From the IMG/VR virus record IMGVR_UViG_3300009709_000001, positions 128,001 to 192,000 of that record: 64,000 bases of DNA; one strand, given 5' to 3'. Shown here one piece after another: positions 1-64,000 of this stretch. Position 1 is the first letter of the stretch. Each line of letters begins with the position of its first letter. Below the pieces are notes generated by a model, which ran no database searches, was not told the origin of the DNA, and saw only the letters and a program-made list of their open reading frames with translations. The translations under genes and the position numbers were made by a program. The stretch comes from a virus. Taxonomy: Duplodnaviria > Heunggongvirae > Uroviricota > Caudoviricetes.

Positions 1-2
1 CA

Positions 3-212
3 GAAATCATTTGCGATAGATCTCTTGTTCCGAAATTTTGGTACGGTAAAAAGAAATATTATCCAGATATCTATATACCGAAAGATAATCTTATTATCGA
101 GGTCAAATCTAAATGGACTTATAATGGTAAACCGGAATGGTTAGAATCAAACCTTCTTAAACAGCAGGCATGTTTAGATGCCGGATATAACTTTAAATTT
201 ATGATTTACTGA
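3..212 (+). CDS. C-terminal part of a PD-(D/E)XK-type endonuclease (5' partial)
   Basis: Frame from nt 3 reads ...YYPDIYIPKDNLIIEVKSKW...FMIY*, containing a PD...EVK nuclease motif. Confidence 0.6.
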   Translation, partial: EIICDRSLVPKFWYGKKKYYPDIYIPKDNLIIEVKSKWTYNGKPEWLESNLLKQQACLDAGYNFKFMIY

Positions 213-415
213 ATATAATCTATATTTTTTGTAGATAATCGAGTAACATCCCCACCGTCTGGTTTTGCAGAATAGATCGATTTTCCAGATTTTCTTTCCT
301 GAATTATCCAATAAAGAATAGTAAGTGCTTCTGCATTCACTGCTACTGCATTTACACCAAGGGCCGATGTCATCTCGCAGATTTTGGTATCATCGATTTC
401 TATACGAAGTTCCAT
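206..415 (-). CDS. hypothetical protein
   Basis: 69-aa ORF with AAGGA SD upstream. Confidence 0.5.
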   Translation of the reverse strand: MELRIEIDDTKICEMTSALGVNAVAVNAEALTILYWIIQERKSGKSIYSAKPDGGDVTRLSTKNIDYIQ

Positions 416-428
416 ATATTTTCCTTAT

Positions 429-547
429 CAGAATCATTTTTTATTGCCGGTTGCTCTGCCAACTGAGCTACGTCACCGAAGCGACGGCAGGACTCGAACC
501 TGCGACCCACTGGTTGTTTCAATTTTTATTGCGGAACTGATTCTTTA
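429..547 (-). ncRNA. scaffold RNA with circularly permuted tRNA core (T arm, UUCG-closed acceptor, D arm); YrlA/Y-RNA-like
   Basis: TAAAGAATCAGTTCCGCAA...GCAGG-TTCGAGT-CCTGC CGTCGC-TTCG-GTGACG TA GCTC-AGTTGGCA-GAGC...TGATTCTG. Confidence 0.75.
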
Positions 548-608
548 CACATTAGTCGGCCAGCCGCTCGTTAACGGGTCTAGTTATCGGCATAATGCGA
601 AAATCAAT

Positions 609-715
609 CAGATTAGGTTTTGGCGAGTTTTTGCTTTCCCCACCAGAAAGGTTCTTTGTTGGCCCGAAGGCTTTCCAAGTTGCATAATTTTAAGGTATGC
701 TGAACCTAATCTTTA
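609..715 (-). ncRNA. CAGCA-scaffold RNA
   Basis: TAAAGATTAGGTTCAGCA...AACCTAATCTG terminal stem. Confidence 0.6.
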
Positions 716-743
716 CAATCGTTCTATTTTACGTGTTTTCCAA

Positions 744-1106
744 TTAAATGTCAATGGACTCAACAGTGTGATTATACGTGTCAGCTCCAACAGCTGGATC
801 TACTAAGATGTCGCAATCGATATTCATCGACACAGCATCAAAATCCTGGATATTCAGTGTTACCGTATATCCACCAGTGGAATAACATGCAAATCTCTCT
901 AGAATCTGTCTACCAAGACGGATATCCCGAATTGCATCCTTTGCCATTTCCTCGGCATGACGCATCATGAATTGCTTAATATGAATTCTAACTTCTTCTG
1001 AATCGCTAACAGTCGGAATCCAACGAGGAACCCATTTGTTTTCTTTCCATATAAAATCGGCAGCGGTGTCGAGTTGGAAACCGCTGTAATTCACATTAAT
1101 TTTCAT
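744..1106 (-). CDS. hypothetical protein
   Basis: ORF; start moved to MKINV because the upstream part overlaps a structured RNA. Confidence 0.55.
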   Translation of the reverse strand: MKINVNYSGFQLDTAADFIWKENKWVPRWIPTVSDSEEVRIHIKQFMMRHAEEMAKDAIRDIRLGRQILERFACYSTGGYTVTLNIQDFDAVSMNIDCDILVDPAVGADTYNHTVESIDI

Positions 1107-1121
1107 TATGGTCGGTAAGAA

Positions 1122-1337
1122 CAGAGTGATGCAAGGGACACATCGGAATCTAGTTCCTCTGCGCAATAGAGCCTTGCCTCCAGTTCGAACTTTTTACATC
1201 GTCCTAAGATGTTTGGTTGTCTGCATATTGCCGCCCTTTCGGATTTTTATGGCAATAGCTACCCTATCCGAAGATAGGTCTTTATCCAACCTGCTCATTA
1301 CCTTTCGGTATAAGTTGTTTGCTGAACTCACTCTTTT
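1122..1337 (-). ncRNA. large CAGCAA-scaffold RNA with several tetraloop hairpins
   Basis: AAAGAGTGAGTTCAGCAA...TCACTCTG; internal TACC-GAAA-GGTA and CCTATC-TTCG-GATAGG; sigma70 promoter directly upstream. Confidence 0.6.
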
Positions 1338-1353
1338 GTAAATTTGTACACCA

Positions 1354-1383
1354 ATTATAGTGTATGTTTAGTTATGCCGTCAA
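1354..1383 (-). promoter_or_regulatory. sigma70-type promoter
   Basis: TTGACG-17nt-TATAAT. Confidence 0.7.
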
Positions 1384-1417
1384 GTAAAAACCACATGGTT
1401 AATGGTTCAAAAAGACG

Positions 1418-2149
1418 TCATTTTCTTTGACTAGCCTTGTAGGCAAGCTCTTTGTCAATAAAATCCACCGCACGACTCATCAAGCGTTTATAATCCTTGG
1501 ATTTTTCCTTTTCGGGGAACAAGGACGAAACTTTCTTAGCTTTCATGAATCTATCCAAATCTGCATAGGCTTGCTTCTTGATCTGGTTAGGATCAGATAT
1601 TTCCTTTACAAGCTTTTGAATGGACAAAACCATTAGGCTCATTACTTCGGCAAATCTTGCATTAATTTCTGCAGGGCTCGCCAAGTATCGCTGATGACTG
1701 TCAGCATTGCGATATTCCTTATTTTTCGGCGTATCGTAGCGCTTACTCTTACCTGCACGGAAGTTTGACTTGATGTCATCTAATGCGTGCCTAAATTCGT
1801 GGGTCAGAATTCTAAGTAAGGATTGATCAGCCTTTTTCAAGACGCGATCGCTTACATGGACAGTTGTCGTGGATGGATCCCATACTCCATCAACTACAGT
1901 ACCGGTTTGGTTCTTAGTTGCGGGGTCGTCTAGAAGCTCGTCTTGAGGATTGATGACAATGCTAATGTCGCCGAGTGCTTCAAGCGGAGTATTCAGATAA
2001 TCCGAAACCTTTCCTAGGTCAACAGATTCATCTGGTGCAGTACCCGGTGGATATTTCTGCCTAATCATTTTACTGACGGCGCCGGCCAATGAAACAATGG
2101 CCCTATCCTCATTCGCAGTTTCTGACAAAAATATCTCTCTTAAAAACAT
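1418..2149 (-). CDS. zincin-like metallopeptidase domain protein, probably late/virion-associated
   Basis: HEFRH (HExxH) motif; GATAAATA motif upstream. Confidence 0.55.
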   Translation of the reverse strand: MFLREIFLSETANEDRAIVSLAGAVSKMIRQKYPPGTAPDESVDLGKVSDYLNTPLEALGDISIVINPQDELLDDPATKNQTGTVVDGVWDPSTTTVHVSDRVLKKADQSLLRILTHEFRHALDDIKSNFRAGKSKRYDTPKNKEYRNADSHQRYLASPAEINARFAEVMSLMVLSIQKLVKEISDPNQIKKQAYADLDRFMKAKKVSSLFPEKEKSKDYKRLMSRAVDFIDKELAYKASQRK

Positions 2150-2182
2150 CGTGCATCCTTAGATGCACTATTTATCAAGAAA

Positions 2183-3262
2183 TCAATCCTCTTGCTTCAG
2201 AAGAAATTTATTACTGATAACCTTGAAGCTGAAATCACCATCCATTCTCTTCCAAACTTCGCCTTCGCGAATAGGATGAATAATAGATGGGCCATCGGCG
2301 TGGGCCAATAGCGAATTGATATTGGTAATACCCAATTCCTCAAGTGTTGCATTCATGTGCAGAACCGGTACATGCTGTACCATATCTCTGTCCAGGCCAC
2401 GCGCATACATTTCTTCAAGAATAGCATGACGTTCTGTCGGAGGAAGATATTTGCCGGTAACGATATTAAAAATATCGAACACAAAGAGCTTAACCTTCTT
2501 TAGCTGTTCACGGTTTTGTGGGAAGCCCGGCCCCATAATTTCACCCTGAACTGCGAAGTTGCGATCGAAGCTCAGCATTACATCCTTCAGCTTGCTATCC
2601 ACGAATAGACGAACAAGCTTATTATCAATGTTAACTGGATCATCGATATCAAAGTCCCAGTTTCTTCCGCAAACACTTGCGATACTGTCCTTGGTATAAC
2701 CAGTAAAGGATGCGCCATCCATTTTCATGCTGACTTCATAACGAGCATCGGCATTATCAGTAAAGATCTTTCGAACAATGTTCTGACAACGCTGCTGGTA
2801 AGTCTTCGGAATGTCGCCTGGGAAATTACCACGAACTTGTCCAGCCATTTCGTCCGGAATAGGCAGTTCGTATTTGATCACACCGAGCATATCGGTCACA
2901 TCCATGCCATCCTGTGGCGGCATGTAATCATTCGGACCAGTGCAGTTACCGATTGTATCACGGAGACTCTGCATTATAGGCAAGGCAAGGCCTTGGCTTA
3001 ACTGACCACGAAGCTTAATGGTCTTGATGCGAATACCTTCTTTGTCACCAAGGCGCTTAAAGGCACGGGCACGCAGATGCTCAACTTCGGGCATCATTGG
3101 AATCAGACTATCGATTTCAAAGTAGACGCATTGATCGCCTTCCTTGAATTCGCTCTTCAAGACAACGCATTGCCAGCCGTCAATAATGGCCAGCATAATA
3201 GAATCGGCTCCCTCAATAGGAAGCAATTTATCAATTCTACGGATGGTTGCTAGTTGTCTCAT
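2183..3262 (-). CDS. ATP-dependent RNA ligase, DRB0094/Rnl5 family
   Basis: N-terminal OB-like domain (IEGADSI...GWQCVV...YFEIDS), KMDG motif I, QGE, EGEV and FKVIS motifs. Confidence 0.85.
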   Translation of the reverse strand: MRQLATIRRIDKLLPIEGADSIMLAIIDGWQCVVLKSEFKEGDQCVYFEIDSLIPMMPEVEHLRARAFKRLGDKEGIRIKTIKLRGQLSQGLALPIMQSLRDTIGNCTGPNDYMPPQDGMDVTDMLGVIKYELPIPDEMAGQVRGNFPGDIPKTYQQRCQNIVRKIFTDNADARYEVSMKMDGASFTGYTKDSIASVCGRNWDFDIDDPVNIDNKLVRLFVDSKLKDVMLSFDRNFAVQGEIMGPGFPQNREQLKKVKLFVFDIFNIVTGKYLPPTERHAILEEMYARGLDRDMVQHVPVLHMNATLEELGITNINSLLAHADGPSIIHPIREGEVWKRMDGDFSFKVISNKFLLKQED

Positions 3263-3277
3263 GATATGAAATTAAAA

Positions 3278-3472
3278 CAGGATAGTTGGTAGCGCGGTTT
3301 TTTTATTTTCTGGTGGGTTACATGAAACTACCTACCACCCTATTACAGTATTCTTCTGTAAACTATCTGCTGGGTTCTTCGCAGAGCATATCTAGTTCTC
3401 TAGAATATCTATTCCGTGGAGCAAGCTCGTCAATAGAATTTGGCTGGTTTTTGATGCAGTATCTATCCTAAA
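3278..3472 (-). ncRNA. large scaffold RNA (CTGCA variant) directly upstream of the RNA ligase
   Basis: TTAGGATAGATACTGCAT...AACTATCCTG terminal stem enclosing several hairpins. Confidence 0.5.
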
Positions 3473-3476
3473 ACCT

Positions 3477-3560
3477 TGGTACCCCAGACCGGACTCGAAC
3501 CGGTACGCCTCTCAGCGGCGGATTTTGAGTCCGCTTTGTCTACCATTCCAACACCAGGGC
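3477..3560 (-). tRNA. tRNA-Leu(CAA)
   Basis: Cloverleaf, loop CTCAAAA, long variable arm, CCA. Confidence 0.9.
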
Positions 3561-3566
3561 AAATTC

Positions 3567-3800
3567 TTATTTATTCTGGGTGTATTCCTCGTACCATTTT
3601 TTCCATACTGCTTCGGCGTGGAAATAACCTATCACTAACCATGCAAATACAACCAGTGCATAGATCGGTAGTAAATATGGCCATGTAACCGCAGTCAAAA
3701 AGGCACCCATAAGCATCGTCATGAAGAAAGTCACAAAGAATTGATCGGGCTTCATAAGCTCGTGCATCTTCTCTAGAATAATCCATCTCAGAAAATTCAT
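3567..3800 (-). CDS. small membrane protein
   Basis: Two hydrophobic segments. Confidence 0.55.
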   Translation of the reverse strand: MNFLRWIILEKMHELMKPDQFFVTFFMTMLMGAFLTAVTWPYLLPIYALVVFAWLVIGYFHAEAVWKKWYEEYTQNK

Positions 3801-3810
3801 GATGTGTCTT

Positions 3811-4209
3811 TCAAAAAAGCGGCAAATGACCGGTAATTTCGTTTATCTTTGCTTCGTCGTTAGGACCAACCCCAACTGCCGTAAGTGTAGCAACTCCTCC
3901 AAACTCTGTCAAGCCTGCATCTTTGATTAATGAAGCAGGCAATCCAGCAGCGAGGGCTTTCTTATAAATGTCCACTAATTCTTCGTCAGTGGTAACATAA
4001 ACGGCTACCTTCTTGAAATTCCCAACTACCCATTGCTTAATGAAAGGATCAGTTAAGGGAATCTCAAATTTTGTTTCGTCGGCATTCATACTGCCAATAC
4101 CTAGCAACGCACCGGTTGCTGCATGTGCGCCTTGCGCCACATATTTCCCGGTACGCATGTTGCGATCCTTCGGGAATTTCTTCATCACTAAAACTTGCTT
4201 CGAACCCAT
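3811..4209 (-). CDS. pth2: peptidyl-tRNA hydrolase 2
   Basis: KQVLV, GKYVAQGAHA, DAGLTEF and TAVGVGP motifs. Confidence 0.9.
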   Translation of the reverse strand: MGSKQVLVMKKFPKDRNMRTGKYVAQGAHAATGALLGIGSMNADETKFEIPLTDPFIKQWVVGNFKKVAVYVTTDEELVDIYKKALAAGLPASLIKDAGLTEFGGVATLTAVGVGPNDEAKINEITGHLPLF

Positions 4210-4433
4210 TATCCCATCCATTTTAGTTTGAACACCATTAAATCTTCTTCTGTATCAAACCATACACCCGAAGAATCACTGGCAAAGGTGCCGTTGTATT
4301 CCTTCATAACTCTTTCGAGATGAACCCAACCATATATTCCTTCAGGTGCTTCTCTCATTGTTTGCCGTGCGAAAGACCGCCACCATTGGGGGCAGTCTTC
4401 CATTTCTTCAGGTAATGGGAGTTTTACTCCCAC
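4209..4433 (-). CDS. hypothetical protein
   Basis: ORF coupled to pth2 by TAATG. Confidence 0.55.
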   Translation of the reverse strand: MGVKLPLPEEMEDCPQWWRSFARQTMREAPEGIYGWVHLERVMKEYNGTFASDSSGVWFDTEEDLMVFKLKWMG

Positions 4434-4438
4434 TCCTA

Positions 4439-5047
4439 TTACGCCTTGTCTTCGGCTGGCGTCAGAGCCTCAACAGCCGAGCTGTAGATCTTGTGGTAGA
4501 TGCCACGGAAGACCTTCGTCACCAGGGACTGGATCATGTTGATGAGGTCACCTGCAATGTTTTCAATCATCGAGAAGGGCCAAATCAGGATCCATGCAGT
4601 GATGATCGAGAGCATAGCCTTCGGATGAAGGTCGCGAATGACACGACGACGCTGCATTTCATCGGCTTCGCGGTTCTCGACGACAGTCTTGTCAACGTGT
4701 CGCTTGTAACGCCACCAGCTCCAAACGAGGCCGACTGCGACGTAGATCGAAGCACCAACCAAAATCGTCATCAGCGGGACGGCGAAGAAGAAGTACGACG
4801 TTGCTGCCAGGCCGAGCATCATCGTGACTGCCCAACCGCGTGCGCCATTGTGTTCGAACAAGATACCCAACAGGGCCAAGCCGATCAATGCGGGCCAGGT
4901 CATTGCAAGACCGGCGAAGAAGCCGAGTGTTGCAACAATCAGGCCCGGGGAGGCCGAAGCTGCTGCGGCCGAAGCTGCTGCGGTGGGTGCGCTTGCGGCG
5001 CTTGCTGCTGATGCGGCAACTGCTGCCGCGACAATGGTACCAGCCAT
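4439..5047 (-). CDS. membrane protein
   Basis: Ala-rich N-terminus and several TM segments; promoter TTGACA-17-TAAACT at about 5097-5125. Confidence 0.6.
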   Translation of the reverse strand: MAGTIVAAAVAASAASAASAPTAAASAAAASASPGLIVATLGFFAGLAMTWPALIGLALLGILFEHNGARGWAVTMMLGLAATSYFFFAVPLMTILVGASIYVAVGLVWSWWRYKRHVDKTVVENREADEMQRRRVIRDLHPKAMLSIITAWILIWPFSMIENIAGDLINMIQSLVTKVFRGIYHKIYSSAVEALTPAEDKA

Positions 5048-5128
5048 GTTTACCTTTCTGTGTGCGCTTCTTGCGCGTTAAGTAACTGAGCCTGTAGTTT
5101 ACCTGAGACAGTAATTTATGTCAACTGG

Positions 5129-5494
5129 TTAAAACGTGCCACTTTTGTAAATGGCATTCGACATCGACCACTGACGCTTCCACGACCATTCGTCAAGAAC
5201 GAGTTGATTGAAAACGTCTTCTTCAACTTCAATCACATCGTCAACCGAAAGTTCAAGCATGCGAACTGCTTTCTTGTATTCAGCTTCATAAGTGACAGGA
5301 GGAGCGGGAAGAGTCTTGACCTTAGCAAGTTCGCTAAGATCACCAGTCTTTGCCAACTTGAGGTTGGCCTGCACGATTTGCAGCGCGAGCTTTTTATAGT
5401 CCTCGACGGATTCTAAATAGTCGGCAATGTGCTTTGCGAGATTTTCACGAACGACTTGAAGCAACTGTTCGCGCTTCATGTTGATTGAATTCAT
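5129..5494 (-). CDS. hypothetical protein
   Basis: ORF. Confidence 0.6.
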   Translation of the reverse strand: MNSINMKREQLLQVVRENLAKHIADYLESVEDYKKLALQIVQANLKLAKTGDLSELAKVKTLPAPPVTYEAEYKKAVRMLELSVDDVIEVEEDVFNQLVLDEWSWKRQWSMSNAIYKSGTF

Positions 5495-5529
5495 AACATT
5501 CCTTCTGGGGTTTCTCATTATTATTCCTA

Positions 5530-5620
5530 TGGAGGATGAGTGCGGGATCGAACCGCAACCAGTTCATCACTGATCGACTACCTTTCCAGGGTAGCTCAGG
5601 CCCAGCCTGAATACTCATCC
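5530..5620 (-). tRNA. tRNA-Ser(GGA) with extended D stem
   Basis: Loop CTGGAAA, long variable arm, D stem TTCAGG/CCTGAG, CCA. Confidence 0.8.
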
Positions 5621-5654
5621 AATTAGCAATTATAATGTAATGCTATGCTTGTCG

Positions 5655-5903
5655 TCAACCTATCAAAGCAGCAACAAGAAGAAATTCCTCTACTGTTTGA
5701 ATGTCGTTGTTTATCTTTTCCAATAATTCTTCAGCTTTGAGTTTCTTACCACGGCGTGCTTCAACTTCGGCACGTGAAAGTAATTTAACTTCTTCTTGAA
5801 TGTTTCGAATCATCTTCCTTACTTCAAGTCCGTGAGCAAGCCCCACGGTTTTACGCATAAGAGAAACTTCAACATTGGCCCATTCAAGGCTGGTTTTAAT
5901 CAT
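5655..5903 (-). CDS. hypothetical protein
   Basis: ORF. Confidence 0.6.
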   Translation of the reverse strand: MIKTSLEWANVEVSLMRKTVGLAHGLEVRKMIRNIQEEVKLLSRAEVEARRGKKLKAEELLEKINNDIQTVEEFLLVAALIG

Positions 5904-6559
5904 CGGAAATCTTTTTCGTAGATGCTTGTAGACAAAGTTTTAGCTAAATTACGAATTTGGTCAACGTCTTCAGCTGTTGGTTGTCTATTAACATAGATAA
6001 TCACTGAACCTGTAAATCTGCCATAATATGGCGGAATTCCCACGGCACAAGCGGTGTGTATATATTTACCGGCCTCAGGGGCATACTTGGACACAAGTGA
6101 TTCTGAAAACGGATAGCAGATAAATTCACCATTAATCAAATCAACAATATGCCTGTTGTTCACCACATCTGTAGTGAATAACGGTGCATCAGAAATAGAA
6201 GTCTTCACATACTGTTCGTATATGGATGCCAGCACCGGATCCGGTGTTGTTGTATAAATTGGTGTTCTTGTGTTTTTCTGAAAATCGACTACTACAACTT
6301 GAATACCTATAATGATGCTAGATTTCTTAGCAGCATTATCGACATTCTCAATCGATTTCTTAGAAAGTTTCTCAACAGGCGGGCCAACACGACTTAATCG
6401 TGTCTGATTTGCGTAGTTGTAGATAGACTCTCGAAGTTCATATGTAACCAATGCTAATGAAATTACGAACAGAAAGAGTCCGAGCTGGAGGATTTTCTTC
6501 CAGGTAAGAATATTCAGGAACTTCTGAATATTTGTCAAATTGTCGTTTAGTCCAGCCAT
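5900..6559 (-). CDS. putative T4-type holin (single TM plus periplasmic GAF-like domain)
   Basis: 219 aa, one N-proximal TM, two Cys, IPPYYGRFTG; late motif upstream. Confidence 0.45.
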   Translation of the reverse strand: MAGLNDNLTNIQKFLNILTWKKILQLGLFLFVISLALVTYELRESIYNYANQTRLSRVGPPVEKLSKKSIENVDNAAKKSSIIIGIQVVVVDFQKNTRTPIYTTTPDPVLASIYEQYVKTSISDAPLFTTDVVNNRHIVDLINGEFICYPFSESLVSKYAPEAGKYIHTACAVGIPPYYGRFTGSVIIYVNRQPTAEDVDQIRNLAKTLSTSIYEKDFR

Positions 6560-6642
6560 ACTGTCCCTAATAAAATACCTTGCACCTGTTTAGTGCAAAA
6601 TATTTATCGGGTACTACTGGAAAAGGACTCTTGGGTTTTATC

Positions 6643-7362
6643 TCACCGAAAATCTTCGCGTCTTAATGCACGAGTAACCGGCTTCTCATTACCTGACTTT
6701 TCATGTAATATATCATTGATATATATTTGATTGGACAGTTCTGTCGCCAATTGCCTCAGCATCTCAATCTCAATTCCATCTGGTTTATGCTTGATATAGA
6801 TATTCAAATATCCACTAAACTTACCATAATGCGGTGGAATGCTAACTGAACAAATGTGTGTTACGACCGAAGATGCTTTTGCATAGGTTTTTACAGCAAC
6901 CGTATCACTATACGGTGTACAAATAAATTTACCATTGATTAAGGATACTACGCGTCGATTATTTGTTTGGTTATCATTAAAGATAGGTGTATCAGCAATT
7001 GAAGAATTTTGAAAATCATCAATTGCCTGTTTCAACAATGGTTCGGAAATAAATGAATATGATGCTGTCCGAGTATTCTTCTTGAAGTTTATATTCACTA
7101 CCTGAATACCGGCAATCATAGTCGGAAATTTACTAACAGTCTCGGTAATCTTTATCTTCGTTTCGGAAGTTAATTCAATTACAATGACATAATCAGTTTC
7201 TGTCAAGGCGCCCATCTTGATGCTTGCATAGGCACTTTCTCGAAATTGATATCCTATATAGAAAACGAATAACATGAAAAGTAGTACGGCGATCTGGGCC
7301 AATTTTTCCCAAGTCAATGCTTTTAGAAAGCTTGCAGCTACTTTGAAATCTACACCCATCAT
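6643..7362 (-). CDS. paralog of the adjacent putative holin
   Basis: Shares LTW, F.KNTRT, LING.FIC.P and IPP.YG.F.G with 5900..6559. Confidence 0.45.
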   Translation of the reverse strand: MMGVDFKVAASFLKALTWEKLAQIAVLLFMLFVFYIGYQFRESAYASIKMGALTETDYVIVIELTSETKIKITETVSKFPTMIAGIQVVNINFKKNTRTASYSFISEPLLKQAIDDFQNSSIADTPIFNDNQTNNRRVVSLINGKFICTPYSDTVAVKTYAKASSVVTHICSVSIPPHYGKFSGYLNIYIKHKPDGIEIEMLRQLATELSNQIYINDILHEKSGNEKPVTRALRREDFR

Positions 7363-7401
7363 ACTACCTTCTATACTCGACTAAAGTATATTTATCAGAA
7401 G

Positions 7402-7432
7402 AATAGGCGTAGTATTTCTACTACGCCTATTC
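7402..7432. terminator. hairpin, possible terminator
   Basis: AATAGGCGTAGTA-TTTC-TACTACGCCTATT. Confidence 0.5.
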
Positions 7433-7438
7433 TAGGTA

Positions 7439-7523
7439 TGGTGCGACCGACTGGACTCGAACCAGCACAGATTTCTCCACAAGCACCTCAAGCTTGCGCG
7501 GCTACCAATTACGCCACGGTCGC
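7439..7523 (-). tRNA. tRNA-Leu(GAG)
   Basis: Loop TTGAGGT, long variable arm, CCA. Confidence 0.9.
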
Positions 7524-7531
7524 ATTATCTA

Positions 7532-7762
7532 TTAACTCATATCTTCGAGTGTGGTTTCACGAAGGTGGTTCATCTTCATCCAACCGTCGATGTCGAATCC
7601 TTCCGGAAAGACAAGTTTGCGAACTTGCAAACCATCACCGCTTGCATAAGTCTCGTCGCCGTCATCGGCACGTTCTTGCATCTTTTCAAGAACAGCTTCG
7701 TCACGAACCCAACGAATGCTATTGCTACCATCACCGGAATTTGTAATAACGAATTTAATCAT
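7532..7762 (-). CDS. hypothetical protein
   Basis: ORF. Confidence 0.55.
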   Translation of the reverse strand: MIKFVITNSGDGSNSIRWVRDEAVLEKMQERADDGDETYASGDGLQVRKLVFPEGFDIDGWMKMNHLRETTLEDMS

Positions 7763-7905
7763 ATCTCTGTGTATTGAATTAGTCGGAACTGCCCATTAGC
7801 GGAGGGTCCCGCGATCACCGGAGTACAGTCTCCGTAAACGGTTAAGTTCCCAAGTAGGAGTTCTGTACCCTCGCCTATTACGACTAAGGACTCCCACAAT
7901 GAAAA

Positions 7906-7983
7906 TGGTTGCGAACGATTGGATTTGAACCAATGACCTCTGGGTTATGAGCCCAGCGCGCTACCGGGCTGCGCCACGCCGCG
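7906..7983 (-). tRNA. initiator tRNA-Met(CAT)
   Basis: C1:A72 mismatch, GGG/CCC anticodon stem, loop CTCATAA. Confidence 0.85.
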
Positions 7984-8167
7984 TCTGAAAATGTCCGGTT
8001 TATTTCCATGCACAACAAACCGGGAGTCATGCATAGAGTACGCTCACTATCGTACCAGGCGCCGATCCCTTAGGAAGTGTGTGACACACCGAATAATGTT
8101 ATCATTCGGACGGCATATAAGTGGTAGATCGTATACCAACGGGCGATTGCGCCATCATAAAATAATC

Positions 8168-8253
8168 TGGTTGCGGAGGGTGGAATCGAACCACCGGGGA
8201 CAATGTCTTTGGGTTATGAGCCCAACGCGCTACCGACTACGCTCTACCCCGCC
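8168..8253 (-). tRNA. initiator-like tRNA-Met(CAT) with extended variable arm
   Basis: 1:72 mismatch, GGG/CCC, loop CTCATAA, variable region AGACATTGTCCC. Confidence 0.8.
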
Positions 8254-8462
8254 AGTATTCTTGCACTGAGAACTCGAATAAGAGCTGATGTAATTTCACA
8301 TTCAACTATTGTACCAATCCTCAAATTTTCAAACTCTAAATCTGGTGTATGTGGAAACAGATGATAAACGTTACCGTTCTCAACTTTCACATATGCTGTT
8401 CGATAAGGTATAGAAATGTCTACAACCTTACCTTCTATAAAATACGGAATCTCACCAGGCAT
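8244..8462 (-). CDS. hypothetical protein; stop codon lies inside tRNA-Met
   Basis: TAG at tRNA positions 8-10. Confidence 0.55.
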   Translation of the reverse strand: MPGEIPYFIEGKVVDISIPYRTAYVKVENGNVYHLFPHTPDLEFENLRIGTIVECEITSALIRVLSARILAG

Positions 8463-8481
8463 TCCATATTTATCGATTTCG

Positions 8482-8555
8482 TGGTGCTCCCAACAGGAAT
8501 CGAACCTGTGACCCTATCGTACCAAGATAAGATTTTACCACTAGACTATAGGAGC
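8482..8555 (-). tRNA. tRNA-Thr(GGT)
   Basis: Loop TTGGTAC, CCA. Confidence 0.9.
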
Positions 8556-8734
8556 AATCGGATAAGCTATATATCATTCTCTGCATAATATACGCATGGT
8601 TACGGTAGCATCAAACGACATTCCGTAACATATCCTTTAAAGAACAAATTGGTGAAGCGCAGTAATCAAAAATTATAAGTATTTGAAGTGATCCGACTAT
8701 TACGGGTCGAATATACTGCTAACTTTACCGTGCC

Positions 8735-8947
8735 TTAGACCGAGCTGTCGTTGTCGGTATTCGATACAGACTTGGACTTATGGTCTTTGGACTTCAAAGC
8801 AGCTCGGCGGGCTGCTTCGTCATGAAGTTGTGCCTGAATTAGCATATCCTTCATATGAGCTCTGTCTTCTTTAGAACCCTTCATCAGGGCGAGAATACCC
8901 TTCGATGATTTCTTCATTCTAAAGTTTTTATCCGGAATCATTCTCAT
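8735..8947 (-). CDS. hypothetical protein
   Basis: ORF. Confidence 0.55.
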   Translation of the reverse strand: MRMIPDKNFRMKKSSKGILALMKGSKEDRAHMKDMLIQAQLHDEAARRAALKSKDHKSKSVSNTDNDSSV

Positions 8948-9310
8948 TTATCTATTATCCTGCTGCGGCTTTGGTTTCGGAATCGCATTTATTTTTGTTC
9001 TGACTGAAACCAATTGTTCGTTAAGGGTTCTAGCTTTTTTCTCACTGTCCCCTTGGCGTTTATTTAAGTCTATAATAGCACGTTGCATCTCGTTAAGTCT
9101 ACCTGATACGTCATTGGGTGCAGATTCTATTTTTCTAATTTTCGGAACGGCTAAAACAACAGAAATAACCGAAGTAGATAAATCCCAGATTACATCTTTA
9201 ACTTCGTAGTATTCATCCTCAAGTTGTACGGTATCACCTTTTCTCGGAATAAACTGAGTATCCCCTTTGAAAATTTGTTCTTCGTATTCGTTGATGTATG
9301 ATACTAACAT
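8948..9310 (-). CDS. hypothetical protein
   Basis: ORF. Confidence 0.6.
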   Translation of the reverse strand: MLVSYINEYEEQIFKGDTQFIPRKGDTVQLEDEYYEVKDVIWDLSTSVISVVLAVPKIRKIESAPNDVSGRLNEMQRAIIDLNKRQGDSEKKARTLNEQLVSVRTKINAIPKPKPQQDNR

Positions 9311-9322
9311 TCTTTCTTATTT

Positions 9323-9398
9323 TGGCTCCGGAGGTAGGGATCGAACCTACGACACGCGGATTAACAGTCCGCTGCAACTACCTCTGTGCTACTCCGGA
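9323..9398 (-). tRNA. tRNA-Asn(GTT)
   Basis: Loop CTGTTAA, GCCA. Confidence 0.9.
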
Positions 9399-9407
9399 AT
9401 AGTTGTA

Positions 9408-9483
9408 TGGTGGAGGTGACAGGACTCGAACCCGCTACCTACTGAATGCAAATCAGTCGCTCTCCCTGGTGAGCTACACCCCC
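9408..9483 (-). tRNA. tRNA-Ala(TGC)
   Basis: G3:U70, loop TTTGCAT. Confidence 0.9.
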
Positions 9484-9502
9484 ATGAAACTTTATTTATC
9501 TC

Positions 9503-9898
9503 TCAATATGAATCAAGAAGACTTTTCTTTCTTTGTTCTTCTGCAACTCGAGCCTTTTCTTCGGCGGCAGCCCGAGCACTTTCCTTATCGTTCTTTTCTT
9601 TAATTTTCTGGCAAACCAGAACCTCAAAATCTTCCTGCCATTTACCAGTATGCAACCAACCATAAGTTTCGGTCCAGCCTGGTTGACCACCAGTTATTCC
9701 ATAGATCTGAACTGCTTTACTAAGTTCCGGTGCCTGTGTGACATGCAAGTCTCCAGGTCGAATCGAAGCTACAGTATGATCTGCAGGCAATAACCAAATT
9801 TCGAAAGTACGACCACGGGCATGACTGCCAGAACGAATCCAAAATCTTCCGTATTGTCCTGTTTCGAACAATTCAGCGTAACCTCTTGCACCCTGCAT
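9503..9898 (-). CDS. hypothetical protein
   Basis: ORF from MQGARG. Confidence 0.55.
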   Translation of the reverse strand: MQGARGYAELFETGQYGRFWIRSGSHARGRTFEIWLLPADHTVASIRPGDLHVTQAPELSKAVQIYGITGGQPGWTETYGWLHTGKWQEDFEVLVCQKIKEKNDKESARAAAEEKARVAEEQRKKSLLDSY

Positions 9899-10167
9899 AA
9901 TCGACTTTCTTGAATTAGTGCTATGTTGGTAAGACGGTTTTATAGGACCCAACCAAACCATAACTGATCATGACTCCTGTTATGGGCATACCGATCAAAC
10001 TGCGTTCACAAAGCGATGAACGTCGAATTCTTCACGTAATTCGAATAAGAACCCCTAGGGGAACACAACGTGGTTTGCCTAGAAACCATAACCAGACATC
10101 GTGCCGGATGTCAACGGATAGGGGTGTCTGTTAAGACCAACCATCCCCGAGTTCTTTAATCACGACC

Positions 10168-10427
10168 CTAGCGACCGCGATGATGTCCATGTGGAACTCC
10201 GTGAGTTCTGTAGGCCAGCCACATGGCATGTAACGCACTTCGTGACGAGGACCGTAGAAGAAATAGAGATTTGCTCTCGAATCCCAGTAATAATCTCTTT
10301 CGTATTGCGGATAGGCAACTACCTCGACCGCAACTTCGGGACGAACTCTGTATTCGCCACGCACCGGTGCAACAACACATCCGGCTAACAACATTGCTGC
10401 ACCGAGTGCAGTTAGAATTGCTTTCAT
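10168..10427 (-). pseudogene. small lipoprotein with apparent frameshift near 10215
   Basis: Lipobox LLAGC; the C-terminus YRTHGVPHGHHRGR* continues in another frame. Confidence 0.5.
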
Positions 10428-10443
10428 ATCAATTCTCCTAAAA

Positions 10444-10520
10444 TGGTCGGAGTACAAGGATTCGAACCTTGGACCTCTTGCTCCCAAAGCAAGCGCACTA
10501 CCAGGCTGTGCTACACTCCG
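10444..10520 (-). tRNA. tRNA-Pro(TGG)
   Basis: Loop TTTGGGA, CCA. Confidence 0.9.
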
Positions 10521-10828
10521 ATATTCATATAGTGTAGAAGTTTGGTTAGATTCTTATAATTTTCTAAACCACCTACTACGGTATTACATCTATTACACAA
10601 TATTCCTCGAACTTTTCCGGTAGAATGATCGTGATCGATAAATCCACCTTTATGTCCGACAAACATTTCTATTTCATTTTCGCACAGGCAGCATTTCTTA
10701 TCTTGACTTTCGTACAACCTTATTTGGTCATTTCTAGTCAATCCATACCTGTGCTTGCCGTCTTTGCAAACTCTGCAAGCATAACCCGGTAAGTTATGTT
10801 CCTCTCCACAATACTTGCATGCCTTCAT
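10511..10828 (-). CDS. endonuclease VII-type HNH endonuclease; stop inside tRNA-Pro
   Basis: CxxC...DHDHSTGKVRGILCNRCN. Confidence 0.8.
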   Translation of the reverse strand: MKACKYCGEEHNLPGYACRVCKDGKHRYGLTRNDQIRLYESQDKKCCLCENEIEMFVGHKGGFIDHDHSTGKVRGILCNRCNTVVGGLENYKNLTKLLHYMNIGV

Positions 10829-10871
10829 GCAAGTATTTATGAATTAGCGCTTGATCACAGCGCTTTTTCAT

Positions 10872-11120
10872 TTAACGCTTCATGAATTGGAGGCCGGTGT
10901 AAACCAAGCATCCAACAGTGACTAGCGACCACAGAGCCGCAGCCGAAATACCGGTGACAAAAGCCACACCAGTTACAAACAACCATGCAACCAAGAAAAA
11001 GATCACGAAGGATGCAATAGTCCCGATAATTTCACCGGTCTCGGTACCTTGCGTGCCAGTCAGATTGGTAATCTGATTTGCCAGCTTGTTAATCCATGTC
11101 ATCAACATCATCTTCTCCAA
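10872..11120 (-). CDS. small membrane protein
   Basis: Hydrophobic C-terminal half. Confidence 0.5.
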   Translation of the reverse strand: MEKMMLMTWINKLANQITNLTGTQGTETGEIIGTIASFVIFFLVAWLFVTGVAFVTGISAAALWSLVTVGCLVYTGLQFMKR

Positions 11121-11127
11121 AAAATTA

Positions 11128-11622
11128 GTGCTTCGCGGTATACCTAATCCAATTGATACTTTTGCTAACGCTTCAGCTCGCGGTTTAGAACATTGCAGAA
11201 GTCGCGGAAGAACCCAACTTCCACCCTTGCATGACGGCCAGGTGATAATTTAACGTGTCTACCCCAGAATAACTCCATGATTCTGGCATTATCGAACGAC
11301 GTTTTCCCTTCAAAATGAAGTGGCACATAATGGCTTTACAGGCTACCAGCGGACTCTTGTAACGACGTATTCCGCAGTTTCCGTGAATTCGTGTTTCATC
11401 TCTTAGCATCCGATTCTAGAGATTAACGCTTCAACTCGCGAAACAGTTTCAAGTCATGTCCAGGACATTTATCTCTCAGGCAATTACCCCACCAAATTCA
11501 GTAAGCAGCATTGGTCGCTCTGCCTAAAATTTTACATCGTTTGGGCGAAGATGCGAATATGGACTGGCTCAAGGTTTATACTCCTTGGTCGTTATCCGCG
11601 CCATCTAAGGCACGCGCCATTG
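11128..11622 (-). ncRNA. ROOL-like large ornate RNA
   Basis: Blocks recalled from ROOL RNAs (GGGGTAATTGCC...ATAAATGTCC, GGAAACTGCGGAATACGTCGTT, TATCACCTGGCCGTC, GCAAAAGTATCAATTGGATTAGGTATACC); ends approximate; recognised from memory, not searched. Confidence 0.6.
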
Positions 11623-11625
11623 ATT

Positions 11626-11701
11626 TGGTGAGTCCTACCGGTCTCGAACCGATGACATTCTGCGTGTAAGGCAGATGCTCTACCAACTGAGCTAAAGACC
11701 C
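11626..11701 (-). tRNA. tRNA-Val(TAC)
   Basis: Loop CTTACAC, CCA. Confidence 0.9.
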
Positions 11702-11892
11702 GAATTCTTATAAAATATCCATGTTTCCCTAATATCAAACCACTGAGCATAAACCGATTGTCTTAATCGCCATCCGGCAATTTTCAATATAAGCTTATCT
11801 TCAGGTGTCGGAAGGTATCACACAAATTGAACTATGGCGATCATCTTCGTATCTGTGTGATACCTTCCGACCAATAACGGCAGCTCAATCAT
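11692..11892 (-). CDS. small ORF with in-frame TGA (11818-11820); terminal stop inside tRNA-Val
   Basis: MIELPLLVGRYHTDTKMIAIVQFV*YLPTPEDKLILKIAGW...KNSGL*. Confidence 0.35.
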
Positions 11893-11895
11893 TGC

Positions 11896-12168
11896 TTAAC
11901 TGTTGTCTATTTTGCCTTTTAATACTGCGATTGTCAATACTTCCGGGTCTATCTTTCCTTTAATTAGTCTGACTGATGTAACCAATTCAGTCATTTCATC
12001 AAGTTCCCATTCGCATCCAGCCCATTCAAAGGTGGATGAAAAGTATTCACAAAATCCAGTCGACCTGCCCCATTTAACCTGACCATTGTCAATAGCTGTT
12101 TTCAACGTATAAAGATACGCTTTTGGAAAATTGCAATCGACATGATCTAAATTATCTGGCCAAGCCAT
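11896..12168 (-). CDS. hypothetical protein
   Basis: ORF. Confidence 0.55.
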   Translation of the reverse strand: MAWPDNLDHVDCNFPKAYLYTLKTAIDNGQVKWGRSTGFCEYFSSTFEWAGCEWELDEMTELVTSVRLIKGKIDPEVLTIAVLKGKIDNS

Positions 12169-12363
12169 AAAATACCTTTTTGCTACGAATGTCGAGACTC
12201 CCAGGCCGTGTATTCCCCTCGAGTGGGTTAAAGGACTTGCACCTAGACCGATATACGAATTTCGTAGTGACCATTGCTCCTGCCGAGTAGCTTGCCGACA
12301 TTACATCTGCAAACATCGTAGCAAAAAAGCACTTCATAATTGTATGACATTTTTAACGGTTTG

Positions 12364-12849
12364 TCAAAACCCTTCTGCATTGCAAAATTCAATAACTTCC
12401 TCGATAGGAACCTGTCCAAAAAAGGACATGGTAAAAATAATCCTATCAGTTTCGAGATTGAGTACAGAATGGAATTTCTTCACATTCAGTAATGTCATTT
12501 CATTTGGGCGGTATACCAATTCCTCAATATTGCACATCGCACTTAAGGATGTTGCCTCTGTGAAAATAGTATGAGATTTGTATGTCCCCAAAGACATATT
12601 CAAGGCACAAGCTCTTTGAGCATCTTGGTGCCAATGGTAAAACGTATTTGCCCGTTGCCGAACAAGAAAAGGATCTACCGAAAACTTTTCCTTCAATCTT
12701 TTCAACACGGGATCTGTATCGAGCATCTCAAGTGGAATACTCGATAAATCAGCATCTTTCCGTATCGACCAGACTAAATCATTCCTTCTGGAATATTCAG
12801 TAAGTTCATCAGTAATTACCGACTTAGTCGGCAATGTATAGAACAACAT
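12364..12849 (-). CDS. 2OG-Fe(II) oxygenase/cupin-like protein
   Basis: HxD (WHQD), distal H (FHSV) and R. Confidence 0.6.
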   Translation of the reverse strand: MLFYTLPTKSVITDELTEYSRRNDLVWSIRKDADLSSIPLEMLDTDPVLKRLKEKFSVDPFLVRQRANTFYHWHQDAQRACALNMSLGTYKSHTIFTEATSLSAMCNIEELVYRPNEMTLLNVKKFHSVLNLETDRIIFTMSFFGQVPIEEVIEFCNAEGF

Positions 12850-13241
12850 TTGAATAACTATTCCGCTTTATCACCAAATCGACAGTACCATAGGACGCAG
12901 TTTTAAAGAATTAGTGATGTACGCACAATTCCAACCTACGGCATAGGGGCCAATTATTCCCCCAATCCACATGCCAGCTTTACGCACAGAAAACCAGCAA
13001 ACACATGGGCATCCATACACTCCTGACCTCGGTCGACAACCGATATAGGTTAGGGACAAAAATGCACAGATGGTCTTGGTATCGGACGGGCCGTACCGGT
13101 TACTCAAAAACTTAGAGGCTGCAACAATACCGCGGCTTTAACATACCTACTTTCGTACAACCGTCTATACGCGAATTCGCATAAACAGCAGGTCTACCAG
13201 TCCAGGCGACAAATGTCGCGCGTTGCTTTTCTGCATAACCT

Positions 13242-13326
13242 TGGTGCGGGTAAAGGGACTCGAACCCCCACGCCTTGCGGCGCCAGAACCTAAATCTGGT
13301 GCGTCTACCAATTTCGCCACACCCGC
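13242..13326 (-). tRNA. tRNA-Leu(TAG)
   Basis: Loop TTTAGGT, long variable arm. Confidence 0.9.
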
Positions 13327-13369
13327 ATAACTCAACTAATTATTGCAAATCTACAAGAAAAATGCAAGT

Positions 13370-14764
13370 TTACCTTAGTTGATAAGAAACATACTTATCA
13401 ACAAAAGCCTTAGTTCTCACTTTCATTGAATCCCAATCGTGTTCGTCACGTCTGAGTTTCATAATATCTTCAAATGAATCACCAAGTGCAGTCATTTCTG
13501 TAAGCAACCATCCAGCAGGACGACTTCTACCCATTGCAACTTGATTGAGATCTTTTGCGAAAATTGATGCTTCGTATGCATTCCATTTATCATTATACCA
13601 CATAAAGGTATTCTGTGGATCTGGAAATGTATATCCGTATTCTTCGCAATTTACCTCAAATTCACTTTTCCAAACTTTGTCAGGTATCCTATTTATGCTT
13701 AGTCCGAAATAACCCCAGGCATACATATCGTTATCGACACACCATTTTTCAGTGTCAAGGATATCTTCTCTTGATTCGCCAGGCAGGCCGATAATCAACG
13801 ACATATACCAGTTAATTTCATCTCCCCAGAAATCTTTCAGATAAAGGAGATAATCTTTAGCATACTTTCCATTCCAACCCTTACCTACGGCGCGACTTGC
13901 ATCCTCATGAAAACTTTCAATTCCAAAGTGTGCAGATCGCATTCCACTATCTTTCAAGCGTTGTGCCATTTCAGGATTGGTACCGATAAGATCCAATCTA
14001 TTATAACCGATCCACTGCAACCTGAATGGCAATGATTGCGCAATATCGGCAATCATATCAACCTTTTCCATGCTTTCGTTTACGGTATCATCCTGGAAAT
14101 AGTATTTTGTGGTTCCCCACTTTTCGTAATTCCGTAGCATCTCTTCTTTAATAAGATGCGGAGCACGCATATAGGTGCCGGGTTTCTTTCCGATCAATGG
14201 ATAACTACAGAATTTACACTTGAATTTACAACCACGAGTTAGCTCAATTGTGAGTGGTTCTGTGGATTGTATAAAATCATCATCGTGCCTAGAATGTTCT
14301 AAACAGGTAATATCGAACAGTGTTCTTCTTACCAATTTACTACTATTCTGATCCATCCATTGTAGAATTGCATCTTCTGCAAATCCATGGAATTTTACCC
14401 AATGAAATTTGTATGGTTCTCGATAGGATTTTGATCCACCAAGTATCCAAAAGACATCGTGTTTCGATTCTAATTTTTCACGTGCATCAATTACCCATTG
14501 TGGTTCCAGGAAACCTGTGAGTAATTTATCGTGCTTGAAATACAGGTCCCAAAAAGTCGAACTTACTCCAATTGCTAGAGTATCGGCGCCTATGTGCTTT
14601 TCGGTAATTGCAACTAATTCATCTGTCGACATGATGTGACAGAAATCAATTACCTTTACCGTGTATCCGTGCTGTCTAAGCCAAGATGCAATCTGAGTTG
14701 CACCACCTGTTCTTACAGGGGCGTATTCGACTGCAACATTTGACCAGAGTATTAAATTTGCCAT
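13370..14764 (-). CDS. B12-binding-domain radical SAM protein
   Basis: RGCKFKCKFC; N-terminal IASWLRQHGYTVKVID; GIES and IIGLPGES. Confidence 0.85.
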   Translation of the reverse strand: MANLILWSNVAVEYAPVRTGGATQIASWLRQHGYTVKVIDFCHIMSTDELVAITEKHIGADTLAIGVSSTFWDLYFKHDKLLTGFLEPQWVIDAREKLESKHDVFWILGGSKSYREPYKFHWVKFHGFAEDAILQWMDQNSSKLVRRTLFDITCLEHSRHDDDFIQSTEPLTIELTRGCKFKCKFCSYPLIGKKPGTYMRAPHLIKEEMLRNYEKWGTTKYYFQDDTVNESMEKVDMIADIAQSLPFRLQWIGYNRLDLIGTNPEMAQRLKDSGMRSAHFGIESFHEDASRAVGKGWNGKYAKDYLLYLKDFWGDEINWYMSLIIGLPGESREDILDTEKWCVDNDMYAWGYFGLSINRIPDKVWKSEFEVNCEEYGYTFPDPQNTFMWYNDKWNAYEASIFAKDLNQVAMGRSRPAGWLLTEMTALGDSFEDIMKLRRDEHDWDSMKVRTKAFVDKYVSYQLR

Positions 14765-14784
14765 GCCAATATTTATTGGTGGCG

Positions 14785-15177
14785 TTATCTCTTTAGGATT
14801 TTGTTAGGTTTTGACTGTTTCCGTGCATAACGAACAGTCATCCAAGTTCCACTACGAACAATCTCTTTATCCTGCTTAGGAGTTGCGATAAGATAATCTG
14901 TTTGATTTACGATGTTCTTATCTCTTGGTGTATAAGCCATCAACTCACGCATGATGTTGCCAGTGCGAAACGCACGCTGCTTATCACTCAATGGCGGGTG
15001 TACCACAATAATTGTATCCGGGCAAAGAGCACGAACAATATCGTGTGCTTCAGCATCTGCACCAACACAATCACCGTGATGAAATTCTACTGGATTGAGT
15101 CTCATAATTTCAAGGGCAAAAGCCTCTTTCTGTTGCGCACTCATTCCTTCTCTTGTTCCTGTAAATCCTACTTTCAT
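14785..15177 (-). CDS. SLOG/DprA-like nucleotide-binding protein
   Basis: GFTGTR, HHGDCVGAD and SGTWMT motifs. Confidence 0.65.
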   Translation of the reverse strand: MKVGFTGTREGMSAQQKEAFALEIMRLNPVEFHHGDCVGADAEAHDIVRALCPDTIIVVHPPLSDKQRAFRTGNIMRELMAYTPRDKNIVNQTDYLIATPKQDKEIVRSGTWMTVRYARKQSKPNKILKR

Positions 15178-15446
15178 CCAAACCTCAACCTGAAGGCTAC
15201 AGCATCGGCTTCATTCTTGAATGCATGAGCAATCTTGAATTGTGCAAAACGACCAATTTCGGGTCCACTGTAGACAACTTCTTTGCCAATAACCACATGA
15301 CGTTCGCTATACGGATGAAGCCATTCACCAACTTCTGGCGAAAATGCTTCCCGAGTATAACGATAAACAATAAAAGGATATAGAGCTTTGACAGCTTCTA
15401 TATCCTCATGATATTTAGCAGTGGTTAATCGCTCAATATTCATCAC
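15174..15446 (-). CDS. hypothetical protein
   Basis: ORF. Confidence 0.55.
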   Translation of the reverse strand: MMNIERLTTAKYHEDIEAVKALYPFIVYRYTREAFSPEVGEWLHPYSERHVVIGKEVVYSGPEIGRFAQFKIAHAFKNEADAVAFRLRFG

Positions 15447-15886
15447 ACAAGATCTTTGAGTTCAAGATACATTGCATGATACTTTTCGAGACGTGTAATA
15501 TCCTTCGGCGTAATACCCTTGAGGCGACGAATGTCGCTGTTATGGCGCAGGTCGGCAAGCTTAACACGAATTGCATCCGGATTTGCCTTGATGCGTGCCA
15601 GGTATTCTTCGTTGGTTTCACCGGGCACTTTTGTCATAGCACGAATGCCAGCAATGATACGCTCTGTAAACCCCATTTCACGCAGGCGAGCGTAGGTGAC
15701 AGTCTTACGATCTTCGACCAGATCATGCCCGAGTGCAATACATTGAAGTTCTTCATCTTCAGACTTCAGATAATGCATCACCTTCAGGCAATGGAGAATA
15801 TAGGGCACGCCCTGCTTATCGTAAATGCCATCAAACTCGGTCGTAGCAAGAACGAGCATTTTATTGAGTTGTTCGCCGGGCTTCAT
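15443..15886 (-). CDS. HD-domain small alarmone hydrolase-like protein (Mesh1/SpoT type)
   Basis: PYILH, HDLVED and VKLADLRHN motifs. Confidence 0.8.
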   Translation of the reverse strand: MKPGEQLNKMLVLATTEFDGIYDKQGVPYILHCLKVMHYLKSEDEELQCIALGHDLVEDRKTVTYARLREMGFTERIIAGIRAMTKVPGETNEEYLARIKANPDAIRVKLADLRHNSDIRRLKGITPKDITRLEKYHAMYLELKDLV

Positions 15887-15896
15887 ACTCTTCTCC

Positions 15897-16175
15897 TTAG
15901 GTAAACGATTCGCCCCATTGGAGCACAAACATTGTCGCATCACTTTCACATCGGAAAAAGATCTCCGCAAAATAGAAAGACTCGATCTGTTTGAATTTGC
16001 ACCCCGACTTAAAATGTTCAGAAAGCCAGGCCTTGATTTCATCTAAACGTTCTGGTTTGTTTACCAATGTAAACTTAATTTCAAACGGCGATTTCACCGA
16101 CGACTGATTCAGCGTGGTGATCCAATATTTGTCTGTCGACGGCTCAATGGGTTCAACTGGGTTCGAAAAGCTCAT
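15897..16175 (-). CDS. hypothetical protein
   Basis: ORF. Confidence 0.5.
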   Translation of the reverse strand: MSFSNPVEPIEPSTDKYWITTLNQSSVKSPFEIKFTLVNKPERLDEIKAWLSEHFKSGCKFKQIESFYFAEIFFRCESDATMFVLQWGESFT

Positions 16176-16191
16176 AAGATCTCTTGTAAGA

Positions 16192-16306
16192 ATTGTGATC
16201 CCGGATCCGCCCCGGGTCTTCCAGCTTCTAGCCCACTTTACGAGCAGACTAATGAGATATCCTTTTAAAGGATAGTAGGTATGCTTCTAAGTACACTAAT
16301 CACAAA
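16192..16306 (-). ncRNA. aberrant tRNA-like RNA with expanded central region and no CCA
   Basis: TGTGAT/ATCACA acceptor-like stem, D-like TAGTGTACTTAGAAGCAT, T-like CCCGG-GGCGGAT-CCGGG. Confidence 0.4.
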
Positions 16307-16386
16307 TTTTGTATACCGCTAACGGAATTGAACCGAAAAGTTGAATATGCCATAGCAGTGATTTCACCCTCCAGGACGGTATTATT

Positions 16387-16463
16387 TGGTGCGCCTTGTG
16401 GGATTCGAACCCACGGTCACGGATTTAGAGTCCGCTGCTTTAGGCCGGCTAAGCTAAAAGCGC
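16387..16463 (-). tRNA. amber suppressor tRNA (anticodon CTA)
   Basis: GCGGA-CTCTAAA-TCCGT, intact cloverleaf and CCA; own promoter TTGACA-17-TAAAAT at about 16477-16505. Confidence 0.9.
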
Positions 16464-16511
16464 ATGTCTTAAGCACATTTTATTAGAATGTGCTAGATCT
16501 GTCAACTGAGT

Positions 16512-16820
16512 TTAGAACCTGAATAATTTCCATTTACGGAAAAAATTACGAGATTCCAAATCCGAGATCGGCTGAGTACAGATTGCGCTGTAACCCATTC
16601 CGTTATCGGGTTCATAAAACATATAGAACTCGATACCTTTTCCATCAAGCTTCATAGCGATATCTTCCAGATCCTCTTGGTCTCTGGCCGATAGCAAGAT
16701 GAGTGATGAAATCTCTCGATCAGTTGTTCGTTTTCCGGCTTCGTGACATGCATGTCCAATCTGAACAATTTTCTGTTCAGGGGAAATGTCTTCACGAATA
16801 AAGGTATAGATGTAACTCAT
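16512..16820 (-). CDS. Pth2-like fold protein
   Basis: Y.FIREDI, VQIGHA, FYEPD and AICTQP pattern. Confidence 0.6.
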   Translation of the reverse strand: MSYIYTFIREDISPEQKIVQIGHACHEAGKRTTDREISSLILLSARDQEDLEDIAMKLDGKGIEFYMFYEPDNGMGYSAICTQPISDLESRNFFRKWKLFRF

Positions 16821-17170
16821 TCGATTTTCATCCTCGAAATTTCGGTGGCTAGATTTTGAAGCAAGACTTTGTCCTCCTCATCCAACCAAGAATAAACTTC
16901 CGAGTATTTGGCAAGTCGTAACGAGGTCATCAAGCATCCGTAAGGTTCTGCACCATTGGATAACTTAACCTGATTGGTTATTGGTTTAAACGACTTGAGA
17001 AGTCGATGAATTGCACCCTCTTTACCATAACCTTGCGTTATGGCAGTTCTCAACGTATCCACATCGGGAGTCTTGAGAAGTGCTCGGTAGACGCAAAGCG
17101 CGGCTACATCTTTAGGGGTGATTTTATGTGCGGCAGCGAGTGCCTTCCATTGTTGGCGAATATCTTTCAT
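16817..17170 (-). CDS. hypothetical protein
   Basis: ORF. Confidence 0.55.
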   Translation of the reverse strand: MKDIRQQWKALAAAHKITPKDVAALCVYRALLKTPDVDTLRTAITQGYGKEGAIHRLLKSFKPITNQVKLSNGAEPYGCLMTSLRLAKYSEVYSWLDEEDKVLLQNLATEISRMKIE

Positions 17171-17292
17171 TTGTTTCTTCCTATAAAAATTAAGTGGTTT
17201 ATTTCGGGGTGTTTAACAGTGAAATAAACATTTAGGAAGAATTAAAGTAAACCTACATCATAGTAGTTTCTCCGTAGTTGAACAGTTATTTA

Positions 17293-17613
17293 TTATTCGT
17301 CGTTGCGAAGAAGGATATTTTCCCATTTTTGGGACTTGAGTTCGAGCTGAGTTTTAAGCAACTCGAAAACTTCTTCTTCGGTTTTATCTGCGTGAACACG
17401 CCGAAGTACATCGATTGCAGTAATGATCACATCTGCAACTTCACCCTCAACAGGTTCTTTCAATTCCTTGTGCGGAAGAAGGCCTTCGTGTTTGTTGACT
17501 GCTTCAGCCAATTCGCCACATTCTTCCGTAAGCTTGATCATCCTGTTTGCAAGAGGCCAGCGGTGACGCGTGCTTTGATTAAGGATAATACCGATTAGTT
17601 TTTTAAGTTTCAT
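17293..17613 (-). CDS. MazG-like NTP pyrophosphohydrolase
   Basis: KLTEECGELAEAV...EVADV. Confidence 0.8.
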   Translation of the reverse strand: MKLKKLIGIILNQSTRHRWPLANRMIKLTEECGELAEAVNKHEGLLPHKELKEPVEGEVADVIITAIDVLRRVHADKTEEEVFELLKTQLELKSQKWENILLRNDE

Positions 17614-17626
17614 ATTCTATAAAGTT

Positions 17627-17677
17627 TGGTAGATCCGCCCGTTTCAAAGACGGGAATGCTCATACACCATGGATCGA
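17627..17677 (-). tRNA. T-arm-less tRNA-Gln(TTG)-like RNA
   Basis: GATCC...CCCGT-CTTTGAA-ACGGG C GGATC TACCA. Confidence 0.5.
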
Positions 17678-17701
17678 TATATCTTGTATATCGATATACC
17701 A

Positions 17702-17795
17702 AATCTGTGTTTATGAATTTAGGTAGTCCTACTTTCAGCGCGTCCGCCTAGTCGTGTGCCGCACACTGTTATACCTAAATTCATAAACACAGATT
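17702..17795. repeat. perfect 24-bp inverted repeat with 46-nt spacer
   Basis: AATCTGTGTTTATGAATTTAGGTA ... TACCTAAATTCATAAACACAGATT. Confidence 0.9.
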
Positions 17796-17883
17796 AGAGC
17801 ACAAGGGGGAATCGAACCCATTCTTGCGAACACCAGTTTCTTAAGCACTGGGCCGGCGGCCATACCGGTTCCTTTTATACGTG
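17796..17883 (-). pseudogene. degenerate tRNA-Leu(TAA)-like sequence
   Basis: Loop CTTAAGA, variable arm and T loop present; acceptor poorly paired, no CCA. Confidence 0.4.
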
Positions 17884-17896
17884 TTTATGGAAAAAA

Positions 17897-18015
17897 GTTA
17901 GTTAAGAAAAGATAGTTGGACTCGAACCAACAACCCGATAAATCGTCCCTGTTCATTCAAGAACTCAGGCCGTCATCCCGCCTCTTTCCAATTGGGCTAC
18001 ACCTATTAACTAACT
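17897..18015 (-). ncRNA. tRNA-like RNA with enlarged anticodon region inside a 10-bp closing stem
   Basis: AGTTAGTTAA...D arm TAGCCCAATTGGAAAGAGG...GTTGG-TTCGAGT-CCAAC...TTAACTAACT. Confidence 0.45.
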
Positions 18016-18028
18016 CTCAACAATTGCA

Positions 18029-18604
18029 TTATAGCAACTCTAATAACTTTTTGCAATATGAGTTTTGTGACATCTTCTCAATAAATTGATGACCATACGG
18101 CGAGGAATCAGCAGCAAAGAATAATGTTAGTGAACCGACTAGAATAACTATCGACCATCTAAGGAATTTTAGAAGTCTTATCATTCCGTGGAAAATTCCA
18201 GAGAACAGCTTTCTAATTAATTTCCAGAGATCCTTGTCTCCAAATTCTTCCACTTGCTCTTCAATGGTTTTCTTTGGTTTCAGGGACTCTCTATATCGAA
18301 TTAACTCCTTGACAAATTTCCAACCAGCATCAGTGAGTGTTAGAGTCGGAATATTGTAAATCTGATTACCGACTCCGTTACTGATTGTAGATCCCGAACC
18401 AAAAATATTAATTCGTTCAATTTTAAAATCAATTAATAACTTCGAATCATAGGATGCTTTTTGCAAAATAGAATAATACATTGCAATCTTCCCAATAAAT
18501 CTCTGATATTCGATTTCACTATCGACTGAACATGCTAACTGAATAATGCCGCCATTATTGTAAATGTCGATAATCACATCTTGAATATCCACTCGATAAT
18601 ACAT
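18029..18604 (-). CDS. hypothetical membrane-anchored protein
   Basis: ORF with C-proximal TM. Confidence 0.5.
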   Translation of the reverse strand: MYYRVDIQDVIIDIYNNGGIIQLACSVDSEIEYQRFIGKIAMYYSILQKASYDSKLLIDFKIERINIFGSGSTISNGVGNQIYNIPTLTLTDAGWKFVKELIRYRESLKPKKTIEEQVEEFGDKDLWKLIRKLFSGIFHGMIRLLKFLRWSIVILVGSLTLFFAADSSPYGHQFIEKMSQNSYCKKLLELL

Positions 18605-18673
18605 TTTGTGATTTTAAAGAAGATAGAAAATTATCATCAAAGTTCATGATTGCCCTGTTGGTAAATAAAAATT

Positions 18674-19198
18674 ATGAATTATGCCAAACATTATAGTATC
18701 TTGATTGAAAGAGCAAGAACTCGTGATCTCGAAAGCCATCACATAATTCCACGTTGCATGGGTGGCAGCAATGACTTATCCAATTTGGTAGAACTTACAC
18801 CCGAAGAACATTATGTTGCTCATCAATTATTATCTAGAATGTATCCAGAAAATTTATCATTGTTGCATGCCGCATTTATGATGGCCTCAACAAGAAAGGG
18901 TAATAAGATTTATGGTTGGCTCAGAAAAAGATTTGTGAAAGAAAAAAGTAAATCAATGATGGGTAATAAAAATGGTGTCAATAGTCCCGGAAATACCGGC
19001 ATGAAACATTCCACCGAAACTAGGCAAAAAATTGCTAATGCTAATATCGGTAAAAAACACACCGAAGAAACAAAGAAACTCTTATCAGAAAAGAAAAAGG
19101 GCATCCCGAAAATTAAATCCGAATGCCCCCATTGCAATCGCCTGTTTAGCCCCACCAATATGGCAAGGTATCACGGCGATAAATGTAAATCAAAGTAA
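18674..19198 (+). CDS. HNH homing endonuclease with NUMOD3 repeats
   Basis: HHIIPRCMGGSN...NLVELTPEEHYVAH; KHSTETRQKI and KKHTEETKK. Confidence 0.85.
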   Translation: MNYAKHYSILIERARTRDLESHHIIPRCMGGSNDLSNLVELTPEEHYVAHQLLSRMYPENLSLLHAAFMMASTRKGNKIYGWLRKRFVKEKSKSMMGNKNGVNSPGNTGMKHSTETRQKIANANIGKKHTEETKKLLSEKKKGIPKIKSECPHCNRLFSPTNMARYHGDKCKSK

Positions 19199-20047
19199 TT
19201 CAAGCGCTGTTCCGCAATCTGAACAGTATTTGGCTGTAGCCTTGTTCATGTGACCACAAGTTTCGCATTTCTGCTTCGCTTTAACAGTTACCGGAGCAAC
19301 AACTTGCACTTCACCGGATACGCCAGAAAGGCGAAGAACAATTACATGCGATTGTGCTTCCGGCTTAAAGCCATAAACAGGTGTGAATTTCTGGTCAACC
19401 TTGGATCCTGGTACAGTAATACCGACATCATTTACGGGTGCCGATTGTGCAACTGCTGCACCTTCCGATGCAACATGACTTGTGTAGTCTGCGGCAATAC
19501 CTGCATTCGCTGTTGATGCAGTAATTCCCTTCGATGCACTCTTAGTTACACGGGCAGAACCGGTGCTATACGAAGCATCCAATGATCCGGTGACACTACC
19601 GAGCCATCCGTCTGATCCCATCCTTCTGCTATACGGATAAGATCTGTCCCACCAAATATCACGGTGATAAGTTGTGGTGTAAACTGGAGCTTCTTCTTCG
19701 AACGTAAATTCAACACGGACAACACCGTCATCTACCTTAATGCCGCGTGGACCATCTTCAATCGCAGCAGTACGTTCGATAAATTTAAAGGCATTACCTT
19801 CATTCATGTTACCATTTCGAATGAAGCGCTTCATTTCAACTTCGGAATTTGCATCGACGATAATATCTGTACCGTCTAATACGTTGGTGCCATCAATGTG
19901 CAGACTGAATTTTGCTCGTCTGCTATTGAGGTTTTTGACTAGAACACTAAATTCAGAACCGAACGGTAGCTGAACAATGTCTTTTGTTTCTCTGAGGACC
20001 TTGCCGTTTGCCTTGATCGCGACGACAAATTTGTTTTGATACATCAT
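19190..20047 (-). CDS. hypothetical protein with C-terminal zinc ribbon
   Basis: CETCG...YCSDCG. Confidence 0.7.
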   Translation of the reverse strand: MMYQNKFVVAIKANGKVLRETKDIVQLPFGSEFSVLVKNLNSRRAKFSLHIDGTNVLDGTDIIVDANSEVEMKRFIRNGNMNEGNAFKFIERTAAIEDGPRGIKVDDGVVRVEFTFEEEAPVYTTTYHRDIWWDRSYPYSRRMGSDGWLGSVTGSLDASYSTGSARVTKSASKGITASTANAGIAADYTSHVASEGAAVAQSAPVNDVGITVPGSKVDQKFTPVYGFKPEAQSHVIVLRLSGVSGEVQVVAPVTVKAKQKCETCGHMNKATAKYCSDCGTALELL

Positions 20048-20188
20048 ATTTCCTTCCTTATACCGGCTACCAGTAGGCCGTAAATTTAAAACTGGTTGGC
20101 GTCCACCCGTTGGACTAAAGTATTTATCTCATCCCGAGATCGTACTCAGCAGAAAAGGGCCCGGAGGCCCAATTCAAGTTGCGTTTGA

Positions 20189-20635
20189 TTAGAACGCAAC
20201 TTTTACGCCAGCCGAAACGGTATTGCCGTTATAAGCATTGACACGTGCCTGACCCTTCTGGTAAGCATAGTCACCAACAAGGGCAACATTCTTGGCGAGT
20301 GGGTACGAAACACCAACACCAAACAAACCAGCATAGCCGTCTGCACCCTTCGAAGGATCGATGTAAGCACCGCCGACTTTAACCGCTACGGTTGCACCAG
20401 CAACCTTGGCCACGTCATAAGAACCGACGAGGCTATAACGATTAGTATTCAGCTTGCCATCTGTGGAACGATCGAATGCAGCTTCTGCACCAAGGGCACC
20501 AAACTTTTCACCGACGGTAACGCCAGCGCTGTTCTTGTTGGTTCCGCCATTGTAGCCAACGCGGGCACCAAAGTCAGCAGCGGAGGCCATGCCAGCGGCA
20601 AGAGCCAGGGTTGCGATTAGAGCAATTTTCTTCAT
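20189..20635 (-). CDS. small outer-membrane beta-barrel protein
   Basis: Signal peptide, alternating beta-strand pattern, C-terminal Phe; promoter TTGACA-17-TATAAT at about 20676-20704. Confidence 0.75.
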   Translation of the reverse strand: MKKIALIATLALAAGMASAADFGARVGYNGGTNKNSAGVTVGEKFGALGAEAAFDRSTDGKLNTNRYSLVGSYDVAKVAGATVAVKVGGAYIDPSKGADGYAGLFGVGVSYPLAKNVALVGDYAYQKGQARVNAYNGNTVSAGVKVAF

Positions 20636-20722
20636 TTATTTTCCTTTTTAATTTGCCTTTCTGAGGCAGCTTACGATTATATGCAAAACTTAAACAATTG
20701 TCAAGTTTGGCAGTATTCAAAA

Positions 20723-21067
20723 TTAAATATCGAATTTTCTACCTTTTGCCAAATTTTCTTTTGAAGGCAAATATTGCAAATTTTCTATGACATGAAGACC
20801 ACTTACAAATTCGCCATTTAGTGGAATAATGTGATCGACATGATATCCGATTGGGCAAGATAGATAAAATCTCTCAATTGTATCTAAATCTGACCATGGC
20901 GGTATTCTTTTTAACTTCGCTGCTCGTTCCTTTGCTGACTTGAGTTTAACCTTTTCAGGATATTTCTCTCGCCATTTTCTGTGGCGATCTTTATTTATCT
21001 TCAGATCATTTAATCGTTTTGCAACGATAGCTTCTTCGGGAGTGTGATACTTTCTTGGTCTCGGCAT
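20723..21067 (-). CDS. HNH endonuclease
   Basis: YHVDHIIPLNGEFVSGLHVIENLQ...EN. Confidence 0.8.
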   Translation of the reverse strand: MPRPRKYHTPEEAIVAKRLNDLKINKDRHRKWREKYPEKVKLKSAKERAAKLKRIPPWSDLDTIERFYLSCPIGYHVDHIIPLNGEFVSGLHVIENLQYLPSKENLAKGRKFDI

Positions 21068-21098
21068 AGGTAAAAGAATGGGAGCCGAAACTCCCATT

Positions 21099-21385
21099 GC
21101 TATTTTGGGTAACAAGGCATAACTGCCCCGGAGTGCTGTTAGGCGAATGCGACTTCGGCGTCTGCGAAAGCAGAGAGGTCGAAAGAAGCAAACTCGGTAG
21201 AAACGTTATTTGCGTTTACTTGGTTTGACGATTAACGATCGTTATTCGTGTTGTCTGCCTTGATACTTGCTACACTGTCGATTTCCGGAGGTCCCCCATC
21301 AAAAACACACAGAATGCGCTTTTGGTGGAGGACAGGGGATTCGAACCCCTTTCCAGCCCAGTTTTCTCTAAGCTTCATACAACAA
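21099..21385 (-). ncRNA. ssrA: two-piece (circularly permuted) tmRNA; tag ANNVSTEFASFDLSAFADAEVAFA at 21139-21213
   Basis: Acceptor piece ...GGGGTTCGAATCCCCTGTCCTCCACCA precedes GGGGGAC...TCGAC coding piece; TAAAC|GCA resume site; terminator at 21076-21097. Confidence 0.85.
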
Positions 21386-21425
21386 TAAAATTCAGGCGTT
21401 TGCCTTAGTCCCTATTATGCACTAC

Positions 21426-22094
21426 TTACCACATGATGTCAAAATTCCCACGCATAACCTGCTTAACACTGCCGGATTTGCCTGTAATGTGGTCTTTTAC
21501 AACATCATCTTGGAAACGATAGGTGCGAATTTTATCGCCCCTCATTCCCGAACCAACTTGCGATTTCCTCTCAACAGCGAGGCTAGCTTTCTTGTCTAAA
21601 TAATTTCCTTTTGTTAACTGTTCGATTAACGCCGCTTTAGCCTCTTCTAAACTGTTAACTCTAGACCTATGTTGAGCTGTGGCAATCTGTCCGGTTGGTA
21701 TATAAGTTATTCTACAAGAATTCTGATGCTTATTGCGATGTTGACCACCTGCACCAGTTCCGCTATACCATTCAATCTTAAAATCTTCATCCCTAAGCGT
21801 TAGTGTCGGAATTTCTGGATCGATAATTGCAACGGTTACGGTACTTGTATGAACTCTACCTTTTCTTTCTGTCGGTGGAATTCGTTGTATACGATGCCCA
21901 CCTGCTTCATTTTCAAGCATAGACAAATCATCGCCGATAACTTCTACAAAAACTTCACCGGCTACAGATTTAACTATGCGATTGATTCAGCCTACTCGAT
22001 CGCAATGCTTTTGATATGCAATTGCAAGATCAGATGCAAACAACTTGCTATCTTCTCCGCCTTCGGCTCCACGAATTTCAATTACTCTTTTCAT
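21426..22094 (-). CDS. RF1-like peptide chain release factor lacking domain 1, with in-frame TGA at codon 36 (21987-21989)
   Basis: MKRVIEIRGAEGGEDS...RVG*INR...EAGGHRIQRIPPTERKGRVHTS...GAGGQ...KIRTY; AAGGA SD before ATG 22094. Confidence 0.85.
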
Positions 22095-22677
22095 GATTTT
22101 TCCTTTCTTCAACTAGCCATGGTGCGAGTTTATCTAAACACGCATTCCACGATGGCATACTACCTTTCTCAAATCGTACTGTCAGGGCCCACCTGTCAGT
22201 ATCAGACAAATTTATCGAATGATGAAATACAGTACCGATATTAACTAATATCGGCCCTTTATCCTTTGTTTCATCAATAACGATAGCATCATCTTTCTCC
22301 AATTTAAGAAATGGGGTACTTTTTAGTTCACCATGAACGTGTGCGTCTTTCGGTGTAGTAGGAAATTCTATGCCATCGCGTGGTTTATACCAACGCATGA
22401 CATAATCATCACAAAAAATCCAGTTAATCGCTGCTCGAAATTCACCTACAGCACCATCTGTATGGATAGGCTGCACATCGACATAAGGAGCATGATGGAA
22501 AATCGAAGCACGAACTGGATTTAAATTTATGCTTCGAAAAAAATTTATTAGGGACGGATTTAAAATCTCGTCGGCACTATATTGAAATATTGACTGCTGA
22601 CAATCGCCACGAGGCATTACAAAATCATCTCGAAGCGGTGAAACAGGAATATCTAACAGTGCGTAGTGATCGGACAT
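22078..22677 (-). CDS. 2OG-Fe(II) oxygenase-like protein
   Basis: IHTDG, FHHS and DRW motifs. Confidence 0.6.
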   Translation of the reverse strand: MSDHYALLDIPVSPLRDDFVMPRGDCQQSIFQYSADEILNPSLINFFRSINLNPVRASIFHHAPYVDVQPIHTDGAVGEFRAAINWIFCDDYVMRWYKPRDGIEFPTTPKDAHVHGELKSTPFLKLEKDDAIVIDETKDKGPILVNIGTVFHHSINLSDTDRWALTVRFEKGSMPSWNACLDKLAPWLVEERKNHEKSN

Positions 22678-22829
22678 TGTCCTATTTATGCCATTAAAGA
22701 TGGCATTGCCGGAAGATGACAAATCTTCCTACACGTATTCGAATTTGCGATGCAGCGCAAACCCATGGAAGTGCTAATAACCCCTATCTGTAGTCTGCAA
22801 TGCCAGTTACAGTGTAACAGGTTGCATTT

Positions 22830-23099
22830 TTACTTGCAAGAGAGCAATGCTGCCAAAAGTTCTCGTTCGTAACCGTCTCTTAATTGTGAATCTGCTACAT
22901 AGGCCTTTGCCTTGTCGTAGACTGTATCAGTTGTTTTCAAATTAGGTACATTAAGTGCAGGACGAGATGGAACTTCGGTTTTGCATGCAACTGGGACCGG
23001 TATTTTGACTTCGCGTGTCTCGACACGAATTAATGGTTCTGTGGTTCCACAAGCAGTAAGAAGAAATGTTAGACCAATGATTAGAATATTACGGAGCAT
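22830..23099 (-). CDS. o-spanin (Rz1-like lipoprotein)
   Basis: Lipobox LTAC, Pro-rich, overlaps the i-spanin. Confidence 0.75.
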   Translation of the reverse strand: MLRNILIIGLTFLLTACGTTEPLIRVETREVKIPVPVACKTEVPSRPALNVPNLKTTDTVYDKAKAYVADSQLRDGYERELLAALLSCK

Positions 23100-23496
23100 C
23101 TTTCTTTATCGCCTCATCAAACAATTGGTTAGTTGCAATACAGATAGGAACGCCGTCTGGAGCTTTCTTATTCATGACGTCTTCCGCCTTCTTTTTATAG
23201 GAGACTGCATCCTGTTTTGCTTTAGTCAGTAGTTGTTGATTTTTTGCCAGACGCAAATCGGCATCTTGCTTAAAGGCATCGATTGCTAAATTCTGATGAA
23301 GTATGTCCTCGGACAATTTCTTTACATTTGCCTGGGACGATTGTAGCTGAAAGGTCAGCCCCTTATTTTCTGTTGTTAGTTCAGATTTTTGAAGCTTGAG
23401 AACTTCGGTATGGGCAACTAGTCCAGCCAAGGCCAGCACTAAAAGACCGATTGCGACAGTCCTCCAATTAGCTATCAAAGTCGCGATGATACCCAT
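23089..23496 (-). CDS. i-spanin (Rz-like)
   Basis: N-terminal TM, coiled coil, C-terminal Cys; late motif upstream. Confidence 0.75.
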   Translation of the reverse strand: MGIIATLIANWRTVAIGLLVLALAGLVAHTEVLKLQKSELTTENKGLTFQLQSSQANVKKLSEDILHQNLAIDAFKQDADLRLAKNQQLLTKAKQDAVSYKKKAEDVMNKKAPDGVPICIATNQLFDEAIKKDAP

Positions 23497-23526
23497 AATC
23501 TACTCCTCTGTGTCGTCCATTATTTA

Positions 23527-24099
23527 TCATAAGATGGCGGTAAATAGATGCTGTTCACAGAAGTTTACCGTATGTACACCACAATATTCAAATTTCGACA
23601 TATTCTCTAGAGCAATAGCCTTGATACTATTCGGTGCATGATTATATTTTAGGTATCTTTTCTTGACAAGTTCGGCTAAGCCGTCGCGTGCTTCCACATT
23701 CATGGTAAACGAACATTCTTTGTATCCCATTTTCCTAGCCAATTCCATCTGTAATCGAAGTATATAGGCAGTATGAATTGGTTTCTTCACTTTTTCGATC
23801 TTCGAAAATAGTCTAACCAGTACAAGAAACATACCTGTGTCTTCGGCTACCCTTGTTGATAGGAAAAACTGAAATTCATTATCTAAATATCCAAAATAGA
23901 TCGAAGTTAAACGATTGTTACGCAGAAGATATCCTAGACTTGCAGGATTATCATCCATTGCATAGTTTTCTTTATAGGTTTCTCTTGCATTCTGTTCGAC
24001 ATATTTTCCAACACGGTCGATAACTTCAGCACTATAGGGTGGAAAGTGTTCCTCCACCCTAACAACACCATATTCTGTATCGTAGATATATTCAATCAT
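23527..24099 (-). CDS. hypothetical protein, possibly GNAT-like
   Basis: ORF with ARKMGYK segment. Confidence 0.45.
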   Translation of the reverse strand: MIEYIYDTEYGVVRVEEHFPPYSAEVIDRVGKYVEQNARETYKENYAMDDNPASLGYLLRNNRLTSIYFGYLDNEFQFFLSTRVAEDTGMFLVLVRLFSKIEKVKKPIHTAYILRLQMELARKMGYKECSFTMNVEARDGLAELVKKRYLKYNHAPNSIKAIALENMSKFEYCGVHTVNFCEQHLFTAIL

Positions 24100-24595
24100 G
24101 CCAAAAATTGATTAATCGAGCAGCAATATCCTTCACTTCGTATGAATGAATCACTTTGCTCGGATAAAGAGTATATTTGTCAATAACTTCCGGTAGTTCA
24201 AATATGATATTTCCAGCAGAATCATGCAATCGAAGTATACTTCCACAACCGGTAAGATTTACAATGGTAGTCTTCTGACTACGCTTAGGTGAATTATCTG
24301 TATGTGGGTGTATCATTGAGTTAGGTGCAATATAGAATGCATTTGCATTATCGAACTCAAAGTCAACACATTCTCTAATCTGTGTTAATTCCGATTCAGT
24401 GAAATCAAAGATACAACCAACGTAGTGTTCTTCATCGTAATAATTCTGATACGAAGTTATGTCACTTGCATTAACTCGAAATCTGTAATGCAATTGGTTT
24501 GGTACTTTTTCGAGCCATCCATGCACAGGAACACCATTCAATTGTGTTCTTTCCATTGCTTCGTCGAAGATTTTAAGCAATGCCGAGATGTTCAT
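24092..24595 (-). CDS. 2OG-Fe(II) oxygenase-like protein
   Basis: PHTD, IHS and R. Confidence 0.6.
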   Translation of the reverse strand: MNISALLKIFDEAMERTQLNGVPVHGWLEKVPNQLHYRFRVNASDITSYQNYYDEEHYVGCIFDFTESELTQIRECVDFEFDNANAFYIAPNSMIHPHTDNSPKRSQKTTIVNLTGCGSILRLHDSAGNIIFELPEVIDKYTLYPSKVIHSYEVKDIAARLINFWHD

Positions 24596-25133
24596 AAACT
24601 ATTTTCTTCCATTCGTCCTGTAAATCCGAGCAAGTTAATACAATCCTCGGGGAATTATTGGACATATTCATTACTGTGTGCCATTGTTCGACATTATAGT
24701 AGACTGGTGAATCATCAATGACTGTATGTCTATCCAATTCTACACAATTATCATCATAGAACCCAACATAGGATAACTTCGGCAGATACTTGATTGGAAA
24801 ATTAAGTGCAATCGCTCGTGACTCCCTATGGATATAAACTCGGGTCAGTGGATTTGTCTTAAATAACCATGCCGACTCGGATTTAATTCCAGCAAGTTCC
24901 ATTTCTGCAGGATTTAACCGATATGCATACACAACCTTCGCAAGATATTCTCTAACTCGTGTCGGGTCAGTATCCTCGGCAGCATCTATTGCGTTGAATT
25001 CGAAGCCAAACTTATCTCTTTTCTTTAGTACTCGAATACTTTCCCACAATCTCTCTTTAATGACATAATCAGCCAAGCCGTTAACATAATCCTTGTTAAT
25101 AGATATTTCGGGAAACTCTTTATAAAACATCAC
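24573..25133 (-). CDS. 2OG-Fe(II) oxygenase-like protein
   Basis: IHRE, WHTV and PR. Confidence 0.55.
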   Translation of the reverse strand: MMFYKEFPEISINKDYVNGLADYVIKERLWESIRVLKKRDKFGFEFNAIDAAEDTDPTRVREYLAKVVYAYRLNPAEMELAGIKSESAWLFKTNPLTRVYIHRESRAIALNFPIKYLPKLSYVGFYDDNCVELDRHTVIDDSPVYYNVEQWHTVMNMSNNSPRIVLTCSDLQDEWKKIVYEHLGIA

Positions 25134-25897
25134 AACTCCTCGAATTCTGAATCAAAGCTTTCATAGAGCTTATCTAACTTAATCTTACCGTCAATATAAA
25201 TCACGCCACGTAAGAATCCAGTCTCTAATACTCCGTGTCGCATATCAATTTCATTGATACAGAACATCTTGTTACCGGCACCGTACTTCACAATCTCATT
25301 ATTGTCAAATTTGAAATACGAGTTACCGTTATTCATATCGATTGTTGTAATCGGAATCTTACAGGCATAGTATTCCTGTGCCTTATGCATATTCACATCA
25401 ATCGATTCTTCAAACGGACCCAGCTCAAGTGGCTTGCGCTGGAAATAATGCCCTGGTACGATTACTTTGTTGTAGGTATTACCATACATCCATTCCCTAT
25501 GAAAAGGAACAATGGAACCTACATTAGTGACCAATACAGTTACTCGGGTAATATACTCGTAAATGTCCGAAAGCTTCTCTACTTCTGGTCTAACTAAGGC
25601 GGCTAATGGATTATCAATCCAATACCAATTTAGATTCGGGTTAGCACGGTTGATATAGATAAAATCATCGTAGTCATGTTCATCAAACCCATTCTTAACT
25701 GGTGCATCTTTCTGGTATGCATTAGGATCATTCATATCAAACGTCCTTAAATGAAGTAGCTTCATACATGCAGGCTGATCGGGGCCATGTATCAATGGGT
25801 GATCTTCACCCTCATACCGCATACCATCGATAATCGCACATTGCGTTTCGAAGCTTATGGTCTGCTTCAATTTAAATCCGTATTTTCTATCAATCAT
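25130..25897 (-). CDS. 2OG-Fe(II) oxygenase-like protein
   Basis: PFHRE, RHGV and R. Confidence 0.55.
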   Translation of the reverse strand: MIDRKYGFKLKQTISFETQCAIIDGMRYEGEDHPLIHGPDQPACMKLLHLRTFDMNDPNAYQKDAPVKNGFDEHDYDDFIYINRANPNLNWYWIDNPLAALVRPEVEKLSDIYEYITRVTVLVTNVGSIVPFHREWMYGNTYNKVIVPGHYFQRKPLELGPFEESIDVNMHKAQEYYACKIPITTIDMNNGNSYFKFDNNEIVKYGAGNKMFCINEIDMRHGVLETGFLRGVIYIDGKIKLDKLYESFDSEFEEL

Positions 25898-26672
25898 TTT
25901 TCTTTAAGACCAGGTAATAGTAAGGTGCAAAGTCAAAATTGACCATACACATTACCGAATTTGCATATCCATCGGAAATAAATCGAAGTTTACCATGTAT
26001 TTCCTTTTCTACTGTAGATAATGCATCGTAGTTAGGTTTTCCGAACCCAAGCCATCCGAATTTACGCACAATGGTAAAGCCATGTTGTGACAATTTCTCT
26101 GTAATCTCCGAAATGGTGTATTCGTGATCGTGATAATCTTCTAAAATCTTACCAGTTGTAGGATTCGGGGCCGAAACAATCAACATTCCATTATCCTTCA
26201 ACACTTCGTGAGTATAATCTAAAAGATAATCGAGTGCAGACTCGTCGATATGTTCAATAAACTGTTGCATAAGGACAACGTCAGGATCACAGGGTAAATC
26301 CAGCATACGAACGTCGTGGTTATTTGCGTCAAAATGGCGGATTTTGTGCCCTTTGCGTGAGCCAGCGTCTACGTAGGCGTCTGTAATTTCCAGACCCGTG
26401 TAATCTAGTGTTTTTTTGCCTGGGAGATAATAATTGGTATCCCAGGCTGCTTTAAAAGATGCACAACCACAACCAAAATCTAGAACTACCGGCTCAGTAG
26501 CGGGGCAATGAAACTGAATTAGATTACAGGTAAGCATATAACGCATAATCGATGCATTAACAAACCCGCTATTGGCAGTCAACATCGATTGTTCTAGTCT
26601 TTCAAACACTTCTTTCGATCCATCGATCTGATAAGAAGGGTTAGAAGTACCTGTTGGTGTGAATTTATCCAT
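25890..26672 (-). CDS. class I SAM-dependent methyltransferase
   Basis: VLDFGCG, FIEH and LKDNGMLIVSAP. Confidence 0.8.
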   Translation of the reverse strand: MDKFTPTGTSNPSYQIDGSKEVFERLEQSMLTANSGFVNASIMRYMLTCNLIQFHCPATEPVVLDFGCGCASFKAAWDTNYYLPGKKTLDYTGLEITDAYVDAGSRKGHKIRHFDANNHDVRMLDLPCDPDVVLMQQFIEHIDESALDYLLDYTHEVLKDNGMLIVSAPNPTTGKILEDYHDHEYTISEITEKLSQHGFTIVRKFGWLGFGKPNYDALSTVEKEIHGKLRFISDGYANSVMCMVNFDFAPYYYLVLKKND

Positions 26673-27240
26673 AATAATCGTAGATTACCTTACAACCATA
26701 GAAGTCCCTGACTTCTTCTAAACTAACATCGTTGCAATGTTCCAAGACAATGAAAAGCCATATACTCTGATCAGTATCTGGAACAATGATCTCGTGTGGA
26801 AGGGTGCAAGAATCGAAACGCAACACAAAGTCTTCAGATAAGCTAATGTTCGGCGGTGCGGTACGACGATAAAAATTGAAGGTTACATCATCTTTGCCCA
26901 AAAATACCTTCTTACCGATTGTAATTGTAGGTAAAGCCGTCTTTGGTAGATGGATATGCTTCCGTAAACCATATGTCTTGCTATTCTCCGAGAAGATACA
27001 AGTACCGATCTTATACTCAAGTCCGGGCATCACCGGAATACTATAGGTTGAAAGATCCTTTGTGGTCGATCGAATAGAGAATTTCTCTATTACAGAATGA
27101 ATTGCTTCGGTAGTAATGAAATCGTCGGTCTTAAAATGAGATAGAAATACATCTTCCCTAGGAATATAAGTTTGCAGTGTATCTATATCAGCAAATGCTT
27201 CGGCTTTTGTGTCATAGGTAGGTATTTCTAATCTTTTCAT
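26665..27240 (-). CDS. cupin-like hypothetical protein
   Basis: HIH and FDS..PH pattern. Confidence 0.45.
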   Translation of the reverse strand: MKRLEIPTYDTKAEAFADIDTLQTYIPREDVFLSHFKTDDFITTEAIHSVIEKFSIRSTTKDLSTYSIPVMPGLEYKIGTCIFSENSKTYGLRKHIHLPKTALPTITIGKKVFLGKDDVTFNFYRRTAPPNISLSEDFVLRFDSCTLPHEIIVPDTDQSIWLFIVLEHCNDVSLEEVRDFYGCKVIYDYYG

Positions 27241-27970
27241 ATATAAGGTCTTTCAAAATTGCGTGTCCATCTTCGAGGATGTGTCCAGTCTTGCCTTTTT
27301 TCAGGTGTGACATGCTATCCACGGCATTGAACTCGTCAAACACAATCCATTTACTGGTATCTATCTCGCTTAGCCTGTTTAGATATTTAGTGAAGTGCTT
27401 GATCGTGTTTTCTTTATCAGTATATCCCGTCTCATCTATAAGATTAGGGATTAAAGGAGCCATTTGTACGAAGATATACTTAGCATTCTTCGATTTTAGG
27501 AAGTCCTGTAGTTCAATTACCTCTTCCTGGAAGTCATTGAGTGCTCGTTCCATAGTTAAACCATCTCTGTAGTCAAGATATGCCCATCTCTGAAACTCAG
27601 TATCGTAAATCGTTGGTACTCCGTCTTCCTTTAATTGTAAAACCGACTTAGGAAAATAGAATTCCTTCTGCATTAGGTTAATAAACCTCTTCTTTGTCGG
27701 GTCCCACACCTCTCTCAGGGTTGCTTGAGGTATTCCTACCACAACTAAGTCAGGTTGTATCTCGTCATACTCTAATTTGATGCGCCTGATCATAGTTTGA
27801 AGTGAGCTCATTGGATAAGAACTGTTTACAACCTCTAGACCTAATGCTTTTCCGAGCAACCCTGCGAAATTATACGTCTCACGGTGCTCTCTCATGCTCA
27901 GACCGGACCCATTAGGAACCAAATCCATACCATAGCAGGTAGATTGGCCGATAACATACAGGGTTTTCAT
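27212..27970 (-). CDS. SGNH-hydrolase-like protein
   Basis: GQSTCYG, PDLVVV and GHILEDGH. Confidence 0.55.
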   Translation of the reverse strand: MKTLYVIGQSTCYGMDLVPNGSGLSMREHRETYNFAGLLGKALGLEVVNSSYPMSSLQTMIRRIKLEYDEIQPDLVVVGIPQATLREVWDPTKKRFINLMQKEFYFPKSVLQLKEDGVPTIYDTEFQRWAYLDYRDGLTMERALNDFQEEVIELQDFLKSKNAKYIFVQMAPLIPNLIDETGYTDKENTIKHFTKYLNRLSEIDTSKWIVFDEFNAVDSMSHLKKGKTGHILEDGHAILKDLIYEKIRNTYL

Positions 27971-28716
27971 CTATTTGCCATCCTTCTTAGGGTAGGTGGA
28001 CCGATCATCTTACCATCTATGCTGGAAACACCATTAAAGGTAGTAACATCGACAGGGGCAACTGTATAAATCTCATTGATCGTATCCAAATGTGTCGGAT
28101 GAATGCAGAATGCCGCCTTAAACCCCAGTGACTTGGAGCGCAGGCAGTTCTTTCGTAGCCCCTCAATGGACAAATCTGTAAAGTCACTGGCGTATCCAAT
28201 ACAATAGGTCTTTAACATGGCACAACCAAGCACTGCCTGTGATGCATACGCCAACATCGCCTCCTCGGTGGGCATAATTCCGAGCTCTGCACTTAGATCT
28301 TCAGCTCCGAAGATGATTCCACAGATGTTTTTAATCTTCGAGAATGCTTCGTGCATGTAGTATAGACCGGAAGGTGTCTCAACAATCGGAATAATGTTCA
28401 TCTCTTCGAGTTGACCCGGTGATAACTTATGATCATTATCAAATTTTGGATACATAATGTTCTTGATCCCGAGTTCAAGGATGACTGCCATGTCATCATA
28501 GTATCCAGAATCGGAATTGATACGAACAAAGACATGCGGATGGTCTTTATAAATCTCAATCGCGGCTGCAAGATTTGCTCTTGCTTCGGGCTTGAGTACA
28601 TCCGGGACTGCATCTTCCAGGTCGAGGACTAGGGCATCCGCCTTGTGCATAACCTTCTTGTAGACGGGACGGTCATACTTGTTCATTGGAATGAATAAAA
28701 CTGATCTGAATCTCAT
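27967..28716 (-). CDS. CitE/HpcH-HpaI family (citrate lyase beta-like) protein
   Basis: RSVLFIP, LDLEDAV, VRIN, IVET, FGAEDL and CIHP. Confidence 0.85.
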   Translation of the reverse strand: MRFRSVLFIPMNKYDRPVYKKVMHKADALVLDLEDAVPDVLKPEARANLAAAIEIYKDHPHVFVRINSDSGYYDDMAVILELGIKNIMYPKFDNDHKLSPGQLEEMNIIPIVETPSGLYYMHEAFSKIKNICGIIFGAEDLSAELGIMPTEEAMLAYASQAVLGCAMLKTYCIGYASDFTDLSIEGLRKNCLRSKSLGFKAAFCIHPTHLDTINEIYTVAPVDVTTFNGVSSIDGKMIGPPTLRRMANR

Positions 28717-28723
28717 AATCTTC

Positions 28724-30010
28724 TTAAATGTAAGTGTCGAATACTAAATGATATCTATCCTCTGGTGACGAATTGACTGCTGTATGAAGATCAGTTGTCT
28801 TAACTCGATACAGTGCTCCTAGGTCAGTCAGTGTAAACAATTTGCCACCAACGATGAAAAAACTTCCTTCCTTGGCATGCAACGGGATATGAAAACGATA
28901 CTTATCGGGATCTCGATGGTAAGTGTAGCAAGATCTGACAGGCATTCTAAGAACTCGAACCCGTCCCATCTTCATTTTGTTCACTTCAATAATCCTTTTG
29001 ACTTCGTTGACCACTTCCTCTATGTAAGTTCCTTTGAACTGTTCATGAATCTCGTTCGATGGTTCTATGGTTTGCATCATCTGGCGCTGAGAATCTTTAC
29101 TGCCGACATAAGTCGACTTGTAATGAGAGGAATCTGTCGGTGCAACAGTCACAAAGAGTTGGTTACTCTCTAATAAATCGGAGTCGTCGACAGTTGCAAT
29201 GACACTCAGGATTCGATTATTATCAAATCGATTACCAAGTTGTACCACACCCGGTTCATCATCTTCAAATATTCTTATCTTTGAGTTAACATACTCCTCG
29301 AGTTGAAGGATATGATTCCTTGTTTCGTCGTCCAATGCCTCAAAAGCTGATTCCTTGTTCTGCAATTTTGGCATGTCGTCGCTAACATATTGGTCGAAGT
29401 TGATCGAGTCGTAGTCGATAATTTCTCCCTTGCTCTTATCGAGAGTATGCCAAACTAAAATTCGATAAGCAATGTTATCAAGAACTCGCTTATCGACATT
29501 TATATTCTTAATCGGAACATAATCTTCTGTGAAACTGATAAACTGTTTGGTTGCAAACGAGATACCGTAACTTGAGAGTTGGTCCTTGATACTCTTACGG
29601 TGTAGATAAATATTCCTATCGGCTAGTTTGCAAAGTTCTTTGTAGATATCTTCATTAATGGGCGAGACATGATTCGATAATATCATAACATGACCTTTGT
29701 TAACCTTTCGGACTAGACTGATACGATGCATCTCTTCGTCAATTGGAGAGCGTGTCCTCTCTTCGTAGACTCTTGTCTCGATTAATCCATCATTCGTATC
29801 TAGACTGTATTCATTATAGAAACAACCAGGACCGTAATCTTTCAGGAAATAAATCTTGCCACCTTCATCCTTGTAGTAGTAGGTGTAGATATTTTTATTG
29901 AACAACTCACTGATGGAGTATGCTCGTGTGATGTTTTCGTGATCCTTGACAAGTTTTCTTGCATACCAGTTGCTACCTGTTCTAGGAGTGCTCCAAAGAT
30001 TTATCAACAT
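28724..30010 (-). CDS. sulfotransferase-like domain fused to an Asp/Asn beta-hydroxylase-like oxygenase domain
   Basis: STPRTGSNW at N-terminus; YHRD...HTAVN...RYHLV at C-terminus. Confidence 0.65.
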   Translation of the reverse strand: MLINLWSTPRTGSNWYARKLVKDHENITRAYSISELFNKNIYTYYYKDEGGKIYFLKDYGPGCFYNEYSLDTNDGLIETRVYEERTRSPIDEEMHRISLVRKVNKGHVMILSNHVSPINEDIYKELCKLADRNIYLHRKSIKDQLSSYGISFATKQFISFTEDYVPIKNINVDKRVLDNIAYRILVWHTLDKSKGEIIDYDSINFDQYVSDDMPKLQNKESAFEALDDETRNHILQLEEYVNSKIRIFEDDEPGVVQLGNRFDNNRILSVIATVDDSDLLESNQLFVTVAPTDSSHYKSTYVGSKDSQRQMMQTIEPSNEIHEQFKGTYIEEVVNEVKRIIEVNKMKMGRVRVLRMPVRSCYTYHRDPDKYRFHIPLHAKEGSFFIVGGKLFTLTDLGALYRVKTTDLHTAVNSSPEDRYHLVFDTYI

Positions 30011-30085
30011 GCTTCATCCCATACGTCTGTCGCAATATTTATATCACCCAAAGGTGGTAAATAGTAAAACACCGAAAGAGATTCT

Positions 30086-30370
30086 ATGCAAGTCAAATAC
30101 ACTATCGTCAGACCAAACACAATTATCCCGTTCACTGACCCAACGCTTCCTGGTTTTGAGGATTATCTTGAAGCTATTGCCACTGCTGGGTTCGAACATC
30201 ACGAAACTATGACAATGGATAGTCTAACACTTGTCTCTGTCTATACCTTGTCACCAGACGAGTTCGTGGCCTATAACGAGTTACTTGAACAATTCAAGGA
30301 TGTCCGTGCTGCCGATCGTAAACGAAGAGAAAGCCTTGGCATCACTGCTGTCAAAGAAATTATCGAATAA
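30086..30370 (+). CDS. hypothetical protein
   Basis: ORF with TAAATA upstream and a terminator downstream. Confidence 0.6.
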   Translation: MQVKYTIVRPNTIIPFTDPTLPGFEDYLEAIATAGFEHHETMTMDSLTLVSVYTLSPDEFVAYNELLEQFKDVRAADRKRRESLGITAVKEIIE

Positions 30371-30382
30371 ATTTCCGGCCAT

Positions 30383-30418
30383 AAAAAAAGCTCCTAGCCA
30401 TTGAGACTAGGAGCTTTT
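30383..30418. terminator. bidirectional intrinsic terminator
   Basis: AAAAAAAGCTCCTAG...CTAGGAGCTTTT. Confidence 0.75.
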
Positions 30419-30431
30419 CCTTTTATTAAAT

Positions 30432-30524
30432 CAGAATTCTTGTATCAGCGTCGCAGCCGAAGCCTAACACCGACAGGGATCGAACCTGCTATATCCAAAG
30501 GATGTTGCTGGAAGAATTCTTTAG
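30432..30524 (-). ncRNA. CAGCAA-scaffold RNA carrying T arm plus loop-closed acceptor stem
   Basis: TAAAGAATTCTTCCAGCAA...GCAGG-TTCGATC-CCTGT CGGTGTT..TTCG..GACGCTG...AAGAATTCTG. Confidence 0.7.
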
Positions 30525-30533
30525 AAAATAAAT

Positions 30534-30863
30534 TAACTGTCCTGTAAGCGGAGTTCTGTGCCCTTGCGGGTGACAATCATTCATCTACAGTTACCTGTCC
30601 TCCCCGGCTTCGCTTCCGGATCATAGGTGCCACAACCCGTTCCCTCGGCGAGCAGCGTCAGCGAGAACTGTTTGTGTTGCTGCGGAGTCGTTGTGGTGCG
30701 AACGTGGTATGAACGTATAGTCTAGGGTGACACGCACCTGGGACCATTATATCCTTTTTCTTAAGGCGCTCTATAGCGTATACCACTCCCACAGAGCGAC
30801 AAGCCCTGCTCTGTGCAGCCCCGACTTTCCTCTAGCTTGCGCCAGCGATTGTCCGGACAATTA
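30534..30863 (-). ncRNA. rnpB: RNase P RNA
   Basis: GAGGAAAGTCGGGGC near the 5' end; TAGATGAATGATTGTC and ACAGAACTCCGCTTA near the 3' end; terminal P1 pairing. Confidence 0.9.
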
Positions 30864-30867
30864 AACC

Positions 30868-30944
30868 TGGTACCCCGAGTCGGATTCGAACCGACAACCA
30901 ACGGATTTTAAATCCATCCGCACTACCGATTAGCGTATAGGGGC
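30868..30944 (-). tRNA. tRNA-Leu(TAA), short variable loop
   Basis: Loop TTTAAAA, CCA. Confidence 0.8.
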
Positions 30945-31091
30945 TTCGTCTTTGTTATCGTCTTCCCTCATATCAGGATGAGTCGGCTCGTCTTTCTTCT
31001 TACCGAAAATCTTTTCCCAACCTTCTCGGTACTTATCATTATTGGATTTCGATTTTAATTCGTCACCCGTTACATCATTTCTGCTTGTCAT
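30930..31091 (-). CDS. small phage protein; stop inside tRNA-Leu
   Basis: MTSRNDVTGDELKSKSNNDKYREGWEKIFGKKK...EAPIR*. Confidence 0.55.
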   Translation of the reverse strand: MTSRNDVTGDELKSKSNNDKYREGWEKIFGKKKDEPTHPDMREDDNKDEAPIR

Positions 31092-31303
31092 AGTTCTAAA
31101 TTAGATCGATATGCTATCAACTTAACCCCTCTAATAAGTGCCCTAGGATAGTTGGCGTGGGACGAGAAGAGAGTCAATATGTCGAGTGACTCTATACATT
31201 TCCTGTTGATACACGGTTTCGTTTGACGGCGACTACTAAAACTTCGTCTCGAACATATCGAATGTCAAATTTCAATACCATCATCTAAGATGATACAGAA
31301 TAG

Positions 31304-31395
31304 TGGAGGCCAGGGATGGATTCGAACCACCGATGAATACTAAGTAGATAATTGCTTTGCAGGCAAGTGCCTTCGACCGCTTGGACTACCTGGCC
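31304..31395 (-). tRNA. tRNA-Cys(GCA) with long variable region
   Basis: Loop CTGCAAA, U73. Confidence 0.8.
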
Positions 31396-31457
31396 AATGT
31401 TAAAACGGCGTAGCAATCAACCGCGTCAGGAGCTACGATATACGCCATATATTAAAT

Positions 31458-31529
31458 CAGAATGCGTTTCTTTATGGTCAAATTGGAAGTTTGATTTTCT
31501 TGATTATTTTTGCTGAATACATTCTTTAG
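31458..31529 (-). ncRNA. CAGCAA-scaffold RNA displaying a Gly(TCC) anticodon stem-loop
   Basis: TAAAGAATGTATTCAGCAA...TCAAA-CTTCCAA-TTTGA...CGCATTCTG. Confidence 0.7.
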
Positions 31530-31535
31530 AAACTC

Positions 31536-31621
31536 TGGTGGGCATGGAAGGATTCGAACCTACTCACCCCGAGGGAACGGATTTACAGTCCGCCGCCGTT
31601 CACCGACTCGACAGCATGCCC
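31536..31621 (-). tRNA. tRNA-Tyr(GTA)
   Basis: Loop CTGTAAA, long variable arm. Confidence 0.9.
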
Positions 31622-31942
31622 AGTGTTCAATATTTATAGACTTTTGCTTTCACCCCTGCGAGCTTTGCGACAGTGGCTGCTTCCTTGCATTTCTTGGCCT
31701 TGCAGTAATATTCGTACTTGTCAAGATCAAGGACAGAAAAAAGATATGTTCTGCAGTTACGGCAATGGATATCAACTGTTCTACTAGTCATCGTTTTCTT
31801 CTAGTTGTTCTAACTTTTCTGCAGCCCACTTGGCACCTGCCACAAAAATACTTTTCAATGTCTCATAATCGACATCATATACTTCCATGGAAACGTATAA
31901 GGCTGCTGCGGTGTCTAACTCTTCTTCGTCCATGATGTCTCC

Positions 31943-32017
31943 TGGTAGGAGCACGGGGAATCGAACCCTCGACCATCTGGGTAAAAGCCAGAGACGCTAC
32001 CACTACGTCATACTCCC
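31943..32017 (-). tRNA. tRNA-Lys(TTT)
   Basis: Loop CTTTTAC. Confidence 0.9.
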
Positions 32018-32142
32018 GGTGTTTGTTGAAAATATACGAAACTTTACCTTAGGCTGGTTAGTGCCTAATTATCACTGTGCGACCAGCATCATTAACCAAA
32101 TGACGAGGTACGTTTGTGCGTCGGATGTATATTTTCGAACTC

Positions 32143-32217
32143 TGGTGGGGGCACAGGGATTCGAACCCTGGACCATCGGATTAAAAGTCCGGTGCTCTAC
32201 CACTGAGCTATACCCCC
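32143..32217 (-). tRNA. tRNA-Lys(TTT)
   Basis: Loop CTTTTAA. Confidence 0.9.
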
Positions 32218-32223
32218 GAATTT

Positions 32224-32502
32224 TTACAGCTTGGAAAGACCTAAAGCAATCTTATCAGCTTCAGTCAATTTCGCAAGTGCTGCTTCTTTTGCATTCTCGG
32301 TGCAAAGAGCTTTGTATTCGTCGAATGAATCGACAATTACATATTGCAGAGAAATTTCTCTTGCATATCGCGGCCAGCTTCTCGACTCTGCTACGATTGC
32401 ATCAGCAACGGTTTTGGAACCTGCATATGCAACGTGTTCGTCGTGCATGCCGCCACCATCAGGTGCGGAAACTTCCCAGCACTTAATTTCGATTTTTCGC
32501 AT
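32224..32502 (-). CDS. hypothetical protein
   Basis: ORF from MRKIE. Confidence 0.55.
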   Translation of the reverse strand: MRKIEIKCWEVSAPDGGGMHDEHVAYAGSKTVADAIVAESRSWPRYAREISLQYVIVDSFDEYKALCTENAKEAALAKLTEADKIALGLSKL

Positions 32503-32713
32503 TTTGACGTTTCTCCAACGTATCATTTAAATCCTTGACTCCACCAGCCTGTGAACCTTCTAACCAGTGCACCAAGTTGGGAATCAAATACGATGTCAGC
32601 TTCCTGTTCAGATCGCTATCGCCTTCGGCTTCGAACACTTCTGCTTGCAAGGCCTTGGCTTGCTGCAGGGCGAGAAACAGATTATTACTAATACGGTCTA
32701 CTTTTTCTTGCAT
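32483..32713 (-). CDS. hypothetical protein
   Basis: ORF from MQEKV. Confidence 0.55.
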   Translation of the reverse strand: MQEKVDRISNNLFLALQQAKALQAEVFEAEGDSDLNRKLTSYLIPNLVHWLEGSQAGGVKDLNDTLEKRQNAKNRN

Positions 32714-32811
32714 TTTAATCTTTCGGTAAAACCATATCAAAACATACCAAATATATAAACTAGGCTTCGGGAATCCATCACCGTAGCATATAAGATACGT
32801 TTTGATATAGT

Positions 32812-33645
32812 GGATGGCTGAGATTACACCATTACCTATCAACGCTCCGAGCATTATCAGCAAACCTTGCGAGTAAGCCTTCTCTCGACATCCACTATAG
32901 CCCTTTCGGTACTATAGTCCGTTGACAGCATCGCCGTTTTAAGTCAGGCAGTAGACTTGACATCATATGCTATTCTACGCTTTCTATCCCACTAGCCTTG
33001 CGAGCTATTCATCTCCGCTAAGAGATTATGAAACTTCTTGCATAAACAGATTTCACCGTGCGAGCTACGTCCGACATGGTTAGCCTGCGCCCCATGTATT
33101 AGATGCTTTTCACATATGACCGAAGTAGTCTTTGCGTTTTTATTTGATTAAACCTATCAAGTTTGCTAATCTACTGTGATGTGCTACTTCCGTTGCTGAA
33201 TAACCTTTTGGGCTACCCAATACAACACACCACGTACCTTTTGCCTGCCGGCTACTCAGTGGTCTTTCTCGATTAATGTCATTAACTGCCAAAAACCGAT
33301 CATACTGCATACAAGCCCTAGAATGCGAGTCTCGGACAAATACACTACCCTTTCTCATACCAATTAACAAGTTTGGTATGTAGTGAAGATGGTACCACCC
33401 ACCTTTTCATCGACACGAGTTCCCCTTACGGGCTCGGCTGCCAACATTCTTTCCACTACACTTGCGTCCTTGCTACTTCACCCGGTGTTACCTCAGATAA
33501 AGCTCCCTTTCGGGAGTGAGCAGGCTTGCTTAAACGGACTATCTCTAGCGATGGTATGTAGACATTCCATCTTTGGGCGTCTCACGACGCTTACCCTTCT
33601 GATAGGCTGGGCGAACCATACCTATCAAGGAAATTAAGCTTCCCT
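32812..33645 (-). ncRNA. GOLLD-like giant ornate RNA
   Basis: About 830 nt without a credible ORF, many tetraloop hairpins, blocks GGTGTGTTGTATT and GCAAAGACTACTTCGGTC, 3' end TAATCTCAGCC; recognised from memory, ends approximate. Confidence 0.6.
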
Positions 33646-33705
33646 GAATCCTTTACATTGCCAAAAACACCTAGTGCGCTTGGCAATGTAAAGCAAATTT
33701 ACCTT

Positions 33706-33776
33706 ACATTTTTAAAGAACGTTTGTTGTTATTAACAACATGCCTCTAGTTTAACTGTTTGTTAGCGGCATGTCAA
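33706..33776 (-). promoter_or_regulatory. sigma70 promoter followed by a boxB-like hairpin and a boxA-like element
   Basis: TTGACA-17-TAAACT; TGTTGTT-AAT-AACAACA; CGTTCTTTAAAAA. Confidence 0.65.
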
Positions 33777-33782
33777 CAATTT

Positions 33783-34715
33783 TTAGTTTGGCTTTGATAT
33801 CCAGGCAGCATCGTGGCTAACCTTAGTATCATAGACCGAAAACTCAACAATCTTCTTCTCAAGTTCAAAACCAGCTGAGGCTAAGTCTTGAATAAAACTA
33901 TCGACTGTTGCGTCAAACTCGTCATACAGACCACTGTACCAACGAAGTGTCATCATCTGAACGAAGTTATCCTTGTCCAATACCTTGAACACATTCTTCG
34001 ACATATGTGCACCGTGAATTTCTGCGAGTTCATTTAAATCACTACGCCTTGCTTCCGATGTACGGACTGCAACGTGCGATTCGAAATAACAATCTTGCGG
34101 CATTAGGTCACCTTTTATCGATGGTGCTGCCGGATGCCATGGCACTGTTTCAATTTTTACTCTCACCACCTCAAACAGGTTTGCGGTAAGAAAGTTTTTA
34201 ATCCTCTGTGATTCTTCGTATGCCGAAGAATTATCGCCAAGATGAACAGACGATGTCATAACATCCTGCATCACGTTCTTGGACTGCAAATCTTGGAGAT
34301 CAAGTACAATCGGTTTAACACCGATGTGTTCACATGCATCACGGAAATCATTAATGTCATTTGTTTTCACTGTGACATGAATTTCATATGGAACAGGCTT
34401 ACCCTTTGTCTTTTCTTCCTTAGTTAGAATCTTATTCCACTTCAGAAGTTTTTCCTTGAACATTGCTTCCACTTCTTCATCAGTGAATCCCATGTGATAC
34501 GCAATCGAATAAGATACTAGAAGTGTGTCAATGACTTCTTCGAGCACTTGCTTCTTTTCGACAAAGCGGTGTCTTGTAGAACTTACATTCTCGTAAGGTG
34601 CGACAACTTTTGCAAGTTCGCCACCTTCCTCAAATAGCTTCATGACACGTTCACTAACCGTCTTTGTATCAAGGCCGGTTAGTAACTTAATATGCTCGAG
34701 TGTTGATTTTTCCAT
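33783..34715 (-). CDS. MazG-like N-terminal domain fused to an uncharacterised domain
   Basis: KLFEEGGELAK...LEEVID; YEIHVTV and YFESHV. Confidence 0.6.
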   Translation of the reverse strand: MEKSTLEHIKLLTGLDTKTVSERVMKLFEEGGELAKVVAPYENVSSTRHRFVEKKQVLEEVIDTLLVSYSIAYHMGFTDEEVEAMFKEKLLKWNKILTKEEKTKGKPVPYEIHVTVKTNDINDFRDACEHIGVKPIVLDLQDLQSKNVMQDVMTSSVHLGDNSSAYEESQRIKNFLTANLFEVVRVKIETVPWHPAAPSIKGDLMPQDCYFESHVAVRTSEARRSDLNELAEIHGAHMSKNVFKVLDKDNFVQMMTLRWYSGLYDEFDATVDSFIQDLASAGFELEKKIVEFSVYDTKVSHDAAWISKPN

Positions 34716-35074
34716 TAGGGTGAAAAGCCTTTATTTTTATTCTTCACTTTATTGTCGATATCCCATTTAATGGCTGCTCCGCTAGCGAATTTTTCACCTT
34801 TGCGAAATCTTGCACCATTAACGATAAACTCTTTCAACACTGAATCACCATTCCACCAGCCACGCTGAATATGGATATATCCTTCGGCGCCAAGTTTCTC
34901 TCTCAATGCTTTGAATTCGGGATGATCATCTGATGATATCGATGACCAATAACCCTTACCTTGTAAGACCTTGACGAGATCTTCCTCGGTTGGATTTTCC
35001 TTATCCGTGTAGCAATTCCCGGACTTACGAATAGTCACGCTTGTTAGGGATTCTGGGTTTATGGTAAAGTTCAT
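34715..35074 (-). CDS. hypothetical protein
   Basis: ORF. Confidence 0.6.
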   Translation of the reverse strand: MNFTINPESLTSVTIRKSGNCYTDKENPTEEDLVKVLQGKGYWSSISSDDHPEFKALREKLGAEGYIHIQRGWWNGDSVLKEFIVNGARFRKGEKFASGAAIKWDIDNKVKNKNKGFSP

Positions 35075-35078
35075 AATA

Positions 35079-35168
35079 TGGCGGATAGTATAGGATTTGA
35101 ACCTATGTGCCCCGAAGGACCCACTCCTTAGCAGGGAGGGACGATTAGCCGGACTCTGTCAACTATCC
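35079..35168 (-). tRNA. tRNA-Ser(GCT)
   Basis: Loop CTGCTAA, long variable arm, G73. Confidence 0.9.
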
Positions 35169-35247
35169 ATGAATTTAGCGGCAATAGGAAGCTAGGGTTC
35201 GCTTTCGGGAATCACCTAACTTGTTCCCCTATTGCCGGGCCCAACAA

Positions 35248-35568
35248 TTATACTTTGTCAGGGTATTGACTGTCAATAAAGTCAATTGCAAGATGTGGAC
35301 TTGTACCTACATCGAGCATCTTGATGTTCTTGAAGCCATTTTCTTCTGTAATGAGTGATTCGTCCGCGCGAATACCACCCTTATACTTGCCGTCACCTTT
35401 CTTGTGCATCAGATTACCTGTTGCGGGATCAATAGAACCCCATTTAGGTGTATGTGCACCTTCGATCGGTTCGACAAAATATGTCTTGCCGGTACGTTGA
35501 GAATATACGATGAAACGACCTGTCTCGTCTGTGTTCGTTAAGAACTTACTGCGAATGTCATTGCTCAT
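35248..35568 (-). CDS. hypothetical protein
   Basis: ORF. Confidence 0.65.
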   Translation of the reverse strand: MSNDIRSKFLTNTDETGRFIVYSQRTGKTYFVEPIEGAHTPKWGSIDPATGNLMHKKGDGKYKGGIRADESLITEENGFKNIKMLDVGTSPHLAIDFIDSQYPDKV

Positions 35569-35594
35569 ATAGCCCCCATGGTTAAAATGTTGTT

Positions 35595-35671
35595 TGGCAA
35601 GCCGTTGGGGACTCGAACCCCAGCCCTTCTGACTCAGAATCAGACCACACTGCCCCTTATGCTACCGGCCA
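35595..35671 (-). tRNA. tRNA-Gln(CTG)
   Basis: Loop TTCTGAG, GCCA. Confidence 0.85.
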
Positions 35672-35675
35672 CTTG

Positions 35676-36098
35676 TTAATTTAATTTCTGAGATTTCACG
35701 ATACGACGCATTTCATTCTCAATATCGCGTTTCTTCTCAGATTCTCTCTTATCGTATTCCTTCTTACCCTTTGCAAGTCCAATCTTCAATTTGAACTTAC
35801 CACGCAATGGATAAATCTTCAACGGTATAAGAGTTAGTCCGCGTTCTTGAGTTCTACCCATAACGCGGTTAATTTCTTTCTTGTTCAAAAGCAGTTTTCG
35901 TGTGCGAAGTTGATCATTATCAGCACTTCCCATCGAAGCACCGACTAGATATACTTCACCGTTACGGATGACACAATGTGTGCCGGCAATCGAACACACG
36001 TCCGATGCAATGGCCTTTGCTTCCCATCCTTGCAAAACCATTCCGCTCTCAAATTCTTCAAGAATTTCGTAATCGTGATAAGCTTTCTTATTTTGCAT
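35676..36098 (-). CDS. smpB: SsrA-binding protein SmpB
   Basis: NKKAYHDY, ESGMVLQGWEAK, RTRKLLL and GLAKGKKEYDKR. Confidence 0.95.
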   Translation of the reverse strand: MQNKKAYHDYEILEEFESGMVLQGWEAKAIASDVCSIAGTHCVIRNGEVYLVGASMGSADNDQLRTRKLLLNKKEINRVMGRTQERGLTLIPLKIYPLRGKFKLKIGLAKGKKEYDKRESEKKRDIENEMRRIVKSQKLN

Positions 36099-36116
36099 TT
36101 CAAAACTCGCTATGTT

Positions 36117-36191
36117 TGGCAAGGGTGGTGAGAATCGAACTCACTAACCGTGGGTCAAAGCCACGTATGCATACCATTGCATATCACCCCA
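36117..36191 (-). tRNA. tRNA-Gln(TTG)
   Basis: Loop CTTTGAC. Confidence 0.85.
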
Positions 36192-36319
36192 ATTGTAGAT
36201 CTAAACGTATGGCGATCCCCGTGTCACAGGCCGATGCTTTCGCATCGGCCCGGAAGGATTGATTACCTTCATCAGTTCTTACAAACAGAGTTGACGACTC
36301 TCTTCGTACATGCTTATTC

Positions 36320-36394
36320 TGGACCCCCTGCAAGGAATCAAACCTTGACCTGAACGTTCGTAGCGTTCTGTTCTATTCATTGAACTACAGGGAG
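36320..36394 (-). tRNA. tRNA-Arg(ACG)
   Basis: Loop CTACGAA. Confidence 0.85.
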
Positions 36395-36843
36395 TTATTC
36401 TTAATCAATATTTTGGATTTTTCTACCATCTCATCTGTGATTGCAATTTTACCGCCATGAATTTTTCTATGACAATTAGAGCAAACCACAATACATTTTT
36501 CAACTTCTTTTAGAATAGTATCTAACGGATATTTTGCAATCATCCCCGAAATATCATATTCTTTACTTTCCGGTTCAAGATGATGAAATTCAATACACTT
36601 TATGTAATCCTCGCCACATACTATGCATGATAGTGTCGATTTCCATCTTAACGCCGATTCTTTATAATTGCGATTTCTTTCACCGACTGCACTAACAATT
36701 TTTTCTCTGTGTAAGCGATAAGAATTTTTAGATGTCTCTCGCCTACAATCATTGCATTGTCCGTGCAGTTGATTTTTAGACCTAGATCTCCATGCATATT
36801 GGTCTAGGTCTTTAGTACACCTACATTTCGAACATACTTTCAT
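36385..36843 (-). CDS. HNH endonuclease; stop inside tRNA-Arg
   Basis: CIVCG...EFHH...KCIVVCSNCHRKIH. Confidence 0.8.
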   Translation of the reverse strand: MKVCSKCRCTKDLDQYAWRSRSKNQLHGQCNDCRRETSKNSYRLHREKIVSAVGERNRNYKESALRWKSTLSCIVCGEDYIKCIEFHHLEPESKEYDISGMIAKYPLDTILKEVEKCIVVCSNCHRKIHGGKIAITDEMVEKSKILIKNNSL

Positions 36844-36893
36844 ATTTATTCCTGCTACGAAGTATATTATATTCGTAGCAAAAATACAGTATT

Positions 36894-36969
36894 TGGTGGA
36901 GCATAGTGGAGTCGAACCACTCTAACCTACCTTATGAGAGTAGTGCATCAGCCGCTCTGCCAATGCTCC
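36894..36969 (-). tRNA. tRNA-Met or Ile2 (CAT)
   Basis: Loop CTCATAA. Confidence 0.85.
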
Positions 36970-36987
36970 ATAAATTTTATTCTGATG

Positions 36988-37479
36988 CTAGATTAAACCT
37001 TGCACCTTAGAAAAGTCCGGAATAAACCAATCCGGCATATCTCTATTTTTCCATCCAGCAATATGTTGCTTATGGACGTTGTAATAATTTCTGTAAGATT
37101 GAATGGGATCATCAACCTTAACATCATCAGGCATTGCCAGGCGGAATGGAGTAATACCCTTGCTTTCAATATTCGGATAAGGTAGATTACGAATCACATC
37201 GTAAGCTTTATGATTTACCGAATGCTCATACCTATACATCCATTCGTAATTGAGCGCTTCAGCAAGATCTCTCAACCAAAGCCAATTATCGAGTGACTCA
37301 CGTATCCAAATTGCACTTGGACGATTAACGTGTGTCAGTTTATAGCCTGCATCAATGCCACTAACTCGAACTGCACTACTCAATAGTTGTGCATATTCGG
37401 TAACCATCTTAACCACATGGCGATCAACGTGATATTTAGCGTTGGTCTCGTGATCAGAATCGAGATAAAAAATGTTCAT
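36988..37479 (-). CDS. pyrimidine-dimer DNA glycosylase (DenV-like family)
   Basis: MNIFYLD...DRHVVKM..EYAQLLS...LAMPD...YRNYY. Confidence 0.7.
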   Translation of the reverse strand: MNIFYLDSDHETNAKYHVDRHVVKMVTEYAQLLSSAVRVSGIDAGYKLTHVNRPSAIWIRESLDNWLWLRDLAEALNYEWMYRYEHSVNHKAYDVIRNLPYPNIESKGITPFRLAMPDDVKVDDPIQSYRNYYNVHKQHIAGWKNRDMPDWFIPDFSKVQGLI

Positions 37480-37622
37480 GTGCAATTATAACTTACAGAC
37501 TATTTTTTTGCAATTGAATTTGATTGTACCGCCCTAATGCAATATACCGAAGTAGTAACATATACGTTGACCATAACCTACGGCAGTATCTTAGTTATGA
37601 TGCACTATTTGCAATCGAAACT

Positions 37623-37696
37623 TGGTGCGGGCTAAGGGAATCGAACCCTTGATCTCTCGTTGGCAACGAAAAGTTTTACCATTAAACTAAGCACGC
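37623..37696 (-). tRNA. tRNA-Gly(GCC)
   Basis: Loop TTGCCAA. Confidence 0.85.
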
Positions 37697-37795
37697 GAAT
37701 ATGAATTAAGATAGTTGAAATAGCAAGGACGGAATCGAACCGCAACTACACCATGGCTTGATTATACCCGCTTCAATCAGGCGCTATCTTAAACT

Positions 37796-37886
37796 TGGCG
37801 GAAGTGGACGGATTCGAACCCTCTAACCCATTTCTGAATCAAACAGTTTTCAAGACTGTGCCGCTCTCCTAGACGGTAGCACTTCC
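37796..37886 (-). tRNA. tRNA-Ser(TGA)
   Basis: Loop CTTGAAA, long variable arm, G73. Confidence 0.85.
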
Positions 37887-37891
37887 ATATT

Positions 37892-37970
37892 TGGTGCCCG
37901 GATAGAGAATCGAACTCTACACTTTTCCACTTGTAAGGAGGATGGCTTCACCAGCTGCAACTCTCCGGGC
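37892..37970 (-). tRNA. tRNA-Val(TAC), atypical D arm
   Basis: Loop CTTACAA, CCA. Confidence 0.7.
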
Positions 37971-38082
37971 AATAATTCTATCTCACCTCATGTGGGCCCC
38001 GATCCGACGACCCCTATCCTATCGAATAGTGCTCTACCTCTGAGCTAATGTGATGATTTTATGAAACTTTCGTTTCAGTGAT

Positions 38083-38189
38083 TGGTGGAATCTACGGGGT
38101 TCGAACCCGCCACAGGCGCCGCCTGCTACTCCAGATACTCAGTTCAATATGAAATTGTGCACCCAGGATTGAACTTTTCAACAGATCCC
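38083..38189 (-). ncRNA. tRNA-like RNA with Ala-type acceptor and non-cloverleaf core
   Basis: GGGATCT/AGATTCC-ACCA (G3:U70) and T arm GCGGG-TTCGAAC-CCCGT. Confidence 0.55.
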
Positions 38190-38195
38190 ATAATA

Positions 38196-38270
38196 TGGTG
38201 GACCGCTCAGGTCGCGAACCTGATGTAAGACTGACCGTGACGTTTTAAGCCACATAGCATTTAGCAGCCC
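38196..38270 (-). ncRNA. D-arm-less tRNA-like RNA with Ala-type acceptor
   Basis: GGGCTGC/GCGGTCC-ACCA (G3:U70), GTGGC-TTAAAAC-GTCAC, T arm. Confidence 0.55.
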
Positions 38271-38274
38271 GAAT

Positions 38275-38745
38275 TCAAAAAGTAGGAATAAACCAATCCG
38301 GCATATTCCTGTTTGTCCATTTTGCAAGATGTTGCTTGTGAACATTGTAATACTTTCGGTATGCCTGTACAGGATCTTCGTCCCTTACATCATCTGGCAT
38401 AGCCAATCTAAACGGTGTAATACCTTTAGATTCAATATTCGGTACAGGTAGAGACTGTATCACATTAAAAGCCTTATGATTTTCGCTGTGATCATATCTA
38501 TACATATATTCGTAGTTGAGTTCTGTTGCCAGCTCTCTCAACCACAACCAATTATCTTGTGACTCCCTTGTCCAAATTGCACAAGGATGATTCTGATGCG
38601 TAATTTTATAGCCTGCATCAACGCCTGTCAATCTCACCGCTGTACTCAAAAGTTGAGCATATTCGGTAACCATTTTGACCACATGCCTGTCGACATGGGC
38701 CTTGGCGCATTCGTGTAAATCGTTATCTAGATAAAAGATATTCAT
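38275..38745 (-). CDS. second DenV-like glycosylase paralog
   Basis: Highly similar to 36988..37479. Confidence 0.7.
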   Translation of the reverse strand: MNIFYLDNDLHECAKAHVDRHVVKMVTEYAQLLSTAVRLTGVDAGYKITHQNHPCAIWTRESQDNWLWLRELATELNYEYMYRYDHSENHKAFNVIQSLPVPNIESKGITPFRLAMPDDVRDEDPVQAYRKYYNVHKQHLAKWTNRNMPDWFIPTF

Positions 38746-38757
38746 TTTTCTTATTAT

Positions 38758-38835
38758 TGGTGCCCCGGGAGGGATTCGAACCCACACTGTACGGTTTCTA
38801 AAACCGGTGCCTCCTACCTATTGCGCTACCTGGGC
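38758..38835 (-). tRNA. tRNA-Leu(TAG), short variable loop
   Basis: Loop TTTAGAA. Confidence 0.8.
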
Positions 38836-38836
38836 A

Positions 38837-39280
38837 TTATTTCTTGACTGCAACCATAATTACGGCACAGCCTGATGTATTGTCTTCAAGGACCATGGAA
38901 TGAATTTTCTTATGGTTAAATTCATAAACGTGATTTAGTGATACTACTGCTTCTTCATCTTCGGCAGTAATGATGCTTGTACCCTTCGGTAGTACCACGG
39001 GTATCACAAAAGTGCGCGGTTCAAACACATTGGGATCTAATAAGTCCGTATGTGGCTCAGCACCCTTGCACACGCTAAAATATACAAAATCCAGGCGGTT
39101 TTTGTCAACTCCCACAACGGTTGCGATCCGATCCATCAAAAGTGAATCGGCGCTGCTGACAGCATGGACCTGGAATTTCTTCGGTGTATTTGTTTTGTAA
39201 CTCTGGAGCTTAATGCTTTCGGCATTAATCGCAATTTGTTCCGGGACATCAATAATACCGTGACAAACAATCTTATCCAT
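38837..39280 (-). CDS. 2OG-Fe(II) oxygenase/cupin-like protein
   Basis: PHTD and IHS. Confidence 0.55.
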   Translation of the reverse strand: MDKIVCHGIIDVPEQIAINAESIKLQSYKTNTPKKFQVHAVSSADSLLMDRIATVVGVDKNRLDFVYFSVCKGAEPHTDLLDPNVFEPRTFVIPVVLPKGTSIITAEDEEAVVSLNHVYEFNHKKIHSMVLEDNTSGCAVIMVAVKK

Positions 39281-39295
39281 AGATTACTTTCATTT

Positions 39296-39372
39296 TGGAG
39301 ACTCTGGTGAGAATCGAACTCACTCTTTGAACTGTTTTGCAGACAGTTGCCTTCCCAATCGACCACAGAGCC
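39296..39372 (-). tRNA. tRNA-Cys(GCA)
   Basis: Loop CTGCAAA, U73. Confidence 0.85.
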
Positions 39373-39383
39373 ATTGAATTTGA

Positions 39384-39457
39384 TGGGTTGAACCGGGGAA
39401 TCGAACCCTCGCCTACTGTTTCACAGACAGTCTTGCTACCACTACACTAGGAACAAC
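39384..39457 (-). tRNA. tRNA-His(GTG)
   Basis: Loop CTGTGAA, C73. Confidence 0.85.
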
Positions 39458-39471
39458 ATCGAAATTAAAAA

Positions 39472-39592
39472 CAGGTTCGCAATTTATATCCTACCATTAG
39501 ACGACAGTAGCGACCAACTCTACCGCTGGGATTCGAACCCAGATCTTCTTTTTTACAGAAAGATTATTATTTATTGCTGAAACGAACCTAAA
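39472..39592 (-). ncRNA. CAGCAA-scaffold RNA containing a complete circularly permuted tRNA (anticodon GTA)
   Basis: AGGTTCGTTTCAGCAA...TCTTT-CTGTAAA-AAAGA AGAT CTGGG-TTCGAAT-CCCAG CGGTAG-loop-CTACTG TCGTCTAATGGTAGGAT...CGAACCTG. Confidence 0.75.
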
Positions 39593-39604
39593 GTCGAAAT
39601 AAGT

Positions 39605-39711
39605 CAGGATGGGTGACTGATGGCCGGGAGTCGAACCCTATGTCACTGGCCCCAATGGCCTGGCCCGCAAAGTTTTGGCTGCGTGAATTGCTTGCTGCAA
39701 TCATCCTTTAG
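39605..39711 (-). ncRNA. CAGCAA-scaffold RNA with a T-loop hairpin
   Basis: TAAAGGATGATTGCAGCAA...GGG-TTCGACT-CCC...CATCCTG. Confidence 0.65.
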
Positions 39712-39716
39712 AAATT

Positions 39717-39793
39717 TGGTTCCCATGGTCGGATTCGAACCGACACTGAACAGTGTTTGAAACTGCTGACTCTACCGATTGGCCTACATGGGC
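39717..39793 (-). tRNA. tRNA-Leu(CAA), short variable loop
   Basis: Loop TTCAAAC. Confidence 0.8.
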
Positions 39794-39802
39794 ATCGAAT
39801 AC

Positions 39803-40006
39803 TTACTTGGCTGGTGCATCCGGAATGTTATCGCAAACACCAGTCTGAGTGCATCTATAATCGACACATTCTCTCAACTTTGGATCGGCCTGGCACTTCT
39901 TATCAAATTCGGCCTTTTCGACCTGAGCTGGCGTTGGTTCGCCGCAAGCTGTTAACCCTGCAATAAAACCAAGTGATAGAAGAACTGTAAAAATTACCTT
40001 TGTCAT
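39803..40006 (-). CDS. small lipoprotein
   Basis: Lipobox LTAC, Cys-rich. Confidence 0.6.
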   Translation of the reverse strand: MTKVIFTVLLSLGFIAGLTACGEPTPAQVEKAEFDKKCQADPKLRECVDYRCTQTGVCDNIPDAPAK

Positions 40007-40092
40007 AATTATCTCCGTTGTGTAGTTTGTCTATTGGACAAACTATTTATGATGCTTTTCTTACTATTTTGAAAAATAGTAAAATCTAATAT

Positions 40093-40168
40093 TGGCCGGC
40101 TAGGAACGACTCGAACGCTCAACCTTTGGTTTTGGAGACCACTGCGCTGCCAATTGCGCTACTAACCG
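40093..40168 (-). tRNA. tRNA-Trp(CCA) with 4-bp anticodon stem
   Basis: GTGGT-CTCCAAA-ACCAA, G27:A43 mismatch. Confidence 0.85.
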
Positions 40169-40176
40169 AAATTATA

Positions 40177-40253
40177 GGTGCCGAGACTGGACTTAAAGAT
40201 TACAGAAAGGGCCAGTCCGTCCGGCGGTTGCTGAAGTGCAGTAACCTTTCTTA
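40177..40253 (-). ncRNA. scaffold RNA variant with possible 3' pseudoknot
   Basis: TAAGAAAGGTTACTGCA...CCTTTCTG; inner GCCG..GACTGG can pair with downstream CCAGTC-TCGGC. Confidence 0.5.
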
Positions 40254-40261
40254 CTAAATTA

Positions 40262-40338
40262 TGGCAGGGCGGGAGAGATTCGAACTCTCAACGTGCAATT
40301 TTGGAGACTGCTGTTTTACCAATTGAAACTACCGACCT
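40262..40338 (-). tRNA. tRNA-Trp(CCA) with U11-A24
   Basis: D stem GTTT/AAAC, loop CTCCAAA. Confidence 0.85.
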
Positions 40339-40347
40339 ATCGAAATT

Positions 40348-40423
40348 TGGCTCCGTGTGAACGATTCGAACGCTCCTCACCTGGTTAACAGCCAGGGGTA
40401 CTCACCAAGAATACGAACACGGA
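40348..40423 (-). tRNA. tRNA-Asn(GTT)
   Basis: Loop CTGTTAA. Confidence 0.85.
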
Positions 40424-40437
40424 ATTATTTTATATTA

Positions 40438-40516
40438 TGGAGCGGGCAGGGAGAATCGAACTCCGCGAGCTACGGTGTGGAAGACCGTTGTGCGCCCTTT
40501 GCACTAGTCAACCCGC
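40438..40516 (-). tRNA. tRNA-Gly(TCC)
   Basis: Loop CTTCCAC, U73. Confidence 0.8.
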
Positions 40517-40913
40517 CTTTAATTAATGCACCTCTTCCTCGGCCCTTATTCTTAGAGCCGTAGAATTCGGTTTGTGTATGGCAATTTGGACATAGAAGAG
40601 TTAAATTATCTTCGTTATTATTCCGGCTATTACCGTCAATATGTTCCAATTGTAATGTCAGGGATTTACCATTCCAGGTATTGCCTTGTCTACATGACTG
40701 GCAAGTGTCATTAAACTTTTCAAGAATATATCGCCTAATAAACGAACTAGTCTGTGTCTCACCCTTTAGGCCATTTTCTAATCCGTTTTTCCAACGATCT
40801 ATATATTCATTATATTGATGTGTATGTTGGCACAGATGCCCACAGAATTTATTCTTCTTGTTGGAGGCTTTCTTTACACCAATTCCACAACAAAGGCAAA
40901 CATAAATAGACAT
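40470..40913 (-). CDS. HNH endonuclease reading into tRNA-Gly
   Basis: LQLEHIDGNSRNNNEDNLTLLCPNCH. Confidence 0.85.
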   Translation of the reverse strand: MSIYVCLCCGIGVKKASNKKNKFCGHLCQHTHQYNEYIDRWKNGLENGLKGETQTSSFIRRYILEKFNDTCQSCRQGNTWNGKSLTLQLEHIDGNSRNNNEDNLTLLCPNCHTQTEFYGSKNKGRGRGALIKGGLTSAKGAQRSSTP

Positions 40914-41088
40914 AACGCGATCTCCTGTTATGATTATTTATGATCGCGTGGTTATTCGTGCCACGCATTTATGAATCGGCGTCTGACTTCCGATACTTAA
41001 AGATAGCACCGGCATTTCATCCGGTTTGCATGATCAAGGCCTGGCTATCTATGTTATGTTCTTGCGGGGGCCGTAGCCCCCGGCTTGT

Positions 41089-42120
41089 TTAGACCGTTGC
41101 AGCGGACCAGATCATCAGGTTCGTACCTTCGGTCAGCTTGCGGTTGACGGAAGTCGACTGGACGAAGATGTCGTACTGGCCATGTGCACCAGGAGCAACC
41201 TTGCAGTCACCCACATGCGGGAGGCCGAGCATGTCACGAGCAGAGAAACCACTGTAGACAGAACCGGACTTCTTGTCACGGATTGCGATCTGCTTGTAGT
41301 CCTGGACCGTTTCGGTCTTGGCCAGCTGATAGAAAGCGCAACCCTTCGTGAACGTCACACCTTGTGCTTGCACGAAATCGCGAATTTGCACGCCGTCGTT
41401 CACAGCGTCGACGCGATACACGTCAACTTCCTGCGAAATGTCCACCAGTGCAGCCTTGACTTCTGCCACCGAAACCTTGCTCAGGTCGGTGTAGAACTTG
41501 TCAGTAGAGCCAACACCTGCGGAACGTGCAGCATAGAAGCCCTTGAACGCAGCCTTGGTAGACGCAGTCGAAGCAGCCATGCCGCGCTGGGTTTGCTCCC
41601 ATTCCTGGATGTTGCCTGCGGGGATACCGTAGCGCACCAGTGTGGCTGCATCACCCTTCGGGACACGGAACACGAATGTCCAACGGTCGGTGGCTTGCAG
41701 TTGCTTGATCATTGCGCCGATCTGCGGACCGGAATACTTCACGCTGGCGTTCTCGCCACCGTCGGTAGTCACAAAGACCAGGAACGAAACTTCGGGATCA
41801 GCACCGTCCGGTGCAGCCTGCAGTTGCTCGATCAGGGAGCCAACAGCGTCGAACAGCGGCGTACCGCGGCCTTCTGCTGTGTAATCAGCCTCGGCAATGG
41901 GGGCCAGGGCGATGATCGAAGAATTCGAAACCACAGTACGAACATCGCTGGTGCGACCGTAACCGAGTTCAACAACCGACACGATAGTGTCGATGCCGTA
42001 TGCCACGGCTTCTTCCTTGATAGCTGCGATGCTGTCGTTGTAATCACGTGCGGCGTGACGAGCAATACCGCTCATCGAGCCGGAGTGATCTCGGGCAAAG
42101 CCGAAGTAATTCTTCTTCAT
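41089..42120 (-). CDS. von Willebrand factor A domain protein
   Basis: DHSGSM (MIDAS), GTPLFDA and TDGGEN; own sigma70 promoter at about 42166-42194. Confidence 0.8.
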   Translation of the reverse strand: MKKNYFGFARDHSGSMSGIARHAARDYNDSIAAIKEEAVAYGIDTIVSVVELGYGRTSDVRTVVSNSSIIALAPIAEADYTAEGRGTPLFDAVGSLIEQLQAAPDGADPEVSFLVFVTTDGGENASVKYSGPQIGAMIKQLQATDRWTFVFRVPKGDAATLVRYGIPAGNIQEWEQTQRGMAASTASTKAAFKGFYAARSAGVGSTDKFYTDLSKVSVAEVKAALVDISQEVDVYRVDAVNDGVQIRDFVQAQGVTFTKGCAFYQLAKTETVQDYKQIAIRDKKSGSVYSGFSARDMLGLPHVGDCKVAPGAHGQYDIFVQSTSVNRKLTEGTNLMIWSAATV

Positions 42121-42218
42121 AAATGCCTTTCTGTGTGTACGTCACAATTAACGTTTACAGGACTAACTATATAAGTATGTCAAATTTTTGTCAACTGATT
42201 TTTATCAATTGATTTTTA

Positions 42219-42340
42219 TGGTTCCGCCCCAGGGAATCGAACCCCGTCTACTTCCTTATCATGGAATTTGAATTTATTGCTGAACGTATCCTTGGCAGGA
42301 TCACCTCGTTTAAGCATGCTACCGTTACATCAAAGCGGAA
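42219..42340 (-). tRNA. tRNA(GAT)-like gene interrupted by a 47-nt CAGCAA-scaffold insert
   Basis: TCCGCTT-TGATGTAACGGTAGCATGCTT[insert 42265-42311]CC-ATGATAA-GGAAG...T arm...GGGCGGA-ACCA. Confidence 0.65.
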
Positions 42341-42511
42341 TTGTTGGTGCCAGAATTAGATATACCGATAGCGATCGTCTTTCCAGCATAGAAAATGGAG
42401 CAAGATACGTGATATAATCTAGTGATTCGTACCCGGCACTGAATGGCGCCACGTCTAATCCAACGTATACGGCTATAAGACCAGTTAGTTACGCAGGGAC
42501 ACGGCATTGAT

Positions 42512-42587
42512 TGGTGGGTTCGCCCAGCATCGAACTGGGATCTCGCTGCTTAAGAGGCAGGACTCTAGCCAATTGAGTTACAAACCC
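42512..42587 (-). tRNA. tRNA-Lys(CTT)
   Basis: Loop CTCTTAA. Confidence 0.9.
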
Positions 42588-43429
42588 GTAACTTGTGATT
42601 TTGTTTCTATTCCTAATGCGGCAAATTGTGCCCTTATCTCGGTATTCACCATCGAATAATACTTTTTGGTATTGATTAAATGGCGGAGAAGCATGTGTCC
42701 GTCAATCTCTGGCGGTGTTTCATGATCCTCGATAGAAACGTTTGCGTAATGTTTCAACGCATTTGCATTGTTTCGGAACAGTAAATCAGTTCCAATTATG
42801 TCTGTCGACCAATGCATATTCAATTGCACTGATGGATTCTGGACATAATCATCTAGAAAATCTATAACATTGAAGTAAGACTTCATGTGTCCCACATTAT
42901 CATGGGCATAGATACAATGCTTTCTTGATAGCCAGTTCGTAAACTGACTAACATCAAATTCGTGTTCTCCACCAATTACCTTCAAATAAGGTGTAGTTAG
43001 GTTCAGAGAATGATAGGGTACATCAGCAGATGTAAGGATTGCAGGAATAGATCCGCCCGAATCAGCGAATACAACAGTTTTCTTTGTTGTACCATTGGTA
43101 TATAACTTCTCGTTCAGTATGTTTGCAATACCGAAGAAGGAATCACATACACCCATAATTCCGAGATAATTTGCAATGTAGACACCATGGTCTCTATTTG
43201 CATCTCTAATTGAAACTACGTTTACATGCTGACCTAGTTTATTGAAAAAGTGCTTCTTCCAAAAAACAAGAGTTCTTGCAATGCTCGAAGTAGTTGGGCC
43301 ACCTAGGCCATTAAACTGAATAAAAGTGACAGGCGATCTATCGCTAAAGTCAAATCCTATTCCATTTTCATGAATAAAAACTTGATCTGTTGATCTTCCG
43401 TAATTAATAGTTTCCGATGTATATGACAT
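42578..43429 (-). CDS. alpha/beta-hydrolase-like protein; stop inside tRNA-Lys
   Basis: ADSGG nucleophile-elbow-like motif and distal GH. Confidence 0.5.
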   Translation of the reverse strand: MSYTSETINYGRSTDQVFIHENGIGFDFSDRSPVTFIQFNGLGGPTTSSIARTLVFWKKHFFNKLGQHVNVVSIRDANRDHGVYIANYLGIMGVCDSFFGIANILNEKLYTNGTTKKTVVFADSGGSIPAILTSADVPYHSLNLTTPYLKVIGGEHEFDVSQFTNWLSRKHCIYAHDNVGHMKSYFNVIDFLDDYVQNPSVQLNMHWSTDIIGTDLLFRNNANALKHYANVSIEDHETPPEIDGHMLLRHLINTKKYYSMVNTEIRAQFAALGIETKSQVTGL

Positions 43430-43436
43430 CGACTAT

Positions 43437-43727
43437 TTAGTACGGAAATTCATACCCGTATTCAGAAAGGTATCTTCGTGCCTTTCTCATAACTTCCTCA
43501 CTAGGCTGAACTTTCTTAAATCCAGTCCTTAGAATATAGAAATCTTCGCAATCGTTGTCAAATAACTCTATGTAATATAAATCGCCGCTGGTTAAACCTG
43601 CATGCGAATTACATACAAATAATGCCTTCTTGGCATTCGATGCGATGCGTACAACTTCTTCGCATTCGCCCGAAAGCGACCAGTCATATCGATAATTATC
43701 AGATACGTCGATAAAAAAAGGTTTCAT
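43437..43727 (-). CDS. hypothetical protein
   Basis: ORF. Confidence 0.5.
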   Translation of the reverse strand: MKPFFIDVSDNYRYDWSLSGECEEVVRIASNAKKALFVCNSHAGLTSGDLYYIELFDNDCEDFYILRTGFKKVQPSEEVMRKARRYLSEYGYEFPY

Positions 43728-43731
43728 ATCT

Positions 43732-43806
43732 TGGTACCCCTGACGGGATTCGAACCCGCCTGAGTAGGTTGAAAGCCTACGGACCTCACCAGAAGTCGAC
43801 AGGGGC
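43732..43806 (-). tRNA. tRNA-Glu(TTC)
   Basis: Loop CTTTCAA. Confidence 0.85.
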
Positions 43807-43812
43807 AGTGTT

Positions 43813-43898
43813 TGGTACCCTGTGGGGGATTCGAACCCCAGCCCTTTTGGGCATCACCTTGAAAGGGTGAGGACCGTTGCCAGCAGTCGACACAGGAT
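43813..43898 (-). tRNA. tRNA-Glu(TTC) with long variable arm
   Basis: Loop CTTTCAA, variable arm GCCC-AAAA-GGGC. Confidence 0.8.
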
Positions 43899-43899
43899 A

Positions 43900-43973
43900 T
43901 GGTAGCTCCAACAAGAATCGAACTTGTGAGACCCGGTTATCGGCCGAGGATTATACCACTTAATTATGGAGCC
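43900..43973 (-). tRNA. tRNA-Ile(GAT)
   Basis: Loop CCGATAA. Confidence 0.8.
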
Positions 43974-44185
43974 ATTGATTGTTCGTATTGAATTAATTCC
44001 TGAATTATTTCGTCTCTATCAAAACTTCTTATGAAGTATGCATCTTCTGGGCTTATAGTACCCGGTTGATAATATCCGAATTTAATCAGAAAATCCATAG
44101 GAAGATGCCTAATCCTAAAATAGATATTATCTGTTCTAGGGATGTTATATTTCAGAGAGACATATAATTCGTCAATTTCATTCAT
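43964..44185 (-). CDS. hypothetical protein; stop inside tRNA-Ile
   Basis: Ends ...QSMAP*, TAA at tRNA nt 8-10. Confidence 0.5.
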   Translation of the reverse strand: MNEIDELYVSLKYNIPRTDNIYFRIRHLPMDFLIKFGYYQPGTISPEDAYFIRSFDRDEIIQELIQYEQSMAP

Positions 44186-44191
44186 AATATT

Positions 44192-44266
44192 TGGTTGCCA
44201 CGGTCAGGATCGAACTGACGACTCTTGCCTTATCAAGACACTACTCTACCACTGAGTTACGCGGCA
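44192..44266 (-). tRNA. tRNA-Ile(GAT)
   Basis: Loop TTGATAA. Confidence 0.85.
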
Positions 44267-44370
44267 ATAAATTCAAACGTGTTGCAGCTCATCTGCAATA
44301 CGGACAGCTATTGTAGTCACTGTCAAAACTAGATTGATAAAAATAAGTTCCATTTTATTTCTTTGTTAGT

Positions 44371-44449
44371 TGGTCGGGGATGCAGGATTCGAACCTGCGA
44401 CCTCTCACTTCCAAGGCGAGCCGTCTGACCTGACTGACAATAATCCCCG
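44371..44449 (-). tRNA. tRNA-Pro(TGG)
   Basis: Loop CTTGGAA. Confidence 0.85.
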
Positions 44450-44512
44450 ATATTAGATAGTGCTGCCGGCTTCCATAACCGGTGGAATCTCATTCCCTAT
44501 ATCTAACGTTTT

Positions 44513-44588
44513 TGGTGCCGGCTAGAGGAATCGAACCCCTGACCTTCTGACTACAAAACAGTTGCTCTACCTACTGAGCTAAACCGGC
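44513..44588 (-). tRNA. tRNA-Thr(TGT)
   Basis: Loop TTTGTAG. Confidence 0.85.
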
Positions 44589-44598
44589 ATAATAAATT

Positions 44599-44657
44599 CA
44601 GAGTACGCTTTTTTCACCAATTGAAAGTAGTTTAAATTTGCTGAATGTACTCTTTAG
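44599..44657 (-). ncRNA. CAGCAA-scaffold RNA with a Glu(TTC)-like loop
   Basis: TAAAGAGTACATTCAGCAA...ACTA-CTTTCAAT-TGGT...GTACTCTG. Confidence 0.65.
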
Positions 44658-44663
44658 AAAGCA

Positions 44664-44738
44664 TGGCGCCTCGTAGGGGAATCGAACCCCTTTGATCCGT
44701 TAGACAGACGGGCATAATAACCAGTATATGAACGAGGC
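44664..44738 (-). tRNA. tRNA-Asp(GTC)
   Basis: Loop CTGTCTA, G73. Confidence 0.85.
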
Positions 44739-44745
44739 AAAGATT

Positions 44746-44943
44746 TTAGTAATCGCTATAGATAATGTACCAGGATTCCTCTAATGGAGAAATTTCAATA
44801 CGAATAAGCTGAGATCGCATTACACCAGAATAGCGAAAGATGTAATCTTTCTCGTATTGTGGCATGTATCCAGAAGCAGCTTCAATACTAAAGTTCTGTG
44901 CTTCTTTTCTAAATTCAGCTGACCAAGGTACTTTTCGTTCCAT
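44746..44943 (-). CDS. hypothetical protein
   Basis: ORF. Confidence 0.45.
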   Translation of the reverse strand: MERKVPWSAEFRKEAQNFSIEAASGYMPQYEKDYIFRYSGVMRSQLIRIEISPLEESWYIIYSDY

Positions 44944-44962
44944 AGCTTTATTTTGATTTAAT

Positions 44963-45020
44963 CAGTGTTCTTATTTTCAATTACAAGTTGAATTTTTAAT
45001 TTGCTGAACGAACACTTTAG
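44963..45020 (-). ncRNA. CAGCAA-scaffold RNA displaying a Thr(TGT) anticodon stem-loop
   Basis: TAAAGTGTTCGTTCAGCAA...TTCAA-CTTGTAA-TTGAA...GAACACTG. Confidence 0.7.
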
Positions 45021-45023
45021 AAT

Positions 45024-45283
45024 TGGATTTAATGAGAAGACTCGAACTTCCACTGCCGGCTTAAATCGCGTATGCTGGGTACCGGAGTGCTACCTAGAAA
45101 AACTTCGAGTAATAATTCTTGATATGTCTAGTTTACCTTTTCTTGCTCTCGACCTGTTCCGCACTTCCCGGACTCACAGTGTTTGGTTTTAAAGCCTACG
45201 CGATTGTTATCGATTACATTACTTGGATACGTTCAATACCTGTCCTTAAGACCGTACTAATTTTTCCATTACACTACATTAAA
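45024..45283 (-). ncRNA. tRNA-like gene with an insertion of about 185 nt in the anticodon loop
   Basis: TTTAATG-TAGTGTAATGG...CGGT-CTTAAG[...]TTAA-GCCG...GGAAG-TTCGAGT-CTTCT-CATTAAA-TCCA. Confidence 0.55.
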
Positions 45284-45285
45284 AC

Positions 45286-45361
45286 TGGTGCCAAGGACTG
45301 GATTCGAACCAGTGACGCATAACTTTTCAGGCTACCGCTCTACCGCTGGAGCTACCCTGGC
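45286..45361 (-). tRNA. tRNA-Phe(GAA)
   Basis: Loop CTGAAAA. Confidence 0.85.
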
Positions 45362-45371
45362 ATGAAATTAT

Positions 45372-45446
45372 TGGTGGACCGTAGCGGAGTCGAACCGCTT
45401 TCATCGACGTGCAAGGCCGAGGTAATATCCCGTATACGAACAGCCC
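45372..45446 (-). tRNA. tRNA-Ala(TGC)
   Basis: G3:U70, loop CTTGCAC. Confidence 0.85.
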
Positions 45447-45618
45447 AATAATTTTGGTGGACAATGCAAGAATCGAACTTGCACCTTGCCCCTATGCTAT
45501 TAGGGACTTTCAAATCAGCTGCAGATCATATCCCCAGCTTGTCCAAATTGTCCAAATTGTTGTCCACCGACCGTCGGTGTGGACTCTAGAATGCTCTTGT
45601 GACTGCATTTCCAGGATT

Positions 45619-45695
45619 TGGTGGACACATTGGGGAATCGAACCCCAGACATCCTACTTGCAAGGCAGGCGTTCTCCCAACTGAACTAATGGCCC
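45619..45695 (-). tRNA. tRNA-Ala(TGC)
   Basis: G3:U70, loop CTTGCAA. Confidence 0.85.
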
Positions 45696-45907
45696 ATGAA
45701 ATTGGAGATAAGTGTGGCATATCGGTCGTTCCACAAGCTTTCGCATTACCCCTGCCTCTACTATCATCACCGGCGTGACTACCCTACTGGATGTAATGCA
45801 CTTTACTTACTCCGCTACCTGCTTCCGCGGTAGCATATAACTATTTGCAGTTGCAATTTTGACATAACTATTTAGCTTTGTCAACTGGCTTTGCAACTAC
45901 TTGAAAA

Positions 45908-45997
45908 TGGTGGACCGTAATAGATTTGAACTACTGAAGCTCCTTGGAGCGCCGTCGTCAAATGACGGTGGGTTTGTCCGCTTCCCCTAACGGGTCC
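45908..45997 (-). tRNA. class II-bodied tRNA with TTG (Gln) anticodon
   Basis: CCGTC-ATTTGAC-GACGG, variable arm GCTCC/GGAGC, A73. Confidence 0.6.
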
Positions 45998-46003
45998 GTA
46001 AAA

Positions 46004-46092
46004 TGGCGGGGCCTGATAGATTTGAACTACCGTGATCTTAAAGATAGTCGATTTTGGAGGTCGACCGGGTTCGCCCGCTTCCCTAAGTCCCC
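46004..46092 (-). tRNA. class II-bodied tRNA with CCA (Trp) anticodon in an enlarged loop
   Basis: GTCGA-CCTCCAAAA-TCGAC, long variable arm, G73. Confidence 0.6.
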
Positions 46093-46098
46093 ATTGAT

Positions 46099-46186
46099 TG
46101 GTGTGTACTGAAGGAATCGAACCTCTTGCCTACCTCCCACCTTATTTAGGCCACTGTTTTACAGACAGCGAGCGGGGACAGCACAC
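46099..46186 (-). tRNA. D-arm-less tRNA-Tyr(GTA)
   Basis: GCTGT-CTGTAAA-ACAGT, no D stem, very long variable region, CCA. Confidence 0.65.
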
Positions 46187-46409
46187 ATATATTCATTGTA
46201 AGCACTTCTTACGAAATGCCTATGGTAAAGAACACAAAAATTATCACTTTTATGCTCTTTACCATCCGGTTCTGACTCTCCACGTTATCGCCGCAGATTT
46301 TATACCCCGAACACGCCCTTTTGCCGGATGTTTTTTACAGTGCCCGACGAGGAACTCGTTTCCTCATATTTCACACTTTCCAAACGTTGCCTCTATTACC
46401 AAGGTCAAC

Positions 46410-46438
46410 AAAAAAGCCGCTTAGTTTCCTAGCGGCTT
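46410..46438 (-). terminator. intrinsic terminator (attenuator) at the head of the tRNA array
   Basis: AAGCCGCT-AGGAAACTA-AGCGGC-TTTTTT. Confidence 0.8.
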
Positions 46439-46464
46439 CCTCTTGTAAAAATTCTGGATACTTT

Positions 46465-46620
46465 TTATTTGTGTCCAGACTCCTTATAACAGGAAGCCAT
46501 CCTAATCGGATCTTGGTCGAGATTACTCGCATTAAATCCGAACCAATAACCGGCGCAGATGCGTTCAGCGGTGTTCAACACCTCTGTATGCATTGTCGAT
46601 TTAATGGACGAATTAAACAT
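46465..46620 (-). CDS. putative attenuator leader peptide containing all 20 amino acids
   Basis: MFNSSIKSTMHTEVLNTAERICAGYWFGFNASNLDQDPIRMASCYKESGHK*; its last codons form the 5' arm of an antiterminator hairpin. Confidence 0.65.
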   Translation of the reverse strand: MFNSSIKSTMHTEVLNTAERICAGYWFGFNASNLDQDPIRMASCYKESGHK

Positions 46621-46699
46621 TTCGTAATCCAAAAATTAAGGTTAAGCTACTTTGCACGACACCAATTGTCATACAAGTTTATTTATCATCTAAGCCGCA

Positions 46700-46897
46700 A
46701 GTTTAACAGTTTATAGTTAATCTGTCAAGTAATCAAGTTATCTTCTGAAAACAGATATATCACTTGCGTACATTTATTTATCTTCTGCAAGTTTAACACT
46801 ATTTCAAAACGGTGTCAATCTTGGCAGTTTTTGCAAGATTTGCGTTTAGCAACTCTGCATGTGACTAATTGTATGCTAATTTAGTTAAGGTGTCAAG
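46700..46897 (-). promoter_or_regulatory. three tandem sigma70-type promoters
   Basis: TTGACA-17-TAAACT (about 46700-46728 and 46790-46818) and TTGACA-17-TACAAT (about 46869-46897). Confidence 0.75.
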
Positions 46898-47098
46898 CCC
46901 CAATCTTTTATGCTTGAATGTAAAGTTTTCTTCTGTCATCACCATAAACAGCACACGAAATTATTTATCAGGGAGACCGTATAGACCGGGGCGTATCGTC
47001 GTCGCAGTTGGCACTACGAAACTTTATCTATTGTTAACCCATATAGGCCTGTGATGGTTCTAATTTTGCGCTATATTTATATTAGTTGTCAAATGCAC

Positions 47099-47890
47099 TC
47101 AAACGAGTGATCCGCCAAAAGTTGGAACTGTTTGTGTCGGATGATTTCGTTGCTGAATCGCCGATGTATAAGTTCCAGTGTAGGTATCAGGTATAACGCC
47201 TGCCGTTACTATATTGAGTGTTATTGTAATTGTCAAGACGGTAGCACTACCCGCAGCAGCATTCGCTACCATACTGATTGAATATGTACTTGCCGAGTAA
47301 ACTCCACCGTCATTGGCTGTGAATAATGATACCGAACCTGTACCAATATTCGAGCCGCCAGTGCCCGGATTATTCACAGTACCACCTGATCCTGTTCTGA
47401 AATGACCCTGATCGTAAATGACAATTGTTCCAATGTTAGAAAACATTGTAGCCAAGGTATTATCTGCAACTGTACCGGCACTCTGACTTGGAGAAATTTG
47501 GATACGACCACCATAGAAGAAATAATTCGTCAATGCGGCTGCACTAGCGAAACTCACGGTTAAGGTGTGCGTCCATGTTCTAGGAGAAGTCCAACCAGTA
47601 GTAGATTTTGTTCCACCTGCAGGAGTTGTCAGCGAATACTGGCCTGCATTTCCACAGAAGATTGCAGCCAAATCAGTATTTGGGCTCCATGCAATAGCCG
47701 ATGTCAACAAACTTGTATTCGGTATTCTCGAACCAAGATTCTGTTGGGCAGGGTTTGCTAATGGATCATACCGTGTTTGCAAATCCACACCTGCAACTCG
47801 ATAATTAACAAGGCCGGCAGCATTGTTAGTCACATGCGGTGCAAAAAGGGTATCAAGATCGACACCCCCGGATTGAATATTGGCTGCCAT
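47099..47890 (-). CDS. virion structural or tail-fibre-associated protein
   Basis: Gly/Thr/Ser-rich beta protein next to a tail fibre gene. Confidence 0.6.
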   Translation of the reverse strand: MAANIQSGGVDLDTLFAPHVTNNAAGLVNYRVAGVDLQTRYDPLANPAQQNLGSRIPNTSLLTSAIAWSPNTDLAAIFCGNAGQYSLTTPAGGTKSTTGWTSPRTWTHTLTVSFASAAALTNYFFYGGRIQISPSQSAGTVADNTLATMFSNIGTIVIYDQGHFRTGSGGTVNNPGTGGSNIGTGSVSLFTANDGGVYSASTYSISMVANAAAGSATVLTITITLNIVTAGVIPDTYTGTYTSAIQQRNHPTQTVPTFGGSLV

Positions 47891-49615
47891 TTATTTCGAG
47901 CCTTTGATTAATGCCATGACTTGCTTCATTTGATTTTGCAAGTCTTCGATAACTTTCTGTTGTTCCTGAACTTTCGCCGTTAGAATTGTTGCTAGCTTGC
48001 CGTAATCGATACCAGAAGCTTTACCTTCCGCATCTTTCCCAACAACTTCTGGATATACCTGTTCCATTTCTTCTGCTACGAATCCAAATTCATGAGCCTG
48101 ATAATCTGTACGGTCGTATTCGCGTGGCTTCAAATCTGCAAATTTTGCAAGATAAGGTTTTCCGAGATTTTTAATCTTCTTCTTAACTCTCTTTGTGGAA
48201 GTTGAGTTAAATGTACCGGCAGTCATTGTTCCACTGATTGTCACAGAAGATGGCAATGACAAGGTAATAGCACCTGTACTTGCTGAAGATGTAATCTGAT
48301 TGGCTGTTCCAGCTACCGAAAGAACACCCGTATTACCGATTGTTACATTTCCAGTTGCTCCCGAGACAGAAATTCCCGAACCAGCGATATTACTAAGGAC
48401 TCCAGTATTCGAAATTGATGTTCCCGCAATATTGATACCGGTACCTGCTGTATAGGTTGCAGGACCGCCAAATTGAGAGAATACAATTGAAGTTACACCT
48501 ACAGTAATTGTACCGGTTGTAGTTTGAACCCATTGAGTTCCAGCAAGAGTACCTTGCTGAACATAGACTGCATCACCTGCCTGAATTTCAGTCGAAGGGG
48601 AACCGTTGAAGTCCGTAGCACGAGTCATCACCCAGTTTGCTGTTGCCTGAGTAACGGTATAAATTCCGTTTTGAAGTTGTGTGGTTTGATCCTTAACCAA
48701 TACACGATTGCCGATAACAGGAGTAATGCCACCAATAGATGGAATTGCACCAGTACCAGTTAATGTCGCACCGACTCCGCCGGAACCGTTGTTATAGGTT
48801 GCAGAAAGATTAGAACCATTTGTCGAAGTAACACATGCAGCATGGATTGTTAAACCAGATGCAATATCATCGACATATTGCTTAGTTACTGCACCGAGTG
48901 AATTTACAGGTGCAGCATTCAATATCAGATAACCAAGCATTGTATCACCGGCAACATTTACTGGTGTATATCCTAATGCGGTTGTGATATCAGGGTTTGT
49001 AACCGCAGAAGTTGCTGTTGTCAGCCCTTTTCCGTTAACTGTAATCCGTCTAAATGTGTCTGTTTGTGGCGAAACATTAACAGTTGCCAGCGTTATTGGG
49101 TTTGTGACGTTTGCCGATCCGTCAAAAGTGACAGACCATGTTGCATCACTAGTTGCAGAAATTGTTCTTGTGGTTTTAAGCGCAGATGCGGTTGTTGCAT
49201 TACCCGAGAAATTACCAATAAAGATAGGCGAAGTTACCGATGTGGTAAAGATACCTGCATCGGCATTTACACTTCCAGAAATTACAGCAGTCGCACCATT
49301 TAATGAACCCGACGCTGTTACTGACGACGCGCTAAGGCTTCCTGAAAAAGAACCAGTTGCACCGGTTAACGGTGCAGTAATTGTTGCCGGACCATTAACG
49401 GTCAACGGACCCGAAACTGTTGTGGGGCCGAATTTAGCGTTACCATTAACTTCGAGTGTTGCTGTCGGTGTTAATGTCCCGATGCCTACATTTCCAGAAA
49501 TCCTGGTATTGTTCCTAACATGCAATGTGCCGTCGATGTAGAAATCCATGTCGACTGCAGAATCTACGTTCTGATAAACGACAATACCGTCTTGTATCTT
49601 AATTCTTTGTGCCAT
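47891..49615 (-). CDS. tail fibre with C-terminal intramolecular chaperone (peptidase S74-like)
   Basis: ITVNGKG, AVTKQYVD, RVLVKDQ...QNGIY; STKRVKKKI...GFVAEE...IDYGKL plus coiled coil. Confidence 0.8.
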   Translation of the reverse strand: MAQRIKIQDGIVVYQNVDSAVDMDFYIDGTLHVRNNTRISGNVGIGTLTPTATLEVNGNAKFGPTTVSGPLTVNGPATITAPLTGATGSFSGSLSASSVTASGSLNGATAVISGSVNADAGIFTTSVTSPIFIGNFSGNATTASALKTTRTISATSDATWSVTFDGSANVTNPITLATVNVSPQTDTFRRITVNGKGLTTATSAVTNPDITTALGYTPVNVAGDTMLGYLILNAAPVNSLGAVTKQYVDDIASGLTIHAACVTSTNGSNLSATYNNGSGGVGATLTGTGAIPSIGGITPVIGNRVLVKDQTTQLQNGIYTVTQATANWVMTRATDFNGSPSTEIQAGDAVYVQQGTLAGTQWVQTTTGTITVGVTSIVFSQFGGPATYTAGTGINIAGTSISNTGVLSNIAGSGISVSGATGNVTIGNTGVLSVAGTANQITSSASTGAITLSLPSSVTISGTMTAGTFNSTSTKRVKKKIKNLGKPYLAKFADLKPREYDRTDYQAHEFGFVAEEMEQVYPEVVGKDAEGKASGIDYGKLATILTAKVQEQQKVIEDLQNQMKQVMALIKGSK

Positions 49616-49675
49616 GTGCGGATTACCCTATTCTTCCTATATTTATCTCAATAATTGGTTTATGATACGGCCATA

Positions 49676-49702
49676 AAAATAGGCTACCGAAGTAGCCTAT
49701 TT
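49676..49702 (-). terminator. intrinsic terminator
   Basis: AAATAGGCTAC-TTCG-GTAGCCTATTTTT. Confidence 0.7.
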
Positions 49703-49721
49703 AATTTTCATTAAACCAGGT

Positions 49722-51043
49722 TTATGCTGGTTCGACAATCATCCAAGCAACAACCGATGTATCAGATGCGCTTGACGATAGAATAGTAAACGAAGTACCT
49801 GCTGTTCTTGCCGAAACAACTAGGAATCCAGCAGTTCCACCAACAGATTGTGTTGTAAGGAAAATACGGCTATTTGCAGTAACCGAAGTATTTGAAACCA
49901 CAACAGTTCCAGCTACCAAAGTCGCTACACCCATCTTAGCATTCGAACCTTCCTTAATACGAAGACCAGTACCAACGCGCTGGATCAATAGGTTACCGGT
50001 TGAATCGATACGAATCGATTCAGTAGTACCTGTCGAAATACCGACGCTGTTTGCAGCTGGAAGATACACACCGTTAGCAGGAGCAGTTGAACCAGTGACG
50101 TTAACAGTGGTTGCATGGAATGTACCAGACTGCGTCATTGCTGTGCCAGTAAATGCAATCGTGTTAACAGTATTGCCAGTACGTGTCATCGAGAATACAG
50201 GTGTAGAGCTGGCAAATGTATCATCGTCAACAGCGATGAAGAATGTACTAGAATTGTTAACACGAGTTTCCCAGACACGGTTATTAGCAGTTGCCGAAGT
50301 ATTGACAATTGTCATTTCCGGGAATGTACCAGTGCCGATGTATGTACCAGACGATAGTGCCAGATTCGATGGAGCGGTACCAATGGTTGTCCAGGTAGGT
50401 GCCGATGTAGCATTCGAACGGAGATACTGACCATTGGTACCAACGTTTGCCGAACCGTTTAACGACCATACACCGTTGTTGTTGATACGGAATCTTTCAT
50501 TACGTGTTGTACCATTGCCAGAAGTGAAGAAAATATCACCACCAGTTGGACCACCAGTTGATGTTCCGTTACCAGCGTTCAAGATTAGGTTACCACCAGT
50601 TCCACCTGCCGAACCTGCTGTCAATGTTAAGTTACCACCAGTCGATCCCGAACCTGCTGTAATGGAAATTGCGCCACCGGCAGCGGTTAATTGACCATTG
50701 GTACCCCGCATTGATATTAACTGCACCAGCGACTGTTGCCGGACCACTGAAGTTATCACCAACGCTACCGGCGTTAATCGTAAGGTTACCACCATTACCT
50801 GTACCGCCTGTCTGTGTACCTGCCGAGATTGTTACTGCACCACCGTTTGCGGTTGTCACCGACACACTTGTTACTGTACCGGTACCTGGCGGAGACGCCC
50901 ATGTACCCGAACTTCTAAATTTTAATGAATTTGCAGTGGTATCAAACCACACATCACCGTTAACAACAGTGTATGATCCTATCCAGTCTTACCTAATTTG
51001 AAATAAGGTACACTCGTACCTTTAGCATTGATTGTTACTGACA
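49722..51043 (-). pseudogene. tail fibre gene broken into three frames
   Basis: Start MSVTINAKGTSVPYFKLGKTG at 51043, with frame breaks near 50980 and 50700; Gly-rich GGNLTLTAG repeats. Confidence 0.55.
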
Positions 51044-51160
51044 TAGCCCTCCTGTTCAGGTGTTACCCTGTCTGATTCCCATCAGTCTAGTGCTTGCTCG
51101 TTATTTATCCAGAAATATGAATGTATCAGTTGATAAATAATAGAAACGAGGATTAGTAGA

Positions 51161-52468
51161 ATGCCAAGAATTTCTCTTTGGAATCCTGTAAAAGGTGATG
51201 ACTTCAATTATATCGACAGAGCTGTGGGCGAAGGCCTTAGAATTGCCGGCGACGGTGTTCTAGTTCATATGTATGAAGGTCCGACCACAGATGCAAATGG
51301 TAATACTGATACAAATCTAACTACAATTCAAGATGTGTTGTTTCTAACAAACAACAATCGAAAATATAATCCTAATGTTATCGAACTACGTGGGCATCAT
51401 GTTCCACAGGACGTGAACTACGACTTATCGCAATTTGGTATTTTTCTAAGTTCTGATATGATTCGCATTCAGTTTCATTTTAACGATATGATGGATGCAC
51501 TTGGTAGAAAACTTATTGCTGGCGATGTTCTCGAATTTCCTAGCATGAGAGATAAGCCAATTTTTGATAATGCTGTCGGAATTAACAAATATTATGTCGT
51601 TCAAGATGCACTCTATGCCGCAGGTGGATACGGACAAAAATGGTTCCCACATATTTGGCTTATTCGTGCAAAACAGATGACTGCATCTGTAGAGTTCCAA
51701 GAAATTATCGATCAAGCTTCTACAGGCCAAACTGCTGGCGGTGTTGGTCAAGGTATTGGTGTTATGCCACCTGGATTTACAGATACGGCAGACAATCAAG
51801 GTAACCCAGGATTAGGATGTAACCCGAATATTAAAAACTCACTCGACCTATTTTGCCAGATTATCAAGATTACTGATGAGATTGTTGCTGAGGCGGAAAA
51901 GAATGCCTTCTTCGATCCTAAGTTCTTCGAAAGTTCTAATCTATACATTTACCTCGATGAAAAAGGCTATCCAATCATCGGTAGTAATTATTTCAGTGGT
52001 GACGGTGCCCCACCAAACTGGTCGCCAGATTTAAATCAGGACTTGACACCAGGTGGTCCACTTGTTGGTGCAGGTGTTGCTTTTCCACCAGATATGCAAG
52101 ATGAAGAATATTACCTTCGCCTGGATTATTATCCGGAACGTTTGTTCCAAAAGCAAGGAAACTGCTACAAACTTATCGAGGTAAATGTTTTGAAAATCTG
52201 GACTGCTTACAACCGTGTTCTCGATACCTTTATCGACAATAATAGAGATACTGTTCTTTCCGACGGCACCGTTCTTCCAGAAAAACAAGCTCTTTCACAA
52301 GTGGTTAAACAGAAAGTTGACCTGTACGCGGAAAGAAAGGCTAAGGTACTTTCTGATGAAGCTGCAAGACAAGCGGTTGCAGATCAACGTGCTGCACTTC
52401 GTGGCAATAGTTCAAATACAGGTTCACCAGGTGTTGGCTCAGGCGGTACAGGTGGCTTACCAGGATAA
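51161..52468 (+). CDS. neck/head-closure protein (T4 gp14-like)
   Basis: DLSQFGIF and GDVLEFP; adjacent to gp15-like gene; GATAAATA upstream. Confidence 0.65.
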   Translation: MPRISLWNPVKGDDFNYIDRAVGEGLRIAGDGVLVHMYEGPTTDANGNTDTNLTTIQDVLFLTNNNRKYNPNVIELRGHHVPQDVNYDLSQFGIFLSSDMIRIQFHFNDMMDALGRKLIAGDVLEFPSMRDKPIFDNAVGINKYYVVQDALYAAGGYGQKWFPHIWLIRAKQMTASVEFQEIIDQASTGQTAGGVGQGIGVMPPGFTDTADNQGNPGLGCNPNIKNSLDLFCQIIKITDEIVAEAEKNAFFDPKFFESSNLYIYLDEKGYPIIGSNYFSGDGAPPNWSPDLNQDLTPGGPLVGAGVAFPPDMQDEEYYLRLDYYPERLFQKQGNCYKLIEVNVLKIWTAYNRVLDTFIDNNRDTVLSDGTVLPEKQALSQVVKQKVDLYAERKAKVLSDEAARQAVADQRAALRGNSSNTGSPGVGSGGTGGLPG

Positions 52469-52471
52469 TAA

Positions 52472-53920
52472 ATGGATTTTTTCTACGACGGCCAAGTAAG
52501 GCGCTACCTAGTGCAATTCATGAGAATCTTTTCTGATATTAAGATCAGAAACGGTCCAGATTCCAACGGCCTATATACCATTCAACGAGTTCCAATTATG
52601 TACGGTGATCCATCGTATATGGTCGCACAACTCATCAAGGGTGCTAGTGAAAACACTATGCTCCCATCGCCTATCTTTAGTGCATACATCGATAATATTA
52701 AGATGGCGCCGAAGCGCAGACAAGATACGCAATATGTTGGTAAGATCTCTACAGTAGAAAGAGAGTTTGATAAACTTACAAGTGAATACGGACATGGCCC
52801 GGGTGTCAGACAAGATGTTGAAAGATACATGCCAGTTCCCTACGACTTGACTTTTAAACTCGATTGCTGGACAACTAATGTGACCACAAAGTTACAGATC
52901 ATGGAACAGATTTGCACAATCTTCAATCCATCGATTCAGCTTCAACAGAATAGTAATATCCTTGACTGGACAAGTATTTTTGAAGTTTGGCTCGAAGATG
53001 TAACTTGGACAAATAGATCTATTCCACAAGGAAGCGATGATGTTCGCGATGTTATATCATTTAAGTTCAAAATTGAAGCATGGATTAATCCGCCTGCGAA
53101 ACTCAAGAGAAGCGGACTTATTGCAGAAATTGTTACAAACGTTTTCAATGTCGCAGACGTAGCCGGTATTGAAAAATCATTGCGTCCTGACGAGTATGAT
53201 CCATTCAGAGAATGTCTTGGCGGCATTCCAATTCAGATTGTTACTACCGAAGGTAATTACAAAATTTCTGTTGCGATGAATGCAGGTGTTCAGGAAATTA
53301 CACTTCTAAATGAATGGGGACAAGTGGATCCAGCACTGAGCTGGGAAAGTCTAATACAGAAATACGGGCAAATAACGCCTGAAATTACAAAGATTCGTTT
53401 AAAGCTTGACCCGAACCTAGACGTTAGCGACAGTGACATTATTGGCGGAATTTTGCAGGATCCCGCACGACAGAACGTATTATTCTTTAACCCTGACGTC
53501 GACACTTTACCGCCAAACACAATGCCACCTATCACCAGCATCATCGATCCTAAGGAAGTTGTACCAGGTGATGGTTTACCTATGCCTATTCCAGGACAAC
53601 GTTATCTTCTTACCTCACACGACAGTGCCGGGGAAGAACCTGCAATCCCACCGGGTGTTCCAACAAGCCCATGGGGTTCATCAATTGTTGCCTATCCCAA
53701 CGATATCATTGAATTTAATGGAATTACCTGGGTCGTTGCTTTCGATTCAAGAAATTCTGTCGGAAACAATTATGTCGTAAATAATGAAAACGGTTCTCAG
53801 TATACCTTCAATGGTGAAGACTGGACATACACATACTTCGGTACCTATGCTCCGGGTTATTGGAGAATCGATAACATTATTCAGGCACCAGATGGAACCA
53901 CAATCAACAACTACGAATAA
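52472..53920 (+). CDS. tail terminator/sheath stabiliser (T4 gp15-like) with C-terminal extension
   Basis: FFYDGQVRRY...F..IFSDI, VPIMYG, PVPYDL and QIMEQI...FNP. Confidence 0.75.
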   Translation: MDFFYDGQVRRYLVQFMRIFSDIKIRNGPDSNGLYTIQRVPIMYGDPSYMVAQLIKGASENTMLPSPIFSAYIDNIKMAPKRRQDTQYVGKISTVEREFDKLTSEYGHGPGVRQDVERYMPVPYDLTFKLDCWTTNVTTKLQIMEQICTIFNPSIQLQQNSNILDWTSIFEVWLEDVTWTNRSIPQGSDDVRDVISFKFKIEAWINPPAKLKRSGLIAEIVTNVFNVADVAGIEKSLRPDEYDPFRECLGGIPIQIVTTEGNYKISVAMNAGVQEITLLNEWGQVDPALSWESLIQKYGQITPEITKIRLKLDPNLDVSDSDIIGGILQDPARQNVLFFNPDVDTLPPNTMPPITSIIDPKEVVPGDGLPMPIPGQRYLLTSHDSAGEEPAIPPGVPTSPWGSSIVAYPNDIIEFNGITWVVAFDSRNSVGNNYVVNNENGSQYTFNGEDWTYTYFGTYAPGYWRIDNIIQAPDGTTINNYE

Positions 53921-54362
53921 TATCCTACCAGACAAAATCGGCGTAGGAACTATTTTCGTATCCACCAAGACCAATAGAGTTCTTTTAAACCTCAGAGCAC
54001 CACATAAGACACACTCGATGTGTTGGTCGCTCTGGGGTGGAATGATGGAAGATGGTGAAAACCCTAAAGAAGCATTACTTCGTGAACTTAGCGAAGAAAT
54101 GGGGTTTGTCCCGGATATTGAAAAAATCTATCCCTTTGATGTATATCAAAGTAAAGATAAGCATTTCAAATACTACAGCTTCGTATCAATTGTAGAAGAA
54201 GAATTTGTTCCTATTCTAAATATAGAGAGCTGTGGTTACTGTTGGATCGACCTTGGGCAATGGCCTAAACCAATGCACCAAGGCGCTAAGATTAGTTTCT
54301 GTAATCTTCGTGCTACAGAAAAAATTAAGATGATATTAACTCAGCATCAAATTAGTGTCTAA
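53892..54362 (+). CDS. NUDIX hydrolase
   Basis: GGMMEDGENPKEALLRELSEEMG Nudix box. Confidence 0.85.
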   Translation: MEPQSTTTNNILPDKIGVGTIFVSTKTNRVLLNLRAPHKTHSMCWSLWGGMMEDGENPKEALLRELSEEMGFVPDIEKIYPFDVYQSKDKHFKYYSFVSIVEEEFVPILNIESCGYCWIDLGQWPKPMHQGAKISFCNLRATEKIKMILTQHQISV

Positions 54363-54968
54363 TTTCAAAGACAACTTCAAAATCCTCACAATCATAGAAC
54401 ATCTGTGGTGTGAGGTTTTTCTTTTCTTAATTAATTCTTCAAAGTTTGAGAAACTTGTGTAATAATCGGGTTCAGCCATTAATGCTGTCCTGACAAGTTC
54501 GACGCAACTTAAAGCATTATCATTTTTCAAATCGAATAGATTATCGTAAGGCTTACCAACTTCTGATTTAGCCTTGACAAGAATTGCTGTCCAGTCATCG
54601 ATCTCCATGTTCTTTGGTTTTAGAAGAACAACAGAATTACAATCGAAAACTTTATCAAACGGTGTGTATTCAACACCAACACCAATGGCTTCAACAATTC
54701 TAAAGTCTGCATCACTTTTTACTTCATCTTCTGCATTCATAAATGCATGAGACCAATAACTCCATTTTCCGGATAATACAAAATTGGCAAAGGAAATCAT
54801 ATATGTCGAAAGATGATTATTACGACGCGAAAGCATAATGTAATAATTTCCTTTGAGCATTGTCCTAATTTCATCTTGTTCACTTGATGTAAGTGTATTC
54901 TTCGGTGCCCAATGAATCTTACCGAGGCCTTCAATAACTTCAATCCAAATTCTTTTAAAGATATTCAT
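54352..54968 (-). CDS. permuted papain-like NlpC/P60 (YiiX/YebB-type) protein; 1-nt frameshift near 54418
   Basis: WSHA, GKPYD and SCVELV; tail NLTPQMFY...EIRH* lies in a shifted frame after an A-run. Confidence 0.65.
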
Positions 54969-54969
54969 T

Positions 54970-55530
54970 TTATTCTCCGTAAATCTTTGGCCAACCACTC
55001 ATTACATCTATACTCATTGGATCTGAACTTGCCAATGCTGCTTGTCTTTTCTGCTCAGCAACTGCGTGAATTGTCACATCGGATGTGACAGCGGCTTGGA
55101 ATACCTGTGCTGCAAGAGTAGGAGTCATATTCACAAAATCACCCGACATTGTTTTCCACATAAGATTGGCTGGTAAATTCTGTCCAATCATAACTAGACC
55201 AATCTGCTGTGTTCTAGAAAATGTGTCAGGGTGGTACCAGTAGTTTCCTACCTTATAACCACCCTCGGTCTTTCTCCTATCACGTTCATTCTTAATTTGT
55301 TCCCACATGAAATCTTTTTGCTCTTGAAGGATCAAGGCTGCATAGGTTTCGGAATCGGGTGTATTAATCTGATTTGTTTCGGTAAAGATCCATTTTGCAG
55401 GACCGATTTCCATTGCAAATTCTTCATTATCGAAAATAGGATCTATAATCCAATTAGAATCATTTACAATATCCGGAAATGAATCAGTGCTGGATCATTC
55501 GAGTGTAATCTTGTTAAATGCTCTACTCAT
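54970..55530 (-). CDS. tail-fibre-assembly-like protein (DUF4376-type); N-terminal extension contains an in-frame TGA (55495-55497)
   Basis: IKNERDRR..GG...WKTMSGDFV; upstream MSRAFNKITLE*SSTDSFPD is in frame and TAATG-coupled. Confidence 0.6.
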
Positions 55531-55676
55531 TAATAGGCCTCTATGGTATGATAGTATTTGGTAACTGTACTTGTGGCACCATTCTGAGTACAGGTGATTA
55601 ATAATGTCTGGGCGGTTGTGCTATTCACTGCCGAGGTGCCAGAAATTGCAGGCCCGGTAGCAATCTTGGTAGAAAT

Positions 55677-55970
55677 TTGCCGCAGGAATGGAAAGATAAC
55701 ATAGGTAAAGGCCAATTAGGCAAACCTAAGAAAAAAGGCAATACAAGTAGTTTCAAAGGAAAATCTCATTCCGAGGAATTTAAGAAAGAAATGAGTAATC
55801 GCAGGAAGGGTGTTGCCGCAAGGACGGGTATCCCTTTTTCAGACGAAACTAAAAAGATGATGTCCGAAAATAGAAAAGGTAAATCTAAACAACCATGGTC
55901 TGAGGAGCGTAAGGAAGCAAGAAGAAGACTCCTATTAGACAAAAAGAATAGTCAAGAAAAAAGCCCCTAA
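55677..55970 (+). pseudogene. NUMOD3-repeat remnant of a homing endonuclease
   Basis: FKGKSHSEEFKKEMS and SDETKKMMSE, with no catalytic domain. Confidence 0.55.
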
Positions 55971-55984
55971 TTTAGGGGCTTTTT
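55958..55984. terminator. bidirectional terminator after the major capsid gene
   Basis: AAAAAGCCCCTAA-T-TTAGGGGCTTTTT. Confidence 0.75.
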
Positions 55985-56030
55985 CATTTTTACGAACTAC
56001 GCTTGTAGCACCATTAAATCTGGAGTCGAT

Positions 56031-57203
56031 TTAATAGAACTTGAGTGTCGAGCTGTCGATACCAACCTTCGAGAGATAGTCGGCCGCGTTACCGAACGAG
56101 TTAGCGGTGTTGGTAAGTTCCAAGTAACCGTAACGTGTCATGAACGAAACAACTGGTTCGAAAGTCTGTGGATCCATAACTGGACCAACGCTCATCAATG
56201 GGATGTATGGGCAGTAATAAGCTGCTGCGTCGGTTTCGGTAGGTCCCTTGTAACCCAAGAGAACTGGATCGCTGTCGCCTGCGTACTGGTTAACGTAGAC
56301 GCGCATTGTGCTGTTCAAAGTACCAACGAACTTGGTGTTAGTTGGAGCTTCGAAAGTACCTTCAGTGGTACGTGCGAACGACGAAGTTGTTGCAGACTGA
56401 AGAATTGTCAACGCTGTTGGCGAAACAACTGCCCAGTTAGCAGCACCACGACGTGTACGTGCAGCGATCAAGTTAGCTTGCTGGTTGATCATAACTGCAA
56501 GAGCAGCCATTTCATCACCAACATAGGTTGCTGTACCAGATACAGCGGCTTGATTAAATGTAGTTGGAGCGACAGGAACCAATGCACCCAACTTGAAGAG
56601 CATTTCCTGGTCGATTTCAACTGTGATTTCTTGTGCAAGAGCTTGCATGATTTCGGCTTCAATGTCGATACCATGGATTGCGTTAGCATCTTGGGCCGCT
56701 TCGAAGGTCCAGCGAGCCGACAACCTACGTGTCTTAGCTTCGACGGTTTCCTTCAAGATCTGGATGCTCATCTTGTTACCTGGAACGCCTTCAAGACGTG
56801 CGGTAGATGCTGCACCTGGATCTGCAACTACTTCGTTACCCGAATATGCTTTCGCAATTTCGAATGGACCAAGAGCTTCAGTACCAGCGGTTACACCAGC
56901 TGCGGTGTTAGCATAGCGAACACGCAAAGTGTGGATTTGGCCGACTGGACCAGTCATTGGCTGAACGCCCATGATTTCGTTAGCGATAACGGTTGGCATA
57001 ACACGTCTGATCAACGGAAGCATTACCTTGTTGAGTACAGCGATGTTACCTGCTTGGGTTGCGCCAGCGGTTGCCGATTCAGCCAAGTAACGGCGTGTAT
57101 TTTCGAACACGACGTCCATTGCTTGACGGCGAGTACCGTTAAGGCCTTCTAGAAGGGCTTCTTTTGTTGCGCCCCAGTTTGATTCAAATAGCTTAGTTGC
57201 CAT
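56031..57203 (-). CDS. major capsid protein (T4 gp23-like)
   Basis: GVQPMTGPVGQI, VEAKTRRLSARWTFEAAQD, YCPYIPL and FMTRYG. Confidence 0.95.
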   Translation of the reverse strand: MATKLFESNWGATKEALLEGLNGTRRQAMDVVFENTRRYLAESATAGATQAGNIAVLNKVMLPLIRRVMPTVIANEIMGVQPMTGPVGQIHTLRVRYANTAAGVTAGTEALGPFEIAKAYSGNEVVADPGAASTARLEGVPGNKMSIQILKETVEAKTRRLSARWTFEAAQDANAIHGIDIEAEIMQALAQEITVEIDQEMLFKLGALVPVAPTTFNQAAVSGTATYVGDEMAALAVMINQQANLIAARTRRGAANWAVVSPTALTILQSATTSSFARTTEGTFEAPTNTKFVGTLNSTMRVYVNQYAGDSDPVLLGYKGPTETDAAAYYCPYIPLMSVGPVMDPQTFEPVVSFMTRYGYLELTNTANSFGNAADYLSKVGIDSSTLKFY

Positions 57204-57217
57204 TGTATTTCTCCTAA

Positions 57218-58336
57218 TTATTTTCTAATTCCGGCTAAGGACAAAATATGTTTCAATTCTGAGGACTCATCAGTTCCCTCAATTTGAGCGACCTTCGCTC
57301 TGTTACCTGTATTGGCTGACAATGTTGCCTCGTTCAACTGTGTCTTGTTAGACGCAGGTTTACGTTCAGCGGCTTCACTGAGAACGCTTGGTAGATACTT
57401 GTTGTATGCACCTTGCAAATTCTTTGTCTGTACCGATTCAAGCAATTCTTTCATTACCTCTTTCTTGTCCTTAGACAATGGAGCAAGTAATTCGTTCATA
57501 ACTTTCTGTCTTTCGACTAGATCTTGAGTTGCTTTCAACTTGGTGTCGAGACCTTCCATCAAGTTCTTGTTCTTCTTAACCGATTCGTTAAGAGTTGCAA
57601 GTTCCTTGTTCTTAGATTCCAATACCTTCTGAAGCTTCTTAAGCTCTGTACCTTCATTGAGATACGAAGTCATGAATTCAGCTGCAACACTTTCAAAGAT
57701 CTTACGACCGAAATCGTTTTCACGGGCAACACGAATGTCTTCCTTGAACTGACCAATTTCAGAACGCAAAGTCTTTTCGATGTTCGACTCGACGATCTGA
57801 GCTGCACGCTTGATAAACTGTGCCTTTGTTTCTTGTAGCTTCTGCTTGCCTTCTGCAACCATTTTGACTTTCTGTTCCACGAGGGACTTCTTGTCTGCAC
57901 GGAACTCGCGAATTTCTTCTGCAAGTTGCTTCAAAAGGAAGTTTTCCAACTTTCTGAAGTTTTCCTTCATTGCGACCTTTTCGTCGCGGAATTCCTTCAT
58001 TTCCTTAGCTACGGCTTCTGTGATGAACTTGTTTAGCATTCCAGTGTGTTCAACGAGCTTGCTTTTGTAAGCAATTCGTTCTGCGACAAGTTTTCTCTTG
58101 TCTTCGGCGAATTCTTCGAGTTCAACGCGGACTTTGTCTGTCAAGAAACGATCCATTGACTCAACAATGACACCCTTGTCGTGTTCGAATCTACGAGCAA
58201 ATTCCTCACGGAGTGTTGCTGCAACTTCTTCACGAGCTTCAGATAGTCTTGCTTCCCACAAACCAACAATCTGGTTACGGGCGTCTTCGGACAGTCCAAC
58301 GCTTTCACTCAAGATCTCATCAATTTTCTTTGCCAT
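57218..58336 (-). CDS. prohead core scaffold protein (gp22-like)
   Basis: Long coiled coil between protease and capsid genes. Confidence 0.8.
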   Translation of the reverse strand: MAKKIDEILSESVGLSEDARNQIVGLWEARLSEAREEVAATLREEFARRFEHDKGVIVESMDRFLTDKVRVELEEFAEDKRKLVAERIAYKSKLVEHTGMLNKFITEAVAKEMKEFRDEKVAMKENFRKLENFLLKQLAEEIREFRADKKSLVEQKVKMVAEGKQKLQETKAQFIKRAAQIVESNIEKTLRSEIGQFKEDIRVARENDFGRKIFESVAAEFMTSYLNEGTELKKLQKVLESKNKELATLNESVKKNKNLMEGLDTKLKATQDLVERQKVMNELLAPLSKDKKEVMKELLESVQTKNLQGAYNKYLPSVLSEAAERKPASNKTQLNEATLSANTGNRAKVAQIEGTDESSELKHILSLAGIRK

Positions 58337-58347
58337 CTTGAGTTCTC

Positions 58348-58980
58348 CTAAATTTTTAACTCTTGAATAAATCTCTGAATGTCTTTCATGAGTTGTTTCT
58401 GAGCTGCTGCTTCAGTCAATGCTTCCCTTGCGGTGGTAATGATTCTGCTGCCGCCCTTCATATTGAAAAGACTTTCATATATCGTTCTAGGGAACGCATT
58501 CGGAGCACTTGGTTGTGCAACAATGTCGACAGTAATAATTTCGAAATCCGAAACAGTACCATCGTCATTTACGTTTCCAGAACCACGGGATGAAACGCCC
58601 AACTTTGCGCCCGATAGCAATAGTGTCTTTACAATATTGCCCACCGGAGTTGGAACGATTTTCAACTTACCGTATCCATCAGCGCCATCCATCCACATTT
58701 CTGTGATTAGATGACTTACGCGGTCAAGGTTAATAGAAAGTTCTTCAGGGTGATCAAGTTCACCCATAACCGACTGACCTACGTTTAATTTTTCGGTAAT
58801 AGAGTTAACAGCCCTGGCAATTTCTCGAACAGGATACACGCGCTGGTTTTGGTTTCTTACGTCACCCTGAATAAAGATACCCTTCATGCAGAGATCTTTA
58901 CCGCCAGTCTTGTTATCCTCTTCGAGCAATTGGACGTGTGCCTTGTCGAACGACAGATACTCGTACAGTTTATTTGCCAT
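58348..58980 (-). CDS. prohead protease (gp21-like)
   Basis: NQNQRVY, GELDHP, GVSSRGSG and DIVAQPSAPNA. Confidence 0.9.
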   Translation of the reverse strand: MANKLYEYLSFDKAHVQLLEEDNKTGGKDLCMKGIFIQGDVRNQNQRVYPVREIARAVNSITEKLNVGQSVMGELDHPEELSINLDRVSHLITEMWMDGADGYGKLKIVPTPVGNIVKTLLLSGAKLGVSSRGSGNVNDDGTVSDFEIITVDIVAQPSAPNAFPRTIYESLFNMKGGSRIITTAREALTEAAAQKQLMKDIQRFIQELKI

Positions 58981-58995
58981 AACTTCTATCTATCC

Positions 58996-60018
58996 TTAAG
59001 ATGGCTTCTTGGTTAGAGGAGACTTAGTGAAACCTGGGCCTGCTGCCTTACCGCCGGTATACTTGGCAGTTGTGTCAGCCTTGATGCCTGATTTCTTTGG
59101 TTCAACCTTAACGTTATCGGTAGGGGTGTCATCTTTAGCAGAGTCACCATTGTACTTGCCGTATTCACCGCCTGTACCACCGTTACCACCAATCTTAGTT
59201 GGCTTTCCACCGTAATCCTTGCGAGCTGGGATATTGGTATAAGGAGACTTGTCTTGTTCAGCACCTAGCGGAGTATTCTTCCCGGTACCAACTAGACCTG
59301 CCTTACCCTTTTGACCGGTATCAGCAACCTTTTGCAAGAATTGGGTTTCTTCATCAACCTTCTTGTCTTTCTTCTTGTCTTTTGCCTGTGGAGCAACTTC
59401 AAGTTTCTTGTCTTTCTTCTTTTCGTGCATGACTGCTACGACTTCACCAACGACTTGTTCTTGTCCACCCATATCAGGTGCACCGCCCATATCGCCCATT
59501 CCGCCGTCGCCGAATTCGTCTTCGATGCCACTCATTTCATCGCCTAGATCAGCGTGTTGTGGTTCCATCATTTCTTCGCCCATAAGTGCGTCGAATTCTG
59601 CACGTAGTTCAGCTAGTTGAGACTCTAGGTCTTCGACGCGATCTTCCACGCTGCCGTCGCCCATACCATCATCTTCGCCGCCGAAAGCGTCATCGCCGCC
59701 TTCTTCATCATCTGCTTCGCCGTCATCTTCGCTATCGTCAGATCCAGCTTCGCCGTCGTTTTCTTCGTCAGCGTCTACTTCGTCTTTATCAGCACCGATT
59801 TCATCAGTAAAGTCTTTATTTGGTTCACCACCAACTTCATCGCTTTCTGTAAGCTCTTCATCGTCATCTTTGACTTCGTCTTCGTCGACGATGCTTTCAT
59901 AGATGGTTCGTGCTTTTTCTACAATGATTTGATGGAGAAGTTCAGCTGCCTGGTCTGAATCTTCGCTAAGTAGCAAATCCAGTACCTTTTCAAGCTTCTG
60001 TTGTTGTGACATGCCCAA
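58996..60018 (-). CDS. acidic prohead core protein
   Basis: Very Asp/Glu-rich; located between portal and protease. Confidence 0.6.
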   Translation of the reverse strand: MGMSQQQKLEKVLDLLLSEDSDQAAELLHQIIVEKARTIYESIVDEDEVKDDDEELTESDEVGGEPNKDFTDEIGADKDEVDADEENDGEAGSDDSEDDGEADDEEGGDDAFGGEDDGMGDGSVEDRVEDLESQLAELRAEFDALMGEEMMEPQHADLGDEMSGIEDEFGDGGMGDMGGAPDMGGQEQVVGEVVAVMHEKKKDKKLEVAPQAKDKKKDKKVDEETQFLQKVADTGQKGKAGLVGTGKNTPLGAEQDKSPYTNIPARKDYGGKPTKIGGNGGTGGEYGKYNGDSAKDDTPTDNVKVEPKKSGIKADTTAKYTGGKAAGPGFTKSPLTKKPS

Positions 60019-60184
60019 TCTCTCCTTGATCAGTTAAAGTTCCAATTACTACTTTAGTAGTATTCTAGGTATTTAACGCGAGAGATGGGATTAGTGGTGG
60101 AAATGGGTCAGAAAGACGCCATTTTGGGATTTTGATCGTTCTAATGATTATTTAGTGACGGCTGAACTGAGATAAAAATCCGCT

Positions 60185-60412
60185 TTATAGGCCGCCAGGT
60201 GCACCAGCTGCAGGTTCTGCAGAAACACCGTACATATCAGGAAGGAAATCAAGATGCTGAGCTTTTTCATATTTTTCGGCATCTCTTGACTTACGAAGTT
60301 TCTGCAAATGTGTCATAGTCAGGCGTGGACGACGGGTGTCATCCATTTTCGCCTGGCCAAGTTTATCGTCGGCTGGATCGTAAAATTCAACTAAGAGGTC
60401 TTTTGCTTTCAT
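60185..60412 (-). CDS. small head-module protein
   Basis: DTRRPRLT...KLRK...MYG. Confidence 0.6.
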   Translation of the reverse strand: MKAKDLLVEFYDPADDKLGQAKMDDTRRPRLTMTHLQKLRKSRDAEKYEKAQHLDFLPDMYGVSAEPAAGAPGGL

Positions 60413-60430
60413 ACCTGTATTTACCTATTA

Positions 60431-62161
60431 CTAGCCGCCAAAGCCGTTGACTTCATCGTCTGATACTTCACCTGGAGTTTCTCCGCCGGGCAATTCTTCA
60501 TCTTCTGGAGACATATTGTCAATGCCAGAACTTGTAATACCGACATCAGAAAGTCCAGTAGGTGCTGATCCACCAACACCTGGTGCTCCACCGCCACCCA
60601 ATCCTGCATCAGGTGCAAAGGTCTTGGTAAGTCTGCTACGCTCTTCCTTCCACATACGCTCGTTCTTTTCAAGCTGTGCTTCTGTCCATCCCAAATATTC
60701 GATAAGAATAAATCTCTTCGAAACATAAGGAACATCCATTAGAGCAGTGAAAGTATTAATTCTTGCAGAATCGAGTTCTAGTTGACGATATTCAGAGAAC
60801 GATTGCGGAGGTGTAAATTCAATGTCGAACAAACTGTTGTCGATAGAAACACCACGATGCTTCAAGAACAACTTGAATTCCATATCCAATGGCTCGATAA
60901 CTTGTTGCTGATAACGAGAAACAACTTTAGCGAAACGGAATTCCTGAATAAATGCCGAACCCACACGACCGTCATTAACGGTTGCTGTTCCGTCTTCCGG
61001 ACCTGTCGGAAGATACGAGCTTGGAACACCAAGCGCACGAAGCATCTTGTTATTGAAATAACGCAAGTCATCAATATCACCAAGATTTTCACCGCCCGGT
61101 AGAACTTCAACTTTGGAACCACGGCCTTCACTGGTTACAGCAAAGAAGTAGTCTTCAAGAATCGACATTGGATTATATGTAGAATCTACAACGTTTGCAC
61201 CGCCGCCAGTTCTGCTAGGAATACGTTTCTGTTGAACTTCATAACGAATACGTTCTAGGTATTGCGATGCCTTGTTAGGTGGCATGGTACCGACGTCAAT
61301 GAAGAAAACACGACGTTCAGGTGCACGGTGAACACGATAGATAAGAATCGCATCTTCTAACAATTCCTTCTGTTTGTAAACCTTATAGATTTGTTCCAGA
61401 ATACTTAGACCAAAAGGCCAAGCTGCATTCATACCATCAGTGAGAGATAGTTGGACAATGTGTTCAGCATCTACTGCCAAGGCGCCACCGTCCTGATAGT
61501 TCGCTGTTCCGGCTCCACCGTAACCACCAGAAATGTAATTCATATTACCTTGCATTGGCGGCGAAAACACGACACTGTTGGATCCAAATGCTTCATTTGA
61601 AACTTTGTTAAGTTGGTTTGTGGCAACCATACTCTTAACATTTAGGTCTACATCCTTAATGAAATAGCTTTCAATTTTCTTACCATCGCTTTCGTTAACG
61701 ATAACCTTTTCGACCTTAGCCGGGTCAACCCAATAAAGTTCGAATGTTTCAGGATCGCGAATGAAAAACTGATCACCGTACTGTAATGTCGATCTAAACA
61801 TTCTCCATAGACGTTTGGTTAGTTTATTCAATCTAACCCATTGTCCTAGAGATTTTTCTAGAATCTGAATTTCAGATGGTGTAGGATCATCATTATATTT
61901 GATAACCAATGGCAATTGAGTTGTTTCGTCGTTTTCTGTTCCAAAGTCGGCAATAGTATCTAACGCCGCGCTGATTTCATGATCGAAATTCATCTGATCA
62001 TAAACAGAATATCTTTGCAGACGATCCGGCGGACCAGAATATACTTCCGGTAGCCAGTTACTATACTTCGCTGTCGAAGCATATGCAGAGGTACTATCAA
62101 CAGTTCTTTGTGCAGCCGGAAGAACTGAGTTTACAGGACGAAACATTTTCTTCCAAGTCAT
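60431..62161 (-). CDS. portal protein (T4 gp20-like)
   Basis: LEDAILIYRVHRAPERRVFFIDVGTMP, EDYFF and LPGGENLG. Confidence 0.95.
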   Translation of the reverse strand: MTWKKMFRPVNSVLPAAQRTVDSTSAYASTAKYSNWLPEVYSGPPDRLQRYSVYDQMNFDHEISAALDTIADFGTENDETTQLPLVIKYNDDPTPSEIQILEKSLGQWVRLNKLTKRLWRMFRSTLQYGDQFFIRDPETFELYWVDPAKVEKVIVNESDGKKIESYFIKDVDLNVKSMVATNQLNKVSNEAFGSNSVVFSPPMQGNMNYISGGYGGAGTANYQDGGALAVDAEHIVQLSLTDGMNAAWPFGLSILEQIYKVYKQKELLEDAILIYRVHRAPERRVFFIDVGTMPPNKASQYLERIRYEVQQKRIPSRTGGGANVVDSTYNPMSILEDYFFAVTSEGRGSKVEVLPGGENLGDIDDLRYFNNKMLRALGVPSSYLPTGPEDGTATVNDGRVGSAFIQEFRFAKVVSRYQQQVIEPLDMEFKLFLKHRGVSIDNSLFDIEFTPPQSFSEYRQLELDSARINTFTALMDVPYVSKRFILIEYLGWTEAQLEKNERMWKEERSRLTKTFAPDAGLGGGGAPGVGGSAPTGLSDVGITSSGIDNMSPEDEELPGGETPGEVSDDEVNGFGG

Positions 62162-62664
62162 TTTACTCTCCTGTTTTGTGCTTCACGTCGAGCAGCCGAC
62201 CACGGCTGACCTTTCTTAGTTTCAGAAATCTTTTGATTTCTTCCATCATCGATTCTTCCCATATTTGCCTTTCTAATATTTTCGGCATGCTCTGCAGACT
62301 TTTTCTTTCTGTAGTTTTTCTTCTGTTCTTCGGTCCTAATCTTGCCAGAATTTCCTTTAGAGATTTTTATTCTAGATTCGATACTTAATTTCTTTCCTAG
62401 CATACCCCTAGGACTCGCATGACCGCCATGTATCTTATTTTCAAGTATTCCAGTTCCATCAATCTTTAAACCATAAAATTCAGTAAGTTCTCGTTCGATA
62501 CAAAGCGCTTCCTGTTCGGTAAGATTAAATTTAATTATTTCAATCTGAGATTTATCTTTAGGAACCCTTTGTCCACGGTGTAAATCATAAGCTCTATTAC
62601 CGTGACCCATACCGATATAATATGGCTGTCCATTTTCCATATATCGATAAACATAATAGCTCAT
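62158..62664 (-). CDS. GIY-YIG homing endonuclease
   Basis: YYVYRY...YYIGMG...RA...E...N, plus NUMOD-like repeats. Confidence 0.75.
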   Translation of the reverse strand: MSYYVYRYMENGQPYYIGMGHGNRAYDLHRGQRVPKDKSQIEIIKFNLTEQEALCIERELTEFYGLKIDGTGILENKIHGGHASPRGMLGKKLSIESRIKISKGNSGKIRTEEQKKNYRKKKSAEHAENIRKANMGRIDDGRNQKISETKKGQPWSAARREAQNRRVK

Positions 62665-64000
62665 TGGTTTCTCGTATATCTCAAAATATCCTTGTTAACG
62701 GCAAGCAAGCCATTAATACCAAGAAGAATTTGTTCCTGTAACAACCCTTGATAATTGAGTAGACTATTTATGTCAGTGTTACGGGCGGCTTTCTCAAGAC
62801 TTGATCCAGGTTGCGACGATGGAATACTTGCAGCCATTTCAGTATTTGTCGAAGGCTGTTCTTCCTTGGGTGCATTTCCTGCCGATGGACTATCGATTGT
62901 AGAACGCATCGGTGTTTTCGGAACTGTAACAACTTTCTCTAGTGTCGACTGTTTTGCCTGAGCAGGAGGTGTTACTACAACCACTGTAGGTTGTTGTGTC
63001 TGAGGTTGTGGTGTAGGTTTTGTATTTTGTTTATCTACTCTTGCCTTACGTTCTTCGTCAGCCTTGGCTTCTTGTTCTTCTAACTTTCTGCGACCCTCAA
63101 TTCGATCTCTCGCATCGGAACCAATTGATCCCGGAATATAGGAAAGAAGTTTATCGATTGCTTGGAAAACAAAATCGAACAATTTTGTTACAAATTCAAA
63201 TTTACTTAGAATTTTATTAAGTTGAGTTCCAATCATGTAACCAATGTCGAAAGCACCCCATAGGGCCCCAAGTACACCAAGGAAACGGCCTGCAAAGCCG
63301 AGAACTTTTCCTAAGAAGGCACCTAGGTCTGCAAGGATAGGTCCAACTCTAGAAAGTAAACCTTCAAACAATGTTCCGATACTTCCAAAGAATTTAGAAA
63401 ACACATTCTTAATCCAGGATCCAGCAGCAACAATACCATCGACGATTGCCGAAAATGCATTCTTAAACCAAGTGCCGATATTAGAACCTATCCCGGTAAT
63501 TGCATTCTTAAGCCATGTACCAGCAGAAACAATTCCATCACCCACTGCTGAAATCTTGGATAGAATATTTGCCCATAGGTTAGTTAGCTTTGTGCCCATT
63601 CCGGAAAACGCAGAAGAAATAAATTCTCCGGCGGCCATAAACGGTCGTTTAATAAATCCAAAAATTGCTTTCGCACCATTTGCAATTCCGGAACCAAGAC
63701 TCTTAAATGCTCGAGTAACTACACCCTTACCATTTAATAATTTCGAAGTAATAGCATCAAATTTTCTAATTGCCAAAGTTACCGATGCAATTAGACCAGT
63801 TGCAATAACACCGACACCAATCCAGCTTCTTGTCTCACCATTAATTTTACCAATGACACCATAGATAGCATCATTGAGTAATTTCATTGCACCGGTTACA
63901 GCGTTAACTTGAGATTCGAGTGGGAAGAATGCTGCTTGAAGACTTGCTGTAAACTTTTCAACCTGAGTTTGCAGGCCGGCAATAGTTGCTTCAGTCTTGG
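62661..64000 (-). CDS. C-terminal part of a tape-measure-like protein (5' partial)
   Basis: Amphipathic helical repeats with periodic W/F; frame open to the window edge. Confidence 0.6.
   Translation of the reverse strand, partial: KTEATIAGLQTQVEKFTASLQAAFFPLESQVNAVTGAMKLLNDAIYGVIGKINGETRSWIGVGVIATGLIASVTLAIRKFDAITSKLLNGKGVVTRAFKSLGSGIANGAKAIFGFIKRPFMAAGEFISSAFSGMGTKLTNLWANILSKISAVGDGIVSAGTWLKNAITGIGSNIGTWFKNAFSAIVDGIVAAGSWIKNVFSKFFGSIGTLFEGLLSRVGPILADLGAFLGKVLGFAGRFLGVLGALWGAFDIGYMIGTQLNKILSKFEFVTKLFDFVFQAIDKLLSYIPGSIGSDARDRIEGRRKLEEQEAKADEERKARVDKQNTKPTPQPQTQQPTVVVVTPPAQAKQSTLEKVVTVPKTPMRSTIDSPSAGNAPKEEQPSTNTEMAASIPSSQPGSSLEKAARNTDINSLLNYQGLLQEQILLGINGLLAVNKDILRYTRNQ

What the first reader, a model, noticed from the sequence alone, without database searches (positions are those of the whole stretch)
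39472..39592. Complete circularly permuted tRNA (anticodon arm first, D arm last) inside the scaffold
Seen: the order is anticodon arm TCTTT-CTGTAAA-AAAGA (GTA, Tyr), variable AGAT, T arm CTGGG-TTCGAAT-CCCAG, acceptor 3' strand CGGTAG, 9-nt linker, acceptor 5' strand CTACTG, then D arm TCGTCTAATGGTAGGAT. All four arms are present, with the break at about position 26/27 and no CCA. Established: permuted tRNA genes are known in some algae and archaea, and YrlA lacks an anticodon arm. Inference: this is either an unchargeable full-shape Tyr decoy or a precursor that is ligated and re-cut, since the phage has an RNA ligase and RNase P RNA.
Basis: partly seen in the sequence, partly recalled or inferred. 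Interest (0 to 1): 0.8.

Follow-up and report, generated by a model that had tools for sequence, protein, structure and literature searches.

The report
Permuted tRNA-shaped phage Y-like RNA
This is a real, conserved phage gene for a small RNA that folds into a whole tRNA shape in rearranged order. It is clamped by a short "handle" that travels with a Ro60-like protein gene, so it is most likely that protein's partner RNA and not a working or decaying tyrosine tRNA.

Summary
On the minus strand, 39473-39589 holds a 7-bp closing stem, UUUCAGCAA, an anticodon arm, a T arm, a loop-closed 7-position acceptor stem and a D arm.

- **Family:** a covariance model finds 55 strong relatives in viral contigs. 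All five helices covary: 97% of cells are paired and 22 of 27 pairs show double changes.
- **tRNA shape:** when the order is restored at position 26/27, ARAGORN calls a 70-73 nt tRNA in 50 of 50 distinct members.
- **Not a tRNA-Tyr:** base 35 is the most variable unpaired position of the whole RNA, while C32, U33, A37 and A38 are nearly fixed. The same body carries Tyr, Phe, Ser and Cys triplets. The gene has no CCA, although 42 of 44 neighbouring tRNAs encode it.
- **New here:** in this clade the acceptor cap loop pairs with the 5' leader, with compensatory changes.
- **Partner protein:** the phage has no TROVE gene. It has a DUF2828/DUF7788 protein whose predicted fold best matches Ro60. That gene was found in 12 of 12 records of 88 kb or more that carry this RNA, and handle RNAs sit beside it in 8 of 9 cultured phages.

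Best reading: a Y-RNA-like partner RNA with a complete tRNA mimic as cargo. The scan has noted this handle family before on other DNA. I found it in neither Rfam nor the papers searched.

The parts
39592..39596 (-). 5' leader segment CGACU, proposed to pair with the acceptor cap (GGUCG, 39511-39515)
   Evidence: Across the family, 33 of 48 members have at least 5 contiguous Watson-Crick pairs between leader and cap, against 1.9 in shuffles (maximum 5 in 500). Compensatory types are GACCA/TGGTC, ATACCA/TGGTAT, ATCCCA/TGGGAT, TACCTA/TAGGTA and GTTTTA/TAAAAC. In the window itself there are only 4 Watson-Crick pairs plus one G-U.
39583..39589 (-). closing stem, 5' strand AGGUUCG
   Evidence: Pairs with 39473-39479. 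Five of the six modelled pairs show double changes in 50 distinct relatives, and 98.7% of cells are paired.
39574..39582 (-). handle motif UUUCAGCAA, unpaired, next to the 5' strand of the closing stem
   Evidence: UUCAGCAA (the last eight bases of UUUCAGCAA) is invariant in the 32-sequence seed alignment; the first U is nearly invariant. Those seeds were collected with a pattern that contains TTCAGCAA, so the invariance is by construction. The same motif is found in the phage's other handle RNAs.
39564..39573 (-). A/U-rich 5' linker between the handle and the anticodon arm
   Evidence: Length and sequence vary among relatives.
39547..39563 (-). anticodon arm: 5-bp stem and 7-nt loop CUGUAAA (GUA at 39554-39556)
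   Evidence: All 5 pairs show double changes. C32 is kept in 40/50, U33 in 49/50, A37 in 46/50 and A38 in 47/50, while base 35 has 1.94 bits of entropy.
39543..39546 (-). 4-nt variable region AGAU
   Evidence: Sequence. It is 4 nt in 49 of the 50 aligned relatives and 5 nt in one, L056.
39526..39542 (-). T arm CUGGG-UUCGAAU-CCCAG
   Evidence: 100% of cells are paired and 3 of 5 pairs show double changes. The canonical T loop was part of the collecting pattern.
39519..39525 (-). acceptor stem, 3' strand CGGUAGA (A72 faces G1)
   Evidence: All 7 acceptor pairs covary, with 4-6 pair types each.
39512..39518 (-). cap loop GUUGGUC closing the acceptor stem; no CCA
   Evidence: TTGGTC-type cap in 34 of the 50 distinct members. 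It pairs with the leader.
39505..39511 (-). acceptor stem, 5' strand GCUACUG
39488..39504 (-). U8-C9 and D arm GUCU-AAUGGUA-GGAU
   Evidence: 100% of cells are paired. Two pairs show double changes and two vary on one side only. G18-G19 are present.
39480..39487 (-). A26 and an A-rich 3' linker
   Evidence: Taking one base as position 26 gives a tRNA call (printed span 1-71) on the 70-nt construct after re-permutation. Linker length varies.
39472..39479 (-). closing stem, 3' strand CGAACCU, plus the conserved following G
   Evidence: The 3' flank begins with G in every relative listed, and with GTT in most.

Best explanation
The locus encodes a non-coding RNA of about 125 nt that belongs to a widespread phage family.

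**Two modules**
1. A 'handle': a 7-bp terminal stem that starts with AG, three bases, then CAGCAA, and a 3' strand followed by G.
2. A cargo: here a complete tRNA fold written in circularly permuted order and opened at position 26/27.

**State of the tRNA-like part**
- The acceptor end is closed by a loop.
- In this clade that loop base-pairs with the 5' leader.
- The RNA as encoded therefore has no free CCA end, cannot be charged, and its RNase P site is buried.
- The elbow and a canonical U-turn anticodon loop remain exposed.

**Proposed role**
By analogy with Y RNAs, especially YrlA, the handle most likely docks the phage's Ro60-fold protein (DUF2828/DUF7788). The tRNA-shaped cargo most likely brings that ring together with a tRNA-binding factor, or presents a tRNA look-alike to one.

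**Shown:** the fold, its conservation, the covariation, the co-occurrence with the protein gene, and the protein's Ro60-like predicted fold.

**Inferred:** physical binding, the absence of processing, and the downstream effect.
For: **The RNA and its fold**
- The sequence is as described.
- At least 120 viral loci share handle plus T arm at the right spacing.
- Model R1 finds 55 strong members.
- Covariation: 97.3% of cells are paired, against 40-54% when partners are slid. 22 of 27 pairs show double changes, and 0 of 500 shuffles reach the observed values.
- 50 of 50 re-permuted members are called as tRNAs by ARAGORN.
- Base 35 is the most variable unpaired column, while positions 32, 33, 37 and 38 are nearly fixed.
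- Leader-cap pairing has five compensatory types.

**The partner protein**
- The genome has no TROVE match. It has a 469-aa DUF2828+DUF7788 protein.
- Its AlphaFold model has pLDDT 93 and pTM 0.92. The 12 best matches listed, ranks 1-13, are all Ro60 structures, at E 2e-9 to 4e-7 and TM 0.5-0.65.
- DUF7788 was found in 24 of 50 records that carry the RNA, in all 12 records of 88 kb or more with the CAGCAA handle, and in 3 of 3 complete ones. The baseline is 711 of 50,697 phage records.
- In 8 of 9 cultured phages from unrelated hosts, handle RNAs cluster beside that gene, within about 0.5 kb in seven of them.
- The 5' UTR of the phage's own DUF2828 gene holds a handle-like hairpin.

**Independent parallels**
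- In Streptomyces phage Gilson the same four-arm permuted cargo, without CAGCAA, lies about 650 nt upstream of a true TROVE gene.
- YrlA sets the precedent: T arm, closed acceptor and D arm in this order (PMC4201824).
Against: - No expression, end-mapping or binding data exist for this RNA.
- In this genome the DUF2828 gene lies about 40 kb from the RNA. Adjacency is seen in relatives, not here.
- The handle differs from the Ro60-binding motif of known Y RNAs (GNCGAA / CGAA).
- The YrlA model does not match this element at all.
- DUF2828 has no sequence-level match to TROVE.
- Large tRNA-rich phages may carry the protein more often than the 1.4% baseline, so the enrichment is overstated to an unknown degree.
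- In the window itself the leader-cap pairing is only 4 Watson-Crick pairs plus one G-U.
- The alignment used for pair counts was fitted to the model structure.
Confidence: 0.62

Rival explanations
1. Two-piece tRNA mimic. RNase P (host, or the phage's own RNase P RNA-like gene) cuts in the cap loop at the 5' side of the acceptor stem, and CCA is added. This would give two base-paired fragments with a free and possibly chargeable acceptor end, still held on the handle. M. smegmatis YrlA and permuted two-piece tmRNA behave this way.
For: - The acceptor stem has seven positions, six of them paired in the window. A full 7-bp stem is the determinant named for RNase P cleavage of M. smegmatis YrlA, which is cut and CCA-tailed in vivo (PMC4201824).
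- 8 of 84 family members have N-CCA directly after the 3' strand inside the cap, against 1.3 expected.
- The phage encodes an RNase P RNA-like gene and a permuted tmRNA.
Against: - The window's cap has no CCA.
- The cap loop is conserved and pairs with the leader, which would bury the cleavage site.
- The phage has no CCA-adding enzyme.
- G1 faces A72.
Confidence: 0.12
2. Free-standing decoy or bait for enzymes that recognise anticodon loops, such as host anticodon nucleases or modification enzymes, acting without the Ro60-like protein. The handle would serve only for stability or processing.
For: - The anticodon loop keeps the U-turn frame (C32, U33, A37, A38) while base 35 varies freely.
- The same genome has minimal handle RNAs whose only cargo is an anticodon-like hairpin, at 31459-31525 and 44964-45016.
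Against: - In the main clade G34 and A36 are largely fixed (CUGNAAA), so the loop is not tuned to one tRNA species.
- The strong genomic linkage of the handle to the DUF2828 gene would be left unexplained.
Confidence: 0.1
3. A true permuted tRNA-Tyr gene, with ends joined by a ligase, handle removed and acceptor opened, as in red-algal permuted tRNA genes.
For: - All four arms and the canonical loop residues are present.
- ARAGORN calls tRNA-Tyr after re-permutation.
- RtcB, an Rnl2-type ligase and an RNase P RNA-like gene are present.
Against: - The triplet is not conserved on a constant body.
- The 4-nt variable region does not fit a bacterial tRNA-Tyr or tRNA-Ser.
- A canonical tRNA-Tyr already exists in the window.
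- 42 of 44 neighbouring tRNAs encode CCA and this one does not.
- Linker lengths at the junction vary.
- The handle also carries non-tRNA cargos.
- I saw no bulge-helix-bulge motif.
Confidence: 0.04
4. A processing or punctuation element of the polycistronic tRNA transcript, or a decaying remnant of a tandem tRNA duplication.
For: - It lies inside a tRNA array with no promoter or terminator of its own on the minus strand.
- N-CCA relics in some caps suggest an origin from tandem tRNA genes.
Against: - Compensatory changes occur in all helices across 50 distinct sequences from many phage lineages.
- The handle, cap and leader are conserved.
- In other phages, units sit beside the protein gene outside tRNA arrays (Listeria, Staphylococcus and Campylobacter phages).
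Confidence: 0.05

Closest known systems
YrlA-type bacterial and phage Y RNAs bound by Ro60/Rsr (Rfam RF02553; Chen et al. 2014, PMC4201824)
   Same: - A terminal stem with a conserved unpaired motif beside its 5' strand.
- A tRNA-like module in the order T arm, loop-closed acceptor stem, D arm.
- Encoded in genomes that have a Ro60-fold protein, and present in phages.
- Relatives of this RNA score 27-39 bits on the YrlA model.
   Different: - YrlA has no anticodon arm. Its anticodon-stem equivalent leads into the Ro60 module.
- The motif is GNCGAA, not CAGCAA.
- The partner is a TROVE protein, not DUF2828/DUF7788.
- This element has no YrlA match at E up to 10.
- It has a leader-cap pairing.
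Deinococcus radiodurans Yrn1 (PMC4201824)
   Same: A Y RNA modelled with a T arm and a possible 5-bp 'anticodon arm'.
   Different: - The Yrn1 loop has 6 nt.
- Its D arm is doubtful and the arm order differs.
- Here the loop has a canonical 7 nt with U33 and A37.
Thermus phage phiLo Ro60 with Yrl1/Yrl2 (PMC12135203; PDB 9KOP, 9L5Y)
   Same: - A phage-encoded Ro60 ring with phage-encoded partner RNAs.
- 9KOP is the top structural match of this phage's protein.
   Different: - A TROVE-family protein.
- The RNAs are stem-bulge-stem with a CGAA motif and have no tRNA-shaped cargo.
Circularly permuted tRNA genes of Cyanidioschyzon merolae and other algae and archaea (my own knowledge: Soma et al. 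2007)
   Same: The 3' half is encoded before the 5' half, with the acceptor strands joined by a short spacer.
   Different: - Those mature through a bulge-helix-bulge cut, a circular intermediate and RNase P/Z into working tRNAs with fixed anticodons.
- Here the termini form a conserved handle, the triplet drifts, and the cap is conserved.
Dictyostelium Class I RNAs (Rfam RF01414; Kjellin et al. 2021, PMC7919456)
   Same: - Start (A)AG, a 6-bp terminal stem that covaries, a conserved roughly 11-nt unpaired motif beside the 5' strand, an end CUGU, and a variable middle.
- The Rfam consensus for that motif includes CAGCAA.
- Three handle RNAs of this phage hit the model at 22-26 bits.
   Different: - Eukaryotic, 42-65 nt, with no tRNA-like cargo.
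- The known binder is an RRM protein.
- The scores are below the gathering score of 41.5, and 8 of 14 control genomes also give weak hits.
Bas63 gp130, a Ro60-like phage protein that counters the Ppl defence (PhageMaP preprint, PMC11482910)
   Same: - A Ro60-like gene directly upstream of the phage's tRNA genes.
- The authors guess that some of the 'tRNAs' are Y RNAs.
- The Felixounavirus EC6 has four handle RNAs, one with a permuted tRNA cargo, in unannotated gaps right after its homologous gene.
   Different: - No RNA was identified or described there.
- I did not verify that gp130 itself is a DUF2828 member. That Bas63 is a Felixounavirus is from my own knowledge.

Membership tests
tRNA gene (Rfam RF00005 / ARAGORN) | contiguous cloverleaf in the canonical 5'-to-3' order | tested here: not met
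   ARAGORN does not call it. The Rfam tRNA model does not call it at the gathering score or at E up to 10.
tRNA gene (Rfam RF00005 / ARAGORN) | four arms of canonical size with U8, G18-G19, a TTCGAAT T loop, U33 and A37 | tested here: met
   Sequence. ARAGORN of 50 re-permuted members. All arms covary.
tRNA gene (Rfam RF00005 / ARAGORN) | free acceptor end with CCA | tested here: not met
   The acceptor stem is closed by GUUGGUC with no CCA, while 42 of 44 canonical tRNAs in the window encode CCA. Later processing could not be tested.
tRNA gene (Rfam RF00005 / ARAGORN) | anticodon conserved among orthologues and matched to the body | tested here: not met
   18 different triplets occur among 50 members. 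Base 35 is the most variable unpaired column. There is no long variable arm although the triplets include Tyr and Ser.
Functional permuted tRNA genes (algal/archaeal type) | 3' half before 5' half, with the acceptor strands joined by a spacer | tested here: met
Functional permuted tRNA genes (algal/archaeal type) | bulge-helix-bulge motif at the termini for the splicing endonuclease | tested here: not met
   The termini form a plain 7-bp helix followed by an unpaired UUUCAGCAA and A-rich linkers of variable length.
Functional permuted tRNA genes (algal/archaeal type) | a mature contiguous, chargeable tRNA is produced | not testable with these tools
   This needs tRNA-seq or RT-PCR across a 26/27 junction.
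YrlA (Rfam RF02553) | score at or above the gathering score of 69 bits | tested here: not met
   No YrlA match on the element at E up to 10. Relatives score 27, 38 and 39 bits.
YrlA (Rfam RF02553) | T arm, closed acceptor stem and D arm, enclosed by a terminal stem | tested here: met
YrlA (Rfam RF02553) | GNCGAAN0-1G motif in the Ro60-binding module | tested here: not met
   The sequence has UUUCAGCAA instead. The YrlA motif is as given in PMC4201824.
YrlA (Rfam RF02553) | encoded next to a TROVE-domain Ro60 gene | tested here: not met
   No TROVE match in the 385-kb genome. A Ro60-fold DUF2828/DUF7788 gene lies about 40 kb away.
CAGCAA-handle RNAs (family defined within this scan; not in Rfam) | covarying 7-bp terminal stem starting with AG, three bases, CNGCAA, and a 3' strand followed by G | tested here: met
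CAGCAA-handle RNAs (family defined within this scan; not in Rfam) | co-occurrence with a DUF2828/DUF7788 Ro60-fold gene | tested here: met
   Own genome. 12 of 12 records of 88 kb or more. Beside the gene in 8 of 9 cultured phages.
CAGCAA-handle RNAs (family defined within this scan; not in Rfam) | physical binding of the handle by that protein | not testable with these tools
   This needs a pull-down or a gel shift.
Dictyostelium Class I RNA (Rfam RF01414) | score at or above the gathering score of 41.5 bits | tested here: not met
   21.9 bits on this element, and 24-26 bits on two minimal handle RNAs.

The most novel reading that the evidence does not exclude
The Ro60-like ring and its tRNA-shaped handle RNAs form a phage counter-defence particle. 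The sealed tRNA mimic would bait host enzymes that attack or inspect tRNAs, such as anticodon nucleases and related defence effectors, or it would recruit repair to damaged tRNAs. The free variation of base 35 on a fixed U-turn loop would be the trace of an arms race. The one experimental hint is that the Ro60-like gp130 of phage Bas63 counters the Ppl defence (PMC11482910).
Probability: 0.2. Interest if true: 0.85.

Novelty: new variant of a known kind. Interest (0 to 1): 0.68.

Why it matters
Ro60 and Y RNAs are a long-studied but poorly understood RNA-surveillance particle. In bacteria the best-known Y RNA, YrlA, mimics only part of a tRNA.

- **A second branch:** here there is a different handle (CAGCAA), a different protein family (DUF2828/DUF7788, Ro60 fold) and a cargo that is a complete tRNA including the anticodon arm. 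It is found in viral contigs from many metagenomes and in cultured phages of E. coli, Bacillus, Listeria, Staphylococcus, Mycobacterium, Campylobacter, Rhizobium, Vibrio and Synechococcus.
- **Annotation:** these genes are unannotated, or mis-annotated as pseudo-tRNAs or tiny ORFs.
- **Testability:** because Felix O1-type E. coli phages carry them, the function can be tested directly. A Ro60-like protein of such a phage already has an anti-defence phenotype.
- **tRNA surveys:** tRNA-like signals in phage tRNA arrays are not all tRNAs or pseudogenes.

Tried and rejected
- **Rfam** at the gathering score and at E up to 10 gave no meaningful family for the element. The only hits were a weak Class I RNA hit and T-loop fragments of tmRNA.
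- **ARAGORN** on the native order gave no call.
- **Single-sequence folding** was not significant (z -1.9 for the element, -0.24 for the whole spacer). The minimum-free-energy fold replaces the acceptor and D arms with another hairpin, so I did not rely on it.
- **blastn against cultured phages** found only one full-length relative (BUCT-ZZ01) and a partial match in Streptomyces phages. Pattern and covariance-model searches were needed.
- **The TROVE Pfam model** gave no match in the genome.
- **A sequence search of the DUF2828 protein against PDB chains** hit only designed repeat proteins, not Ro60. Only the fold search showed the Ro60 likeness.
- **A first, permissive handle scanner** gave 32 hits against 14 in shuffles in the window, so I dropped it for a stricter one.
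- **The genome-contig scan with the protein** gave only two cyanobacterial loci. One has a plausible handle 0.8 kb downstream, which is too few for a test.
- **Stenotrophomonas phage DLP_6** showed no convincing handle within 6 kb of its gene.
- **The supplement of Chen et al. 2014**, which lists the phages, is not held.
- **My guess at the Bas63 accession** (MZ501111) turned out to be Bas51, so I did not confirm that gp130 is a DUF2828 protein.
- **Rejected readings:** a Tyr-specific decoy, an intron-like removal of the handle, and a decaying duplicate. The reasons are given under the rivals.
Full report
**Context.** The window is part of a complete 385-kb virus record with direct terminal repeats.
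- All 45 ARAGORN calls (44 tRNAs and a tmRNA) lie on the minus strand.
- Rfam finds a GOLLD RNA and a permuted tmRNA.
- The finding sits on the minus strand, in the 259-nt gap between tRNA-Leu(caa) at 39717-39793 and tRNA-His at 39385-39457.

Read 5' to 3' on the minus strand, the element runs:
1. AGGUUCG
2. UUUCAGCAA
3. an A/U linker
4. UCUUU-CUGUAAA-AAAGA
5. AGAU
6. CUGGG-UUCGAAU-CCCAG
7. CGGUAGA
8. GUUGGUC
9. GCUACUG
10. UC
11. GUCU-AAUGGUA-GGAU
12. A, an A-rich linker, CGAACCU, then G

The first and last heptamers pair. Neither ARAGORN nor the Rfam tRNA model calls it in this order. Folding the single sequence is not informative: z is -1.9, and the lowest-energy fold swaps the acceptor and D arms for another hairpin.

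**Relatives.**
- blastn against cultured phages found one full-length relative, in the tRNA array of Synechococcus phage BUCT-ZZ01. It is 76% identical, unannotated, and has a compensatory change in the closing stem (GGUUCG/CGAACC to GGUUUG/CAAACC).
- It also found a partial match in Streptomyces phages of the Gilson group.
- A pattern joining TTCAGCAA to a canonical T loop at the right spacing hit at least 120 viral contigs.
- 124 of the 133 pattern matches had a 6-7-bp closing stem of differing sequence (124 of 133 at 6 or more of 7 pairs). The tRNA-part order was checked on the strong members.
- A covariance model built from 32 of them found 136 matches in about 0.9 Mb of fetched loci. 55 had E below 1e-11, and the window scored 112.5 bits.

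**Covariation.** These figures come from the 50 distinct strong members.
- 97.3% of cells form a standard pair, against 75.5% in column shuffles and 40-54% when partners are slid by 1-3 columns.
- 22 of 27 pairs show changes on both sides.
- No shuffle out of 500 reaches any observed measure.
- Every helix is supported:

| Helix | Pairs with double changes |
|---|---|
| closing stem | 5 of 6 |
| anticodon stem | 5 of 5 |
| T stem | 3 of 5 |
| acceptor hairpin | 7 of 7, with 4-6 pair types each |
| D stem | 2 of 4, the rest varying on one side |

The alignment was fitted to the model, which favours the structure, but the spread of pair types is too large for that to explain it.

**It is a complete tRNA in permuted order.** I cut each member at the cap and re-joined it after one base following the D stem (acceptor 5' strand, D arm, N26, anticodon arm, variable region, T arm, acceptor 3' strand). 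ARAGORN then called a 70-73-nt tRNA in 50 of 50 distinct members. The window's was called tRNA-Tyr (gta).

**It is not a tRNA-Tyr.** The called identities are Tyr, Phe, Ser, Cys, Arg, His, Leu, Thr, Ile, Met, Asn and an opal-reading UCA, often on nearly identical bodies.
- Column entropies show base 35 as the most variable unpaired position of the whole RNA: 1.94 bits overall and 1.88 bits within the 32-member main clade.
- By contrast C32 (40/50), U33 (49/50), A37 (46/50) and A38 (47/50) are nearly fixed.
- In the main clade the loop is CUGNAAA.
- The variable region is 4 nt in all but one of these (5 nt in L056), also where the triplet would mean Tyr or Ser. Bacterial tRNAs for those amino acids need a long variable arm (established knowledge). 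The phage's own tRNA-Tyr at 31536-31621 is 86 nt.
- 42 of the 44 canonical tRNAs in the window encode CCA. This element has none.

What is conserved is the shape of an anticodon loop, not a codon assignment.

The loop that closes the acceptor stem is not a passive linker.
- It is TTGGTC-like in 34 of the 50 distinct members.
- A conserved GACCA sits 2-3 nt upstream of the closing stem. The two are complementary.
- 33 of 48 members have at least 5 contiguous Watson-Crick pairs between the 15-nt leader and the cap, against a mean of 1.9 (maximum 5) in 500 leader shuffles.
- Where one side differs, the other follows: ATACCA/TGGTAT and ATACCAA/TTGGTAT, ATCCCA/TGGGAT, TACCTA/TAGGTA (phage BUCT-ZZ01) and GTTTTA/TAAAAC.
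- In the window the pairing is CGAC(U) with (G)GUCG, that is 4 Watson-Crick pairs plus a G-U. It uses G1, which faces A72. Alone it would not be significant.

I infer that the mature RNA keeps at least 9 nt of leader. I also infer that the closing stem lies alongside the acceptor arm, and that the acceptor end and the RNase P site are buried in this clade.

Other clades close the stem with GAAA, UUUU or AGAU loops. In 8 of 84 cases the cap begins with N-CCA, against 1.3 expected. That points to repeated origin from CCA-encoding tRNA genes, or to processing in those lineages.

**The partner protein.**
- The genome has no TROVE match.
- It encodes a 469-aa protein with DUF2828 and DUF7788 domains about 1 kb outside the window's start.
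- A sequence search of solved structures does not find Ro60.
- An AlphaFold model built on 104 diverse homologues reaches pLDDT 93 and pTM 0.92.
- The 12 best Foldseek matches listed (ranks 1-13) are all Ro60 structures: Thermus phage phiLo, Xenopus, human and Deinococcus Rsr, at E 2e-9 to 4e-7 and TM 0.5-0.65 over the full length. The next hits are vWA domains only.

**Linkage between the RNA and the protein gene.**
- DUF7788 was found in 24 of 50 records that carry the permuted-tRNA RNA.
- It was found in all 12 records of 88 kb or more with the CAGCAA handle, and in 3 of 3 complete ones. In several 5-7-kb fragments the gene lies 1-2 kb from the RNA.
- The baseline is 711 of 50,697 phage records. 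Large tRNA-rich phages surely exceed that baseline.
- In 8 of 9 cultured phages from unrelated hosts, one to seven units of 'stem, three bases, CAGCAA, cargo, stem' lie on the gene's strand, clustered within about 0.5 kb of it in seven phages. In Vibrio D482 the single unit lies about 4.3 kb upstream. Some have permuted-tRNA cargo: EC6, Bacillus PBC2 and Mycobacterium phage Clautastrophe. The count is 41 hits against 10 in shuffles, with the chance-like hits scattered inside coding regions.
- The 5' UTR of this phage's own gene has a handle-like hairpin, with CAGCAU in place of CAGCAA.

**An independent parallel.** In Streptomyces phage Gilson an RNA with the same four-arm permuted cargo lies about 650 nt upstream of a true TROVE gene (72.5 bits).
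- All its pairs are standard in the model alignment, and its loop is CUGUGAA.
- Its basal stem is different and has no CAGCAA.
- It scores 52.7 bits on my model and 27 bits on YrlA.

**What is known.**
- Chen et al. 2014 (PMC4201824) describe YrlA as mimicking the D arm, T arm and acceptor stem, with a GNCGAA motif. M. smegmatis YrlA, which has a 7-bp acceptor stem, is cut by RNase P and CCA-tailed in vivo. Yrn1 has at most a doubtful anticodon arm.
- Thermus phage Ro60 binds CGAA-motif RNAs (PMC12135203).
- A jumbo-phage survey mentions TROVE proteins with a tRNA-like partner in a few phages (PMC7824862).
- The PhageMaP preprint reports that the Ro60-like gp130 of Bas63 lies just before the tRNA genes and counters the Ppl defence. 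Its authors guess that some 'tRNAs' are Y RNAs (PMC11482910).
- A search for DUF2828 in the held papers gave nothing functional.
- The handle resembles Dictyostelium Class I RNAs in its start, stem, motif and end (PMC7919456), but scores stay below the Rfam cut-off.

I therefore file this as a new variant of the Ro60/Y-RNA kind and not as a member of YrlA. Earlier notes of this scan describe the same handle family on other genomes. I used them as leads and re-tested the claims here.

**Mechanism, with its limits.**
- Shown: the fold, its conservation, the sealed acceptor end, the drift of the triplet, the genomic linkage, and the Ro60-like predicted fold.
- Inferred: the handle docks the ring protein; the RNA stays intact; and the exposed elbow and anticodon loop engage a tRNA-binding factor as tether, gate or bait.
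- Not excluded: the two-piece route through RNase P. The phage has an RNase P RNA-like gene at window 30529-30864 (86 bits, cut-off 100), RtcB and an Rnl2-type ligase, but no CCA-adding enzyme.
- No promoter or terminator of its own was seen on the minus strand, so the RNA is probably cut out of the tRNA-array transcript.

Noticed in passing
window 30529-30864 (-): Full-length match to bacterial RNase P RNA class A at 86 bits (E 1.8e-27), below Rfam's gathering score of 100. It looks like a divergent phage-encoded RNase P RNA, and the gathering-score scan does not report it.
   Followed up: partly
window 39605-39707 (-): Directly upstream lies a second handle RNA (AGGAUG.., UUGCAGCAA, .. CAUCCUG) with a T-arm-like hairpin (GGGUUCGACUCCC) and other hairpins. 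It is separated from this RNA by 15 nt, and those 15 nt hold the leader segment.
   Followed up: partly
window 430-544 (-), 31459-31525 (-), 44600-44653 (-), 44964-45016 (-): Further handle RNAs of the same phage. One uses CCGCAA and carries a T arm, a closed acceptor stem and a D arm. Two carry only an anticodon-like hairpin, with loops CUUCCAA (31459-31525) and CUUGUAA (44964-45016). The cargo of 44600-44653 is not resolved.
   Followed up: partly
window 42174-42292 (-): My model matches a unit here (38.7 bits) in which handle, anticodon arm and T arm align but the acceptor and D part does not.
   Followed up: no
outside the window: G000:C1:127320-127355 (-), 5' UTR of the DUF2828 gene: A handle-like hairpin (AGAGUUA, AAA, CAGCAU, 12 nt, UAAUUCU, G) ends 8 nt before the ribosome-binding site. 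It is a possible site of autoregulation by the protein.
   Followed up: no
L002:975-1130 (Streptomyces phage Gilson, NC_048742): An unannotated RNA with a complete permuted tRNA cargo (loop CUGUGAA) on a long Y-RNA-type stem lies 650 nt upstream of a true TROVE Ro60 gene. A repeat of its 5' stem sequence lies about 90 nt further upstream. Known YrlA RNAs are described as lacking an anticodon arm.
   Followed up: partly
L132:5754-6522 (E. coli phage EC6, NC_027369): Four unannotated handle RNAs, three minimal and one with a permuted tRNA, lie in gaps of the tRNA array just after the DUF2828-type 'RNA-binding protein' gene of a Felix O1-type phage. This makes it a convenient laboratory model.
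   Followed up: partly
L140:7490-7697 (Staphylococcus phage S-CoN_Ph10) and L137:3989-4216 (Bacillus phage PBC2): In the Staphylococcus phage, the first and third of three handle RNAs overlap tiny annotated 'hypothetical protein' CDSs. In the Bacillus phage, a permuted-tRNA handle RNA lies next to a feature annotated as a pseudo-tRNA.
   Followed up: no
family-wide (loci L025, L035, L036, L058, L061, L063, L106, L119): In 8 of 84 members the cap of the closed acceptor stem begins with N-CCA at the exact tRNA position, against 1.3 expected. This is either a relic of origin from CCA-encoding tRNA genes or a sign that some lineages are opened by RNase P.
   Followed up: partly
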